A stretch of 64,000 bases of DNA from contig OZ251228.1 of NCBI GenBank assembly GCA_965240325.2, forward strand, positions 310,001 through 374,000. The letters are read 5' to 3'. Below are positions 1 to 64,000 of this stretch, one piece after another. Origin of the DNA: Rebecca billardiae RCC1528. Taxonomy: Eukaryota; Protista; Haptophyta. The position numbers and the translations under genes were made by a program. The notes below the pieces were generated by a model. The model was not told the origin of the DNA, made no database searches, and was given only the letters and a program-made list of their open reading frames with translations. Each line of letters starts with the position of its first letter. The stretch's first letter is position 1.

Positions 1-630
1 CCTATCGCCCACACGGTCACGCGCGGTAGCGGGAGCACCCACGCTTCTTCTTCAGTCTGTAACACATCACATCATATAACTGATAGTGATGAGGCTGACT
101 GAGACTCGGCGTCACTAGGCCTAGCGAGTGAGTAGCGTGGGGCCCGTGCTGCTGGTGTCACATGCAGACGAGTAGTCACACGTTCACAGTCGATCTCAGC
201 GATCAGCATGATCGTCATCACTCATCAGCGCATCGTATACGTATTCGTCCGATTCGTCCCGGCGAATGCGGTGCCCAGGATGAGCGGATTCACCGGCGGC
301 GCGCGGACGACGACTGCGCAGGATGCCAGAGTCTACAGCAGTTTGGTACTAGCAGTCGTCTGTCGTGGAAGCAGAGCTAATAGCTATACCACTTATATTA
401 CCAGGTCCAGGACCGTCCCGCGCCGCCTGCGACCCGCGGCCGTGTAGGGGCCGGTCGGGTCCGCGAGTCCGAGGCGAGTGCCACTGGCACCACTAGTAGT
501 CCACGTCACACGCAGCTCGAGCAGTCGAGTGCCTCGGCGCCGCCGACGGCCGCCGCCGCGCACGCGGGCCGGCATGGTGCAGGCGAGAAGGCCTGAGCCG
601 CCGGAGCCGTCGGCGCGCGCGCGCCGTGCG

Positions 631-2082
631 TCATGAGGGCGGCTGCGGCTGCATCTGCGCCCTGCCGTAGTACGCCTCCGGCGTCTTCATCGGGTCGTTG
701 CGCGCCCCGCACGGGTCGGCGTACGTGCCGGCCGGCGGCGGCCCCGCGCTCTCGTGGTCGCCCGGGCGCCACGAGCCCGCCACGATGTCCGGCCTCACGG
801 CCGCGCGCAGGTGCAGCGACAGCGCCGCGTAGATGGTGGCATACTCGTAGTCAGACTTGACCATCCACAGCCTGCGCTCGCGCGCGGCCTCGACGGAGGA
901 GCGCACGAGGTCGTCGAGCGCGTGCAGGCTCGCGCCGATCGTCTCGAGCCTCGCGAGGGCCTCGAGGCTGCGCGCGCGGGGCAGGTCGACGCGTGCGCCG
1001 CGCTGGCTGCGTGAGCTGAGCTGCGCGCGCGCGCGCGCGCGCGGGCGCTCGGTGCGCGCCAGGCATCGGCGCGCGCGGCACGCACAGAGTGATGAACGTG
1101 CCAGTCCGGCCGACGCCGGCGGAGCAGTGCACGATGGGCCAGTCGTGCAAAGAGGAGCCCCGCGCGAGGTACGCCAGCGCGAGCACGTGCGCCGCGTTGC
1201 GCTCGAACGCCGCCGTCCCGATCATCGCCGAGTCGGCGAAGTCGATCCACCTGGCATACCACAGCAGCTGCACGAGCCGCTGCGCGCCTGTGCGCGCGTG
1301 CGTCAGCCGGACGGTGTAGCGGGAGAGGCCCGGGACGGGCGGGAGGTGCTCGGCGGCGATGGTCTCCGGGCGCACGGGCCACCTCGCCGCCTCCGCCGCC
1401 ATCTCGCGCGCCGCCGCGCCATCGAGCGCGGGCCAGTACCGCTCGCGCTTGTCGCCTGGCCCCGATCCCTCCTTGTCCTCCTGGTGCGTGAGGTTGATGA
1501 TCAGCGTCGCGCCGAGCTCCCACGCCATCGCCCAGAAGTGGGCGAAGGTGGAGCGCTTCGGGCACATCGTCGCGACGAAGCGGTGCCCCGAGGGCAGGTG
1601 GTCGATCGGCGACGCGTTGATGTAGTCGACTGCGCGCCGCGCGAACGGAGGGAGGGGTCCCCGGGTGTGAGGCCGTCACGCGCGGTGCGGCCGGGCGAGC
1701 GGCGCGCGCGCGCGAGCGCGCGGGTCTCGCGCGCGCGCACCCGTGCGCAGACTCAGCAGCGAGTCTGTGTAAGGCCCCATCCCGCCGCCGAAGCGGTTGA
1801 ACTCCGAGACGACCTGCCAGCGCGCGAGGCGCATGTGCGACGCGCGGCGGCGGAGTCCGACGAATTGGGCGCGAGCGCGCACGTGCGGTGCGTGCGAGCG
1901 CGAGCGGGAGGGCGTGCGATCGAGGCGCAACGCACCTGCGGCTTGATCGGCCCGCGCTTGGCGAGGGTGTAGTACTCTTTCGCCGCGCCAGCGCGCGCCC
2001 ACGTCTGCATCCTGCCGTCAATCGCGTCGGCCAGCGCGGCGGCACGCGCGCGCTCGCTCGCGTCGTTGCTGAGGCAGATCAT
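631..2082 (-). CDS. Classical protein tyrosine phosphatase, 4 exons (approx. 2082-1936, 1813-1741, 1629-~1085, ~1020-631)
   Basis: The spliced product has FNRF (KNRY-like loop), DYINAS created across intron 2, FVATMCP, FWAMAWE, IINLT, WID (WPD loop) and the signature VHCSAGVGRTG. Introns are GT-AG; the boundaries of the third intron are ambiguous by a few nt. Confidence 0.88.
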
Positions 2083-2989
2083 ACTCAGAGGCGGACGCGG
2101 CACGCCGCCAACGCCAAGGAGCGAGCAAGCCGGGGGATGTGTACCAAGCCGCCCGGCGGCGGCGATGTGGCGGCGAGCAGCAGCCGTTGGCGCGCGCGCG
2201 CGCGTCGTCCGCGGCACGCGCGGTGCCGTTGAACTCGGACAAGGCGAGTAGTGCAGTGTCTTGCCGGAACACCACGATGGCTGCCGCTGGAATAATGAGC
2301 CGGGAAAACTTCGGAGTCCGGCGGCGGCGAGGGCGACGGCGGAGGGCGACGACGGGCGTACACGGGGCCCGCGGCGGCGGGAAGCGCGCGGGCGCAGCCG
2401 AGAACGTCCGACGGTCCGGACGCCTCTCGCCAGCCGTGGACACGCACCGCGCCTCCTCCTCGCACGCGGCTAACTTCATCCGGTGCCAACCGGTGGTTTT
2501 GCTGCCGAACGGCTAGAGTTCCACGGCTGGTGACGGTTCGACTTGCGACCTCGCCGGTGGTGCTTAGAAGAAGGGACATCAGTAGTTGGTCAAACTCCCA
2601 CGCACCCGTTCTGCGCTCGTCGACGCCCTCTGAAGAGGATTCGGGGTGCATGACGGGGCAGCGGCATCGTGCGGGTTGCCGGTAGTGGCATTGACTCTCA
2701 CTGACACTCGGTCATCCAGTGCGCGCCGCGCAGGGCATCACGTAGCGCGGAATCCGCGGATGTGGTGCACGAATATGGCCCGGCAATGCGGTCGCGGCAT
2801 GTCTGCCACTCTGCCTGGTTTGCCTAAGGCCTGCCGCACCGGCAAAACAAGCGCTCAGGAGCCCGTGTGCCGAGCGTGCCAGCCACATCGAGATGCGGGC
2901 ACTTGGCGCTTTGAAATCCGGCGGATGATGACGTTCCATTCATTCCACTGGGCGCTGGCTCCGCCGCTCCAATACTCGGTACGGCGGTA

Positions 2990-3054
2990 CAGTTTACTAT
3001 ACGAATAAGACGACGCACACAGCTCAGGCAGGCGAGATTGACGCCCGCCAACTG
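2990..3054 (+). repeat. Dispersed ~50-70 bp repeat, copy 1 (TA|CAGTTTACTA...GCAGGCGAGATTGAC), probably a DNA-transposon end
   Basis: Near-identical to the copies at 20338, 22937 and 30437-30509 (minus strand); preceded by TA. Confidence 0.8.
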
Positions 3055-3731
3055 TCACCGCGCCCATGAAGCCGTCGCCGATGGCAGCGCCGTCGGAAGA
3101 TTCGTTCAGCCGTCCGCCTGCGAGGCCTGGATGAGTGGATGAGGGCTGCGGCCGCCTCGCCGCTCGCGGCGCGCCACAGTAGTCTGACAGTACTACCAGG
3201 TAGTTATCTCGAGCCCGATCTCCTGCACCGGTCGCGATCTCCGGGCTCGGGCGCTCGGCAGTCGGCACGCGGACGCGAGCGCCGCCACATTCTGCACGTG
3301 GTGTTAGGTGGCATGTCGGTCGCGCGCTCAGGACTAACGCGGCACAAGCAATGGGCGTTCATCAATTTGTCGTCAGTCGCAGTGCTCAGGGACTGGTGTC
3401 GGGTGCGATCTTCCCCGGCGCGCGACTGCCAAAATGCCACTAGGCCGCACACACCACTCACGCATATGAGTGAAGGTACCAACTCTCACGCCGCTATCGC
3501 TTCCAGCTCCCCCTCAGTCAGCAAGTCGGATGCGACGCACACGCTCTCGCGCGGGCGCGGCGCGCATATGCGGTGGCACTTGACTGCACCCCGGCAGCGC
3601 GCGCGCGCAGGTGACCAAAGCGCACATGCCAAGCGGCTTGGTTGGTCGCTTCGGGTTTCCAGTACCCATTAAAAATCATAGAATGAGTAGTACCAGTACA
3701 TATCCGATTTACATATGAAGGAGCCATCTTG

Positions 3732-3799
3732 TGGATCCCCGATGAATATTGAATACTAATGAATATGGATCCCCGATGAATACTGAATACTAATGAATA
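3732..3799. repeat. Two tandem 34-bp units (TGGATCCCCGATGAATAYTGAATACTAATGAATA) in an AT-rich patch
   Basis: Copies at 3732-3765 and 3766-3799 differ at one position. Confidence 0.9.
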
Positions 3800-4229
3800 T
3801 GAAAGAGTCATTGGAGTGTCTCTTCTCATATGACTTCAGGTTCGGTCAATTATATAATTATGGACCCACGAGAAGCTCCCGCCGAAGTTTCGAGTAGGAA
3901 TTATTTCATATAGGCACATATGGATATGGCTTTTGGATCGTTACAAACGAGGGTTTCATATTTTCAATACATACCGTATCGTTTTCATTGTCGATCTCCT
4001 TGGTATGACCGTATGAGGTCAACCATATGAGTACCACCCATACTCGCTTTTCAGGCTGTCATCATACCATGATATTATATTAGAATTAGATTACGACTGA
4101 AATTGTGGCGCTTCCAACTTTCAAAATTCGTGGAAGCTGGATTCCGCTGGGGATCGGCAACCCTGCCGCTCGCGACTTGGTGCGCACCAGGACCACCGTG
4201 ACCGGTTGCGCACGAGCACGTTGTTCGCC

Positions 4230-7200
4230 ATGCTCGGCACCAACCCCGCCCAACCATCGCTCGCCTCCACCGACGTCTGCTCAGCGGAGCACTCGGTCTC
4301 TTCGTCGTCTTCGGACGCGGGCGCGTCGCCTGCTGCCGCCGCGGTGGCCCCACCCGCCACAGAGTGCGACGACCGCGGGGCGGCTGAGGAGGGCAACGTG
4401 CAGCAAGATCACATCACGCCAACGTTGTCGTCGACGCCGCCACCGCCGCCGCCGCTCGAGAAGGTCGAGCCGCCGCGCCTCACGCTCGATCTCAAGTTCG
4501 CCGACGCCCAACGGGAGTGCGCGTACGCGTCGGAACTGCTCGCGCAGTACCCCACGCGCCTGGTGCTCGCGGGCGCGGCGTTCGCGCTCCTCTGTGCCGT
4601 CGCCACCGCCCTGCGGCTGGCGGGCGCGGCTCGGGCCCCGTCGCCGTGGGCAGCCGCGTGCGCACTGGGCGCGATGACCGCAGCTGCCGCCACGGCCTAC
4701 TTCGGCTTCGCCCTGCCGCGGCTGCACGCGCGGCTCCGCACCGTCGAGGGCGTCACCACCGCGCTCGTGCTCTTCTTCGCCGCCTGCTTCATCGGCGAGC
4801 TCGACGGCGGCCGCGTGGCCCCGATCACCGTAACCGGCGGCCCGAGTGATGAGGCACTGGCCGCAGCGTACCGAGCGCTCGGCCAGTTCGACATGCTGCT
4901 CCGCGCGCTCGCCGTCCCCGCCGTCGCCGCGATGGTCCTGCCGATGCAGGCCACGGCGACGTGCGCGGTGGGCGGCTGCATCGCGCTGCAGCAGCTCCTC
5001 CTCCTTGCGGTGCGCTCGCGCGCCGAGCAGCCTGTCCCGATGCTCGAGGGCGGGGCACTCTTCGCGCTCTTGCTCTGCGGCACGCTGCTCAGTCGTCTCG
5101 CGCACGTCTCGGCGCAGCGCGCGCGCCACCACTACCAGCACACCGCCGACTCGTTCGCCGCCGCGCAGCGCACGACGCTCGAGGTGGCCATGGAGCGCGC
5201 GACGCTCGTGGTCGACGAGCTCCGGACGAGTGAGAACGAGCAGCAGATGCAGCTGCAGAGCGCGCTCGCGGCTAAGCACGCGCGCTCGCGCCTCATCCGC
5301 GTCGTGATGCACGACCTGCGCTCGCCGCTGCTCGCCGTGTCCAACATCGTCTCGACGCTGCAGGAGCTGGACGGCCGGACGCGGCTGAGCCACCACGAGG
5401 TGACTGACTCGGTCGACGCGCTCGGCAAGATGTCGATGCTGATGCAGCATATCGTGTCGGACATGCTCGACTGTGCGCGCGCGCGCGCCACGCGCGCGTC
5501 ACGCCCGTCACCCTTTGCTGCGCGCGCCCGGTCCCTTTGCTTGCAGGTGTCGGCCCGAGCGCGACGTCCAGCTGACTCGACCGGCTCCCTCGCGCGCGCG
5601 CCGCGCCCGCCTCGTCGCGCAGTCGAGCGTATCGACAGTGGCCGGCTCATCCTCGTGCCCGCGCCCTTCTACCTGGGCCAGCTGTGCGAGGACGCTTGCA
5701 CGACCTTCATGGGGTTGGCGGAGCGCAAGGGCGTGACGCTCCGGGTGGAGCCGCTCCCGCCCGAGCTGCTGCTGCAGCCGCTCATCGCGGACGCGCGCCG
5801 GCTGCAGCAGTGCGTGAACAACGGCGTCTCCAACGCGGTGCGCGGCCGCGCCGGGCGCGTGCGGTGCGCGCACGAGCGCCGGAGCGCTGGGGCTGACGCG
5901 CGCCGACCGCGACGCCGCCCGACCGCCTGCCGCCCCCGCCGCCGCCGCCGCGCAGCTCAAGTTCAGCGAGCCCGGAGGCACGATCACTCTGCGCGCGGCC
6001 GTGATGAACATGCGCGCGATGGGCGGCGCGTCCGACTCGGACCCGTGCGCGCGCCACCCAGAGGCCGCGGCGGAGCAGGCGGCGGTCGCGCTCTCGGTCG
6101 TCGACACGGGCATCGGCATGAGCGCGGACGAGCTCAAGACTCTCCAGAAGGGCGAGGCCTTCTCGCAGGTGGGGCAGGGGCAGCTGCAGGGCACGGGCGG
6201 CACCGGGCTCGGGCTGACAATCACTCGGCAGCTGCTGCAGCTGCACGGCGACTCGGAGCTGCACCTCGACTCGCCCGGCCCTGGGCTCGGCGCCACCTTC
6301 GAGCTGCGCCTCCGGCTGTGGCGCGCCAAGTCCAACGAGGCCGACCTCGCCCCGCTGCAGGCGTCGACGATCTCGCCGCCCGGCCTGCACGATCGCCTCG
6401 CGTCGGCGCGCGCGCGCGCGCGCAGCGCGACGCTTGCGCGCAGCCAGGAGGGGTTGCAGCGCAGCCTCGGCGCCGTGCCTACGGCTGCCGGGCTGCGCCA
6501 GACCCTCGCGCACGTGCCCGTCGCATGCGAGCCTATCATGTCAGCTGACGAGCTCGAGGCGTCGCCGCCGCCGCAGCGCCGGCTGCCGCCCACGCCCACC
6601 GCCTCGCGCCTCGCCAAGCCCGAGGCCGAGGCCGCGGCGGCGGCGGTGGCGCCGAGGGGCTCGCCGACGAGCGTGGCCGACGGCGCGAGTCTCGCCGCGC
6701 CTCTCGGCGCGCAGCCGCGCAGTCTACTCGGCACCGCCGCCGTCGCGGCCAAGACCAAGAAGCCCCCGAAGCGCCGCCCGTCGCTCGCCGGGCACGATTT
6801 CCCGCCGGGCTTCCGCTGCCTGTACGTGGACGACGACCGCATCCTGCAGAAGAGCTTCGTCAAGCGCGTGTTCGAGCGCGTGGGCGCGGCGTACGAGCAG
6901 GCGTGGGACGGCAAGGAGGCGGTCGAGCGCATCGTCGGCAAGGGCGAGCAGTACGACATCATCGTGATGGACAACCAGGTGTGTGCCGCGCGCGGCGTGC
7001 GCGCGCGCTCGCGCAGCGGTTCGCGCCGACAGCTGCTGCCGGCTGGCGCGCAGCTGTCTTTTTCGCAGAGCCCGCCGCCCGCGTCCTTACACGCGCTCGC
7101 GCCCGCGCCGCCCCGCGCGCACGCGCCGCCCTGCAGATGCCCCGCATGACGGGCATCGGCGCCACGCGCGCGCTACGCGAGGCCGGCTTCAGCGGCATGA

Positions 7201-8003
7201 TCATTGGCATGACGGGCGACCCGCGCGGCTCGCCCGAGCGCGACGAGTTCGACTCCGCCGGGCTCGACATCAGCATGGACAAGGACGAGGCGGGCGTGAA
7301 GGAGGTGCTGCGCGTGCTCGAGAGCTGCCTGCTGCCCGCCCACGAGCTCGCCGTACGGCCCGCCGCGTCGACCGCCCAGCCGCTCGAGGCGTCGGCCGCC
7401 ACCGCCACGGCTGCCGCGCCCAGCGAGGCGCTCAACGAGTGCGCTGCGCGCGGCGCGGCCGAGGCCGCCGCGGCGGCGCCGACGGCCGACGTGCCGACGC
7501 TCAGCACCGAGGCGTGGCGCGCCTGCGCACCGAGCGTGCGCTCGCCGATCATGGCGCCGGTCGCAGAAGCCGACTCGGACGGCGCCCTGGCCGCGGCCCC
7601 GGCTGCCGCCGCCGACCCGCCGGCCGCCGGCTCGCCGCTCGAGCGCAACTCGGCGATGTGGGCGCAGCTGCAGCAGAGCCACCAGAGCTCCACGCGCGCG
7701 CGCCGCCGCCGGGCCGGCCGGCACCACACGTTCGCCATCGGCGGGCTCAAGGACTACATGGGCGAGGACGACGACCTCCGCGCGCGCCCGCGCACGCTCT
7801 CGGCGTTCATGATGCCGTACGAAGATCAGTCCGAGGACACGGACGAGCCCGAGCCCGAGCTGGACAGTGCCGGGTCCGGGTCCGGGAGCACGCCTGCGCC
7901 GGCGTCGAGCCACGAGGGGTCGGAGGCGGAGGAGGACGGCGCGCTGCCGCCGCCCGTGCTGGGCTCGCTCGGCAGGGATCGAACATACCGTCGGCGGTAC
8001 TAG
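4230..8003 (+). CDS. Membrane-bound hybrid histidine kinase (about 6 TM, HisKA, HATPase_c, receiver); introns 5473-5622, 5838-5955, 6979-7136
   Basis: H-box VMHDLRSPL; N-box NNGVSNALKF and receiver MDNQMPRMTG both form across splice junctions; G1 VVDTGIGM; G2 GGTGLGL; receiver LYVDDD...IIGMTG...K. Confidence 0.92.
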
Positions 8004-8355
8004 TGCATGATGATCGGCGATGATCGGCGATGGCGCCGCGGGGAATCGTGACCGTCGGCGCGACATGACGTCCGGGTGGCCGGGCGTGTAATGAGGCAGG
8101 CTGCTGCTCCGTCCACGACGGGCACGGCTGCTCCGCGCCGACCGTGGAGGACGAGGTCGTCGACACGGTCGCTTCCGCTCGTCTCAGTGATGCTGCTCCA
8201 TCAGTCCATGTCTATTGTGGAAGGGGGTACCACGGGTACCTTCCTTTAGAGGAAGGGGAATACAGACGTTTGCGGGCGGATGATGTACAGTTTTAAAACT
8301 GTACAGTGTACCCCCACTGCTGTACTTGTGCACGTCCTCGCCAACCACGGTCAGC

Positions 8356-11026
8356 ATGGTGGCGTCGTCGCACGCGTACTCGCAGGCGGAGCAGCGCGTG
8401 CAGGTGGACCCGCTCGACCTCAGCGCGTGGGAGGTGATCCTCTCCGTCGCGGACCAGTCGCCGCTGGCCGAGGGCCGCCCGCTCTACGAGCGCTTCCTCG
8501 AGCACTTCCCGTGCGCGGTGCGCGCGCGCGCACGGCCGGCGTGCGCGGCGCGCGGCCGGCTTGCGCGCGCGCGCGCGCGCTGCGCCCTGAGCGCCGGCTC
8601 GCGCGCGCGCGGCGCTCGTGGCTCGTGCGCGCGCAGGCTGTGCAGTGGAAGCGCCTCGTCGACTCCGAGCTGCGCGCGCGCGACTTCGCCTCCGCGGAGG
8701 GCCACCTGGCCGTCTGCCTGCGCGCGTGCCCGCACCTCGGCCTCTGGGAGACGTACATCAGCTTCGTCAAGCTGACGGCGGCGGCGCGGGACGAGGGCGC
8801 GGAGGGCGCGACGAGCCGGCTCGTCGAGGCGTACGCGCTGCTCCTCGACACCGTCGGCCTCGACGTCGGCGCGCTGCCCCACTGGCTCGACTACATCGCG
8901 CTCCTGAAGGCGCAGGCGCGCGCCGAGCCAAGGCTGGTCGTGGCGGTGCGGCGCGCGTACCAGCGCGCGCTCGCGCTGCCGCTCGCGAGGCTCGAGGCGC
9001 TGTGGCAGGAGTACGAGGCGTGGGAGCTGATGGTGAACCGCACGCTCGGCCGCCAGCTCGTCGCCGAGTGGGCCGACCGCCACCGCGCCGCGCGCAAGCT
9101 CGGGCGCGAGCGCGCGTCGCTGCGCGCCGCCGCGCTGTCCGACCCTCCGGGCGCGCCGCCCGCGCGCACGGCGCACGACGCGGAGCTTGTGGCGGGCTGG
9201 CGCGCGTACCTCGCGTTCGAGGCGGCGCACGCGGCGAAGCTGCCCCCCGCCGAGCGCCGCGCGCGCCTCGTCCTCGCGCACGAGCAGTCCCTCCTCCCGC
9301 TCCGGCGGCACGCGCACGCATACACAGACGCGGCGCTCGCGCTCGCGCGCGCGGGCGACGACGCGGCCGCGGTGGCCTACCTACAGCGCGGCGCGGCGAC
9401 GCTCGCGCCGCGCGGCGGCGGCGCCGAGCTGCTCGCGCTGGCGGAGGCGGCGCTGGAGGAGCGCCGCGGCCAGCTGCCCGCCGCCGAGGCCGCCCTCCGC
9501 CGCATGCTCGAGCGCAGCCCGCTCGAGCTCGTCTGGACTTACGCGATTCGGCTGGCGCGGCGCGCGCGCGGCGCGCGCGCGGCGCGTTCGCTGTTCGCGC
9601 AGGCGCGCGCGCAGGGCGTGGGGTGGCGCGTGTACGCGGCGGCGGCGGAGCTGGAGTACGCGGGCGCGCGCGAGCGCGCCAGCGGCCTCGCGCGCGCGTG
9701 CAACATCTGGGAGGCCGCCGCCGCGCGCGGCCACCTTCGCGAGCTCGAGTACACGCTCGCCGCTGCGAGCTTCCTGCGCGGCGCGGGCGAGGGCGCGCGG
9801 CTGCGCGCGCACTGGGAGCGCGCGCTGGGCGCGCTGGACGCGGAGCGCGCGGAGGAGCGCGGCGAGGCGGCGCGCGCGCGCAGGCTCGTCTGGCACCGCT
9901 ACCTCGAGGACGAGCGCGCCTTCGGCTCCGCCGCCTCGCTCGCCTCCCTGGAGCAGCGGCGCGCGGCGGCCGGCCTCGAGCCGGCTGGCGCGGGCGCGGA
10001 CGCGGCGCGCGGCGCGGCGGGCGCGGCGGGCGCGGCCGAGGCGGGCGGCGTGGACGAGGAGGTGCTCACGGCAGAGCGGCTTGCCACGCGCTTCCGCCTC
10101 GGCCCCGAGTGGCCCTGCTCCGCCGCAGAGCTCGAGCTCCTCGGCGTGCGCGTCGACGCCGCCGCCGACGGTGCCGACACTGACACGGCCCTGGACGGAG
10201 GCGGCGGCGCGGACGGCGGCGCGGCGGCCGGAGCGGACGGCGGCGGCGCCCCAGGCCTTGGCGGAGGGCTGCCGCCGCCGGCTGGCGGCAAGTCGGCCCT
10301 GGGGGGCGGCGGGGCGGCCGAGCGGCGTGGCAGGCCGCCGCGCAGCGCCAGCCCCACGCGCAATGGCGCGGAGGCGCGACGCCCGCTCGCGGCCGGCGGC
10401 GGTGCCGCCGCGGGCACAGGCTCAGCCGACGCCCGCGGCGCGCCGCCGCTGACAGAGGCTGAGGCGCTGAGCCTCGCGCACGCGCTGGGCGCGCCCGAGC
10501 CGGTGCGCGCGCGCGGCCGCGCGGCGCGTGCGCCCCCGGCCCGGCCTCGCCCCTCGCTCACCGCCCGCCCCGCGCCCGCCCCGTCCCACCGCGCGCGCGC
10601 GGCCCGCCCGCGCGCCAACCGCCGCGCGCAGTTGGTCGCCCTTCTCTCAGCACTGCCGCCGCCGTGCGAGTTCTACGCGCAGACGCCGAGCGAGGAGGAG
10701 GTGGGCTCGCTGCTGGAGATGCTCGTGAGCCTGCCGCCCGACCTGCACCAGCGGATGGCGACGGCGGCGCGGCTGTTCGCCGGGCCGGCCGACGGCGCGC
10801 ACCGCACCGCCCGCGCAGACGCGCAGCCCTGCGCGGCCGACGCGAGCACAGCGGCACGGCGCGCGCCCTCGCCCGCGCCGGCGGACACGCCCGCGCCGCC
10901 GGCCGACAGCAGCGTCGCGGCCGCAGCGGCCGTGAAGCCCGAGGCGCTGGCCGCGCCGCCTGCCCCACAAGCCGCTGCCGTGCCGCCGCCGCCGCCCCAG
11001 CCAGCCGCGGACCCCGAAGAGGTCGA

Positions 11027-11058
<32 letters not shown>

Positions 11059-11156
11059 CGCTCCCTCTCGCCAAGCGCACCAAGATGAAAGGCGCGGGCT
11101 CCAACCTCTACTCGCAGCGGCTGCAGAAGGCGCAGGCCGGCCGCCGGCCGCAGTAG
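8356..11156 (+). CDS. CSTF3: HAT-repeat cleavage stimulation factor subunit CstF-77/Suf/Rna14-like; introns 8518-8636 and 10503-10631
   Basis: N-terminus DPLDLSAWE...RPLYERFLEHFP; HAT repeats LWETYISFV, VRRAYQRAL, LWQEYEAWE...NRTLG, WRAYLAFE; C-terminal NLYSQR. Confidence 0.85.
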
Positions 11157-11484
11157 TTGGCGTATAGTTGATCGATCAACGCCAACGTACACAGTGACGG
11201 TCCTAGGTAGCCGACTCGCCGCTGATCTGACACCAGTGTATAGCGCTTACTCTGACTCATCCGCCTGCCGGTGCGGCCTGCCGCCTCGCGTGCTCGTGGC
11301 TGGCAGTGAGTACAATAGTGATTCCAGCCCTCAGTGTCAACTTTGACGGCCGGAAGGGCGTGCAAACTGGTTCCGTGAGCGCTGAATCTACACTGGCCCC
11401 AGCGCGGCACGGCAGTGTGCAAGTGCCCGTCCGGGCCCGGCCAGTGGCAGGGCACCGTCCGCGTGGGCGGCGGTCGCGCCCAAA

Positions 11485-13528
11485 ATGCTGACGCGTTCCG
11501 CGCGCACGCGCGCCGCGCTCGCCGTGTGCGCGCTGGCGGTGGGGGTCGTCAGCGACGAGCTGGCGCCACGCCGGCGCCCGTCCACGCCCCTCCGCCGCCG
11601 GCTCGGCCGCTTCGACGACGTCGACGACGAGGAGCCGCTGAGCGGTGCGGAGCGCGCGAGGCTCGGCGCGCTCATCCCGGCAATCCTGAACGGCTCGACG
11701 ACGTTCGAGGCGGTGGTGGACGGGGATGCGGCGTGGCTCACGGAGGAGGACTTTGACGCGCTCGCCTTCGCGCAGGAGTTCGTCGACGAGGGCGACTTCG
11801 CCGCCTGGTGCGCGGCGCACGCCGCCGCGCCATCGGGCGTGCCTGGCGCCCACCGCCTCTCGGCGGCCGCGCTCGCGCTGGCGTGCGCGCAGCGAGCGTC
11901 GGTCGGCCTCGGACGGTCCGCGGCGTCGGTCGCACCCGCTGGCGGCCCACCCGCCCTACCTCCGCGCCTCACCGTCGTGCCCATCGCCTTCCACGTCTTC
12001 GAGCGCCTCGCGAGCACGGCGCGGTGCGTGGCGGCGTGGCGCCGTCTGAACGAGTTGTACGCTGGGATGCACGCGCGCGCGGGGGTCGTGGGCTCGCGCA
12101 GCGCGCCGGCGGGCGCGCGCGTGGACACGCGCATCCGCTTCGAGCTCGTCGGCGTGCGCCACCACGCCAACCGCACCTTTGGCCGCTGCGGCGCGCCGCG
12201 CAACACGTTCGCCCACTCGCGCGAGTACGGCATGCAGTTTGGCCTCGACCCGGCGCAGGTGCTGAACGTGTACGTGTGCGGGCAGGGCGGGCGGGTGCTC
12301 GGGTACGCGTTCCTGCCCGCGCGCGCCAGGTGGGCCCCCGCGCTCAACGCGTTCATCGCGCCCAGGGCGCTCACCTGGGCGACCCTCGCCCACGAGCTTG
12401 GGCACGCTCTCGGCTTGCACCACGTCTTCAAGGGCGGGTGCACGGCCGAGGGGGACCGCGTGGCGGACACGCCGGCGATGAGCGAGGCGTCGAAGCACGC
12501 GGGCTGCCCGGAGCTCGGCACGCCCAGGCTCACCGACTCGTGCCCGGACATGCCGGGCGAGGACCTGCTGCACAACGTGATGGGCTATAACCCCTCCCGC
12601 TGCCGCAAGTCATTCACGCGCGGGCAGGGCGCGCGCATGCACGCCAAGAGCGAGGCAGGGCGCCCGGCGGTGTTCAAGCCGTCCGCCGAGCGGCGGGCGT
12701 TCAGGCCCGTGGGCGTCGGGCGGTGCGGCGGCACGCCGCTGGCGCGCGGCGTCGACGGCACGCTCGACGCGTGCCTCGCGCGCGCGCTTGCCGCCGTGCA
12801 CCCGTCAGGCGGCGCTGCTCGCGCGCCGCTGTGCGCGAGCCATGATTGGACGAGCGGCGACTGCATCGTCTTCGGCGCGGCGGAGGCGGCGGCGTGCGCG
12901 GACGGGGCGCCGCTCTTCGAGCCAGGCCGACGCTGGACGACGTACGCGCGCCGGCGCACCGGGCCGGAGGATCGCTCCGGCGCGTGGGTCACGCGGCTCG
13001 GCTCGTCCGCGGCGATCCACGCCGAGCGCTCGCTGGTCGGCGCCGGCCAGTCCGTGCGCGTGACCATCTCCCACGATCTCTACCTGGAGGGCCCGGCGAA
13101 CTGGCTGGGCCTCTTCCCGGTGGGAGACGCGGCGGGCGAGGCGAGCGTGCGCGCAGGCGCGCCGCGCGTCGACCTGGCCGACGCGCCGCGGCCGAGCGTC
13201 GAGCTCGCGCTCGGCGACGCCGCGGGCGTCGAGGCGCGCGGCGCGGACGGTCGGCGCACGACCACAGTTGTGCTGGACGCGCCGCGCCGCGCCGGGCTGT
13301 ATGAGCTGCACTACCTGTGCTGTAACGGCTTCCAGCCGCTGGCTGAGCCGCTCGTGCTGGCGGTGGAGGCGCTGCCGTGGCCGCCCCCCGAGCCGCCGGC
13401 GCCACCGGCGCCGCTGGCCCCGCCGCCGTCGTCGCCGTCGCCGCCGCCGCCGCCGCTGCCGCCACCGTCGCCGCCGCCGCCACCGTCGCCGCCGAGGCCG
13501 CCGCCGCCGAGCCCCTCGCCTCCTCCGC

Positions 13529-13577
<49 letters not shown>

Positions 13578-14358
13578 GCCCTCGCCGCCATGGCCCCCGA
13601 GCTGCGTCGAGCTCAGCCACGTCGAGTCCTTTGAAGCGGCGGACTGGGCGGCGGCGGGCGGCTGGACGACGGGCGCGCTCGGCGAGTACGACTTTGCGTG
13701 GGCGCGCGCGGCGGGTCGGACGCCGTCGCCGGGCACCGGCCCAACCGCCGCGCAGCGCGGCAGCTTCTATGTGTACGCCGAGGCGTCGCGGCCAAACTTC
13801 CCGCGCAAGACGGCGGCACTCGTCACGTGCGGCGAGGTCCCGCTCGACGGAGGCCTGCGCTTCGGCTACCACATGCGAGGCGCGGGGATGGGCACTCTGA
13901 GCGTGGACGTGCTGCCGAGCGGCGCGGCGGCGTGGAGTCGCGTGTACGCTCTGGCCGGCGCGCAGGGCAACGGGTGGCGCGTGGCCGAGGTGTGCCTTGG
14001 TCAGCCAGGGCGCCGAGGGCTCGTGCGAGTGCTCGCGACCACGGGGAGGAACTGGAAGTCGGACATGGGGCTCGACGAGATCGAGATCACGCCGGCGTGC
14101 GACTCGGTGCCGCCAGCGCTCGCACACAGCGCCGATTCGCCAGCGCTGCCGGCGCGAGCGCCGCGCGCGCGCGGGTCATTCATCGGACGGCGGCTGGCGG
14201 TGGCCACCGTCATCGGCAGCAGCGCGCTCGTCGTAGCGGCGGCCGCTCTCCTCCTCGCGCCGCTGTCTGCTGGAGGCGCGCGGCGCCAAGGTCCGCGCGC
14301 GCCTGACAGTCTGCAGGCAGGCGGCCAGGAGCACCGCGCCGCTCGCCTGCTGTGGTGA
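11485..14358 (+). CDS. Type I membrane M43 (pappalysin/ulilysin-like) metzincin with Cys-rich module, Ig/SKICH-like module, SPPPP stalk, MAM domain and TM; intronless
   Basis: Signal peptide; HELGHALGLHH zinc motif; Met-turn NVMGY; GDRVADTP; MAM motifs TPSPGTGP...GSFYVYAEAS, FGYHMRG, DMGLDEI; hydrophobic C-terminal helix. Confidence 0.88.
13378..13599 (+). repeat. (CCG)n-rich low-complexity tract encoding an extensin-like Ser-Pro linker
   Basis: Direct read of PPSPPPPPSPP repeats inside the M43 CDS. Confidence 0.9.
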
Positions 14359-15497
14359 CTGGTGACGGCCGTGGGGCCGTGGGCGGGCGTTCTCCGCACG
14401 GGCCGGACACCGGGCCCGGCTGGTGCTGACTGCGGCGAGCGGGCCCGCAGCGTCTGGCGGCTGGCGCCCAGGACGCCAGGAGTGCGTATCTAGATTAACT
14501 AGAACTGGGGGCGCACCGACTCGGTCACTCGGTCACACCGCCCACCGCCCGCCACCCGGGCGGTCCGCGCCGCCGTCCGGGACCGGCAGCCCGGGCAGGG
14601 CAGGGCCTCCAGACCCAGTCCGCGCGCGGCCGCCGCATCGACTCTCACTCATCGACATCAGGCGACATCAGCACTCAGCAGTGCTGCGGTGCATCACGAG
14701 GCGAGTAGACTGCAGAGCCAGAATGCAGATCTATCAGAGAGGTCGGGGGCCGCTTAGAACTAGACAGTAAGTGTTTGCGACCACTGATACGAGTGGCGAC
14801 GACGGTGACGTCCGGGCACCGCCCTTGATCCGGGCGCGGCCGTGGCGTCCGGATGCGGGATGCACGCACGCGGCAAACTTTGCAGCCAGCATCTTCGTTT
14901 GTGACTTTGTGTAACAGGCGTGCGTGCGGCCGATGCCTGTTTTGGCGATTGCTATATACGAAACGGCGCGATTGCTACGAGTTGGACTAGTCCGAAGCGA
15001 CACTTCCCGGCCGAGCCCATCGTTTCAGGCTTTACAAAATCTCACTTTTCAGGCTCATCAGGGCGTAAGACTGAGATTCTCTGATATACATCGCTAATTG
15101 GGTCTGCTATTATTGCAAGATGCGTTCCGCAACGTATTAATACTTCAGGTCTACCCTTGATACCCTGTGAGCCGTCACAGGCTCACTGCGCGTCACTGCG
15201 TCCGCCGTTTTCGATTTTTCCAGCGCGAGGCCTGCTTAAGAAAACCTCTAGAAACCTCTATCCCATGCTCGGCAAACGCCGACCGGTGCCAAACTGAAAA
15301 CGCAGCGCGCGCTCATCAGCGTCTTGATATTCTGGCGATAAGGCCTCTAGCCACGCGGGCAGGAAAGCCGGTCGGCAGGTCGAGACGCCGCACCTCCTTG
15401 TCCTGTTCCGGGTCCGCAGCTTGCGCGCGCGGCTGCCCGCCAGCTCGGCGGCGACCGCATTTTGTGTGCGGCCCCAGTCGGTTTTTGAGCAGGCGCG

Positions 15498-17629
15498 ATG
15501 GTTCTGTACGCGCGCCCGCCGACTCGCGCGCGCGCGCGCGCGCGCACACACAGGGGAGGGGAGGGCTCGGCGAGCGCGGCCGCCTCGCGTACGTGTCTGG
15601 TGGCGCCGTTCCGCCCGCCCGCGCACTCCGCCTCGCGGCTGCGCGGCGCACGCCCAGATGCGCACCGGGGCGGGTCCGATTTGAGCCCTCGGGCTGCTCA
15701 GAGCGCCAGCCGGCCCGTGCCCGTGCGGGCGCGCGTGGCACGCCGCGAGCACGGCAATCGCGTGGTGCCACCGGCTGCGGCCGCCCCGCCTCGTCCCGGC
15801 CGGTGCCCCACGTCGGTGGAATCTGCGGCCGCGCTTCTGCGCGCGCCCACCTCGAGCGTCGAAGATGCGGCCCCAGAGGAGAGGGGGAGGGCGGGAGGGC
15901 GGGGCAGCGCGGCACGCACCCGGGGCGGCTCTCGGCACGGGTGCCCTTCCAGACGCCCGCGCACGCCGCGACGCCGTGTCCGCGCCGCTCGCAGCTCACC
16001 AGCGCGCGCTCGCGCCCGCGCTGCGCCCCGCCCGCGTCGCGTGTCGCGCGCAGCAACCTTCTCGCGGCGAATGTCGCGGCCAAGGGCGACACGTTCTACC
16101 TCGTCTGGGCGGGCGTGCTCGTCTTCTTCATGCAGGCCGGCTTCGGCATGCTCGAGGCCGGCTCGGTCCGCGCCAAGAACACCAAGAACATTCTCCTCAA
16201 GAACATTCTCGACTCGTGCCTCGGTGCCATCGTCTGGTACCTGGTCGGCTACGGCTTCGCGTACGGCGACTCGAACGACAACGTGTTCATCGGCTCGGGC
16301 GCGTCGGGCTTCGCGCCGCACTACGCCGACTGGCAGGGCGGGTACACCGCCGAGGGCTACGACTGGGCCTCGTGGTTCTTCCAGTTCACGTTCGCCGCCG
16401 CCGCCGCGACCATTGTGTCTGGCGGCGTCGCCGAGCGGTGCGCGCTCGGCGCGTACCTGATCTACTCGGTGGGCATCACGGGCTTCATCTACCCGGTGGT
16501 GGTGCACTGGATCTGGGACTCGGAGGGCATGATGTCCGCGTTCAACACGGGCGGCTCCCCCATCCTCGGCGGCTGCGTCGACTTTGCCGGCTCGGGCGTC
16601 GTGCACATGACGGGCGGCCTCGCCGCACTGGTGGGCGCCGCCATGCTCGGCCCGCGCATCGGCCGCTTCGACGCGAACGGCGCGCCCGTGCCGATGCCCG
16701 GCCACAACTCGGTGCTGCAGATCCTCGGCGTCTTCATCCTCTGGGTCGGGTGGTACGGCTTCAACGGTGCGCACCGCGACGCTCTCACGCGCCGCGGCTG
16801 GCGCGAGGCGCTTCGCGCTGCGCCGCGCGCGCGCGCTCTGCGGCGCGCGCCGTCGCCTGCTCACCGCCCGCCGCCCCCCGCGGCGCCGCGCGACGCGCAG
16901 GCGGCTCGACGCTCTCGGTCTTCGCCCTCGGCGTGCCGTACGCCCGTGACCTCGCGCGCGTGTGCGTCACCACCACCCTCTCCGCGGCGGCGTGCGGCCT
17001 CTCGGTGGTGACGGTCACCTACCTGCTCACGCATGTCTGGGATGTGATGGCGGTGGGCAACGGCGTGCTCGCCGGCCTCGTGTCGATCACCGCGGGCTGC
17101 GTCGTCGTCGACCCGTGGGCGGCGATCATCATCGGCCTGCTCGGCTCGGGCGTGTACATTGGCGCGTCGAAGCTCATGCTCAAGCTCAAGATCGACGACC
17201 CGCTCGGTGCGCCGCCGCGCGCCGCTGCCGCGCGCCGTTCGGCGCTCGCGCGCTCCCCCTGCGCCGCACCGCTCACACCCGCGCGGCGCACCGTCCCGTC
17301 CGTGCCCGACAGACGCGTTCGCCGTGCACGGCGCATGCGGCTTCTGGGGCGTGCTCGCCGTCGGCGCCTTCGCGCGCCCCCAGTACGCGTACAACACGGA
17401 GGGGCGCCACGGCTTCCTCTACGCGTCTGTGGGTGACAACCCGTCGCTGATCGGCGCGCAGATCGTCGCGCTCATCATCGAGATCCTGTGGGTCGTGATC
17501 ATGTCGACCCTCATGTTCGGCGGGCTCAAGGCGGCGGGCATGCTCCGCGTGCCGACGGAGATCGAGGAGATGGGCATGGACGTGTCCAAGCACGGCGGTG
17601 ACGCGTACGAGCTGCAGGCCAAGCCCTAA
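15498..17629 (+). CDS. AMT: Ammonium transporter (AMT1 type); exons 15498-15505, 16054-16766, 16901-17206, 17313-17629
   Basis: FFMQAGFGMLEAG, VSGGVAER, YPVVVHWIW, DFAGSGVVH, LWVGWYGFNGGS, NGVLAGLVSITAG, IDDPLDAFAVHG. The first micro-exon is inferred from phase compatibility. Confidence 0.95.
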
Positions 17630-18235
17630 GCCTGCGGGCCAGGTCCAGCTACCAGGTCGCCGCCTCGCGCGCTTGCGCATGGCAGTGTGCAGTCCATCGC
17701 ACTCAGCAGCGCGCGCCGCGCCGCTTGCCCTCGACGAGCGCACTGGCTGTCACTTTGCTTCTACTTCCCACGCGCAGCACGCCATCTCTCGCGCTCGGCA
17801 TGGCGTGAGGGGCGCAACTACGGCGATAACGATTGCGGGCGCGCTCAACCGCAATCGGCCGGGCGCTCAACCGCGCCGCGGCGCCGCGCAACTCGCTCGA
17901 TGAGCTGCTCGCACTGCCCGCTGCGGCGCCGACGGTCATGAAGCAGCTTCCGGCGCGCTGACTGACGAAGTCCTCCTGTCACATGATGCCAGCTTATTCA
18001 CGCAGCGCGCGTATTGTATCATCAGCATAAGTCCGGAGTCGTTCCGCCCGCCGGTCGGTTCGCCCGGGTCCGCGCACAGACCGCACGCCCGCCACTTCAG
18101 CGGCACCGGTCGGGAATACTGAGCTACTCTACAGGCGTAGTCAGATGAGTCTGGCACCGCCATTGCTGATTGCAGCGCCGACGTCAGCGCCTGAACCTGC
18201 TGATGACACAGACACAGAATCAACCAAGCCGCCGC

Positions 18236-20220
18236 TCACGCGCCGACTGCCGTCTGAGGCGCACGCGCTGCGATCATTTCGTCCACTCTCAGCTGCCGTT
18301 GTTGCTGCTGCGGCGGCGGCTCGCCCGATCCGTCGCGCGCGCGGCGTCTGCGCGCGCCTTGCGGCTGTGGCTGTGCTGCGCCGCGCGCGCTGCTGCGCGC
18401 GCCTCGCGCCGATTGCGCGCTTGGAGGGCCGCGCGAGCCAGGCTCTGACACGGGGCGCTTGCGCGCGGACCCGTGGTGGGCACGACCGGCCGCGGCCTGG
18501 CCGCAGCCAGGCGCCGGCATCCTCACGTCCTTGGGCGTGAAGACGCGCGTGAGCTGCCCGCTCGGCAGAGGCAGGAGGTCGTAGCCGCCCGCGTCGTTCA
18601 GATGGAGCGCGGTGCGCCGAGCGGCGAGCGTGGCGCGCACCGCGAGCCGCCTGCGCGCGGGGAGGTCCGTCACGACGCGGTGGGGGTACGTGGTGCCGAG
18701 CTCCACGCCCGCCGCGCCCAGCACCGGCGCAGGCGCGAGCCAGGGCCGGTGGAGGTACTTGGTCGGCAGCCGGCTCAGCTCGGGGAGCCAGCGCCGCGCG
18801 TACGCGCCCGTCGGATCCTGCGACGCGTTCTCCGGACTTGGCGTGAAATTCCAAGGATCGACGCCCGAGCCACTCGCTGACTGCCACATCATCGCGTTGA
18901 TGGCCACGTCCGCGTCCACCAGGGTGTCGTGGAACCACCGCTGGCCCTTGCGCCAGTCCTGCCCAAGCGCCGAGCAGAGGAACGCCGCGGCGACCATGCG
19001 CACCGACTGCACCATGTACCCGGTCGCCCAGAGCTCGCGCATGCCCGCATCCACCATGGGGTAGCCCGTGCGCCCCTCGCACCACGCGCGGAACGCGCCG
19101 TCGTCCTCGCTCCACTCGGTGGCCGCGTACTGCGGGCGCACCGCGGCCGTGGCCATGTGCGGGAAGGTGTGCAGCTGGAAGTACGCGAGGTCCCGCTGCC
19201 TTGAGGGTGGTAGGGGCACGTGGCGGAGGGCCGGCAGGCGCAGTGGCGCGTAGCGAATAGCGAGTGGCCCTGTGAGCGCGCAGGTGGCAGCGAGGCAGCG
19301 AGGCAGGCTGAGGGGCGGGTGTGCGCGCGCACCCAGTGCAGGCGACGAGCGAACGTCTTGACCTCCTCGCGCGGCAGGCCCAGGTCCCGCACCGCCCAGT
19401 ACAGCTGGCTGGCGCTGAGCTGGCCGAAGCGGAGATAGGGCGAGAGCCTTGAGACCACCTCCACATCCGCGCGCGAGCGCTCCTGCTCGTACGCGCGCAG
19501 CTGGCCGTGGACGAAAGCGGCGAGGCGGTCGTTGGCGGCGGCCTCGCTCGTCTCCCACGCATCGCGAATGCCCGCGGCCCAGTCGATCACCTCTCCCGTT
19601 GCACGGCACACCGGCATGCGCGCCATGCCGAGCTGATCCACCGAGCAGCCGTCTGGCCAGCGAGGCGGCGCCCGCAGGCGCGCGGGTGGCGGCAGCGGCC
19701 GACGCGGAGCACCGAGCTTCTCGCAGGCGCGCAGGAAGGGGATGAGCGTGCCCCAGTGTCCTCCAGACCACCCGGGGGGCATGTGAACGGCCGATGGCTC
19801 GTACAGCAAGTGCGCCTGGAACTCGTGCACGGGGCATGGCGCGACGCTCGCGCGCAGGTCCGCATGCGCGCCTGCGCGCGCAGGCTCGTACTGACGGTTG
19901 CAGAAGAGCGCGCTCGCCGCAGTCTCGTGCACGAGCTGCTTCACCCCGGCGGAGACGGACTCAGCCGTGCGCAGCACAAGCTTGCTGCCGAGCTTGCCCA
20001 GTTCCGCGTCCAGTGCGACGAGCGCGCCGCGGATCCACACCTCCTGAGCGCCGCGCACGCCGACAGGCCCGAGGCAGCGCTCCTCGTGCTTCGCAAAGAC
20101 GAAGCACGGTACAACCGAGCCACCGGTGGCCACTGCAGCGCTCAAGGCGGGGTTGTCCCGCACGCGCAGGTCATTGAAGCGAAATAGCACGAGCGCGAGG
20201 CCCGCCCGTGCATCCCGCAT
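18236..20220 (-). CDS. Cryptochrome/photolyase family protein (plant-like/CryP-type) with C-terminal extension; intron 19332-19196
   Basis: FRFNDLRVRDNPAL, SRLSPYLRFGQLS, LHWRDLAY across the splice, GRTGYPMVDAGMRELWATG, DADVAINAMMWQ, DPTGAYARRWLPEL. Confidence 0.93.
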
Positions 20221-20337
20221 CGTCGGGCGTATAATCGCGAGTCTTCGGTTCTCGCCCCGCCCATCATGGTTTGCACAGTACTGTACAGGCTGAGAGTCGT
20301 AGTGTACTATTGTAGTGGTTCTGTACTCTAGTCTGTA

Positions 20338-20387
20338 CAGTTTACTAAGAATAAGAGACGCACACAGCTCAGGCAGGCGAGATTGAC
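20338..20387 (+). repeat. Dispersed TA|CAGT repeat, copy 2
   Basis: CAGTTTACTAAGAATAAGAGACGCACACAGCTCAGGCAGGCGAGATTGAC preceded by TA. Confidence 0.85.
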
Positions 20388-20569
20388 ACAGTACGAGATA
20401 GTACGTACAAATACTGCTGTCTGAGAAGAACGAAGTACTGCATGTATGGGGGTTGACGATTGAACGACGACGATTCTGTGACCGTCACGTTCGTCAGGAG
20501 CGGCAGAGCTCGAGAGAGTCGTCCGTGTTCATGCAATTCTCTCTGTGTACACCTCGTCGCGTCACTGCG

Positions 20570-21598
20570 CTAGCTGTGCCTGACAGTGATGGCTGCAGCG
20601 TCGCCAAAGCGTCGCATCGGCGGCATGGTCCGAAGGAGGAGCATGTCCACAGCCGCAGACATCCCGTCGAGAATGGCCTCACATTGCACGGCGGGCAAGA
20701 ACGTGTCGTCGTTCAGCGGCGATGCCGATGACGGGCCAGCGAGCTGCAGCGCTGGGCGATGCGCGCTCGGCTCGCTGCCCCCAAGGCCACCGCCAGCCCA
20801 CTCAGCCGGCTGTAGCAGATCGTGCGGGTGCGTCCTCGGCTGGCGACCCCCGCCGACTTGTGCCGACGTCGGCGCCGGCGGCCTCGCTGGCAAGGGCGTG
20901 GCCTGAGTGGCATGCCGGGCGTGGGCAGATGCGAGGGGAGTGGCAGGCGGCAGGACTCCAAGCGGCGGTGGCGCGTGATCTTTCTTCCGGCAGTGGCGCA
21001 TGAGCGTCTGGCGCGACCGCAGCAGTAAGCCGCAGGAGCACGGAAACTCCCTGCCGCAGGAGTTCAGGTGCGTGGTCAGGTCCTCCTGCATCGCGTACTC
21101 CTTGATGCCGCAGCGGTGGCAGCGGTAGTGCTTTGGCCCTGTGTAGTGCACGCGCATGAAATGCTTCCTCGCGTGGTACTTTGTCGCCCATCGGCGCGCG
21201 CATACGCGGCACTTCGTCGGCTCGTCCGCCTGAGTGTGGTTGACCGGCTGCGCCTGGCCGACAGCCGCGGGTGATCTCGGTGCGGATGCTCTCGGCTCGG
21301 AGGCCGGCATCGCATGCGCGACTAGCAGGATCGGCGTGGAGTGGGGCCCCGCGGGACCACCGATGCCACCGCTGCCCGGCGTCGAATGCAGCGCAGGCGG
21401 TGGCCGGGCCAAGGGCGACGGCTCGGTGGCGTTAAGCGCCGATGAAGGTGAGAAAGAAGGTGCGCTGCCATGCGCGGAGAGAAAGCCACGATGGAAGAGG
21501 GCATGCGCCTGTGGTGGGGGCTCCTCTGCGGCGGTCTGGGCATGCGGGTACTCCTTCTCAAGCATCTCCAGCGCTAGCATTTGGAGGCGGAAGTCCAT
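20570..21598 (-). CDS. C2H2/C2HC zinc-finger protein with an ATMIN(ASCIZ)/IDD/WIP-type finger cluster
   Basis: CRVC...KHFMRVH...CHRC..KEYAMQEDLTTHLNSCGREFPCSCG...LMRHCRKKDH; intact 342-aa ORF. Confidence 0.82.
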   Translation of the reverse strand: MDFRLQMLALEMLEKEYPHAQTAAEEPPPQAHALFHRGFLSAHGSAPSFSPSSALNATEPSPLARPPPALHSTPGSGGIGGPAGPHSTPILLVAHAMPASEPRASAPRSPAAVGQAQPVNHTQADEPTKCRVCARRWATKYHARKHFMRVHYTGPKHYRCHRCGIKEYAMQEDLTTHLNSCGREFPCSCGLLLRSRQTLMRHCRKKDHAPPPLGVLPPATPLASAHARHATQATPLPARPPAPTSAQVGGGRQPRTHPHDLLQPAEWAGGGLGGSEPSAHRPALQLAGPSSASPLNDDTFLPAVQCEAILDGMSAAVDMLLLRTMPPMRRFGDAAAITVRHS

Positions 21599-22936
21599 GG
21601 TGATGCGGTTCGCGCAAGGGTGTGTGAGCGAGGTTTTCGTCGCGGTCGATCGTCAGTTCGTTGATGAAACTCCGCCACCTTCGGAGTGACTCGGGCGGCC
21701 AGATCTGAACTGTGAGAAACACTCCTCAGTATCGTTCGCCAACAAAAATGAAGACAGGTCGCCGAGTCTACGACCGCTCGGAATCGCCACAGGTCTGGAG
21801 CAGTAGGGAGATGAATCGGAGATGAATCAAATATCGGGGAGGGGAACGCACTTGAGTAGCGCGCTTCGCAACGCATGGGTGAGTAGCGTAGAATTGATTC
21901 CATGGACCCCGATTACCCAAGATTGGTCTGCTCAACCGCAGCTCGACCGTGCTCATCTCCCACAAATGGCATCGGAAAAATGCCGATTGATGAAAGTTGA
22001 AAACGTGAGAATGTTTCGCACTGTGCATGCGTATCTTCGCACGAGGAAGCGACGGACTGCCGCGGAGCCATCCCATGTCCGCCCGCGCGGGGATCGGACG
22101 GCATTGCCACAAAGCGAGGTGCATTGCCCTTGAGTGCGCTCCAAAGAACCGCTTGTCACTCAGGGGATGAGCACATTTGCGCTCCCCGTGCCGTATCAGG
22201 GCCACACGCAGCAATCATTGAGATCGCCTCGCACAATTTCTGACGCTCCGGCGGTCGGCGCATTGCCGCGCAGTCCGGAGCCGTTCGAGCCTATATGCGT
22301 GCCGCGTGCGGATGAATGACCTCACGAATGCGAGTGCTGGGTACACGGAGCCGTGCAGAGACACGCGAGGGTGACACGAACGCATGGGCAGACAATCGGC
22401 ATCGCGTGGCGTCCACAAGCGGCGTCGTCGCCACTGGCGTTGATGGCAGAGATCGATCAGGGTCGCGGCAGGGTGAGTCCGGGAGTTATCGGAAGAAACC
22501 CAAGCCCTGGGCTACAATTGTCCTTGGCGAACGAAGCTACGTGAAACGAGTGCAATGACGGTAGAGTCCCAGTCAGCGGATCATAAAGTCAGCCTATGCG
22601 AAGTCGCAGCGTCCGGATTCTAAAGCCCGATGGCTGATGGCAGCCGCTCCGCACTCGGGTGCGGCGGTGCCGCGCCGCCTTTGCTAGAGAGTGAGACGGC
22701 AGTCATCTTGATGTTCTGATTCGACGACAGTTCAGCGTGCTGACGTTGAACGCTGAAAGCGTTCTACTGACGACGGCAGGAAGCGCACTCGGTCTGTAAG
22801 AACACAAAGGCAACGGTAATGTAAAATCAGACCGTGTCCTATAGTGAGCTAAAGTTGGCTCGTGAATCGGACTCTCACTCCGGTAACTAGTCCGTACCGC
22901 ATACGTAATACGGCCGTACCGTCTGACTGTACGGTA

Positions 22937-22983
22937 CAGTTTACTAAGAATAAGAGACGCACACAGCTCAGGCAGGCGAGATT
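22937..22983 (+). repeat. Dispersed TA|CAGT repeat, copy 3
   Basis: Identical to copy 2 over 47 bp; preceded by TA. Confidence 0.85.
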
Positions 22984-23599
22984 ACAGTAGTGTCGCGCAT
23001 TTAATATATCGCAACGGTAGTACGAGTTATATGTTGTACGTAAGCACACACTGCCCAGACACCCTTCAATCCGCTGGCGAGGATCGTAGATTAAGTCTTA
23101 GTTAGTCACTCGGCGCATTTATTGATGTGCAACCAAACCGGGCGGTATGGACCATGCCAACCGGGCGCTCGTCCGACCGACTACGGATTCCCGCGTGATC
23201 GACGACCCACTGACTGACCCAGGTCGCCGACTGATCTGACATTAGTGGCGGTAAGTCTTCAGTGCGGGCCACAGCCGGTTCAAAACAGTGCGGGCCACTC
23301 ACCGAGCCGCCGAGCCGGGCCTCATAACAGCTGCCTGGCGCGCCCACGGGGCCACGGCAGTCCGTCTCCGTCGTGGGCATTGGCCTGGCAGCTAGTCTGT
23401 AGTCGCACGCTGACAGCAGCGTGAGCGGGCCGACGAGTGGCGGCAGTCAGACTCTGTGACTCGCGCCGCCCGAGCGGGCGGCGGGGCACGGCGCGGTCAG
23501 GCGGGCAGAGCCGCGGGGGCGCGGCGGGCGCAGCACTCGCCAGCAGCGGGCGGCGGCAGCCCCGGGGCTCGGTCTCGGCTCTCGGATAGTTACGCACTA

Positions 23600-23631
23600 A
23601 ATATATGTATATGTATATGTATATATATATA
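23600..23631. repeat. Short (TA)n/(TATATG)n microsatellite
   Basis: Direct read. Confidence 0.85.
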
Positions 23632-24883
23632 AAGACGAGAGTTAACGGTAGTAACTCGGCGGTAAGCTACTGCCGTGCCTGCCCGTGCCGCGACTGCGTG
23701 CGTAGTCAATCACGATCGAGGTAGGGCTCTGGCTCCGGTTGACCCCTGCCAGTCCGGTCATAGAAACCGCTAACCGGGCGTACCGCCGAAATAAACGCGA
23801 TCATCATCGCATTCCTGGCCGAATGAACGCCCGAAGTGTCCCACAGGGCCCCAAGTGGGGTTGCTATGGATGGCCACCCAGGGTGCGAACATCCGAGTTA
23901 GTGTGACTACCGTTCAGACTCTATTTTATGGCTATATTTACCCAGTCCGGTGGTATGTTTCCAATAGCTACGGGTGCATCCGGATCGCTCCCGGACCGTG
24001 CTCTGACCAGAGTCTGAATGGGTAAATGATACATGCATACTGTAGTAATTATCATAGTAAACTATAAAAAGAGTGTGAACTATATTGTCGTCTATCTGCT
24101 GATGAGGCGAGGAAGTGCTTTGACACTGCTTGTTGGCCCGCCAATATCGCTCTGAAGTCATCATCTAACTCTAGCTAGCAGGCATCCATTGAGGTCAGGA
24201 CTCCTGTGCAGTTTTCACGAAGGACTTCATCATATTTATTTGTCATGAATATAAGGTCCTAGGAGCTCACCGACGACGAGTGTCCCGCGTCATCTCGGGC
24301 CGCAGGGGCTGGCAGCACTACGCCTACGGCCCGTCACGGTGACGGAGTGTGACGCGGCAGGCGGGTCCCGCGATCGCGGCCACCGAACGGCAGCCTAGAG
24401 TAGTACTAGTAGAGAGAGTACGGAGCCCGCCGGTTGAGTTATTGAGTACCGTAGTCGTATACCCAGAGTAGACCTGACGACTTTTGCTAATATAGCAGTG
24501 CGGCCCATGATACATGATGATGATGGGATCATATCGGATGATGCGGTCCATCCGATCTCATCGCGGTCATTGGCGCCGCCTCCACCGGCGCGGCCCTGGC
24601 CAAGAGAGGTGGCAGCTCGCGGCCAGGCGGCGGGCCTCCGACAGACCGTGTCCGAGTCAGACTCAGACTCCCGCGGTCCGGGCCAGCACTTTGGGCAGCG
24701 CCAGCAGTCTGTGTCCACTGTCCATTCTGCACCCAGTATGTGCTGCACCCTGGTTCGCAGCGGACGCCGATGGCCTCACAAGTCGCAGCAAGCGGCGGTT
24801 GGTTGGGGCTGGCCAATACCATTGGCAGTCTCAACCAACGCCATGCACAACGGCGCGTATCGTACGGCCCGCCACGCCAACCC

Positions 24884-25477
24884 TCACCGCACGCACGCGT
24901 AGATCTGGAACTCGATCGTGTTGAACTCCGGCAGCGACATCCCGTTGCTAGTGCCGTTCCGCGGCGCGTACACTCGGATCTGCCGGATGTGTGTGTCTCG
25001 CCCGTTCTGATGGTTGGCCAGAACGGCGAGCTGGATGAAGTAGGTGCGGAGCGGCTGCGGGCCACGCAGCTCGTTCGCTGCGGCGTCTTCGCCGCCGGGC
25101 TGTTGCAGCATAGAGATGGTTGTCCAGCCGGACGGCTCGTTCAGCTCCTGCACCTTGATCTCTTGAAGATCATGGAGAGTCGTGCCGGCACGCACGGAGA
25201 TCCGCGACGGCGTGTAGCTCTCGTCGAGCTTGTAGTCGGTATAGATGGCGATCTCGTGTATCCGCATCTTCTTGTGGAATTGGATATTCACCAGATGCGG
25301 CTGCGGCCCATCCGACTGCCAGTACGTGTCCACGGACGAGTCGCGCAGCTGGTCGACCCCATTGCCCGGCTTCGCTGTCGACAGCGACCATACGGCCTGG
25401 TCGCCGATCTCTCTTACATCCGGCGAGCGATGCGCCGCGAGCATATCCTCGCCGGCCGTGGGCGCGGGCGACGCCAT
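24884..25477 (-). CDS. APC10: Anaphase-promoting complex subunit 10 (DOC1); intronless
   Basis: REIGDQAVWSLSTAKPGNGVDQLRD...TYWQSDGPQPH, DESYTPS, NHQNGRDTHIRQI, C-terminal VR (IR-type tail). Confidence 0.96.
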   Translation of the reverse strand: MASPAPTAGEDMLAAHRSPDVREIGDQAVWSLSTAKPGNGVDQLRDSSVDTYWQSDGPQPHLVNIQFHKKMRIHEIAIYTDYKLDESYTPSRISVRAGTTLHDLQEIKVQELNEPSGWTTISMLQQPGGEDAAANELRGPQPLRTYFIQLAVLANHQNGRDTHIRQIRVYAPRNGTSNGMSLPEFNTIEFQIYACVR

Positions 25478-25645
25478 GCTATTCGCCGCGTATTGTCGAT
25501 GGACGTTCGCCACGGTGCCACGCCGCCCCGGGCCCGGTCGCGCTGGCGCACGCGCGGGTTTCGATCGGTGCTCACCAGGCTGCCACTGGTCACACACGCG
25601 CTTTCCAACTTCCAAGGGACCCGGCCACAAGCGTGGGCAGCCGCC

Positions 25646-26035
25646 ATGCGCAGCGCCGCCGGGTATGGCGCGGCGGCGGCGGCAGCAGCGGTGGTGGTGC
25701 TTGGCGGTGGGCTCACGTGCGCGCAGCCCGTCGATACGCAGCCCGGCTGCTCCCCCGCGGGCGAGTGCCTGCCGTGCGCGCCCGAGCGCAAGGACGACTT
25801 GCTCTGCGCGGCGACGGGCTTTGCACAGGAGCTTACGTGTGCGAGCGCGAGCGGTGCAGCCAACACGACAAAGCTCGTGAGCTGCGTGTCGCTCAGAGGG
25901 GACGCGGGCAACTTTATGCGGTTCGAGCTCGTCATGCTCATCGTGTTCATCGCGTCTCTGCTCGTCGCCAACCGGCGCAAGGCAAGGCTGCTCGCACTGC
26001 AACACCATCGCATCTCACAATACCTGCACACCTGA
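25646..26035 (+). CDS. JTB (jumping translocation breakpoint)-like small membrane protein
   Basis: Signal peptide; six-Cys pattern C..GECLPC...C..TGF.QELTC...SC; FMRFE; TM helix; basic tail RRKARL. Confidence 0.75.
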   Translation: MRSAAGYGAAAAAAAVVVLGGGLTCAQPVDTQPGCSPAGECLPCAPERKDDLLCAATGFAQELTCASASGAANTTKLVSCVSLRGDAGNFMRFELVMLIVFIASLLVANRRKARLLALQHHRISQYLHT

Positions 26036-26783
26036 GGCACTTTGGGCCTCTGGCTGTCAGCTTGGGGCGTGCACTTGCTCACGCCGCGAGCCGCGAGCTG
26101 AGCCGCTCAGCGGGACCGGAGCCGTGCACGCGACTGCTCCTTGGCTCGACAAGGTGCACCTGAGAGATCGCCGCCTGGCATGCCGACCCAATCCGCATCA
26201 CCGTAAACAACCACACCGCACGCAAGCTGACATCGGGCCGATTCCACACCCGCGTCATCATTGCCGGATGTTGCCGAGGCTTGCTAAGTTGGCGTGACTC
26301 ACCGCGGAACACCATCGATTTGGTTTTGCACCAAGGGCTGTACCCACGGTCACCGCCGCCGCCGCGCGGAATGCCCGTAAATCACCCTGGCAGCCCCCTG
26401 GCCCTGGGACCTGGCACCGAGTCTCGGAGTGCGCGGCCAGCGGCTGCGCACAGACTGCCTAAGCAATTCAGACGACGCTGTAGAGTCGCTGACGCATCGT
26501 CACTCGTCACCATGTGGCACGCCGACGGCCGTCTCGTCATCAGCAGACGCGATACGGTGGAATGGCCTTATGACCTGCAGTGCCACCACTCCACCAGGCA
26601 AGGCCGTCAAGCCGACAAGCCCCACAAAAGTTCTTGATGACGAGGCCACGACCGATCGAGACGCCATGCCCAAGACGGCGGGTAAACTGAAAACTCTATA
26701 TCAGAGCCAATCAGCAATAATATCGGCACTGCACCTGGTGCAGCAAGTGCATCCAGACCGAGAGGGCGCAGGCCGTCGTCACC

Positions 26784-27770
26784 ATGATGTGCGCGGTGCT
26801 CGCCTCGCTCCTCGTCTCGCCGCTTGCAATGCACGGCGGAGTCCTGACGTCGAGGTCAGCACGGTCGGTCGCGCGGTACTCCGTGATGACAGCGCCAGCC
26901 GCCAAGGTGTGCACGCGATCCCCAGCTGCCACGCGCACGTGTGCGTGTCTGGCGGCGTTCCTGCTGCGTGCCCACACCGTGCCCTCCCTCTCGCGCTGTG
27001 GCTGCGGCCGCTCCAGGCGGAGGGCTTTGTGCAGACCGAAATGCGCAAGGCGGCGATGGAGCTGCACACAAAAGACCAGGCGCCGCGCGAGGGGCAGCAG
27101 CGCGCCCAGAAGCCGGTCGCCAAGTGGACCCCGACGCTTGCAGGCTACTTGCAGTTCCTCGTCGATTCGCGCGAGGTGTATGCGGTGATGGAGCGCGTGG
27201 TCGGCGAGAAGGAGGAGCTCGCGGGTCTGCGGAATACCGGGCTGGAGCGCACGAAAGGGCTCGACGCGGACATCGCGTGGATGCAGAGCGAGCACGGCCT
27301 CGCGCCGCCTGAGCCGACGAGCGCCGCCGCCGACTACGCGGCTTCGCTGCCTGCGATGAGCGTCCCTGCGTTCATCTGCCACTTCTACAACTACTACTTC
27401 GCGCACACGGCGGGCGGGCGGATGATCGGCAAGCAGATGTCGGACATGCTACTCGACGGCGCGACGCTCGAGTTCTACAAGGTGCGCTGCGCCCGCCTCG
27501 CCCGCCGTTGGGGGAGATGACCACCGCACACAGGCCGCGCCCCAGGCTCAGCTAAGCACGCGATGCGCTGCGCCCGTGCGCCCGGCCTCGCCGTGCGCCG
27601 TGCGCCGCGCGCAGTGGGATGGCGACGTGAAGGAGATGCTGGACGCCACCCGCGCGGAGATTGACCGCATGGCGGCCGCATGGTCGGACGCCGAGCGCTC
27701 CGAGTGCCTCGCTGAGACGGCCGCCACGTTCAAGGGCAGCGGCGGGCTGCTCGCGTCGCTCAAGGGGTGA
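26784..27770 (+). CDS. HO1: Plastid-targeted plant-type heme oxygenase (HY1/HO1); exons 26784-26906, 27017-27481, 27615-27770
   Basis: FVQTEMRKAAMELHTKDQAPREG, YLQFLVDS, HFYNYYFAHTAGGRMIG, LEFYKW; exon 1 encodes a signal peptide plus transit peptide. Confidence 0.94.
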
Positions 27771-28363
27771 GCTCTCAACGGATGGTGCGGATGGAGGCGC
27801 GGTGCCGTGCGGCCGAGCTGGGTGCGCACCGCGAACAGGGTAATGGGGTGCCTGCGCGCCTGAGCCTGTCTCAGCCTTTCCACTGGAGCCGATGGGCGCT
27901 GTCCGGCGGCCCGGTTTTGCGCCATCAACGCCAGTCAGGGACTCTCAGGAGTCCACGTCGGCACGACACAGCCTCAGCGTCGTCGGCGACGTATCCGCAC
28001 GTTCGGAGGCCCCAGCGGTGGGCAGCTGCGTTGCTGATGGCAACTGGAGGCATTAACACCCTGTCGCGCGCGACAGGAGCCTTTCCGGCCCATTCGCTGT
28101 GCATGAGGCTGTGAGCCGAAAGTTGTCCGTGATGTGACTCCGAGTCTGCGACGACTAGCAGCGTGTTTGCCGCGTCACGTCGGACGAACTCAGTCACAGT
28201 GCAGCCCGCGATCAGCGAAAATCGCAGTTGTAATAAAAAAGGGGTCTCCGCTCCGCCGCCTGTTCCGCTGTGAATTCATCAGCAGCCTTTTTCGGGTCCG
28301 GCGGAATCCGCCGCGGCGACCTCACTTCCCGGTGAACTGCGGCGCACCGCTCGCGGTTGGGCA

Positions 28364-30037
28364 ATGTCGCGCGAAGCGGAAGACTCGGACGAGCTCTCAC
28401 CGCTGGCGACGGGTGAGAGGGCGGCGGAGGACGGCGCACTCCTGAGCGGCGCGTCGAGGTGGTCGAGGACCACCATTCGTGTCGTCCGCGTGCTGGTCGC
28501 GACGGCAGTGCTCGTCGCGGCTGTGTACGGCGCGCACGCGATCGCAAAGCTCGTCGGCGTCTCCGACGGCCTCGGCGGTGGCGACGACGGGTCGTCAGAC
28601 AGGTTCCACTTCAGCTCGCGCGCCGAGACGAGCCGCGTGCCGCCCGTGCCCAAGCCCTCCTTCGCCGAGCTGCAGGAGAACTCGACGTTCGACCCGGAGT
28701 GCGGCCACCGTGGCAAGCTGAGCGAGTGCCCGGGGTTTGCGATGTGCCTGCGCACGACGGACGGGCACGACGACGCGCACTTCGTCGCGAAGATGCGCGA
28801 GCGGCGTGAGCTCCCGCTCGAGCCCATCGTCCCGCGCTGCACGCAGGCGACGTGCCTCGACCGCTCGCGCTGCGCGCCGCCGTTCAAGGTGTACGTGTAC
28901 CGGGCGGAGGAGGTGTCGCACGCGCTGCAGCAGTGCATCAACGAGCCGACGTTCGACGAGGAGATGCGGCGCAAGTACGTCACCGACGACCCCGAGCGCG
29001 CGTGCGTCTTCTGGTTCGAGAAGCCCGGCCGCTGCCCGCGGCTCGCCGCGTTCCGCGGGTTGCCGCACTGGGGCAAGGACGGGCTGAACAATTTTATTGC
29101 GGACCGCGGCGACAAGGGCACGACGGCGGAGGAGCGCGCGCACTACCTGGGCCGCGCGACGATGGCGATGGGCCACGCCACGTACGAGCGCTTCGTGCCC
29201 CGCCTCGACATCGCCATCTCGCTGCGCGGCGGGCGCGCGCTGCCCAAGGCGGAGAAGCTGCTGCAGGGCACCGCGCCGTGGGGCCGCAAGTGGTTGCTCA
29301 CGTTCAAGGGGACGTACTCGCACCCGGCGCGGCGGAAAGCGCTCGCGCTGCACGACGAGTCGCGGCGCGTGGTGATCGCGGGGTACCCGCACTTCCACAA
29401 CTGCGACTCCACCACCTCGCCCGGCCGGCCGCGGCGCAACCAGGGCAAGATCGAGGTGCCTCCGCTGCACGCCGACTGCTGCCGCAAGATGCGCGAGCTG
29501 TACAATTCGTACAACTTCATCGACCTGATGAACTCGACGTTCGCGCTCGTGCTGCCCGGGCGGCAGCCCGCGTCGTACCGGCTGCCCGAGGTGATGGCCG
29601 CGGGCTCGATCCCCGTCTTCTTCGGCTTCGAGGGCGCGTTCCGCCCGTACGAGGAGGTGATCGACTGGCCGGCCATCTCGCTCTTTGTCGCCGCCGACGT
29701 CGAGCCGGAGGTTCTGCTGGGCACCCTCGAGCGGCTGGCGAGGGACCGCGCGAAGGTGGCGGCGATGCAGCGCGCGGGCGCGGCGGTGTACCGCGAGTAC
29801 ATCGGCTCGGAGGGCTCGGACAAGTCAAACCGCGCCATCCTCGAGACGCTCCGCCGCCGCTTCGAGTTCGAGGACCGGCGGCGACTGAGCGAACGCGGCG
29901 CTGCGAATGGCACCACTCGCACCGGCGCCGCGGAGGGCGCGGAGGGCGCGTCGAGCGCCGGGCGGGCCGCGGGCGACGCGCGCTCCTCTGAGTCGGCGTC
30001 GCGCTGGCAGCGCGTGTGGCGCACGACGTACAGCTGA
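28364..30037 (+). CDS. Exostosin-family (GT47) glycosyltransferase, type II membrane; intronless
   Basis: N-terminal TM; FKVYVY, TDDPERAC, LPHWGKDGLN, WLLTFKG, NSTFALVLPG...SYRLPEVMAAGSIPV, PYEEVIDW. Confidence 0.9.
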   Translation: MSREAEDSDELSPLATGERAAEDGALLSGASRWSRTTIRVVRVLVATAVLVAAVYGAHAIAKLVGVSDGLGGGDDGSSDRFHFSSRAETSRVPPVPKPSFAELQENSTFDPECGHRGKLSECPGFAMCLRTTDGHDDAHFVAKMRERRELPLEPIVPRCTQATCLDRSRCAPPFKVYVYRAEEVSHALQQCINEPTFDEEMRRKYVTDDPERACVFWFEKPGRCPRLAAFRGLPHWGKDGLNNFIADRGDKGTTAEERAHYLGRATMAMGHATYERFVPRLDIAISLRGGRALPKAEKLLQGTAPWGRKWLLTFKGTYSHPARRKALALHDESRRVVIAGYPHFHNCDSTTSPGRPRRNQGKIEVPPLHADCCRKMRELYNSYNFIDLMNSTFALVLPGRQPASYRLPEVMAAGSIPVFFGFEGAFRPYEEVIDWPAISLFVAADVEPEVLLGTLERLARDRAKVAAMQRAGAAVYREYIGSEGSDKSNRAILETLRRRFEFEDRRRLSERGAANGTTRTGAAEGAEGASSAGRAAGDARSSESASRWQRVWRTTYS

Positions 30038-30436
30038 CACGGCCAAATGTCCGAGCGCCAGGCTGTGCTCTGTGGCTGGCTCAGACTGCAGAGTCGCGGT
30101 CGTGCGGCGCCGGGCCCACGGCCAGGCGGGTACGGCGCCCGAGGCGCCCGGCGGCACAGCCCTCTGGTCAGTCTGGATCCGCAGGCACGGCCGTCGGACT
30201 CGGTCCGCGCGCGGTCGACGGGTCGTTTCCCGCCGAAACCGCCCCGCGACTTCAGTGTATCATTATAGACCGAGCAGCTGCCGCTAGCCTTGCTCGCAGT
30301 CAACACCCACTACCTGTCCAGCAACTTCCCGGCCGCCGCACGTTGCTACTAAAGTCCGTACTACACAGACGCGTACTGTGGCTTCATGGGCGGTGACACT
30401 ACTGACAGTTCAGATGAGTGAGTTCACTCACTCTGT

Positions 30437-30509
30437 CAGTTGGCGCCGTGGCGGGCGTCAATCTCGTCGCCTGCCTGAGCTGTGTGCGTCTCTTGCTCTT
30501 AGTAAACTG
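30437..30509 (-). repeat. Dispersed TA|CAGT repeat, copy 4 (longest, inverted)
   Basis: Reverse complement of the copies above; TA at 30510-30511. Confidence 0.85.
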
Positions 30510-30620
30510 TAGCTACCGCGAGATCTCGATCTCGTCCAACTTGGGAAGCCACCTCGGCGAACGGAATGGAGGCTTGACGCCGCCGAGTTTGGCCCGCGAC
30601 GCTCGCGCCCCTCGCCGACG

Positions 30621-31871
30621 ATGGTGTACTACATCCTCCGCGGTGGGTACGAGTCAGTGGGCTCGGAGTTGGACGCGTCGAGTCGTTCGCGTCTCTCACG
30701 TGCCGTCGCGCTCGTGCTTTGCACCGCGCTGATCGCCGGCGCACTTGTCACGGGCGCGCGTCGCGCGGCCGGCGCTGCCGACGTGGACGGGTCGGCAGCA
30801 GATCTTGACGCTGATGGCTGCGTGCGCACGGCCGCGCGGCCTTTCAACGCGTCGATGGATGTCGGATTCGTCTTCGCCGCCGCCGGCACCTACGCGCATC
30901 GCCACGCGTACCGCTGCATCGCTGCGATGGAGACGCTCGTGCGCGTCGGCGGTTGGCATGGCCCAATCTACTTGCTCACGCACGGCGGCGAGCCGTGCTT
31001 CGACGCGGAGCTGCTGCGGCGCACGACGGGCAACCCGCACATCCACGTTGTCGGCGGCGCGTTCGACCTGATGCACAACCGCGCGCCGCGCGAGCACAAG
31101 CCTCGGTTCAAATATGACGGCCGCGCAAAGGCGCTCAAAGCTCTGATGTTCGACGTGATCGAGCGCTGGGCGGCGGCGGGCGGCGGCGGCGGCACGGCGG
31201 CGCGGCCGCACACGCCGCCGCCCGTGCTCATCTTCCACGACTGCGACAAGGTCATCGCGCGGCCGGGGTGCATCGAGGGCATGTTCACCGGGCCCGGCGG
31301 CGGCGGCGGCGCCGCCGCCGCCCAACTGCCGCTCCCGCAGCAGTTTGGGCCGCAGCGGCAGATGCTGCTGAGCAACATGGAGGAGGCGTGCATCCGCGGG
31401 AGTAAGGCGCGCTGCGGCGACGGGATCCACACGGGCGTGGTCGCGCTGCACACCAAGTGGTCCCGGCCGCTCGTGCACGAGTGGGCGCGCCGCCAGATGC
31501 GCTCGCCCAAGTCCTACGACAGGAACACGCTGTGGGAGGCGTGGAACTCGAGCGTGCGCGCGGACGGCACGCACGCGTGGACGATCGGAAACATCTCGGA
31601 CGCGTTCCGCGACCGGATGTGGAACAAGGACCGGCCGCTCTCGTGCATCAACCACGTCTCCGGCGGTCGGTGCCACGCGAACGGCCCGCACGCCGCGCGC
31701 CGGCTGATGCGCAAGCTGTGCATCCGCTCGGAGTACCCGCCGCAGTGCACCGAGACGAGGCGCAAGCCCGGCGAGTTCGCGCTCGGCTGGTGCGGCGGCT
31801 GGTCCGACAGCCCAGCTGCGGCCGCCCCCGCGGCAGAAGCCGAAAGCGCCGACTCGGCCGACGACGGCTGA
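30621..31871 (+). CDS. Type II membrane protein, putative GT-A fold glycosyltransferase
   Basis: N-terminal TM; GGWHGPIYLLT; KALKAL; IFHDCD (DxD); HTGVVAL; YDRNTL. Family uncertain. Confidence 0.65.
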   Translation: MVYYILRGGYESVGSELDASSRSRLSRAVALVLCTALIAGALVTGARRAAGAADVDGSAADLDADGCVRTAARPFNASMDVGFVFAAAGTYAHRHAYRCIAAMETLVRVGGWHGPIYLLTHGGEPCFDAELLRRTTGNPHIHVVGGAFDLMHNRAPREHKPRFKYDGRAKALKALMFDVIERWAAAGGGGGTAARPHTPPPVLIFHDCDKVIARPGCIEGMFTGPGGGGGAAAAQLPLPQQFGPQRQMLLSNMEEACIRGSKARCGDGIHTGVVALHTKWSRPLVHEWARRQMRSPKSYDRNTLWEAWNSSVRADGTHAWTIGNISDAFRDRMWNKDRPLSCINHVSGGRCHANGPHAARRLMRKLCIRSEYPPQCTETRRKPGEFALGWCGGWSDSPAAAAPAAEAESADSADDG

Positions 31872-32490
31872 GAGTGCCAGGCGACAGCGGGCACAGGGCA
31901 GGGGGCGGCAGCCGGCACCAAGTCTAATCGGTCCAAGTCCGACCCGCAGTCCGCGCAGTCGGACCGCCTTTACTATTAAGTATAACCACGCGAGCGCGAC
32001 ATGCTTGCATGCTGCCCCCAGGCCGCCTCCGGGACTAGTGATGGATTAAAGCCGGCCGGCCCGGCGGCCTCTCACTCTCAGACCGTGTCCGTGACCGCTG
32101 CCGCCGCTGGCGCCTGTATTATTACTGTAAGAGCTGATGATGAGTCATGCACAGACCGGCTAGGGGGGCCAAAGTAAGCCGAAAGCGCCGACTCGGCCGA
32201 CGACGGCTGAGAGTGCCAGGCGACAGCGGGCACAGGGCAGGGGGCGGCAGCCGGCACCAAGTCTAATCGGTCCAAGTCCGACCCGCAGTCCGCGCAGTCG
32301 GACCGCCTTTATTATTAAGTATAACCACGCGAGCGCGATATGCTTGCATGCTGCCCCCAGGCCGCCTCCGGGACTAGTGATGGATTAAAGCCGGCCGGCC
32401 CGGCGGCCTCTCACTCTCAGACCGTGACCGCTGCCGCCGCTGGCGCCTGTATTTACTGTAAGAGCTGATGATGAGTCATGCACAGACCGG
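31837..32490. repeat. Recent tandem duplication of the gene 3' end and UTR (31837-32159 and 32176-32490)
   Basis: Copies of 323 and 315 bp differing by two substitutions and two small indels; 16-bp spacer. Confidence 0.95.
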
Positions 32491-33305
32491 GCACCGGCGG
32501 TCTCGTCGGCCGAGCCGTGGGCGCGTGGCAGTCCGTATCAAGGCACGGACCCGGTCGGGATCGTGACGACTGACGTCCGGATCGTGCGGCGTGCCCGTGG
32601 CCGTGGCCGTGCCCGCCGGTGGGCGTGGCCCATCGCCATCGGTGGCAGCATAGTAACTCGGAACCACTCAACCAGGGCCTATTAATATGATGTCGCTCTC
32701 GGTCTCGCTGCGGAGTGCAGTCCGGCAGCCGCGCGGACCGCCGGGGTAGGCGGTGCGGACCGTACTAATACTATGACTATCGGTCTATCCGTAAGACCGT
32801 ATCGGCTGAATCGGCCGCACCGGTCCGTGCTCCGCCGGCGCCTCACTGCTCGCCCTGCTCCGGGTGCCAGTCCCGATTCCGGCCCGCTCCGGGGAATTAT
32901 TGGGGGTCGTGAATGTGCACGTACGGTCAGTGACGGTGACTGTCATCACGTACGTGATTGCGTGCTCGCTCGGTGCGGCGGCAGGTACTAGCTAGCTCAA
33001 CCGCTCAACATGTGGCACCGGTTGCAAGCTGACGCAGCGCTGCTACTAGTACTGGTACTGCGCAGCGTTGAGAGTTTTGCCGTGCTAAGTGCTGAGCGAT
33101 GATGTGACCGAAAAGAAAGTAAGAAATAACTAACCCTCATCCAAAAAAGGCCGCCCGGCGGCGGGGTTCGTGATTCGTCACGACAGTTGCTGCCCGGACT
33201 TGGCGCCACGCGCTTGAAGCCGGCGCCGGGTCGGGCCTGCCGAGCGTCAAGCCGCGCAAGCGAACTTGGTGTGAGGGCGCTGCGCCAGTGCGGGCACGGC
33301 GCGCG

Positions 33306-34591
33306 ATGCGCCGTCGACCCGGGGAGCTGCTCGGCGTGCGCACCGCGCTGCTCGCGTGCTTGCTACTCGCTCGTGTCAGCGCCTTCGACCTGGGCCTGCG
33401 GCTGCGCTCGCGCGTCGCGCGCGCGCAATGCTCTCGCCACCTGCCCGAAAGGGCGCGCGTGAGCGTGCATGCGGTGGACGCAGCTGACGATGCAGGCGGG
33501 GCCCGTGGCCGCCCGGACATCGAGGAGTGTCTGCGACCATCGGCCCTCGCCGACATCTCCGCCTATGGCGCGTACGACGACGACTCTGCGCAATACGACC
33601 CAACGGCTGCCAACTCGCCGACAGCCACCTTGGCAAAGGACGACAAGGATCAGTCGATCGAGGAGATCCTCCGGCAGCTGGAGAGCATCCAGCAGGTACG
33701 CACGCGGCACACACGCACCCGCAGCGGCGTTGGCCGAGGGCGGGGTGCGCGCGGGCACGCCGCCGCCACAAGTGTGCGATGCGCGCGCGCAGGCTTTGGC
33801 GCCGAGCCGCGCGCTCTGCGCCTGCCCCACGCGCCGTGTTCCTCGCCGCAGGGCAACCCGAAAAAGATCGTGATCCTGGGCACGCGGCACTGCTCATTCT
33901 TGCACCAGCAGATCATCGAGCTCCTGAGCTACGCCCTCGTCCTCTCCGGCAACCACGTGTACACCTCGGGTGCGATCGGGACACACACCGCCGTGATCCG
34001 CGGCGCGCTTCGAGCTGAGAACCAGGTGCGTGAACGCTCGCCGTGCGGCGGCACCGCGCCGGCGGGTGCGCACGGCGTGGGCCGGGCGCCATGCAGCGCG
34101 CGCACGCCCGGCCCCACGCGCCCGCGCGCCCCACGCCCACCCGCCCGCCCGCCCGCCCGCCCCTCGCAGGAGCTCCTCACCGTGATCCTGCCGCAGACCA
34201 TTGACAGGCAACCACAGGAGACGCGCACGCTGCTCGAGTCGGTCGAGCAGGTGCTCGAGCTCGGGCACAACGAGCTGCCACTCGGCTACGCGAGCCGGCT
34301 GTGCAACTCGGAGCTGCTCGCCATGGTGCGCGCGCAAGCGTCCGCGCTCGCGCATCCCCTCGCGGCGGTGTGCGCGGGACGCGCCGCCTGCACACGCTCT
34401 CCGCGCACGCCTGTGCGCTCACGGCGCGCGCCCGCGCCTCGGCACCGCCGCCGACGCGCCGCGCCGCGCGTGCGCGCCTGCAGGCGGAGCAGCTGATCGT
34501 GTTTGCATTCCATGACTCGAACACGCTGAAGGAGGCGATCCAGGAAGGCAAGGCGCGCGGCATGCTCGTGACAGTCATGTGGCTTGACTGA
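33306..34591 (+). CDS. Plastid-targeted cyanobacterial-type SLOG protein (DprA/Smf-like 'DNA recombination-mediator protein A' family); exons 33306-33695, 33852-34025, 34170-34325, 34484-34591
   Basis: KKIVILGTRH, HQQIIELLSYAL, TSGAIGT..AVIRGAL, LLTVILPQ, ASRLCN, IVFAFHDS, terminal WLD; leader ending ...VSAF. Confidence 0.85.
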
Positions 34592-35729
34592 GCTCAAGAG
34601 CTCGTCAGATCTCGGCTGGACCTTGGGGCCCTGGCGGAGGCGTGCCGGGGTCACCCGTTGTCCAAGTGTCGGCGATCTCCGCCCCATCCTGGGTGTGCCC
34701 GGGCGCATCGGCCGCGCCATTGCGATGCGCGAGGCTGCGGTGCGCCTGTCACTCGCCCGAAGCAGCACCGCGGACCGTCAATCGACAGATTGTGAATGAT
34801 TCAATCGTCATCGCCATCGATTACGATGAACGGCCCCGACCGACAATGACAGTGCAGCTGCTAACTAAATACGAATGGCGCTCTGAGTCAGCTAAGTTAC
34901 TCATCATCACACCCTGGAGTCACGGTGAATCAATATATTTAGAACCGCGCGTATTTAATTATTATTATTTACTCTTAATACTCGGACACGGTCAATTTAT
35001 ATTGTCAATTAGCAGTACGTACCGGGTATAGGAACTACCGTGCACTTCCGATTCTTCAATCATCATCAATGTCAATGATAATAATATCAGTCCCGAGTGA
35101 ATCAGTCCGGACTCAGTCTTATTGAGTCGTCCGTTATTATATATATAATATATATATATAATAATGAAACAGGCTCGTCCGTCAGTGAAAGTGACTAACT
35201 GAGTGATGAGGGCTCCGCGCCGCGGCTCAGGCTGGCGGCTCCTCTGCTGAGTAAGAGCTGAATGAGTTGTTCGTCAGTTGATGACCGTGTCTACGGGTTC
35301 AGACTCACTCATCACTCGGTTGAGCCGCGGTGAGGCCGTGAGCGCCGGGGCAGAGTGACCGGTGTGACCGCCCGGATGACACCGTCGCCGACTGTCCGAC
35401 TTGTCAGTCAGTGTCATCACGTCATCGCTGAGTCTCATCGCCGTCTCGGTCCGCGTCGGCGTCACCGACGACACCGGCTCCGATGCCCCCCCCCCCCCCC
35501 CTCCCCCCCGCGCGCGCCCGGGCGCCCCGCGCATCATCGTCCTCCGCCGGCCGGCCGGCCGGGCGGCCGCGGCCCGGTCGTGCCACAGCAGCCCCACAGC
35601 TGTCGGCCACAGCTCACAAACTCATGCACCGCGGGGCAAAGGACGAGCGGGCACGGCTCACGACCCGTGGTCACCGGCGTGGCGGGCAGCAAGGCGCACC
35701 CGCCGCCCTCGCGCGGTCTGCGCGCCTCC

Positions 35730-36584
35730 TCACGGCGCGGGGCGCGCCGCCGCCTGCGTGAGCCGCTCCTCGATGCGCGGCACGGGCACAACGCCCGCCT
35801 CCCAGCCGACCTCATCGCCCTTCGCGTTGAAGAACTCGAAGTGGGGCAGCTCGTCGACGCGGTAGATGCGCCAGATGGGCTCCATCCGCATGTCGTCCGT
35901 GTCCACCATCACCCAGTTGAACCCGTCGTCGTGCACCGCGCGGCGCTCGACCTGCGCCAGATCGCGCGCCATCTCCCGGCAGTGCGGGCAGTTGCGGCCG
36001 TAGAATTCGATCACGGTGGGCTTGCCAGAGCCGATGGCGCTCTCGAGGGGCGTGGCCTCCTGCACCATGGTCTCGAGCGTGGGCACGCCGAGCATCGTGC
36101 TCAAAGCACCGCTGGCCACGAGGCCCGCGCCGACCAGCCACACCTTTGCGCCGGCGAGCACGCCGCCCCCCGCCGCGGCCGCGGCCGCAGCACCGCCCGT
36201 GCCCCCCGCCGCGAGCGCCCCAGCGCCAGCGGCGCACGCACCGCCAGCACACACGCCGCCGGCGGTAGTAGCCACGGTACTCGCGACGGATGCGCCGCCG
36301 GCAAGCCCACCCAAGCCGATCGCCGTAGCCAGCTTGCTCGACGAGGAGGTGGGCTCGTCGGCCTCGGCGGCTGCGGCGGCACCTGCTGCACGATCATCCG
36401 CGCCGCCGCCCGGGCTGCCAGAGGGCGGCGGCTGCGAGGACGCCGACGAGGGCGACGTGTCGAGGAGCACGCATGCCCGTGGCCGAGCGACGCGCGACCG
36501 TGTGCCCGTCACCAGCGACGTCCCGTGTGCCGCCGCGCTCAGCAGGAGCACGGCGGCCAAGAGCCCACGCGCGCGCAGCATCAT
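35730..36584 (-). CDS. HCF164: HCF164/TxlA-like thylakoid thioredoxin
   Basis: Signal peptide, TM, then GKPTVIEFYGRNCPHCREMA (CxxC), YRVDELPHF.F...G. Confidence 0.78.
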   Translation of the reverse strand: MMLRARGLLAAVLLLSAAAHGTSLVTGTRSRVARPRACVLLDTSPSSASSQPPPSGSPGGGADDRAAGAAAAAEADEPTSSSSKLATAIGLGGLAGGASVASTVATTAGGVCAGGACAAGAGALAAGGTGGAAAAAAAGGGVLAGAKVWLVGAGLVASGALSTMLGVPTLETMVQEATPLESAIGSGKPTVIEFYGRNCPHCREMARDLAQVERRAVHDDGFNWVMVDTDDMRMEPIWRIYRVDELPHFEFFNAKGDEVGWEAGVVPVPRIEERLTQAAARPAP

Positions 36585-36651
36585 CGGATCGCGATGACGG
36601 TCGTCGCGGGATCTCGCAGTCGCCAGATTGTGCGTCGCGCCCATCGTCAGC

Positions 36652-37815
36652 ATGGCGGCGACGACTGCGCTCGCGATGCTGCTCGCGCAGCATACGGCAC
36701 TGTGCTCTCCGAAGAGCGCGCCCGCAAGCCTGCGTGCCTCCGCTGCCACGCCGCTCGATCGTCGACGTGTCTTGCTCGGCCTCGCTGCGGTCAGTGGCGC
36801 GGCCGTCTGCCCGCCAGCACAGCGAGCGCACGCGGCCGAGGTTGCTGCGCCCATCGGTGCGCCAGTCGGCGTGCCTGTCGCTTCGGCCGCCGTCGCCGCG
36901 CAAGCCGCGTCGCCTGTCGCGCAGGCGGAGGCGTCCGCGCCGGCGCGCGAGTTCCTTGCGTCGGCAGCGGGCGGTGCCGCGCAGCGGCTCGCCAAGGAGC
37001 TCCTGCTCCACCCGATCGACACGGTGCGATGCCGGCTCGAGCTGCAGGGTGCTTCGCGCTCGCTGCTCACGCCGGGCCTCTTCGACGACCTGTACGCGGG
37101 CGTGCTGCCGGCGCTCACGGTGGGCACGCCAGCCGGGGCGCTCTTCTTCGCCACCAAGGACAGCGTGAAGAAGGCGCTCAAGGACGCGCTGGGCGCGAGC
37201 TACGCCAAGGAGCCAGCAACAATCGCCGCCGTGCTGATTGCGCAGCTTCCCTACTGGCTCGTGCGCACGCCCGCAGAGCTGCTCAAGACGCGCTCGCAGG
37301 CGGCGAGCGACGCCGCGGGCTCGTTCGGCAGCAGCGCCGAGCGCTCGATGGGCGCGCTCGCGCGCGCGCGCGCCATCGTCGCCGACGAGGGACCCCGCGG
37401 GCTCTGGCTCGGCTTCGGTTCGAACATCGCCTACGCCGCGCCCACGGACGTGGTCAAATTCGTCGCGTACGACGCAATCAAGCGCTCGGCCAAGCGCGCC
37501 AAAGGGGCGGAGCTCTCGCCGGCCGACGCCGCCGTTGCGGGCGCGTTCGGCTCGGCGTTCGCGCAGGCCGTATGCACGCCGCTTGACGTGGTGCGCACGC
37601 GCGTGATCGCGTCCGCGCCGGCGGGCGCCGCGGACGCGGAGCCCTCGGAGCGCGACTTCGTGCGCGTCGCGCAGCAGATGTACGCTGAGGAGGGGCCGGC
37701 GTCCTTCCTCGCGGGCGTGCTGCCGCGCGTCGCGCGCGCGTTCGGCTCGGGCGCCATCGGCTTTGGAGCGTACGAGGGCACGCGCCGCCTCTTCGGCGTG
37801 GGCCTCTCCGAGTGA
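36652..37815 (+). CDS. Mitochondrial carrier family protein (SAM-carrier-like) with plastid-type presequence
   Basis: Three PX[DE]XX[KR]XR signatures (HPIDTVRCR, TPAELLKTR, TPLDVVRTR); EGPRGL and EEGPASF; terminal FGAYE. Confidence 0.9.
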   Translation: MAATTALAMLLAQHTALCSPKSAPASLRASAATPLDRRRVLLGLAAVSGAAVCPPAQRAHAAEVAAPIGAPVGVPVASAAVAAQAASPVAQAEASAPAREFLASAAGGAAQRLAKELLLHPIDTVRCRLELQGASRSLLTPGLFDDLYAGVLPALTVGTPAGALFFATKDSVKKALKDALGASYAKEPATIAAVLIAQLPYWLVRTPAELLKTRSQAASDAAGSFGSSAERSMGALARARAIVADEGPRGLWLGFGSNIAYAAPTDVVKFVAYDAIKRSAKRAKGAELSPADAAVAGAFGSAFAQAVCTPLDVVRTRVIASAPAGAADAEPSERDFVRVAQQMYAEEGPASFLAGVLPRVARAFGSGAIGFGAYEGTRRLFGVGLSE

Positions 37816-38331
37816 GCGCACGGCCGTTCCTCGCTGAGCGCCTCCAACAGCGTTACGAGTACGACGACGGACGAATGACGTGACGACGAATGTCGAATCG
37901 TCGCGCGGTCGCGACGACTCTGATTTGCCGTAGCTCGAGTCGCAGCCGCAGGCAGCAGGCAGTCATTTACTATTGTCAGAGCCGCAGGGCCGATGAGGCC
38001 TTTTTTGCAGCAACGGCTCGACGACACCGTCACTGTCTCGAGCAAGATTCGGCCACCAATATTGATATGAGTGATAATTCGGCCCGTCACGCCGCGCGGG
38101 CAGTGCCAGTGCCAGTGGGTGGCGGCCCGCCTGGCAGCCCGAAGCCCTTCACTCCACCGAAGCCGCGCGGCACAGACCAGCGGCGAAACGACGAACTAGT
38201 CCGGTCGTAGACGCCCACACACGGCCAGCGTCAGCGATGCTGGCGCCGACTCAGCGGACCGCGACGCCGGGCCCTGCTAGGCGGCTCGCGTGTCGCAGTG
38301 CGCCCAGGAGCATCGCTCGAACTCTCCGCCC

Positions 38332-38735
38332 TCATTCTTGTTGAACCATGTACTCTTTGAACTTTTCGTCGAATGCCTCAATATCGAGGAGCTCCTGCGC
38401 GCGGGGGAGCGCGCATGTGCTCTCGTGAGGCGATGCGGCAGCGGGCGGCCAGTGTGCAGGCGCGGCGCGGGGACGGGCCTCTCTTGCGCTGGAGCAGCGC
38501 GCACCTGCAGGTATTCGTGGTCACCCACGTATTCGCCCTTGATGAACACCTGCGGATACGAGCGCTTCCCGCTCTTCTCCCACAGCTGGTTCCGCGTATC
38601 AACGTCCGATGAGCCGTCCACCTGCACGTACGCGACCTTCTTGTTCTCGAAGAGGTCGAGGACTTTGCGCGTGCCCGTCACCTGGACGTGGTTTGAGCCA
38701 TACGACGTGATCAGCACTTGCACGGCGTCGCCCAT
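38332..38735 (-). CDS. SH3BGR/glutaredoxin-like small protein; intron 38504-38395
   Basis: Grx-fold pattern RNQLWEKSGKRSYPQVFIKGEYVGD; no Cys active site; the spliced ORF is 97 aa. Confidence 0.85.
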
Positions 38736-39384
38736 GCCGCGATGCTTCTGGCGTGAGGTCGGGTAGCAGGGGAGCGCAGTGTTTCACACCGCGACGGGCG
38801 CGTCTGAGCGTCGAGCGCGCGCGAGTGGCCGCCGCCGCCGCCGTCCCAGCGCGCGGCTGCGGGCCAGATGCGCATACCGTTGCGGAAGCGCGATGGCGGC
38901 GCGCGTGCTGTGAAGACTCGATCTATGTTGAGCTCAACAGGACCGGTCCTACCGGTAAGTCCGGTTGTCCGGAGCTCCGGCGGCTGGTTCCGGACCTCCA
39001 GTTGGTCGTCGCAGTTCGTTACGTCCTATGATACGGTGCTCACCGGTACCCGTACGGTTTTCCGCCACAGGCCAATATGACGGTACGGGCGGGTCATATT
39101 CATTGCGCGCGCGATGAGAGAGCGCTCTCATCATTCACTGCATAGCAGTAATCAGATGCCGCATGTGAGCTTGAGCGTATTCGCGTATTCATCGTCCCCG
39201 TTCTTCTATGACGCCTAAAATAGGCATCAGCCCGGATGATGCCGGTGGTTCCCCAGATTGCAGATCTGCTGCTGGAGATCATGGTAACCAACTGCTCGAC
39301 GCGGGAGCGCTGTCCCTCGGCGCTCGCTACTCGCCCGAGTGCTTGGCACGAGCGGGGGGGGCCAGCCTAAACCAACCCCTTGCC

Positions 39385-39990
39385 ATGTCGTCGTCGCCGG
39401 CGGTGGCCGACCCCGAGACCGGCGGGCGGCCGCAGGAGGCGCAAGCGGTCGAGGTGACGAGCGCGAGCGCGGTGAACGCGCGCGTGCAGCAGGTCGTGCC
39501 CATGCAGCCCGCGCAGCCGCCCATTGCGACGCCCGCATGGGTCGACGACCGGCCATTGACAGCGATCGAGCTCTACCTGATCCGACTGCTGCGATACGGG
39601 CGCATGGTGAAGCTCGTCGCGCTGATCGATCTGGCGTTCACAATCCTGAACGGCCTCATCCAGCCCATCACGCTCTGCCTGGTCATCGGGCCGCTCACCG
39701 GCCTTTACGGAGCGCTTCGCTACAACCTGTGCCTGGTGACAGCCTACGCCGTCTTCTCGGCGATCAAGGCGCTCGCGTCGATCGTGCAGCTCGTGCTGCC
39801 CTTCTTCATCACCTTGAATTATTTCGTGTACCGCGTCATCGTCTTCGCCGTCTCCGCCCTCGTGCAGCTCTGGATCCTCAAGCTCGTCGTCCAGTTCCGC
39901 ACGCTGCTCGTCGATCTGACCGAGGAGAGGGCGATTGAGATCACGACCGCCGCCATGCACCCGCAGGCGAGGCGCCTCATCTTTTGGTGA
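39385..39990 (+). CDS. Uncharacterised membrane protein with about 4 TM helices
   Basis: Four hydrophobic segments, strong C/G third-position codon bias, GCCATG start context. Confidence 0.8.
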   Translation: MSSSPAVADPETGGRPQEAQAVEVTSASAVNARVQQVVPMQPAQPPIATPAWVDDRPLTAIELYLIRLLRYGRMVKLVALIDLAFTILNGLIQPITLCLVIGPLTGLYGALRYNLCLVTAYAVFSAIKALASIVQLVLPFFITLNYFVYRVIVFAVSALVQLWILKLVVQFRTLLVDLTEERAIEITTAAMHPQARRLIFW

Positions 39991-41799
39991 GCGGCGGTGG
40001 GCGCGGCGCGGGATGTGGAGCGCGATCGAGAGCACGATCGCTGCGCCGCACCCGAGGGCGAGGCGTCTCGCCCGCTGGCGAGTGGGGAGGAGGGTGCTAT
40101 GCCGGCGGGGTCAGCCGTGCTGCGCCATTCACTTGCGGCGCGGTGCAAGCGGAGGGCGCGCGCCCGATGTGCGCATTTTCTGCGCGGCCGTGCAGCAGGG
40201 TGGCGGTACCAGCTCGGCACGCCACGCGCACAACTGCTCGCCGCCACGTGAGGCTGCATCTCGCAGATGCCGATCACAGCATGCCATGGAGATTGTGTGC
40301 AGAGTGTGCCGCAGCGCGAGGCCCGCGGCGGACGCCGCCGACGGCTCCGGCCAGCCGAGCGGCCGGCGGTCAGCACTTGGCGTTGCCGAGGTCGCGTCCA
40401 GGATCGTCGGACCGCCGCGGGCCTTTTTTATTCACGGGGTCAGGCGTGCTGATGACCTCTCGCGCGCCTACGCAGCGGTCCGCTGCGGATCGCGGATCCG
40501 ACAACTGGCACGTACGGTCAAGATGCTAACCAGTCAGCAGACTCACAGCAGCGGCTTCAGCCTGAACTAGTAGTCTAGTTCAGCGCCTTCAGCCCGAATC
40601 GTACTGCCCGTACAGGCAATCGGCGCAATCGCGAGCAATAAGAAGTCAGAGATCTCAGTCTCACGGCTAGCCTCGGTTTCTTACTCGGCCGTTCGGAATC
40701 GCGGTACGGCCCGAGCGCCTACGAGTACGGAGTCTCAACGTTTCTTAGCTAGGTCCGCCCGCCGCGCAGGCGCGGGGGGCGCAGGGGGGCAGAGCCCCCC
40801 GCTGAGTCTTTAGGCCCGGCCGGCGAGTCCGACGAAAATTTTGGGCCTTTTTGGAGCAAATATGGCATGATGTTGCATGGATGCTGCGGCGCACTGGCCA
40901 GGAGTCAGCCATCCGGAGAAGTCGGGACTTGGCCTGTACTCGCAGTCGGGCCGCGCGCCGCGTCCCCGACGGGCCGGTGACTGCGCCTCGCCCTCGGCGG
41001 ACCACTCGTCAGCCGGGACGACGTAGTCCCGGTTTCTTAGTGTGATTATGCGTATCTGCTAAGCGAACCAGCCAATCGCTAGTCTCAGTTTCTAGGCCAG
41101 ATCCGCAGATAGCAAGCCCCAGTTTCTTAACGTCACTGTTTAACGTGACAGCTCCTTATTGCCCACGATTGCCTGTAGTTTTCACCGTGGGCCGCTTAAA
41201 ATAACGTATATATACTACGCGGTGGCCGTACGTCAGACGGCCCGTACCAGCTGCCTACAGCGTAACTAGTTAGACTCATCAGTTTGACAGTTATGTGTTA
41301 GACAGTAGTCAGTACGCTTAGCTGACGGCCCGGAGTAGTGACAGTACTCACCGTACTCAGACTCAGATACAGAGACAGTAGTCAGTACTCCGAAGTCAAA
41401 CTGACAATCGGCGGATGGACAGAGAGAGACGCCGGACTAGTCCGGGCCAGTCGTCGACTCACGGTCTCGCACTAGAGTGTAGGGCTCCGGTGACTCACAA
41501 GTGACCGTATAGTATTAGTTTCAAGACTCCTAATGAGTAATGTCAGACGGTCCGCCATGCAGCAATCATGCACTCCGAGACCGTACTCATCGGTCCCGGA
41601 CTGGCTGCAGAGACAACCTCGCGCAGTTTAGGAGCGACGGAGCCTTTAAGTCAGCACTAGCTTATTAGACGGTTTAGACGTTTCAGTAATACTACTTCAC
41701 TCTAATAAGTCGGATAGGCAGCCCGTTAGGCAGCATCAAAGCACTCGTCAGCCGCCATGACTCACACTAAGCTTAAGTGTGCCGAGTGCCCGCGTGCTG

Positions 41800-42297
41800 C
41801 TATCGTTCCGTGCTGACGACGCTGGCCATGTTCACAGAGGTGACTACGGCCAATGCCGCAGGCGCGTCGGCCGCTGCGACGCTCTTCGTCGCAGCCTGTC
41901 TTGAATCGCTCTCGCCCTCGTCCTCGCGGTCCTCGTCTGCCGCCAGCCAGCCGAGCTCTAGCGTGCCGACGAGTCCATCGATGTTGACCCAGGCGTGGTG
42001 GCGCGCGACGGCTTCGGTGGCATCGGTACCGAGCAGCTTGCGGATGTACTGCGCGCCGCCGGGGTGGAATTCGATGTACGGCACGATGTTATATACGCGG
42101 CCATTGACCGCGAGCCATCCATCCGCTGCGCTCGCGTGGCGCGCGAGCTCCTCGCGGGTGATGCAGCGCAGGGGCGCCCCGCGGCGGCCGGCGAGGTCTG
42201 GGTCGGCGTCGATGAGCTTCATCCAGTGCATTAGAGAGCGGCCGGGCTTGAGTGGCTCCCGACCGCGCCCAGAGCCCGTCGGCCCTTTCTGCGGCAT
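41800..42297 (-). CDS. Cytochrome b5 heme-binding domain protein (RLF/Irc21/CYB5R4 N-terminal type)
   Basis: LKPGRSLMHW, ITREELARH, GRVYNI..Y..FHPGG, GTDAT...HAWVN. Confidence 0.9.
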   Translation of the reverse strand: MPQKGPTGSGRGREPLKPGRSLMHWMKLIDADPDLAGRRGAPLRCITREELARHASAADGWLAVNGRVYNIVPYIEFHPGGAQYIRKLLGTDATEAVARHHAWVNIDGLVGTLELGWLAADEDREDEGESDSRQAATKSVAAADAPAALAVVTSVNMASVVSTER

Positions 42298-42517
42298 CTC
42301 GGCGACGGCCAGCGTATCACCACGTCCGGACGCGAGACGCGAGCCATTAATAATTGGCGAGCGTGGTCGGGCCACCGCCTGTCCGGATCCAATTACCAGT
42401 ACCCGACTAGACAGTACCAGATCGAAAATTATGCGCCCGCGGCCTTCGCGCCCATCAGCTTCATCTTCCTCGAAGGTCCCGCATCACGCCGCTGGCCCGT
42501 GCCCCTCGTCTGCCGCC

Positions 42518-45500
42518 ATGTCGCCACACCCCGCCCAGGTCCCGGTGCCCGCGCGCGTCTCGAAGGGGTCGCACGTGTCGCGCATGTCGACGTACCAGAG
42601 CATGTACGACAAGTCCGTCAGCGACCCCGACGCCTTCTTCGGCAAGGAGGCCAAGGACCGGCTGTCGTGGATGCGCCCCTTTGAGCAGGTGCTGCAGGGC
42701 GGCTTTGCGCAGGGCGACGTGGCGTGGTTCAACGGCGGGCAGCTCAACGTCTCGGCGAACTGCCTCGACCGCCACCCCGCCGACCGCATCGCCATCATCT
42801 GGGAGGGCGACGAGCCCACCGACGTCCGGCGCATCACGTACGGCGAGGCGCTGCAGGAGACGTGCCGCTTTGCCAACGCGCTGCGCACGTGCGGCGTGAA
42901 CAAGGGCGACCGCGTCGCGATCTACATGCCGATGGTGCCCGAGGCGGCGTACGCCATGCTCGCGTGCACGCGCATCGGCGCCGTCCACTCCGTCGTCTTC
43001 GCCGGCTTCTCCGCCGAGGCGCTGCATGCGCGCATCATCGACGCGGACTGCAAGGTGGTGATCACGGCCGACCACGGGCTGCGCGGCGGCAAGGTGATCC
43101 CGCTCAAGCAGATGGTGGACGACGCGCTGAAGCGCGGCGCGCCGTCCGTCTCGCACGTCCTCGTGCACCAGCGCACGGGCAAGACCGTCCCCTTCACCAA
43201 GGGCCGCGACGTCTGGCTCCACGAGGCGATGGCCAACGAGAGGCCGGGTACGCCACGCGCGCCGCGCGCGCGCCGAGGCCATGCTTGCGGCGCGCGCGGC
43301 GCGTGCGCGCGCGGCAGGGACGGGCACGGGCCGGGCGTGGACGCTGGGTGGCGCGGCGCGAGGGGTGGCTCCGAGGGCACGCGCGGGGCCAGGGGGGAGC
43401 GGCTCGCGCGCGGCGGCCGGATGGCGGTGGCTCCGTGCGCTTGGGGTCGGGTGCGCGGGTGCCACGGCACGTCCCACCCGCGGCCATCACCGCCCAGCGA
43501 GCCACCGCGTCACTCACGCGCACGCTCCTTCCATCCCCGCGCCCAAACCGTCCCCGCCGCCCCGGCCCCGACTCTCCTGGACCTGTCCCGGACTGCCCCG
43601 GACCGCCCCGGACTGACGGCCCCGGGCCCACGCGCGCTTGCAGTCTGCCCGCCCGTCCCGTGCGAGTCGGAGGACCCGCTCTTCCTGCTGTACACCTCGG
43701 GCAGCACGGGCAAGCCCAAGGGCGTGATGCACACCACCGCGGGCTACTTGCTGTGGGCGGCTCTTACCCATTTCTATGTCTTTGACTATCGGCCGGGTGT
43801 GCGCGCGCATTTGCGCGCCGCCGAGCGCGCTCTGCGCGCCGCCGAGGCGCGTGGCCCAGGCGCGTCGCCGAGGCGGTTGGCCGAGCGCGAGGAGGGCGCG
43901 CGCGGCGCGTGGCCGACCGCCGCGCGAGCGCGCGGGCAGCTCGCGAGGCGGCGCGCCCCCTCGGCGCGTGTACCGTGCGGCACGCGACGCGCTGAGCCTT
44001 GGCTTGCGCGCCCTGCCCACTGTCGCACGCTGCGCTTCCCGCCTCCCGCGCAGGCGACGTGTACGCGTGCGTCGCTGACATCGGCTGGATCACCGGCCAC
44101 TCGTACATCGTGTACGGCCCGCTGTGCAACGGCGCGACCACGTTCATGTTCGAGTCAGTCCCCACCTATCCCGACGCTGGCCGGTGCGGCGCGCGCGCGC
44201 GCCGCGGTGCGCACGGTGGCGCGCACGCGCGCGCGGTGTGGGCGCGGCGCGCGGGCGGCGAGGCGCGCGAGCGAGCTCGTTCGCGCGTGCGCGCGTCTCG
44301 GCCCAGCCCGCCCTCACCCGAGCGCACCTGCCGCCGCCACCGCCGCCGCGCCGGCCGTGCGCGCCGCCGCGCCCGCCTGCCGCCGCGCCCGCCCGCCGCC
44401 GCCGCGCCCGCCCGCCCGCCGCCGCTCCCGCCCGCCGCCGCGCCCGCCGCAGGTACTGGGACATGGTCTCGCGGCACAAGATTACGCAATTCTACACGGC
44501 GCCGACCGCGGTGCGCGCGCTGATGAAGTTCGGCACGGAGTGCGTCAAGAAGCACGACCGCTCGTCGCTGCGCGTGCTCGGCACCGTCGGCGAGCCAATC
44601 AACCCCGAGGCTTGGAAGTGGTACTTCGAGGAGGTGGGCGACTCGCAGTGCACCATCGTCGACACCTTCTGGCAGACGGAAACAGGCGGACACATGCTCA
44701 CGGGCTTGCCGGGCTGCACGCCGATGAAGCCGGGCGCGGCCTCGCTCCCCTTCTTCGGCGTCAAGCCAGCCGTGATTGACTCGCAGGTGCGGCAGCGCGC
44801 GCGCTGCGCGGGTGCGCTCCGGCCGCGGGCGGCGCGGGCAGCGCGGTTCTGGCATCGGCTGCCGCGGTGGGCGAGCGCTTGCGCACCGCAGAGCAGCGTG
44901 CGTGCGTACCCTGTGTGTGTGCGCGCGCGCGCGCGCGCACATGGCAGCACGGCCGGGCGGGCGGGGCGGCGTGTGCTGCGGGCTCGCTTCCGTGCGCAGT
45001 CGGTCGCGTGGTTGGCGCTGCCTCCCCACCGGCCCGCGCGTGCACGCGGCCGCGGGCTCAGCACCGTTGGCCCCCGTGTGCCCGCCGCCTCGCCCCGTGC
45101 GCGCGCGCGCCCACCGCGCGCTCGGCCGGAGCAGTCCGGGAACGAGATCTCCGGCAACAGCGTCGAGGGGGTCCTGGCCATCGCGCAGCCGTGGCCCGGG
45201 ATGGCGCGCTCCGTCTATGGCGACCACAAGCGCTACATGGAGACCTACCTCAAGCCGTACGCCAACTTCTACTTCACCGGCGACGGTGCGCTGGCGCGCG
45301 CGCGCGCGGCGCGCCCGCGCGCCCGCGCGCCTCGCCTGCCGCCGCGCGCGGGTCGGGCGGGACGCGCGCGCCGCGCCGCGCCGCGCATGTAGCGGGCGCC
45401 CGCGACGGCACCCCGCGCGCGGCGGCGTGCGGCGCTCACGCGCACGCCACCCCCTTCGCAGGCTGCCGCCGTGACGAGGACGGCTACCTGTGGATTACTG

Positions 45501-46495
45501 GCCGCGTGGACGACGTGCTGAACGTCTCGGGGCATCGGCTGGGCACTGCTGAGATCGAGTCGGCGCTGGTGACGCACGCGGCGTGCGTCGAGGCCGCGGT
45601 GGTCGGGATCCCGCACGACATCAAGGGCGTCGGTATCTTTGCGTACTGCATCCTCGCCGACGGCTTCGAGGCATCCGACGCGCTCGTGAAGGATCTCAAG
45701 GGTGCGCGCGCACGCGCGCACGCGCGCACGGGCGCACGGGCGGAGGCGGCGCGCCACGCCGCGCCGCGCCAGGGAGGGCGGCTGTCCCGCGCGCCTCGGC
45801 CGCGCCCGGCACGCGATGCGTCGCGCGGCGCGTGCGCGCCGGCGTGCGGCAGCTTCGAGGGGCGCGCGTGCCGTGGCACCCACCGCCGACTCTGAGGCGC
45901 TCCGCGGCTCGGGGCCCAGCAGCACGCAAGCCCAGTCAGCCTGTCTGTGGCTCGGTCGCGAGAAGCGAGACGCGAGACGCAGGACGCTCACAGTGGCCGC
46001 GCCGAACGCGCGCCCCGCGCAGGCGCCGTGCGCAAGGAGATTGGCGGCATCGCCACGCCCGACATGATCATCTGCACCAACGGCCTGCCCAAGACGCGCT
46101 CGGGCAAAATCATGCGCCGGGTGCGCGGGCGGGCGCGCGCGCGGCCATGCGCCGCACCCGCGCCCCGCGCGCGCCGCCGCGCGGCTGAGCCGCGCTCGCG
46201 TCCGCACTGCGCGCGCGGCGCGGCGCATGGCGCGCAGATCCTGCGCAAGATCGCGTGTGGCGAGGCGGACCAGCTCGGTGACGTGTCCACCCTCGCAGAC
46301 CCGTCGATCGTGCCCGCCCTGATCGCCAAGGTCGAGCAGGCCAACGACCCCAACGCTCAGGTGACCACGCCGCCGGCCGCGGGCGGCGCCGCGCCGTCCG
46401 CGCCGTCCGGGCGGCCCACTGCAGCCGAGGTCCCTCCAGTGGTGAAGAAGGGCTCCTCGATGGGAGGCATCTTCTCCTGGTTCACCTTCTCCTGA
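42518..46495 (+). CDS. ACS: AMP-forming acetyl-CoA synthetase; exons 42518-43247, 43644-43796, 44054-44183, 44453-44786, 45135-45285, 45462-45701, 46023-46120, 46238-46495
   Basis: [64 protein letters not shown]; all seven introns are GT-AG and in phase. Confidence 0.97.
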
Positions 46496-47773
46496 GGGGG
46501 GGCGTTCTCCTGAGGTGGGCGCCGGGAGCGGCGCCGCCGCCCCGCGCGGCGCACCGCCCCGCCTGGCGCGGCTACCACAATGCCTGCGGCCACGCGGGTG
46601 GGCGCGGCTGCGGCCGGGCACGTGAACACTCGGGCGCCGCCGGGGCCGGGCCTTGCGCTGGCGCGCCGCCCGGCGGAACGATCGACGGCCCTCGGCCGCC
46701 GTGCGGCGCGCGGCGCTCACGCGCGCGCTACCCACGCCCGCCCACGCGTGCGCGACCGCTGGACCGCCAGGACCCGGACGTGAAACGGCAGAAGACCTGG
46801 TAGTGGTAGTGATGGCAACCCCCCGCCCGACCGACAATGCGGACGGACGTGTGACCCGTGATGATGCAGCACACTTCGTCCCTCCCCAGCCGCAGCCCAG
46901 CCCCGGACAAGCAACTGGCGCGGCCGCAGCGCACGCACTGTATTCAGGGGCCCCACCCGACTGGCACCGCTCCGTCGGCATGTCCCGCCCGCCGCGGCCG
47001 CGGCGGCAGAGCAGGCACTGATGACGACTGGCAGGCGCCTCCTGTTTACCTGACGGTACGGGCAGACACTGTCACTAGGTCTAGGACCGTCACCGTGTGC
47101 GCCTGACAGTGTCGGTGATCGCCGGAGTGACCGTCGGGAGTGAGACTGACCGGTCCGGCTGCGGATCGTCGTCCGTCAATTAAATAATGACTACGACATT
47201 GCAATATAAATGTTTGATGACAAATATTATTCGCGGCATATCATTCCGCCACGTTCACTGTTCAGAAGTGTTTAGCCGCCGCACACGGTTTGGAGTTCCG
47301 CTGCGGCCGGGGGGGGCGCGGGCCGGGCCCGCACTCGGCCACTCGCGGCGGGGCGGGCGGCCCGACCGCGCGGGCCGCCCGGCGCCAGCGGTTACACCGG
47401 GCTGCGGCACGGCAGGATCAGATCCGAACACGGAACAATAATCACCTCGTCAGTCATCATCATCATCATGATCAGCGGCGCCGCGCGACACGCGCGACTT
47501 GTGTGAGCTCCCGCCGGTGGAGTCAGTCAGCGATGCGTGCGCGCGCGCGCGCGCTGGCGCGCCCTCCTGCCGGCACGCGCCCGAGCAGCAGTCGTCATTT
47601 CCAGCCAGTCATCCGGCTCCGATGTCGCGGGCGTATCCTGGCCCGCATGCCTCCATCGCAACTAGCCGCGCCACGACCACCTCCGAGCGGGCGCGCAGGC
47701 CGCGCTGCTCTCGGTCTCGGAGGGGCGGCGAAGGCTGAGCGCACGAGGTACCCACGGGTACTCACGTGGGTAC

Positions 47774-48973
47774 TCACGTGCACGTCCCAGAGGTCCGGAT
47801 TCTGCTGCGCATGATGCGCGGCCTGCAGAACATGGGCGGCTCTGAGACGGGCACGGATGCCGCGGGCAGCCAGCCGCCGCCCGCCGCGTGCCGCTTAGCC
47901 GCGTTGATCTCCGTGGGCGCGCTCTTCTCCATCGAGCCGAGGGAGCCAGAGCGCGTGCGCCGGATCGTTCGGCCGGTCGGCCGGTTGGTCGCATCACACA
48001 GGCACGAGTCATCCGCAGGCGCCTGCACGGGCGTGATCGGCGTCTCGGGCGTCGGCGCGACTTCGAGGAGGTCGCGGACCTGCGGCATGGTCACGGCGCG
48101 CGGCACGAACTCCTCCGCTGGCGGCCGCGGCGTCGGCAGCACCACCGTCGGCACCGCGACTGCCTCCGGCACCGGCGTCGGCGCGGCCGCAGCCGCGGGT
48201 GCGGGCGCGCCAAGCGAGCGCCACTGCTCCGCCAGCCGCTTGTGCACGTGGGAGAACTCGTCGTTGCCGATGTCGAGCTCCCAGTCGAACATCTCGACGA
48301 GCCTCACCTCGAATCGGCCGAACACGCTCACCACCGCCGCCCCGACGCTCGCGAGGATTTCGTCATTCTGCTTGAGGTGCTTCATGCGCAGGCCAGTGTC
48401 AAAGTGCAGCTTTGAGACGAGCACGACTGTGACGAGCACGAGCGTCTTGACGGCGCACGGCGGGATGGCGGGGATTGCGTCGTCGGCCACGTCGTCTTCT
48501 TGGCTGCGTAACAACGCCACGACCCGCTCGATGAACACGAGTGCAACAATCAGCGCCTGCAGCCAGAGTCGGCGGGTCGCGGAGTGCCGCGGTGGGCGCA
48601 AGTGTCAGGCGCTGGCGCAGAGGGCGGGGGGCGGGGGGGGGGGAGCGGGAGCGGGGGGCAAACGGGCGCGCACCTCGGGCTCAAGGTGACCCGTGCGAAT
48701 GATGGCCTCCAGCAGATGGCAGATTCCCTCGACTGAGCCGTCGGCAGGTGCGGCAGCGTGTGCGTCCGCCCCGTCGCTTCCAGTCGCGGAGAAGGTCCGC
48801 GCGTCGAACTCGCGCAGCACGTCTGGCACGGCGACGTCGCGCGACGCGACGTGCGCCGCGATGGCGGATGCTACCACTGAGGGCAGCTCGCTGTGCGGTA
48901 TTTCGCACCGCGCCTCTGCGCAGAACGATGCCACGGCGGTGGGCGCTGCGACGGCCGGCGGCTGCTGAGTCAT
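47774..48973 (-). CDS. Cyclin-box protein (cyclin Y/PHO80-like, divergent); intron 48673-48557
   Basis: LEPEALIVALVFIERV ... LVLVTVVLVSKLHFD ... FEVRLVEMFDWEL matches the single cyclin fold pattern; Pro/Thr-rich tail. Confidence 0.7.
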
Positions 48974-49380
48974 TGCGCGACGGTCGGCGGAGTGGCACAT
49001 CGAGTTCGGGACGAGCTTTGCCGGTTAGTGGGGTTGCGGCTGCGGCCGTAAGATTGCGCGAAAGATAAGCGGCTGATTCAAGATGGTCTATCAATTGGCC
49101 GCTGAACCGGCAGTCGGCTGCGGGGATTCATGAATGACGAGATCCCCGCGCGCTGTTTAGCACCCGCCAGCCGCCACCGAGGTTGAGATTTCATTGGCTC
49201 ACTCTAAGATTGAAGGTGGAGATTCCGATGAATCCCGTTACTACACGACTCCTCGGGAACATCAAGATGCACTGATTTCATCTCTGAATAGTAGCGAACG
49301 AAGGCGCGCGAAGGCGCGCGCGCGCCCGGCGGCTCGTCACTGAAAAGGAGCCCGCGATGCGCGAGTCTTTGAGTGATGCA

Positions 49381-50324
49381 TCATGCATGCGCGAACAGGC
49401 ACACGCCGCGCACCTCGATCGACTCGCGCGGCGGCGCGTCGGGTGGGCTCGACGGGTCGGCGAAGGCGCTGTCAGCACGAACGGCGCAGGCACGCCCCCG
49501 CCGCGCGCGTCCAACGAATCCCACGCCTTGAGGAGGATCACCTCGCCCGGCGACATCTCCCGAAAGTAGTGCCACGCGTGCGCGCGCGAAGGACGAGAGA
49601 AGTAGTTCTCCCCCACGCGGTCGGCGTAGTGGACCTCTAAGCTGACGAGCTCTTCAGAACGGATGGTGCTCGCGTCGCACAGCGCGAGCGGCCTCTCGCA
49701 TACCGTCGAGATGGGGCGCCACACGTTCACGAGAGCGAACCCTTCGCCGTCGACGCCAGACGAAGAGCGCTCCGCGTCCGCGGCGGTGAGCAAGGGCTCC
49801 TCGATCCGGCGGATATAGTTGCGTCTGGGAGCCCCCGCCAGCTGCCGCACACGCCGGGGCGCACTGCCCGCCGTGAAGTCGCCGTGGACGATCGGTGCAG
49901 GCGCCTGCACGGCGCCGCCGCCTGCGAGCTGCTGCTGAGCAGCGCAGCCAGCCTCCGAACGCACATTGTGGTCGAAGGCGCGGACGAAGTTGGCGCCGGT
50001 CACATCGCGCACGAGCCGCTCGCGCGCCAGGCGGTAGCGCTCCACGATGGAGTCCTGCGTGTAGAAGTCGATGCCAAGATCGGCCATCGGCGTGCGGCGC
50101 AGCTCAAAGCCGTGCACGCCGAGCGTGTGACCTCGGCCGCGCGCGTTGTGCACGAGCGTCCGCGTGGATGCCCATACCACGCCCTCGAGCACCTCATCGG
50201 TCCCCTGCACGTCACGTCGCGTGCGCACCACGGGCACACTGTCGGCCACGTAGTTGAGGGTCGCCTTGACCGAGTCGATTGCGCCTTTTGCATCGCGCAC
50301 CACGCGACCATCCGCCGCCGGCAT
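49381..50324 (-). pseudogene. CmcJ/NvfI/AsaB-family Fe(II)/2OG oxygenase with a 1-bp frameshift near 49472
   Basis: HGFEL, FDHNVR, VHGDFT, NVWRPI, PLALCDA, WHYF..M. The conserved end SAFADP...RESIEVR is in another frame. Confidence 0.8.
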
Positions 50325-50671
50325 CGTCGGCCATCAGTGCGGCGTGGTCGCTGTGGCGGCGCAGCGGGCGAGTGAGCCACACGCGAGCACGGCGTAACGG
50401 GCCAGGACCCGCAGGTGGTGGGCAGGGGCATGCCGACGCGCTGGAGCCATGCTGGTCGACCATCACACCGGCCAGGATGCGGGTGGACGTTACAGATACT
50501 GTATGATAGTATGGGGGTAGTGATGGCAATACTACTTTTGTGGCGCCGTAATCACGCCTTAATTAACCAAGTGTGCACGTTATTATCATTATTTTTATAA
50601 AACATAGTGTGCACGTTATCATAAAACATAACGTTCGCACGTCTTCGCAGCAGGGCTGTGCAGTGGGGCGC

Positions 50672-51412
50672 ATGCACGCCCAGCGCGCATACGCCACTGT
50701 CGCTTTAGCGCTAATCGCCACCGCACCTATGCAGCCAGCGGCGCTCTCGAGCGTGCAGGCGCCGAGCAAGCTTCTCTGGCGTGCGCGCCTTGATCAGTCG
50801 ATCGCGCGCTCGCGCAAGGTGCGCGGTGCGAATTTCGTGCAGCTTGCCACTGTGGATGCGAGCGGCGCGCCGCACGTGCGCACTGTTGTCTTCCGGGGCT
50901 TCGAGCCCGCGGCGTGCGAGGCGGGATGTGTCATGCGCATGATCACCGACACGCGCTCCGACAAGGTGAGCCAGCTGGCCGCCAACCCAAGAGCAGAGCT
51001 CGTATGGTGGTTTGCGCGTTCGAGCGAGCAATACCGCGTCAGCGGACCGGTCCAGCTCGTGGGTGCGGCGCCGAGCGGGCCCGACGCCGAGGCTCTACTG
51101 GGCGCGCGGAGAGCGCAGTGGGGCAACCTGTCGGACCAAGCTCGTGAGCAGTTCTTCGGCCCACCACCTGGCATGCCCATCGGCAGCGCATCGGCCAGCG
51201 ACGGTGCGGGCGCTGTGCCCGCGGGCGGTCGCGGCGATGATGGCAAAGTGCTGCCGCCGCCCGAGTGCTTCGCGCTGCTGCTCTTGCGCCCTAGGCGTGT
51301 GGACTATCTCTGCCTCAACGGCAATGAGCGGTACATCGACGTGCGCGTGGAGGGCGCAGCCAGCGACACGTCGCTCGCAGAGGCATGGACGACCACGCAC
51401 GTTGTTGGCTAG
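50672..51412 (+). CDS. Pyridoxamine 5'-phosphate oxidase-like FMN-binding protein (cyanobacterial Alr4036 type) with N-terminal signal
   Basis: FVQLATV...PHVRTVVFRGF, TDTRSDK, ELVWWF..SSEQYRVSG, VDYL.L. Confidence 0.88.
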   Translation: MHAQRAYATVALALIATAPMQPAALSSVQAPSKLLWRARLDQSIARSRKVRGANFVQLATVDASGAPHVRTVVFRGFEPAACEAGCVMRMITDTRSDKVSQLAANPRAELVWWFARSSEQYRVSGPVQLVGAAPSGPDAEALLGARRAQWGNLSDQAREQFFGPPPGMPIGSASASDGAGAVPAGGRGDDGKVLPPPECFALLLLRPRRVDYLCLNGNERYIDVRVEGAASDTSLAEAWTTTHVVG

Positions 51413-52061
51413 CAACTTCGTCCGCGCCAGCGCGCCTTAGCGGCAGTGACTAAGACTGCATGAGTTACAAGCAGTTATTCAGTGCTTCGGACTGAAATCG
51501 CCCCGGGCTCGACCTGCCGCCTGGGATTCATGCACGTATACTGGCCGATGGCGATAGCCGATACGTCAGGGCACACGGTCCGCGCCGCTTGGCAGGCTGC
51601 CGGAGAGCCGAGCAGAATATTAGAATAAGAATTATACCGCGTATCCGAGCATTCCGTCGAGCTCAAGACGGCCCGCGGACTCAGTAACATTCACAATCAC
51701 AGAGTCCGATACTATAGTCAGTAGACGCGGGCGGAGAGAGAGAGCGAATATAAGCAGACGGTCAGTACGCGGTCGTGCGACTCAGGCATGGCCGCCGATT
51801 ATCAGCATACCATGATGACAGATACTGTAAGTAAAGTATTATACTGCAAGGGCCCTTGACTAGCTACAGTTTACTATGTCGTTTTAACGTCGGCACAGTA
51901 AAGCACTATATTATTCTGGTGAACACAGCTTTAAACAATTTTAATTCGTGAGAAAGCCCTGGGAGACCCAGCTCCGACCCCCTTTAATTGGTTGTCCAAT
52001 ACTGCTGTCCCAAGTAATACCGGAGTAGGAATACGAACAATGGGGCCTCAAACGTTTTTTG

Positions 52062-52159
52062 ATTAGGCACGCCTCGGGAATCGAGAACGCACTTGGTTAA
52101 TTTTTGCGCCAATTAGGGCACGCCTCGGGAATCGAAGCGCATGTGGTTAATTTTTGCGC
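52062..52159. repeat. Two imperfect tandem ~50-bp units (ATTAGGCACGCCTCGGGAATCGA...GGTTAATTTTTGCGC)
   Basis: Direct comparison of 52062-52109 with 52112-52159. Confidence 0.88.
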
Positions 52160-53551
52160 GCGCCGCATAGAGATGTCGTTGCGATTCCCACAAATCTGGC
52201 GGCGATCTTAGCGGTACCCCCTTACCCAGTTCATACCGCCTATACAATACGGTAACGGTACGGACCTGGCGCGCCTCGCCGTGCACCCGCACGAGGCCAC
52301 GCGCCCCGGCGCGCGCGCGCCCGCGGCCTCGCACCCAAACTGCGAGACGCCGGCAGCGCTCGACGCGTGCCTCGCGCAGCGCGGCTGGCGAGCACGCTGA
52401 ACGGCGTGGACGAGGCGCGCAACGCGGAGCGCCGCGAGGGTCACGCCGCGCGTCGAGCCGAACCGCGCGCGGCGCGCGAGGCCGCCGGGACCGACGCGGT
52501 CGCGCGCCATCTGGGCGTACGGCGGCAGCAGCGCGCACGACGTGCGGACTGCAGTTGCTGCACGACTACCACGCGTCGATGGCCGACGCGCGCACGCACG
52601 GCGTGATCGGTGCGTGCCGTTGCCGTGCCGCCGTGCCCGAGCGGCCGTGCGCAGCGACGACTGCATCGACTGCATCGACGCGCGCCTCGCTGGCGCCTCG
52701 GTGGGCCTTGCAGAACTGGGAGAGCCACGCTGCCGCACCTGGCTAATGGCTAAATCGCACACGCGACGCGCGAAGACGCGGCAGCTCGGATGATACCGTT
52801 AGTCAGCGCTGAACGGCCAACTCGTCTCATCCGTCATCGTCGTCGGGTCTGCCGGCCCTGGCAAGCTTCTCCGTCGCGTCCTAGACGCGCTGTGTTCGAC
52901 CAGCCCCACCGGGAAAAGGCCGCTAGGCCCCCGCTGTTTAAAGTATCGTCGTCTGGCAGCAGCATATATCGATTGGCAAACGAAAGGTCGTGCATGCTTG
53001 CTGATGACTTCGATTATTTTGCTGGGAGCGCGAGTTTCTCAGTGTTCTTTCGTCGCGTCCCGGTGTTTCCAGAAGCGCAAGCGGCACTTCGATTCGATTC
53101 GATTTGACGAAGCTGATTCGATCGCATGCGCATGCGTTTTCTCCAAGGTTCATGATGATGATGCATCTACCCATAGGGTTGACCAATAAGTGCGCACCCT
53201 GTGCAACTAAGTATTAGCACCGGAGAGCATTGATGATCGACCAAACGTGAGATGCTTCGATCGTTCATGATGATGCTGATGCATCCACACGGATCTGCAC
53301 TATTCAAGTAACAGTACCGGAAAGCATTGATGATCGACGACCGTTCGTCCAAACGTCAGATGCTCGTCAGATGCTACGATTGATTTTGATCCGGGTTTTT
53401 TCCTTCCCAGAACACGTCGATCTGCAGAGTGCAGTTCCCTCCAGTCCAGATTTCCTCGCCGGCTCCAGACGACACAGGCGACTCCGGCGTACGCGGGCGC
53501 GCTCAACCGCGTCCTGGCCTTTGTTGAGCATAGCAATCGCGGCGGCCTCGA

Positions 53552-54715
53552 ATGGCCCAGCAGCCCCGGCAACCCGAGTTCTTGGCCACGACGATGGGCA
53601 TGTCATCGCGGCGGCTGTGTGCCAACTGCGAGTCCGTGCGCGCCGTTCCCTACAACGTGACGAACGCATCGAATTGCCGCCTCGTAGCGTTGCCACCACC
53701 GTTTGAGCCAGAGGCCACTGTGGCATCGCAGCATTTGCGACGCGCCGACGATTCCACCGTTGCCCTCGAGTCTACTTTCGATGACAGCGTCATGCTCGAC
53801 GCGGCAGTCCTCGCTGAGCTGGATCGACTGCTGGCGTGCAACGCGAGCGCGCACGCATCATCAGGGGATGATGGGTCGCGGATGTCCCCTACCGTCGTCG
53901 AGTTTGTCCGGCGCGTGCTCCACGACGAGCCCGAGCCGGCACCCAACGATCCACCACCTGCGGCCACGCGCCAGATGTCTCCCCTCGCGGGCGGTGTGGT
54001 GGCACTCCCGCAGAATCAACAGCATCGCCATCATCCACCATCTGCGATGATGGTCGCGGAGACGCTGGTGGATGCCTGCGTTGCTGGCTCGCTGTGCGCG
54101 CCTGTGCTGCCACAGAGCGTCGACATGTGGCAACCGCCCACGTTGAGCCCGCCGACCACGCCTGTGCCTCGAGACGCTTGGTCCGATGCACTCATCCCGC
54201 CGGGGGCATCCATGCCGCTCCTGACCGCTGTGGGCAATCGTCACTGGCTCGGGATGCCGGGCGCGCCGGCTTGGCTCCCGCTTCCGCCTGCGGCGACGGG
54301 CAACGTCGAGCCGCCCGTGCCCCGGGCGCAGCGAGTGTACATCGGGGTGCGCTGCCGCCAGCCTGCGCACGGCGGCCAGAAGCGCGCCAAGCCGTACCAC
54401 GGCCGTGTGCGCTTCAAGGGCACAGAGCACTACACGAAGTTCTTCTCGTCGCCGGAGAGCGCAGCGCGCGCGCGTGACGCGCTCGTCATCCAGCTCGGCC
54501 TCCATCACACGCGCAGGCTCAACTTCCCGCCGGGCAGGATGCACGATCCCAGGAGCATGGAAAGACAGCAGCATCCCTCAGCAAGCACCCGCTTGGGCGG
54601 GGATTCGGCTCCCGCCAGCAGCGATCGTCGTCGACGGACGACCCTGCGGCACAGTGGCGCATCGTCCGGCGTTTGCCATCACCCTGTCGTCGGTCGGCTC
54701 GCGAATCTTCACTGA
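53552..54715 (+). CDS. AP2/ERF-like DNA-binding domain transcription factor (start codon uncertain)
   Basis: YIGVR...YHGRVRFKGTEHYTKFFSSPESAARARD...LNFP near the C-terminus; low-complexity Pro-rich N-terminal part. Confidence 0.78.
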   Translation: MAQQPRQPEFLATTMGMSSRRLCANCESVRAVPYNVTNASNCRLVALPPPFEPEATVASQHLRRADDSTVALESTFDDSVMLDAAVLAELDRLLACNASAHASSGDDGSRMSPTVVEFVRRVLHDEPEPAPNDPPPAATRQMSPLAGGVVALPQNQQHRHHPPSAMMVAETLVDACVAGSLCAPVLPQSVDMWQPPTLSPPTTPVPRDAWSDALIPPGASMPLLTAVGNRHWLGMPGAPAWLPLPPAATGNVEPPVPRAQRVYIGVRCRQPAHGGQKRAKPYHGRVRFKGTEHYTKFFSSPESAARARDALVIQLGLHHTRRLNFPPGRMHDPRSMERQQHPSASTRLGGDSAPASSDRRRRTTLRHSGASSGVCHHPVVGRLANLH

Positions 54716-55376
54716 CGGCCTGACGTCGAAATGTCGTCGTGCAGCGCGCAGCGCGCAGCCGGCGGCGGTCGGACTCGGCAGTGGGTACGGCCTGCAAAGT
54801 GCGACGCGATGCTGATACCGACAGATACGGTGCTCGTGACCTCTGCGTCATCATTCTTGGCGCGTTGCATGATGAGAGTTCGAGTAGCAGGCGCTGCGCG
54901 TAATAAGTCTGTAATGATGATGCTGCTGCTGCGCGCAGCGAATGTAGTCGTACTCACAGACGGTACAGTTGCCGAGTATGGAGGTAGACGCGCGGCGGGC
55001 ATTAATTAACGATTACGAATGCGTCAGGTAATCTGAGAGGTGAGGCTGGAGCCATTCTTAACGTGAAGCGGATTATTATTTCAGCTTGACAGCAGGTCAG
55101 GAGCTTCTTACTGGCGAGTGTGTCGGCGTCCCGGTCGGGGTTACTGCGAGTACGGCGAGGGGCACATTGAGCCTGACGGTGAGGGCCGCGTGGCAGCCCC
55201 CAGACACGCCCAACCAACGGGGCGTCCGCTGCCGGGGCTCACCGGGCTGAGGCTACGACAATCGACTGAATTGTGCTTCGTCAGCTTCGTGGGCTCGATC
55301 TAACTAAGCTTCGAACGGCGGCAAATTGGCTCTTAATCGATGACGAGCAGCGCTGTCCTGGTAAGTACGTACGCGT

Positions 55377-55378
<2 letters not shown>

Positions 55379-55444
<66 letters not shown>

Positions 55445-55489
55445 GTATATATATATGTGGTATATATATATGTGGTATATATATATATA

Positions 55490-55522
<33 letters not shown>
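55379..55522. repeat. Compound (TA)n microsatellite with GTGG interruptions
   Basis: Direct read. Confidence 0.97.
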
Positions 55523-55524
<2 letters not shown>

Positions 55525-55535
55525 TGGTAACGTGA

Positions 55536-58500
55536 CACCTCAAAGATGTGCGGGTGCCTTTTCCGGCCACGTTCCACGAGATTTTCTTAAAACTGCACTA
55601 GCAACCGACGGCCAATCAACGCCCGGCCTGCACCAGGGGCGGTGGAGGGCATGAATAGGTTTTTGAGCAACCGCCGAGCCTGGTTGAGTCGCTCCGTTCC
55701 GGCTGAGCGCCGGTCGAACGGCCCCTCGCGGTTTGTCGAAGTCATGGACGGAGCGGGGAGCTCCCGCCGGCCACCGCGCCGGAGCTCGTCACCGCCGCCA
55801 CGCGGGGAGGACGATTGCGGAATGTCGGCGTCATCTGGCGCGGCATCAATATCGGAATCGGAGACCATGTCGTCGTGCAGTGGCTGCAGAAGAACGGCAG
55901 GCCTTCGGAGCGCGCCGGGCTCGCGCAGGTGCGCCGCGTCGTCAAGAAGTCGTCGCGGGGTCAGTGACCCTCATGGTAAAGTGGTTCTACTTCGTGGAGG
56001 ACTTGCCTGGCAAGACGCGCACCGCAGACTACCACCCTGCGGAGGTCTACGAGCACGTCGGCAACTGGAAGGAGGAGGAGATCGAGGTCGAGACGGTGCA
56101 TGGCAAGGTGATGGTGTGGAAGAACCTTGCGGAGTTCATCGCGCGCGGGGGCGCACTGGACTTCTTCGTGAATGCATGGACCGCGTTCAAGCGCCCGAGG
56201 TGCGCCGCCCCGCCCGCGATCCCTCCCTGCGCGCGCATACCCGCGGCGCGCCAACACCGCGTGTCGTCGTCCGCCCCGTCGTCTGTGATGCCAGGCAGGG
56301 CGAGTCCGAGCCGCAGCCGTTCAAGGCCAAGCGCAACGTGCTGCATGTGGCGAACATGAATCTGACCGAGCCACCCGAGGAGGTCATCGCGCAGCTCCCG
56401 ACCGCCCGCATGCCATTCGAGTTCGGTGTCGGCCTGAAGGCCTGGAAGCAGCCGGACGGCGGCATCGTGCTGCCGACGACGACAGGGGCTGCGGAGGACG
56501 GGCAGCAGCGCGGCTACCCGCTGCGGCCGTGCTTGCTCGGGGAGGCGGACGAGCACGTGCTCGATCTCGGTACGATCGGATCCCGCTGCGCGCGCGCCGT
56601 GCCCGCTCCCCCCCGCCGCCCGTGTTGACGCGCGTCCTGCGCGCGTGCCCGCGCGCGCCGCGCAGGGCGCGATGAGATTGGCATCGCCGCGGACGCCGAT
56701 CTGGTTGCGGCGTGCGTCGAGTCCGAGCGCCGTGTCGCGGGCTGCCTCGCCAGCAGTAAGGTGTATCGCCACGTCACCATCGTCGCCATCGAGCACGGCG
56801 CGAAGCTGTACCGCCCGCCGGCGGAGGCTGTGCACAACCTCGTCGCGCGGTACCGTGAGTTCCTGTGGCGGGAGCCGATGCACATTCGCGTCCGCCAGCA
56901 GCAGCAGGCGGCGATCTTCGATCGGCTGCTCACGCGCGTCGTCGCGCACTGCCGAGGCTTGCACGCAGCCGAGCGCGCATCGGTCCAGGTCGATGCCACC
57001 GCGTACGATGCTGCCGTCATCGACCTCTTCGCCGAGGACCGCCTGGGCCGCTGGCTGCGCGGCCGGTACGAGCTCGAGCTCGCATCTCACGCGAGCTTGC
57101 CGCTCGCCCCCGGCTGGCCCTTCTTCTCGATCGCTCCGCTGAACGGCAACGCGTCGGACAACTACGCCGAGATCTTCTCTCCCGCCACGACGCTCGCCGA
57201 GAGCCCGCACCAGCTCGTCCTGTTCACCGACTTCCAGTCGGTCATCGGCCTGCGCTTCACCTGGCGTAAGTGGAAGGATGTCACAGCGACCGGCGGGACA
57301 ATCATCGGCGGCTCGCCGCCGCCGACCGCGGGCTACCATCCGAATAGTGGGCGGGGATGTACGTACGGCTGGTAGGCATGACGTAGTCAGTCACGGCTCA
57401 GCACTCCAGTCGCACTATCCCGCATTGGCGCCATATTCGTTCGTGATACTCGTCAGTCTTATTCGTCGGATGAGGCCCGCGCTCGCGGGCCGCGCGGCGG
57501 CGCGGGCCGCGCGGGCTGCGCGGGCCCGACGCGTGCCACCGCCACCGGCCACTGTGGCAGCGCGCGGCGGCGCGGGCCGGATACGGTCGTGCCAGGCTCC
57601 GGTTCGGGCGGGCGGCCGGCTTAGACCCCCCTGCAAGCCCGGCGACGCCACTGCGGGTCACGCTCAGGGACGGCGGCAGAGCCGGCCCACTGACTGGTCT
57701 CGCCGCCCGCGGGTGCGCAACCGTGACCGTCAGTTCCGCGCGGGCACCAGAACTGCGGAGCACGGCCGCGGCGGCGCGGCCGAGTCGCTGTTACTGGCTG
57801 CTCGCGATTGGGATGCAGCAGCTCTACCAGCGACCAGCCACTTGAAGCATGTACACACTCACCAAGCCTTGCCGCGCGGCAGTCACGTTTGCCCGCCACG
57901 CGTGGCCCGTGGCCGTGCCCGTGGGGCGACCGGCTCAGGCAGCGCAGCGGGGCGGCTCGCGCTCCCTGACTGTCGTTGCGAGCTAGCACTTCTGTGGTCT
58001 CCCTGCTTCCTCTCGAGACCTTGCCCGCTCCTTCAGACGTGCTCGCGCAGCACCCGTGTCGCGAAAGCTCTCGGGCTCGCGCTTGGATGGCGCATCGCAT
58101 TCGTGTCGGCTGCCCGCGTGCAGTACAGCCCACGCGAGGCGCAGCCACGGCCCCTTGTCGAGAGGCTCAGATACCCCTGGGATGGCCCAACGACCCCGCT
58201 GCCGCCGCGGCCACGGCGGGCGCGCGCCAACGCTCGCCTCCCCGAGTCGCCGCCCCGGCAGCCGGGGCGCGGCGGCCCCGGGCCGCCCGCAACCAGACCG
58301 GGCTCAGAACGCGTATTACCGGTTTGGCGGCCGTAGGTAGAGGGCCCACCCCTTGCCCTCGCGAGTCCAGGATTTGATGCAAGACCGCCAGACCAAGGGC
58401 CGTGGCCAGACGAGAGGATAGGGATTTCGTGCAAGACGGCGCCTAGTCGTGAGGAGCCTTGATTGAAGAAAAAGTTTAGTCAGTCGACTGACTAAACTCA

Positions 58501-58571
58501 TCTCCCCTACAAATGTTCAGGAGATCAAGGCTAGAAGCGTCCAGAAACGGCACCCGCACATCTTTGAGGTG
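55536..58571. mobile_element. Putative non-autonomous DNA transposon (3036 bp) with 31-bp terminal inverted repeats and a cargo gene
   Basis: 55536-55566 CACCTCAAAGATGTGCGGGTGCCTTTTCCGG matches the reverse complement of 58541-58571 at 29/31 positions. No target-site duplication is visible. Confidence 0.7.
55973..57375 (+). CDS. Orphan 403-aa protein inside the TIR element; exons 55973-56199, 56295-56569, 56666-57375
   Basis: Two host-style GT-AG introns join three frames into a stop-free 1212-nt CDS with host codon bias; no family recognised. Confidence 0.75.
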
Positions 58572-59689
58572 CAGGCTCTGGAGTCTCAAGCTCGATCATC
58601 ACGGGGGCGCGCGCTGCTCGCCGTTGCGCGCGCTCGCTGACGGCGAAGCCCGCGAAGCGCACCGGCGGCCGCCGTCCAGCCGTCGCCCCGGCCCGGCCCC
58701 GGCCAGCGCGCACGGGTATAGTCGTCAGTAGTGAGCAGGCGGCGGTACTATCCAAACTAGGTACACAGTGAACAGATGGACCTCAAAATGTGTACTTTAG
58801 AAGCCCGCCTCGAGCGGCCACGAAGGGCACAATGGCGGATTGCGGCGGCCCGCCGCCATCCCTCAGTGCCCGCCCATCAGGTGTCCATGACCGACGTCAC
58901 ACTCGATCTCGAGAGAGCAGACCAAGACGGCGAGGCGGGTGACACGACCCACTGCATCCCCGAACTCGGTCGAGAAGACGAAGCGGCGCTACAACGCGCG
59001 TGGCAGCAAGCTGCTGACGATGCCCGCGGTGAGCGGCTGTCATGCCACCTCGCACGCGCAGATGCGCGGCGTCCCGAAAACCTTCGGTCGATGTCTCGCG
59101 AAAGGGGACGAATGGGAGGGCGACACATGCGCGCATCCTCCCTTGAAGTTCCGATCGCTATCGACCGGCCAATCTCGCGCGATGTCCCCTGCTGCGCAAC
59201 CTCTCCGGCGCGCTCGCGCAGAGGTGATATGGTGCAGTTGCCGCAACTCAAGCTGAAGCACCAGCAGGAGGCGCCGAAGGCCGCGGCGGGTGACAGAACG
59301 CTGCCGGAGCAGTACCAGGTGCGATACGAGGCCGCGCCGTTCGCTCGGCAGTGCAGCTCTCTCTTCTCTTTCGTTGCGCGCCGGATCAATCTGAGGGTGG
59401 GCTCGTGGTGAGCAGCGCAGCTCGACACTGGCCAGTGCTCGCAGAGCACCAGATCCCGAGGATGGACAGCGGCGTGGCGGCGAAGCTGATGGCAGCGATC
59501 AGCGCCCCACCGGGCTACATCGTACCGCCGGGGTGAGCGTCGGGAGTGATGCGCTCTCTGATGTGGGCGATCGCGAGCGCGCATTCTGATGTGCGCTCGT
59601 GGATGCAGCTCGAGGCGGGGAGGGCCATCAGCTGGTGTGACCCTCAGCCGTGCCCTGCTGCGACAGGGGCGGGAGCTGATGGAGGATCC

Positions 59690-61012
59690 TGTCGCCGACG
59701 CAGTAAGCGCGCCGTTGAGCACCTCGGCCTGCAGGAGTCCGTGCTTCGTTCGGCATCATGGCGAGCAGCGCGCGGAATCTGGGCGCGACGAGCAGCGAGA
59801 TCGGATGCGCGCGTCCGGACGAGCCGATCATGTCTTTGACTTTCAGCCCTCCGCGGGCTCCCGTGCGCTTCGGGCAGGAGGCCAGTCTGAGCCCTCATCA
59901 TCAGTCGTCTGATGCCCTGCATGACGCTGCCATACTACTACGACACACGTACGCGTGAGTCACTGTGAGTCATATCGATGCGATCGTCGCACAGCAGTGG
60001 CGCTGCACGGCCGCGGAGCCCAGAGCTGACGATCAGTGTGGACCGAGCCGTCGGCAGACGCAGATTTGGACACGACGAGGTCGTAGTGCGCGCCGCGCGC
60101 GGCCAGGTACCGCCAGGGCCAGGGCCACGCCGGTGACGGCGGGCAGCAGAGGATGCAGCACGCGCGTGACGCCAACGTGCCGTGCGAGGGCTACGCCAAC
60201 GCTGCTCAGGCACCGCAGCAGCCGCAGCTCACGCGTGAGGACTTCTGCCGACTGTGGTTGGCGGCGGTGCGCGAACTCGTCGGCGGCGGCCGACGACCGC
60301 CGCGGAGGTGAAGGTGATGGTGCTTGCTGCGCTCAACGCCAGGTGCGCGTATGCGCGCGAGCTCAAGCGGTGGACGAGCACGGTCGCGTGCTACCCGCAC
60401 GTGGTCGTCACCATCGCCCCTCGCGCCATCATGCGACTCGGCAGCGCGCTGCACCGCGCGAGCACACAAGCGTCGGAGCACGACGGCAAGATCATCGGCA
60501 ACACGTTCCACGACCGCACGTGCCGGGCGGGCGGGCTGAGCTCGAACAGACGCGGCACGAGCATGCCGCGAGCTGGCCGCGTCGAGCAGGCCGCCAAGCA
60601 GGTGATCGTGGGCAAGATCATGAAGAAGCGCACCAACACCGTCGACAAGAACGGCCGGCTGCGACTGCTTGCAGCAAAGACGGTGCAGCCGGGCGCATCC
60701 AGTGGCAGCGGGCCTGCGAGCGAGGTGCGTCTGCGCGAGATCGTCTATGCTCGTCGCACCGCATCTCCACCTCCGCCATCTGACGCCTGCGCACCGCATG
60801 CGCGCGCGGCCGCCCGGTCGCGCGACGCACTGGCGATTGAGATGACATTCGCGCGTGTCGCGGGCAGTAACAGACGAAAAGACGAGGTGGCAGGGGCTGG
60901 TGAGCGGTGTCTGAAGCATGTACTGGGTGGTTGCGCACCTGCCAGTGCCCGTCCGCGCCGGCTCAGGGTTCTTACTAGGCCGCCGGCCCGCGTCGCGCCG
61001 GCGGCACCCTAA
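59690..61012 (+). pseudogene. Degenerate DDE transposase remnant, RAG1/Transib-like (may begin near 58880)
   Basis: Ordered motifs across frameshifts: VAD...HLGL..PCF, GQ...DALH, YPH...IMRLGSALHRASTQASEHDGKI. Confidence 0.45.
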
Positions 61013-61347
61013 AGTGGACATTTGGCCGCCATTCTGTTCACCGTGCGTCCGGCGAGTCACAGTACAAGTGAGAGTACTGCGCCACTGGAGCCCACGGTAC
61101 TCTACCGGTCGCATGCCACGTCTGACTGAGCCTCAGCTTCATCTTATGCCTTCTTCGCCCACCCCTAAAGGGCACTAGCCTCAGCTTCTTGCGCCAGCCG
61201 GCGTCAGAACATCGTCAGCCTCGTCAGGGGTTTCGTCGTCTGAATGAATAATATCAAGCGCATGCTCAGGCGACGAGCATCCCGTCGCCAAGCACATCCA
61301 TCCCGAGCCCCTTCACGCCTCCCTCGCCCACGATCACGCGCATCCGC

Positions 61348-61447
61348 NNNNNNNNNNNNNNNNNNNNNNNNNNNNNNNNNNNNNNNNNNNNNNNNNNNNN
61401 NNNNNNNNNNNNNNNNNNNNNNNNNNNNNNNNNNNNNNNNNNNNNNN
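61348..61447. other. Assembly gap (100 N)
   Basis: Run of exactly 100 N. Confidence 1.
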
Positions 61448-63962
61448 GCATCCGCTCACACGTGTGGTCGAGCCGGCCGTGCAGCTCGCGCCAGCCGCGC
61501 AGCACCTCCTCCCATGGCGCGTCTGCCTCGGGCCGCTCGAGCTCGAGGCCGGCGCCGAGCGCGCGCTGCTCGAGGAGGGAGTGAACCTGCATGGCGCGTT
61601 CGCACATGGCGCGGTTCATCTTGAGCGCCGCGCGCAGCTCCTCGCCCGACAGCTCGACGGGCGCGCCGCCTGCCGCAGCGGCCGGAGACGTCGTGGCAGC
61701 CGAAGGCTGGCGCTCGAGGGCGGCCGAGCCAGCTGGCTCGGCGGCATCGGCGGCCGCCCGCGCGGCCGCCACCTCGCTCGCCGCAGCGGCGAGTGTGTCC
61801 GGAGCGGCGCAGCTGAACGTGAGCTTCGCTGACGAGAGGCCGGCCGCCCCAGAGGCGGTGGTGCTCCGCACCGCGGGCTGTGCGCTCTGCGGCAGCGCTG
61901 GCTTGGCCTGCGCGCCCTCGGCCAATGGACCGCCCTTCGCCGCCCCGCCACCATACGGTCGCGCGGCGCCAGCCCCGGGGCTGCTGGGCGGCTGGCGTGT
62001 GCGCGCTGGGCCCAGCAGTGCGCTCACAAGCCTCCGCACCGAGAGCACCCGCTGCCCAAGGGCGCGCTTGCCGCGCGCGTGCTGCCCATGCGCCTGCGCT
62101 GCCAAGCCCTGCTGCTGCCCATCTGCGGGCGCAGCCTTGGCCGCAGCGGCGGTGGTGTCCGGCGCGGCCGCTGCGGACGCGCTCGCGGCGGCCGCGGCTG
62201 CCGCGGCGGCTGCCGCCGGCACCGCTGCGGCGGGCGCCGCGGCGGGCGCCTCCGATCTCGGCAGATCGGCGGCGCGCGCTCGAGACGTCCGCTTGGACGA
62301 CGTCCCCGACCTGCGGGCGGCGCGACCGTTGCGGGTCGGAGACCCGCGGCGGGAGCTGCCGCCCGCAGCATCGGCGGCAGCGACCTGGGCCCGCGTCATC
62401 TCGCGCATCGCTCGCTCGAGGGCGGAGCGCTGGGTCGTCGTGAGGGCCATGCCGCTCAACCGGCCGTCCCGCGCCTCGGCGATCGCCTCGTCGTGCGCGC
62501 GCGCGAGCAGGGCGCGCAGCGCGTCCAGCGTTGGCAGCAGCAGCCGCGCGCGCGTGATCGCTGCGCGCGCGCCACGCACAAAAGCGCCGACCACCGCGCG
62601 CACGGCCGCCGCCTCCTCGACGCTGGCGGCGCCGCCCTGCTCCGCGCCGTCGCCGAGCAGCCAGCCGAGCCCGCTCCCGCGCAGCACACCGCTCACCACC
62701 TCGGCCGTCGCCTCTGCCACGCCCCCTGCGCTCGCGCCGCCGGCGGCCGCGGCCGCTCCGAGCTCCAGCGCGTCGATCAACTGTGCGTAGCTCTGCCGGT
62801 CCGCTCTGCGCTTGAACGCGGGCAGCGCGCGCGCGACGGCCTGGTCGATGGCGACGAGCGGGCGCGACTCGTACGGCGTGAAGAGTAGGTTCTGTGTGTT
62901 GCCCCGCCAGCCCAGAGGTCCGACCGTCAGCCGATCCTCGTTCGCAATCGCCATGTCGAAAATGAGAAGCTCGCCAAGCTGCGCGCACACGCGCTCGCGC
63001 AGCGCGAGCGGCGCGGCGTGCTGCTCGCACGCGGCGGCGGCCTCGTCCGAGGCGAGGGAGACGCCGCCGCAGAACTCGAAGAGCAGGAACGCCTTCGACG
63101 AGCGCAGCTCGGACACCAGCAACTCTGCAGCGGTGCGCTCGTCGGCCGCCGCCGCGGCCGCGGCCGCGTGCGCGGGCGCACCGTCGCGCGCCGGCCCCGA
63201 GAGCCGCTCCGCCGCGGCCTCCACCCGGTTCCAGCCCTCCGAGCGTGCGCGGACGAGCTGCGCGTGCGGCGCGCGCACGCCGAGCGGCGCGCACAGCACG
63301 TTGGCCAGCAGCTCGCCCTCCGCCTCCGACGGCGACGCGTCGAACTTGAGGACTGCAAGCCGCTCAGGCAGAGGGCGCGCCCCCCACGCCAGACTGAAGT
63401 GACGCGCGCGCTCGCCGAAGGCGCTGAGGCCAGCGCCGCCGACCCCAGCGGGGAGGGCGGTGCCGCCGGAGCCCGAGAGCGCGCGCCCGCCGCCCGACTT
63501 CGCGCTCGGCGCGAAGCGCAGCATCCCGCCACCTCCGGTCCCGACGACGCTCGCGCGGCCGCCGGGCTTGCGCCCGGCGCCGCCTTTTGCAGCCGCGCTT
63601 GGTCCGGCCGGCGGCGGCGCGAAGAACGCAAAATAGACCGAGCCGCCCGAGTTGATCTGGAAGGTGACGGACGAGCTGACGGTGGAGCTGCGCGGGCGTC
63701 GGTCCGCCGCCGGCGTCGAGCTCGAGCTCGGCACGTCGCCGCCCGCCGCGACAATGGCGAGTGCCTCGGCCATCGCCGCCTCGTGAGGGCTGGCGCCCGC
63801 TGCCGACGGGCCGGGCTGCGTGCTCGTGAGCTCCTCGGTGCGCACGAGGCCGACGAGGTTCTCCCACGGCACCGGTGCGGCGGGGGGCGCGATGGGGAGC
63901 GCCGTTGCCGCGGCCACACGCGATTTGTGCGAGAGCGGCGCGCTCGCGAGCGCCACCGCCAT
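61448..63962 (-). CDS. Actin-fragmin kinase domain protein (PHS1-like atypical kinase); 3' end lost in the gap, 5' end may lie outside the window
   Basis: NSGGSVYFAFF, AVLKF, ELLAN.L...LGV.AP, FEFCGG, QLGELLIFDMAIANEDRL...LGWRGN.QNLL, LVAID. Confidence 0.82.
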
Positions 63963-64000
63963 CGATGCGCGCCGCCGCCCGCGCGAATGCGGGCCCACCC

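Follow-up and report, generated by a model that had tools for sequence, protein, structure and literature searches.

A young terminal-inverted-repeat element family in the haptophyte Rebecca billardiae inserts without target-site duplication and carries its own signature gene

The length of the duplication that a DNA transposon leaves at its target is a property of the transposing enzyme. Elements of the Transib, Chapaev and CACTA superfamilies, which are mobilized by known DDE transposases, duplicate 5, 4 and 3 bp of their targets, respectively, and those of the CACTA/Mirage/Chapaev (CMC) group 2–4 bp. Helitrons and other HUH elements carry a Rep or RepHel gene and have no terminal inverted repeats (TIRs), which are not typical of Cryptons either. 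The only TIR transposons known to be free of target-site duplications (TSDs) are the Spy elements of the PHIS superfamily, which were described from invertebrates, encode a PIF/IS5-like DDE transposase and target AAATTT (Han et al. 2014, PMC4122938).

Among haptophytes, the GC-rich alga Tisochrysis lutea harbours young, active TIR families of 2.5–6.8 kb named Luffy, Ace and Shanks, which generate TA, 8-bp and 7-bp duplications, respectively, and the proteins of which often escape Pfam (PMC10138859). Transposons also often fuse chromatin-reader domains, mostly Chromo and PHD, to their mobility enzymes (10.1101/2021.11.30.470311). Here we describe a family of 3-kb elements in the haptophyte Rebecca billardiae RCC1528 that integrates between adjacent base pairs, and we analyse the single gene that it carries as a candidate for the factor that moves it.

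Ends, copies and age of the element

The element occupies positions 55536..58571 of the window, the 64,000-nucleotide stretch of contig OZ251228.1 that was analysed; it is 3,036 bp long, with its gene on the + strand. Its left TIR, which starts with CACC (55536..55566, + strand), and its right TIR, which ends with GGTG (58541..58571, − strand), are each 31 nt long and identical at 29 of 31 positions, with CAC...GTG tips. The ends are fixed by paired copies elsewhere in the genome, the flanks of which diverge right outside both tips. The original prediction, made from the letters of the window, had proposed this same pair of CAC-starting repeats and had set their beginning 13 bp after a TA microsatellite; both points were borne out, with the microsatellite ending at 55522 and the element beginning 13 bp later.

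Exactly two occurrences of the terminal 23-mer lie in the window, whereas 100 shuffles give an expectation of 0; the GC-rich 72-Mb genome has 37, and 0 of the reversed control pattern. It had been recognized at the outset that the 31-mer might instead prove to be a solo repeat in random orientation. This is not what the genome holds: a correctly oriented partner lies about 3,036 bp away from 18 of the 19 left ends. The 18 paired copies are spread over 16 contigs in both orientations, have unrelated flanks and are more than 99.6% alike, and their tips are 3,029–3,037 bp apart with one exception (2,890 bp). A further, older copy (C33, locus L027), which is 94.4% identical and has damaged tips, brings the family to 19. 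Fourteen copies, including that in the window, form subfamily A and differ from the window copy by 0–3 bases, and the remaining four paired copies form subfamily B, which has about 7 substitutions and three indels in common. We conclude that the element represents a real mobile family, and a very young one. All 18 copies, as well as the older one, have a perfect 24-bp palindrome, which in the window copy lies at 58474..58497, 74 bp from the right tip.

The surroundings of three copies have features of their own. At copy L025, a 68/70-bp direct repeat is found on both sides, abutting both tips. Copies L018 and L022 are 99.99% identical over the element and over 8.9 kb or more of one flank, up to a run of N, and their opposite flanks part company exactly at the tip; either a rearrangement at the tip or a join made during assembly could explain this pattern.

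Insertion without gain or loss of target bases

No TSD of 1–10 bp is present at the window copy, in agreement with what had been read from its flanks, and none recurs over the junctions of the 18 copies. The targets are GC-rich, and no shared motif was found among the 18 flanks. Copy L022 sits inside another repeat, itself present in more than 30 copies, at CCCC/GGTG. Six fetched copies of this host repeat read straight through the insertion point with 0 bases gained or lost, and the junction allows no alternative placement. Because these six paralogous empty sites are uninterrupted, the L022 insertion added and removed no host base, which is direct evidence of 0-bp integration. For the window copy itself, no empty site was found in the genome, and the first 192 bp of its right flank are unique. 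Together, these results show that the family integrates between neighbouring base pairs, neither duplicating nor removing any base, and at targets without a common motif. The affiliation with Transib, Chapaev or CACTA that the CAC tips had suggested is not upheld, given the 0-bp duplication at the six empty sites and the lack of any such transposase in the element.

The missing duplication would be accounted for if a recombinase (tyrosine or serine) or a single-strand mechanism (HUH or rolling circle), and not a DDE-type transposase, moved the element. If joined, the tips would form a long perfect palindrome of the kind used by recombinases, and the 24-bp subterminal palindrome points the same way. 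However, the targets lack the tip sequence, although site-specific recombination depends on a crossover core common to both partners, and cut-and-paste elements typically have TIRs of the kind seen here, 31 bp long and with CAC...GTG tips. Moreover, the element has no gene for a recombinase, Rep protein or helicase, and the fold searches gave no structure of these types. Taking both sides into account, we consider a mechanism of this type improbable.

The gene, its older form and its relatives

The gene model of the window copy comprises 403 codons plus a stop codon in three exons, exactly as originally predicted, and both introns are GT..AG. Exon 1 (55973..56199, + strand) is followed by intron 1 (56200..56294, + strand), in which codon periodicity is lost and the frame changes. 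Exon 2 (56295..56569, + strand) is the front of a conserved core, as judged by alignment to environmental proteins; intron 2 (56570..56665, + strand) separates it from exon 3, which encodes the conserved core domain and includes the stop codon (56666..57375, + strand). In environmental open reading frames, exons 2 and 3 follow one another colinearly and without interruption. The remainder of the interior, about 1.2 kb of 3′ non-coding DNA (57376..58540), shows no codon periodicity in any phase, and hence no further coding capacity, and is rich in indels relative to the older copy. Rfam searches of the element gave no match, with only microsatellite noise in the flank.

The gene had been described as intact. 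Its frame is indeed open, but comparison with L027 reveals that it is shortened at the N terminus. The young copies have a 40-bp deletion between 55756 and 55757, the removed segment of which held the start ATG, and a 2-bp insertion (CG) at 55954–55955 that is absent from L027 and puts the upstream piece out of frame with exon 1. As a result, these copies have lost the original start codon together with the first 77 residues, and the ATG at 55973 corresponds to an internal Met of the ancestral protein. In L027, one open frame (L027:2248-2714) runs from an ATG through exon 1, which encodes about 155 residues, compared with 76 in the window copy; the introns are still GT..AG, and exons 2 and 3 are open until a stop codon that drops the last nine, unconserved residues. 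The stranded 5′ half of ancestral exon 1 can be recognized in the window copy at 55757..55961 (+ strand, in the reading frame of 55536) from its alignment with L027 and its codon-position GC periodicity. Its third-position GC of 0.78–0.82 retains a coding-type bias, which points to an ancestral protein of about 475 residues, predicted to consist of a possibly BAH-like front, the rear half of which is encoded by exon 1 of the 403-codon model, followed by a conserved core of about 320 residues.

The copies differ in what they retain of this gene. In subfamily A, the frame reopens at the internal Met and the entire conserved core is open; the environmental relatives P0003 and P0012 wholly lack the front part, so the conserved core (exons 2 and 3) is complete in A copies. 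In the four B copies, a common 8-bp insertion frameshifts exon 3 after 15 residues. These frameshifted copies nevertheless occupy at least three sites and have therefore been mobilized by something supplied in trans. L027 has a complete open gene, but its tips are damaged.

Six-frame searches of the 72-Mb genome with each exon and with the family profile matched element copies and their fragments only, and no host parent gene was found. The genome also has a second element family, 2,425 bp in length, with about 13 copies and, in addition, an older one. Its 16-bp inverted repeats have CACC-type tips, of which 10 of the first 15 bases are identical to those of the 3-kb family; no TSD was found in the three copies examined. 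This second family contains a 430-bp decayed piece of exon 3 with 74% identity and frame-breaking indels. We considered this piece as a protein paralogue and rejected that reading: exon 3 matches it in every frame and on either strand, which indicates similarity at the DNA level interrupted by frame-breaking indels. The gene is thus confined to two related transposon families, open in one and decayed in the other, as expected of an element's own gene and not of captured host DNA. On the basis of this confinement, we refer to it as the signature gene of the family.

These observations bear directly on the suggestion that the element is of the Pack type, with a host gene captured between the ends of a CACTA, Chapaev or Transib element. 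The CAC at the start of the repeats and the host-like introns of the gene are what such a capture would produce. Against it stand the lack of a host parent gene anywhere in the genome, the lack of a 3-, 4- or 5-bp duplication and of an autonomous partner sharing the tips, and the presence of the gene as a relic in a related family. Capture of this kind is close to refuted.

The protein itself was characterized by searches and fold predictions that used single exons, and not the joined spliced protein. Pfam returned nothing above noise for all exon pieces, 11 family members and ancestral exon 1. An exhaustive HMMER search with exon 3 recovered 10 unnamed environmental relatives of 207–373 residues with 30–40% identity, located on contigs of 1.2–2.5 kb from JGI/IMG, Logan and ENA assemblies; the gene is therefore not the orphan it was first taken to be. 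Motifs that the relatives have in common include LFTDF...GLRF.RRKW and GW.FF. Exon 2 aligns to residues 4–65 of P0012 (E = 3e-10) and 22–86 of P0003 (E = 9e-6), in both cases just upstream of exon 3, which supports intron 2. In a word-based protein search, the open reading frame of the window itself was the sole match; exon 1 had none, and the profile added none. Against PDB sequences, the family profile and exon 1 yielded only low-complexity ubiquitin noise.

AlphaFold2 modelled exon 3 confidently when given the family alignment (pLDDT 84.9, pTM 0.82). This model had no match in Foldseek searches against the PDB (best E of at least 0.4) or the BFVD viral models (best E of at least 0.2), nor in a VIA search against 48,161 representative chains, and the ESM Atlas offered no usable match for exon 3. 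The predicted exon-3 core thus matches no solved or viral structure, a result that does not by itself prove its fold to be new. The expectation that no transposase or recombinase motif would be recognizable held in both the Pfam and the exon-3 fold searches. In the alignment, the only acidic residues of exon 3 kept across the family are E168 and D188, fewer than a DDE triad. The environmental relatives with their shared motifs and the confident predicted fold argue for a real protein. When L027 is compared with the young copies, 1 indel and 1.6% substitutions fall within the 1,403 bp of the gene (exons plus introns), whereas the 1,633 bp of non-coding sequence have 15 indels and 3.4% substitutions (Fisher P = 0.0017). 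The coding changes comprise 6 synonymous and 14 non-synonymous differences, a split close to neutral, and the evidence for constraint is therefore mixed.

The ancestral front domain resembles BAH domains in the order of its motifs, and its nearest ESM Atlas clusters are BAH (0.94). When aligned by hhalign to three host BAH domains, it reached P = 0.0047 with a probability of only 7.5%, the motifs being in register. Pfam BAH was not detected in the 155-residue ancestral exon 1 (hmmscan, E ≤ 10), and a genome-wide search with PF01426 at the same cut-off found three host genes and no element copy. Folding of ancestral exon 1 by AlphaFold2 without an alignment gave an unusable model (pLDDT 36.6). 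Because the Pfam model misses the domain and the fold prediction is unusable, we grade it only as possibly a BAH-like chromatin reader.

Mobility and comparison with known systems

The original prediction offered two alternatives, a gene-carrying non-autonomous element or an element whose gene encodes a protein of an undescribed transposon family, and the second fits better. We propose that the element is a copy of an unclassified cut-and-paste-type DNA transposon family, the own core protein of which may well be the mobility factor, a reading that we hold tentatively. The core protein would be either the cutting-and-joining enzyme itself or an indispensable partner of one, and its source would be either the A copies or the older, immobile copy with its full gene; the front domain, where present, would tether it to chromatin. 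A stronger form of this proposal, which we regard as rather unlikely, is that the exon 2–3 core constitutes a new type of transposase that cuts at the CACC tips and joins anywhere with a 0-bp stagger, with the BAH-like reader guiding the full form. The family would then represent a new eukaryotic DNA transposon superfamily with marine environmental relatives.

No transposase, nuclease or recombinase was matched in the element's gene by Pfam, PDB sequence or fold. The main rival reading, which we favour somewhat less, is that the whole family is non-autonomous and moved by an unrelated, 0-bp-inserting transposase, the gene being accessory cargo, such as a chromatin-binding or anti-silencing factor, with no role in cutting or joining. 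A gene with neither a catalytic signature nor a known fold would suit this role, as would a front domain that is possibly BAH-like; the near-neutral ratio of synonymous to non-synonymous changes and the movement of frameshifted B copies in trans are equally in keeping with it. However, these tips are found on no other element. A look for autonomous copies had been suggested at the outset, and a genome-wide search with the 13-bp tip found no partner element. The genome has only two PIF/Spy-type DDE_Tnp_4 (PF13359) genes, and none of these tips lies within 1.5 kb of either. Furthermore, the gene or its relic marks both related families, as would be expected of the family's core gene.

Four additional matches to the 13-bp tip were attributed to chance, as none extends past 13 bp. 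Searches of Pfam and of PDB sequences with the neighbouring 'relic' in the window (59690-61012) returned no match.

If the core protein does cut and join, it would be a new transposase type and a potential tool for scar-free insertion; if it is not the enzyme, a blunt-inserting enzyme is still to be found in this alga. The family also provides a natural set of variants: one immobile copy retains the full gene, 14 mobile copies have it in truncated form, and in 4 copies that have moved it is frameshifted. Together with its extreme youth (0–3 base differences), this set makes the system directly testable.

Among known systems, Helitrons and other HUH elements differ from this family in that 31-bp TIRs are present here and no Rep or helicase was matched. 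Cryptons are similar in lacking a TSD, but no tyrosine recombinase was matched here by Pfam or fold. The haptophyte families Luffy, Ace and Shanks differ in length, repeat size and duplication, and none combines 3,036 bp with 31-bp repeats and a 0-bp TSD. CMC and Transib elements have in common with this family TIRs that start with CAC; however, the duplication here is 0 bp, and the tip reads CACCTC and not CACTA or a CACNNTG-type heptamer. The gene has no match to a CMC-type transposase and there is no larger element with these tips; likewise, nothing RAG1-like was matched in the element by Pfam, PDB sequence or fold. The possible BAH-like reader ahead of the conserved protein recalls the reader–transposase fusions and chromodomain integrases, although the reader assignment is weak here and the domain that it accompanies does not belong to any known transposase.

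The closest likeness is to Spy, which is also a eukaryotic TIR element that inserts precisely and without a TSD. Spy encodes DDE_Tnp_4, which Pfam did not detect in the exons of this element, and inserts only between AAA and TTT, whereas the 18 targets here have no motif in common. With Spy bound to AAATTT, a second, unrelated and target-indifferent family free of duplications would mean that blunt integration has had more than one origin.

Flanks and host repeat of an element copy

The repeat into which one copy of the element (L022) is inserted occupies L022:105-500 and is also present in L049, with further copies in L038-L043. The six empty sites for the L022 insertion were drawn from copies of this host repeat, one tip of which is a GC-rich hairpin (GGACCGCG TT CGCGGTCC) that directly abuts a TA microsatellite. 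More than 30 copies of the repeat are present, with a mutual likeness of 94-98%.

Comparison of L018/L048 on contig C29 with L022/L049 on C34 revealed that the element is duplicated at 99.99% identity together with 8,901 bp or more of the DNA on one side, the duplicated block stopping at an N run in C29. The other flank diverges exactly at the element tip, the first base of which is T in L018. Either a rearrangement next to the tip or a join introduced during assembly could account for this switch of flanks.

Aberrant and fragmentary copies

In the copy L025 (G000:C35:498563-502452), the tip is mutated to CGCC and exon 1 carries an in-frame deletion of 147 bp. This is the only element copy with a direct repeat (68/70 bp) on both sides, abutting each tip exactly. 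A TIR-free fragment of 584 bp (98% identity), covering exon 2 to early exon 3, lies at G000:C31:403456-404232, in L030/L037.

DNA to the right of the element

The original prediction of a RAG1/Transib-like transposase relic at window 59690-61012 gained no support: Pfam returned no match in three local open reading frames (window 58776-61012), nor did a PDB-sequence search for the frame at 60254-61012. A separate repeat family (12 copies, 91-100% identity) starts about 192 bp right of the element, close to a CACAGTG motif, and spans window 58764-59171 and beyond. Further on, a masked N run (window about 61340-61450), appearing as X in translations, falls within a long minus-strand open reading frame (61266-63998).

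DDE_Tnp_4 genes

PIF/Harbinger-type DDE_Tnp_4 genes number only two genome-wide, at G000:C15:1907816-1908247 and G000:C7:714907-715338 (L054, L055). The reading frame is open in each, over 422 residues in one and 569 in the other, and at the DNA level the two genes are unrelated.
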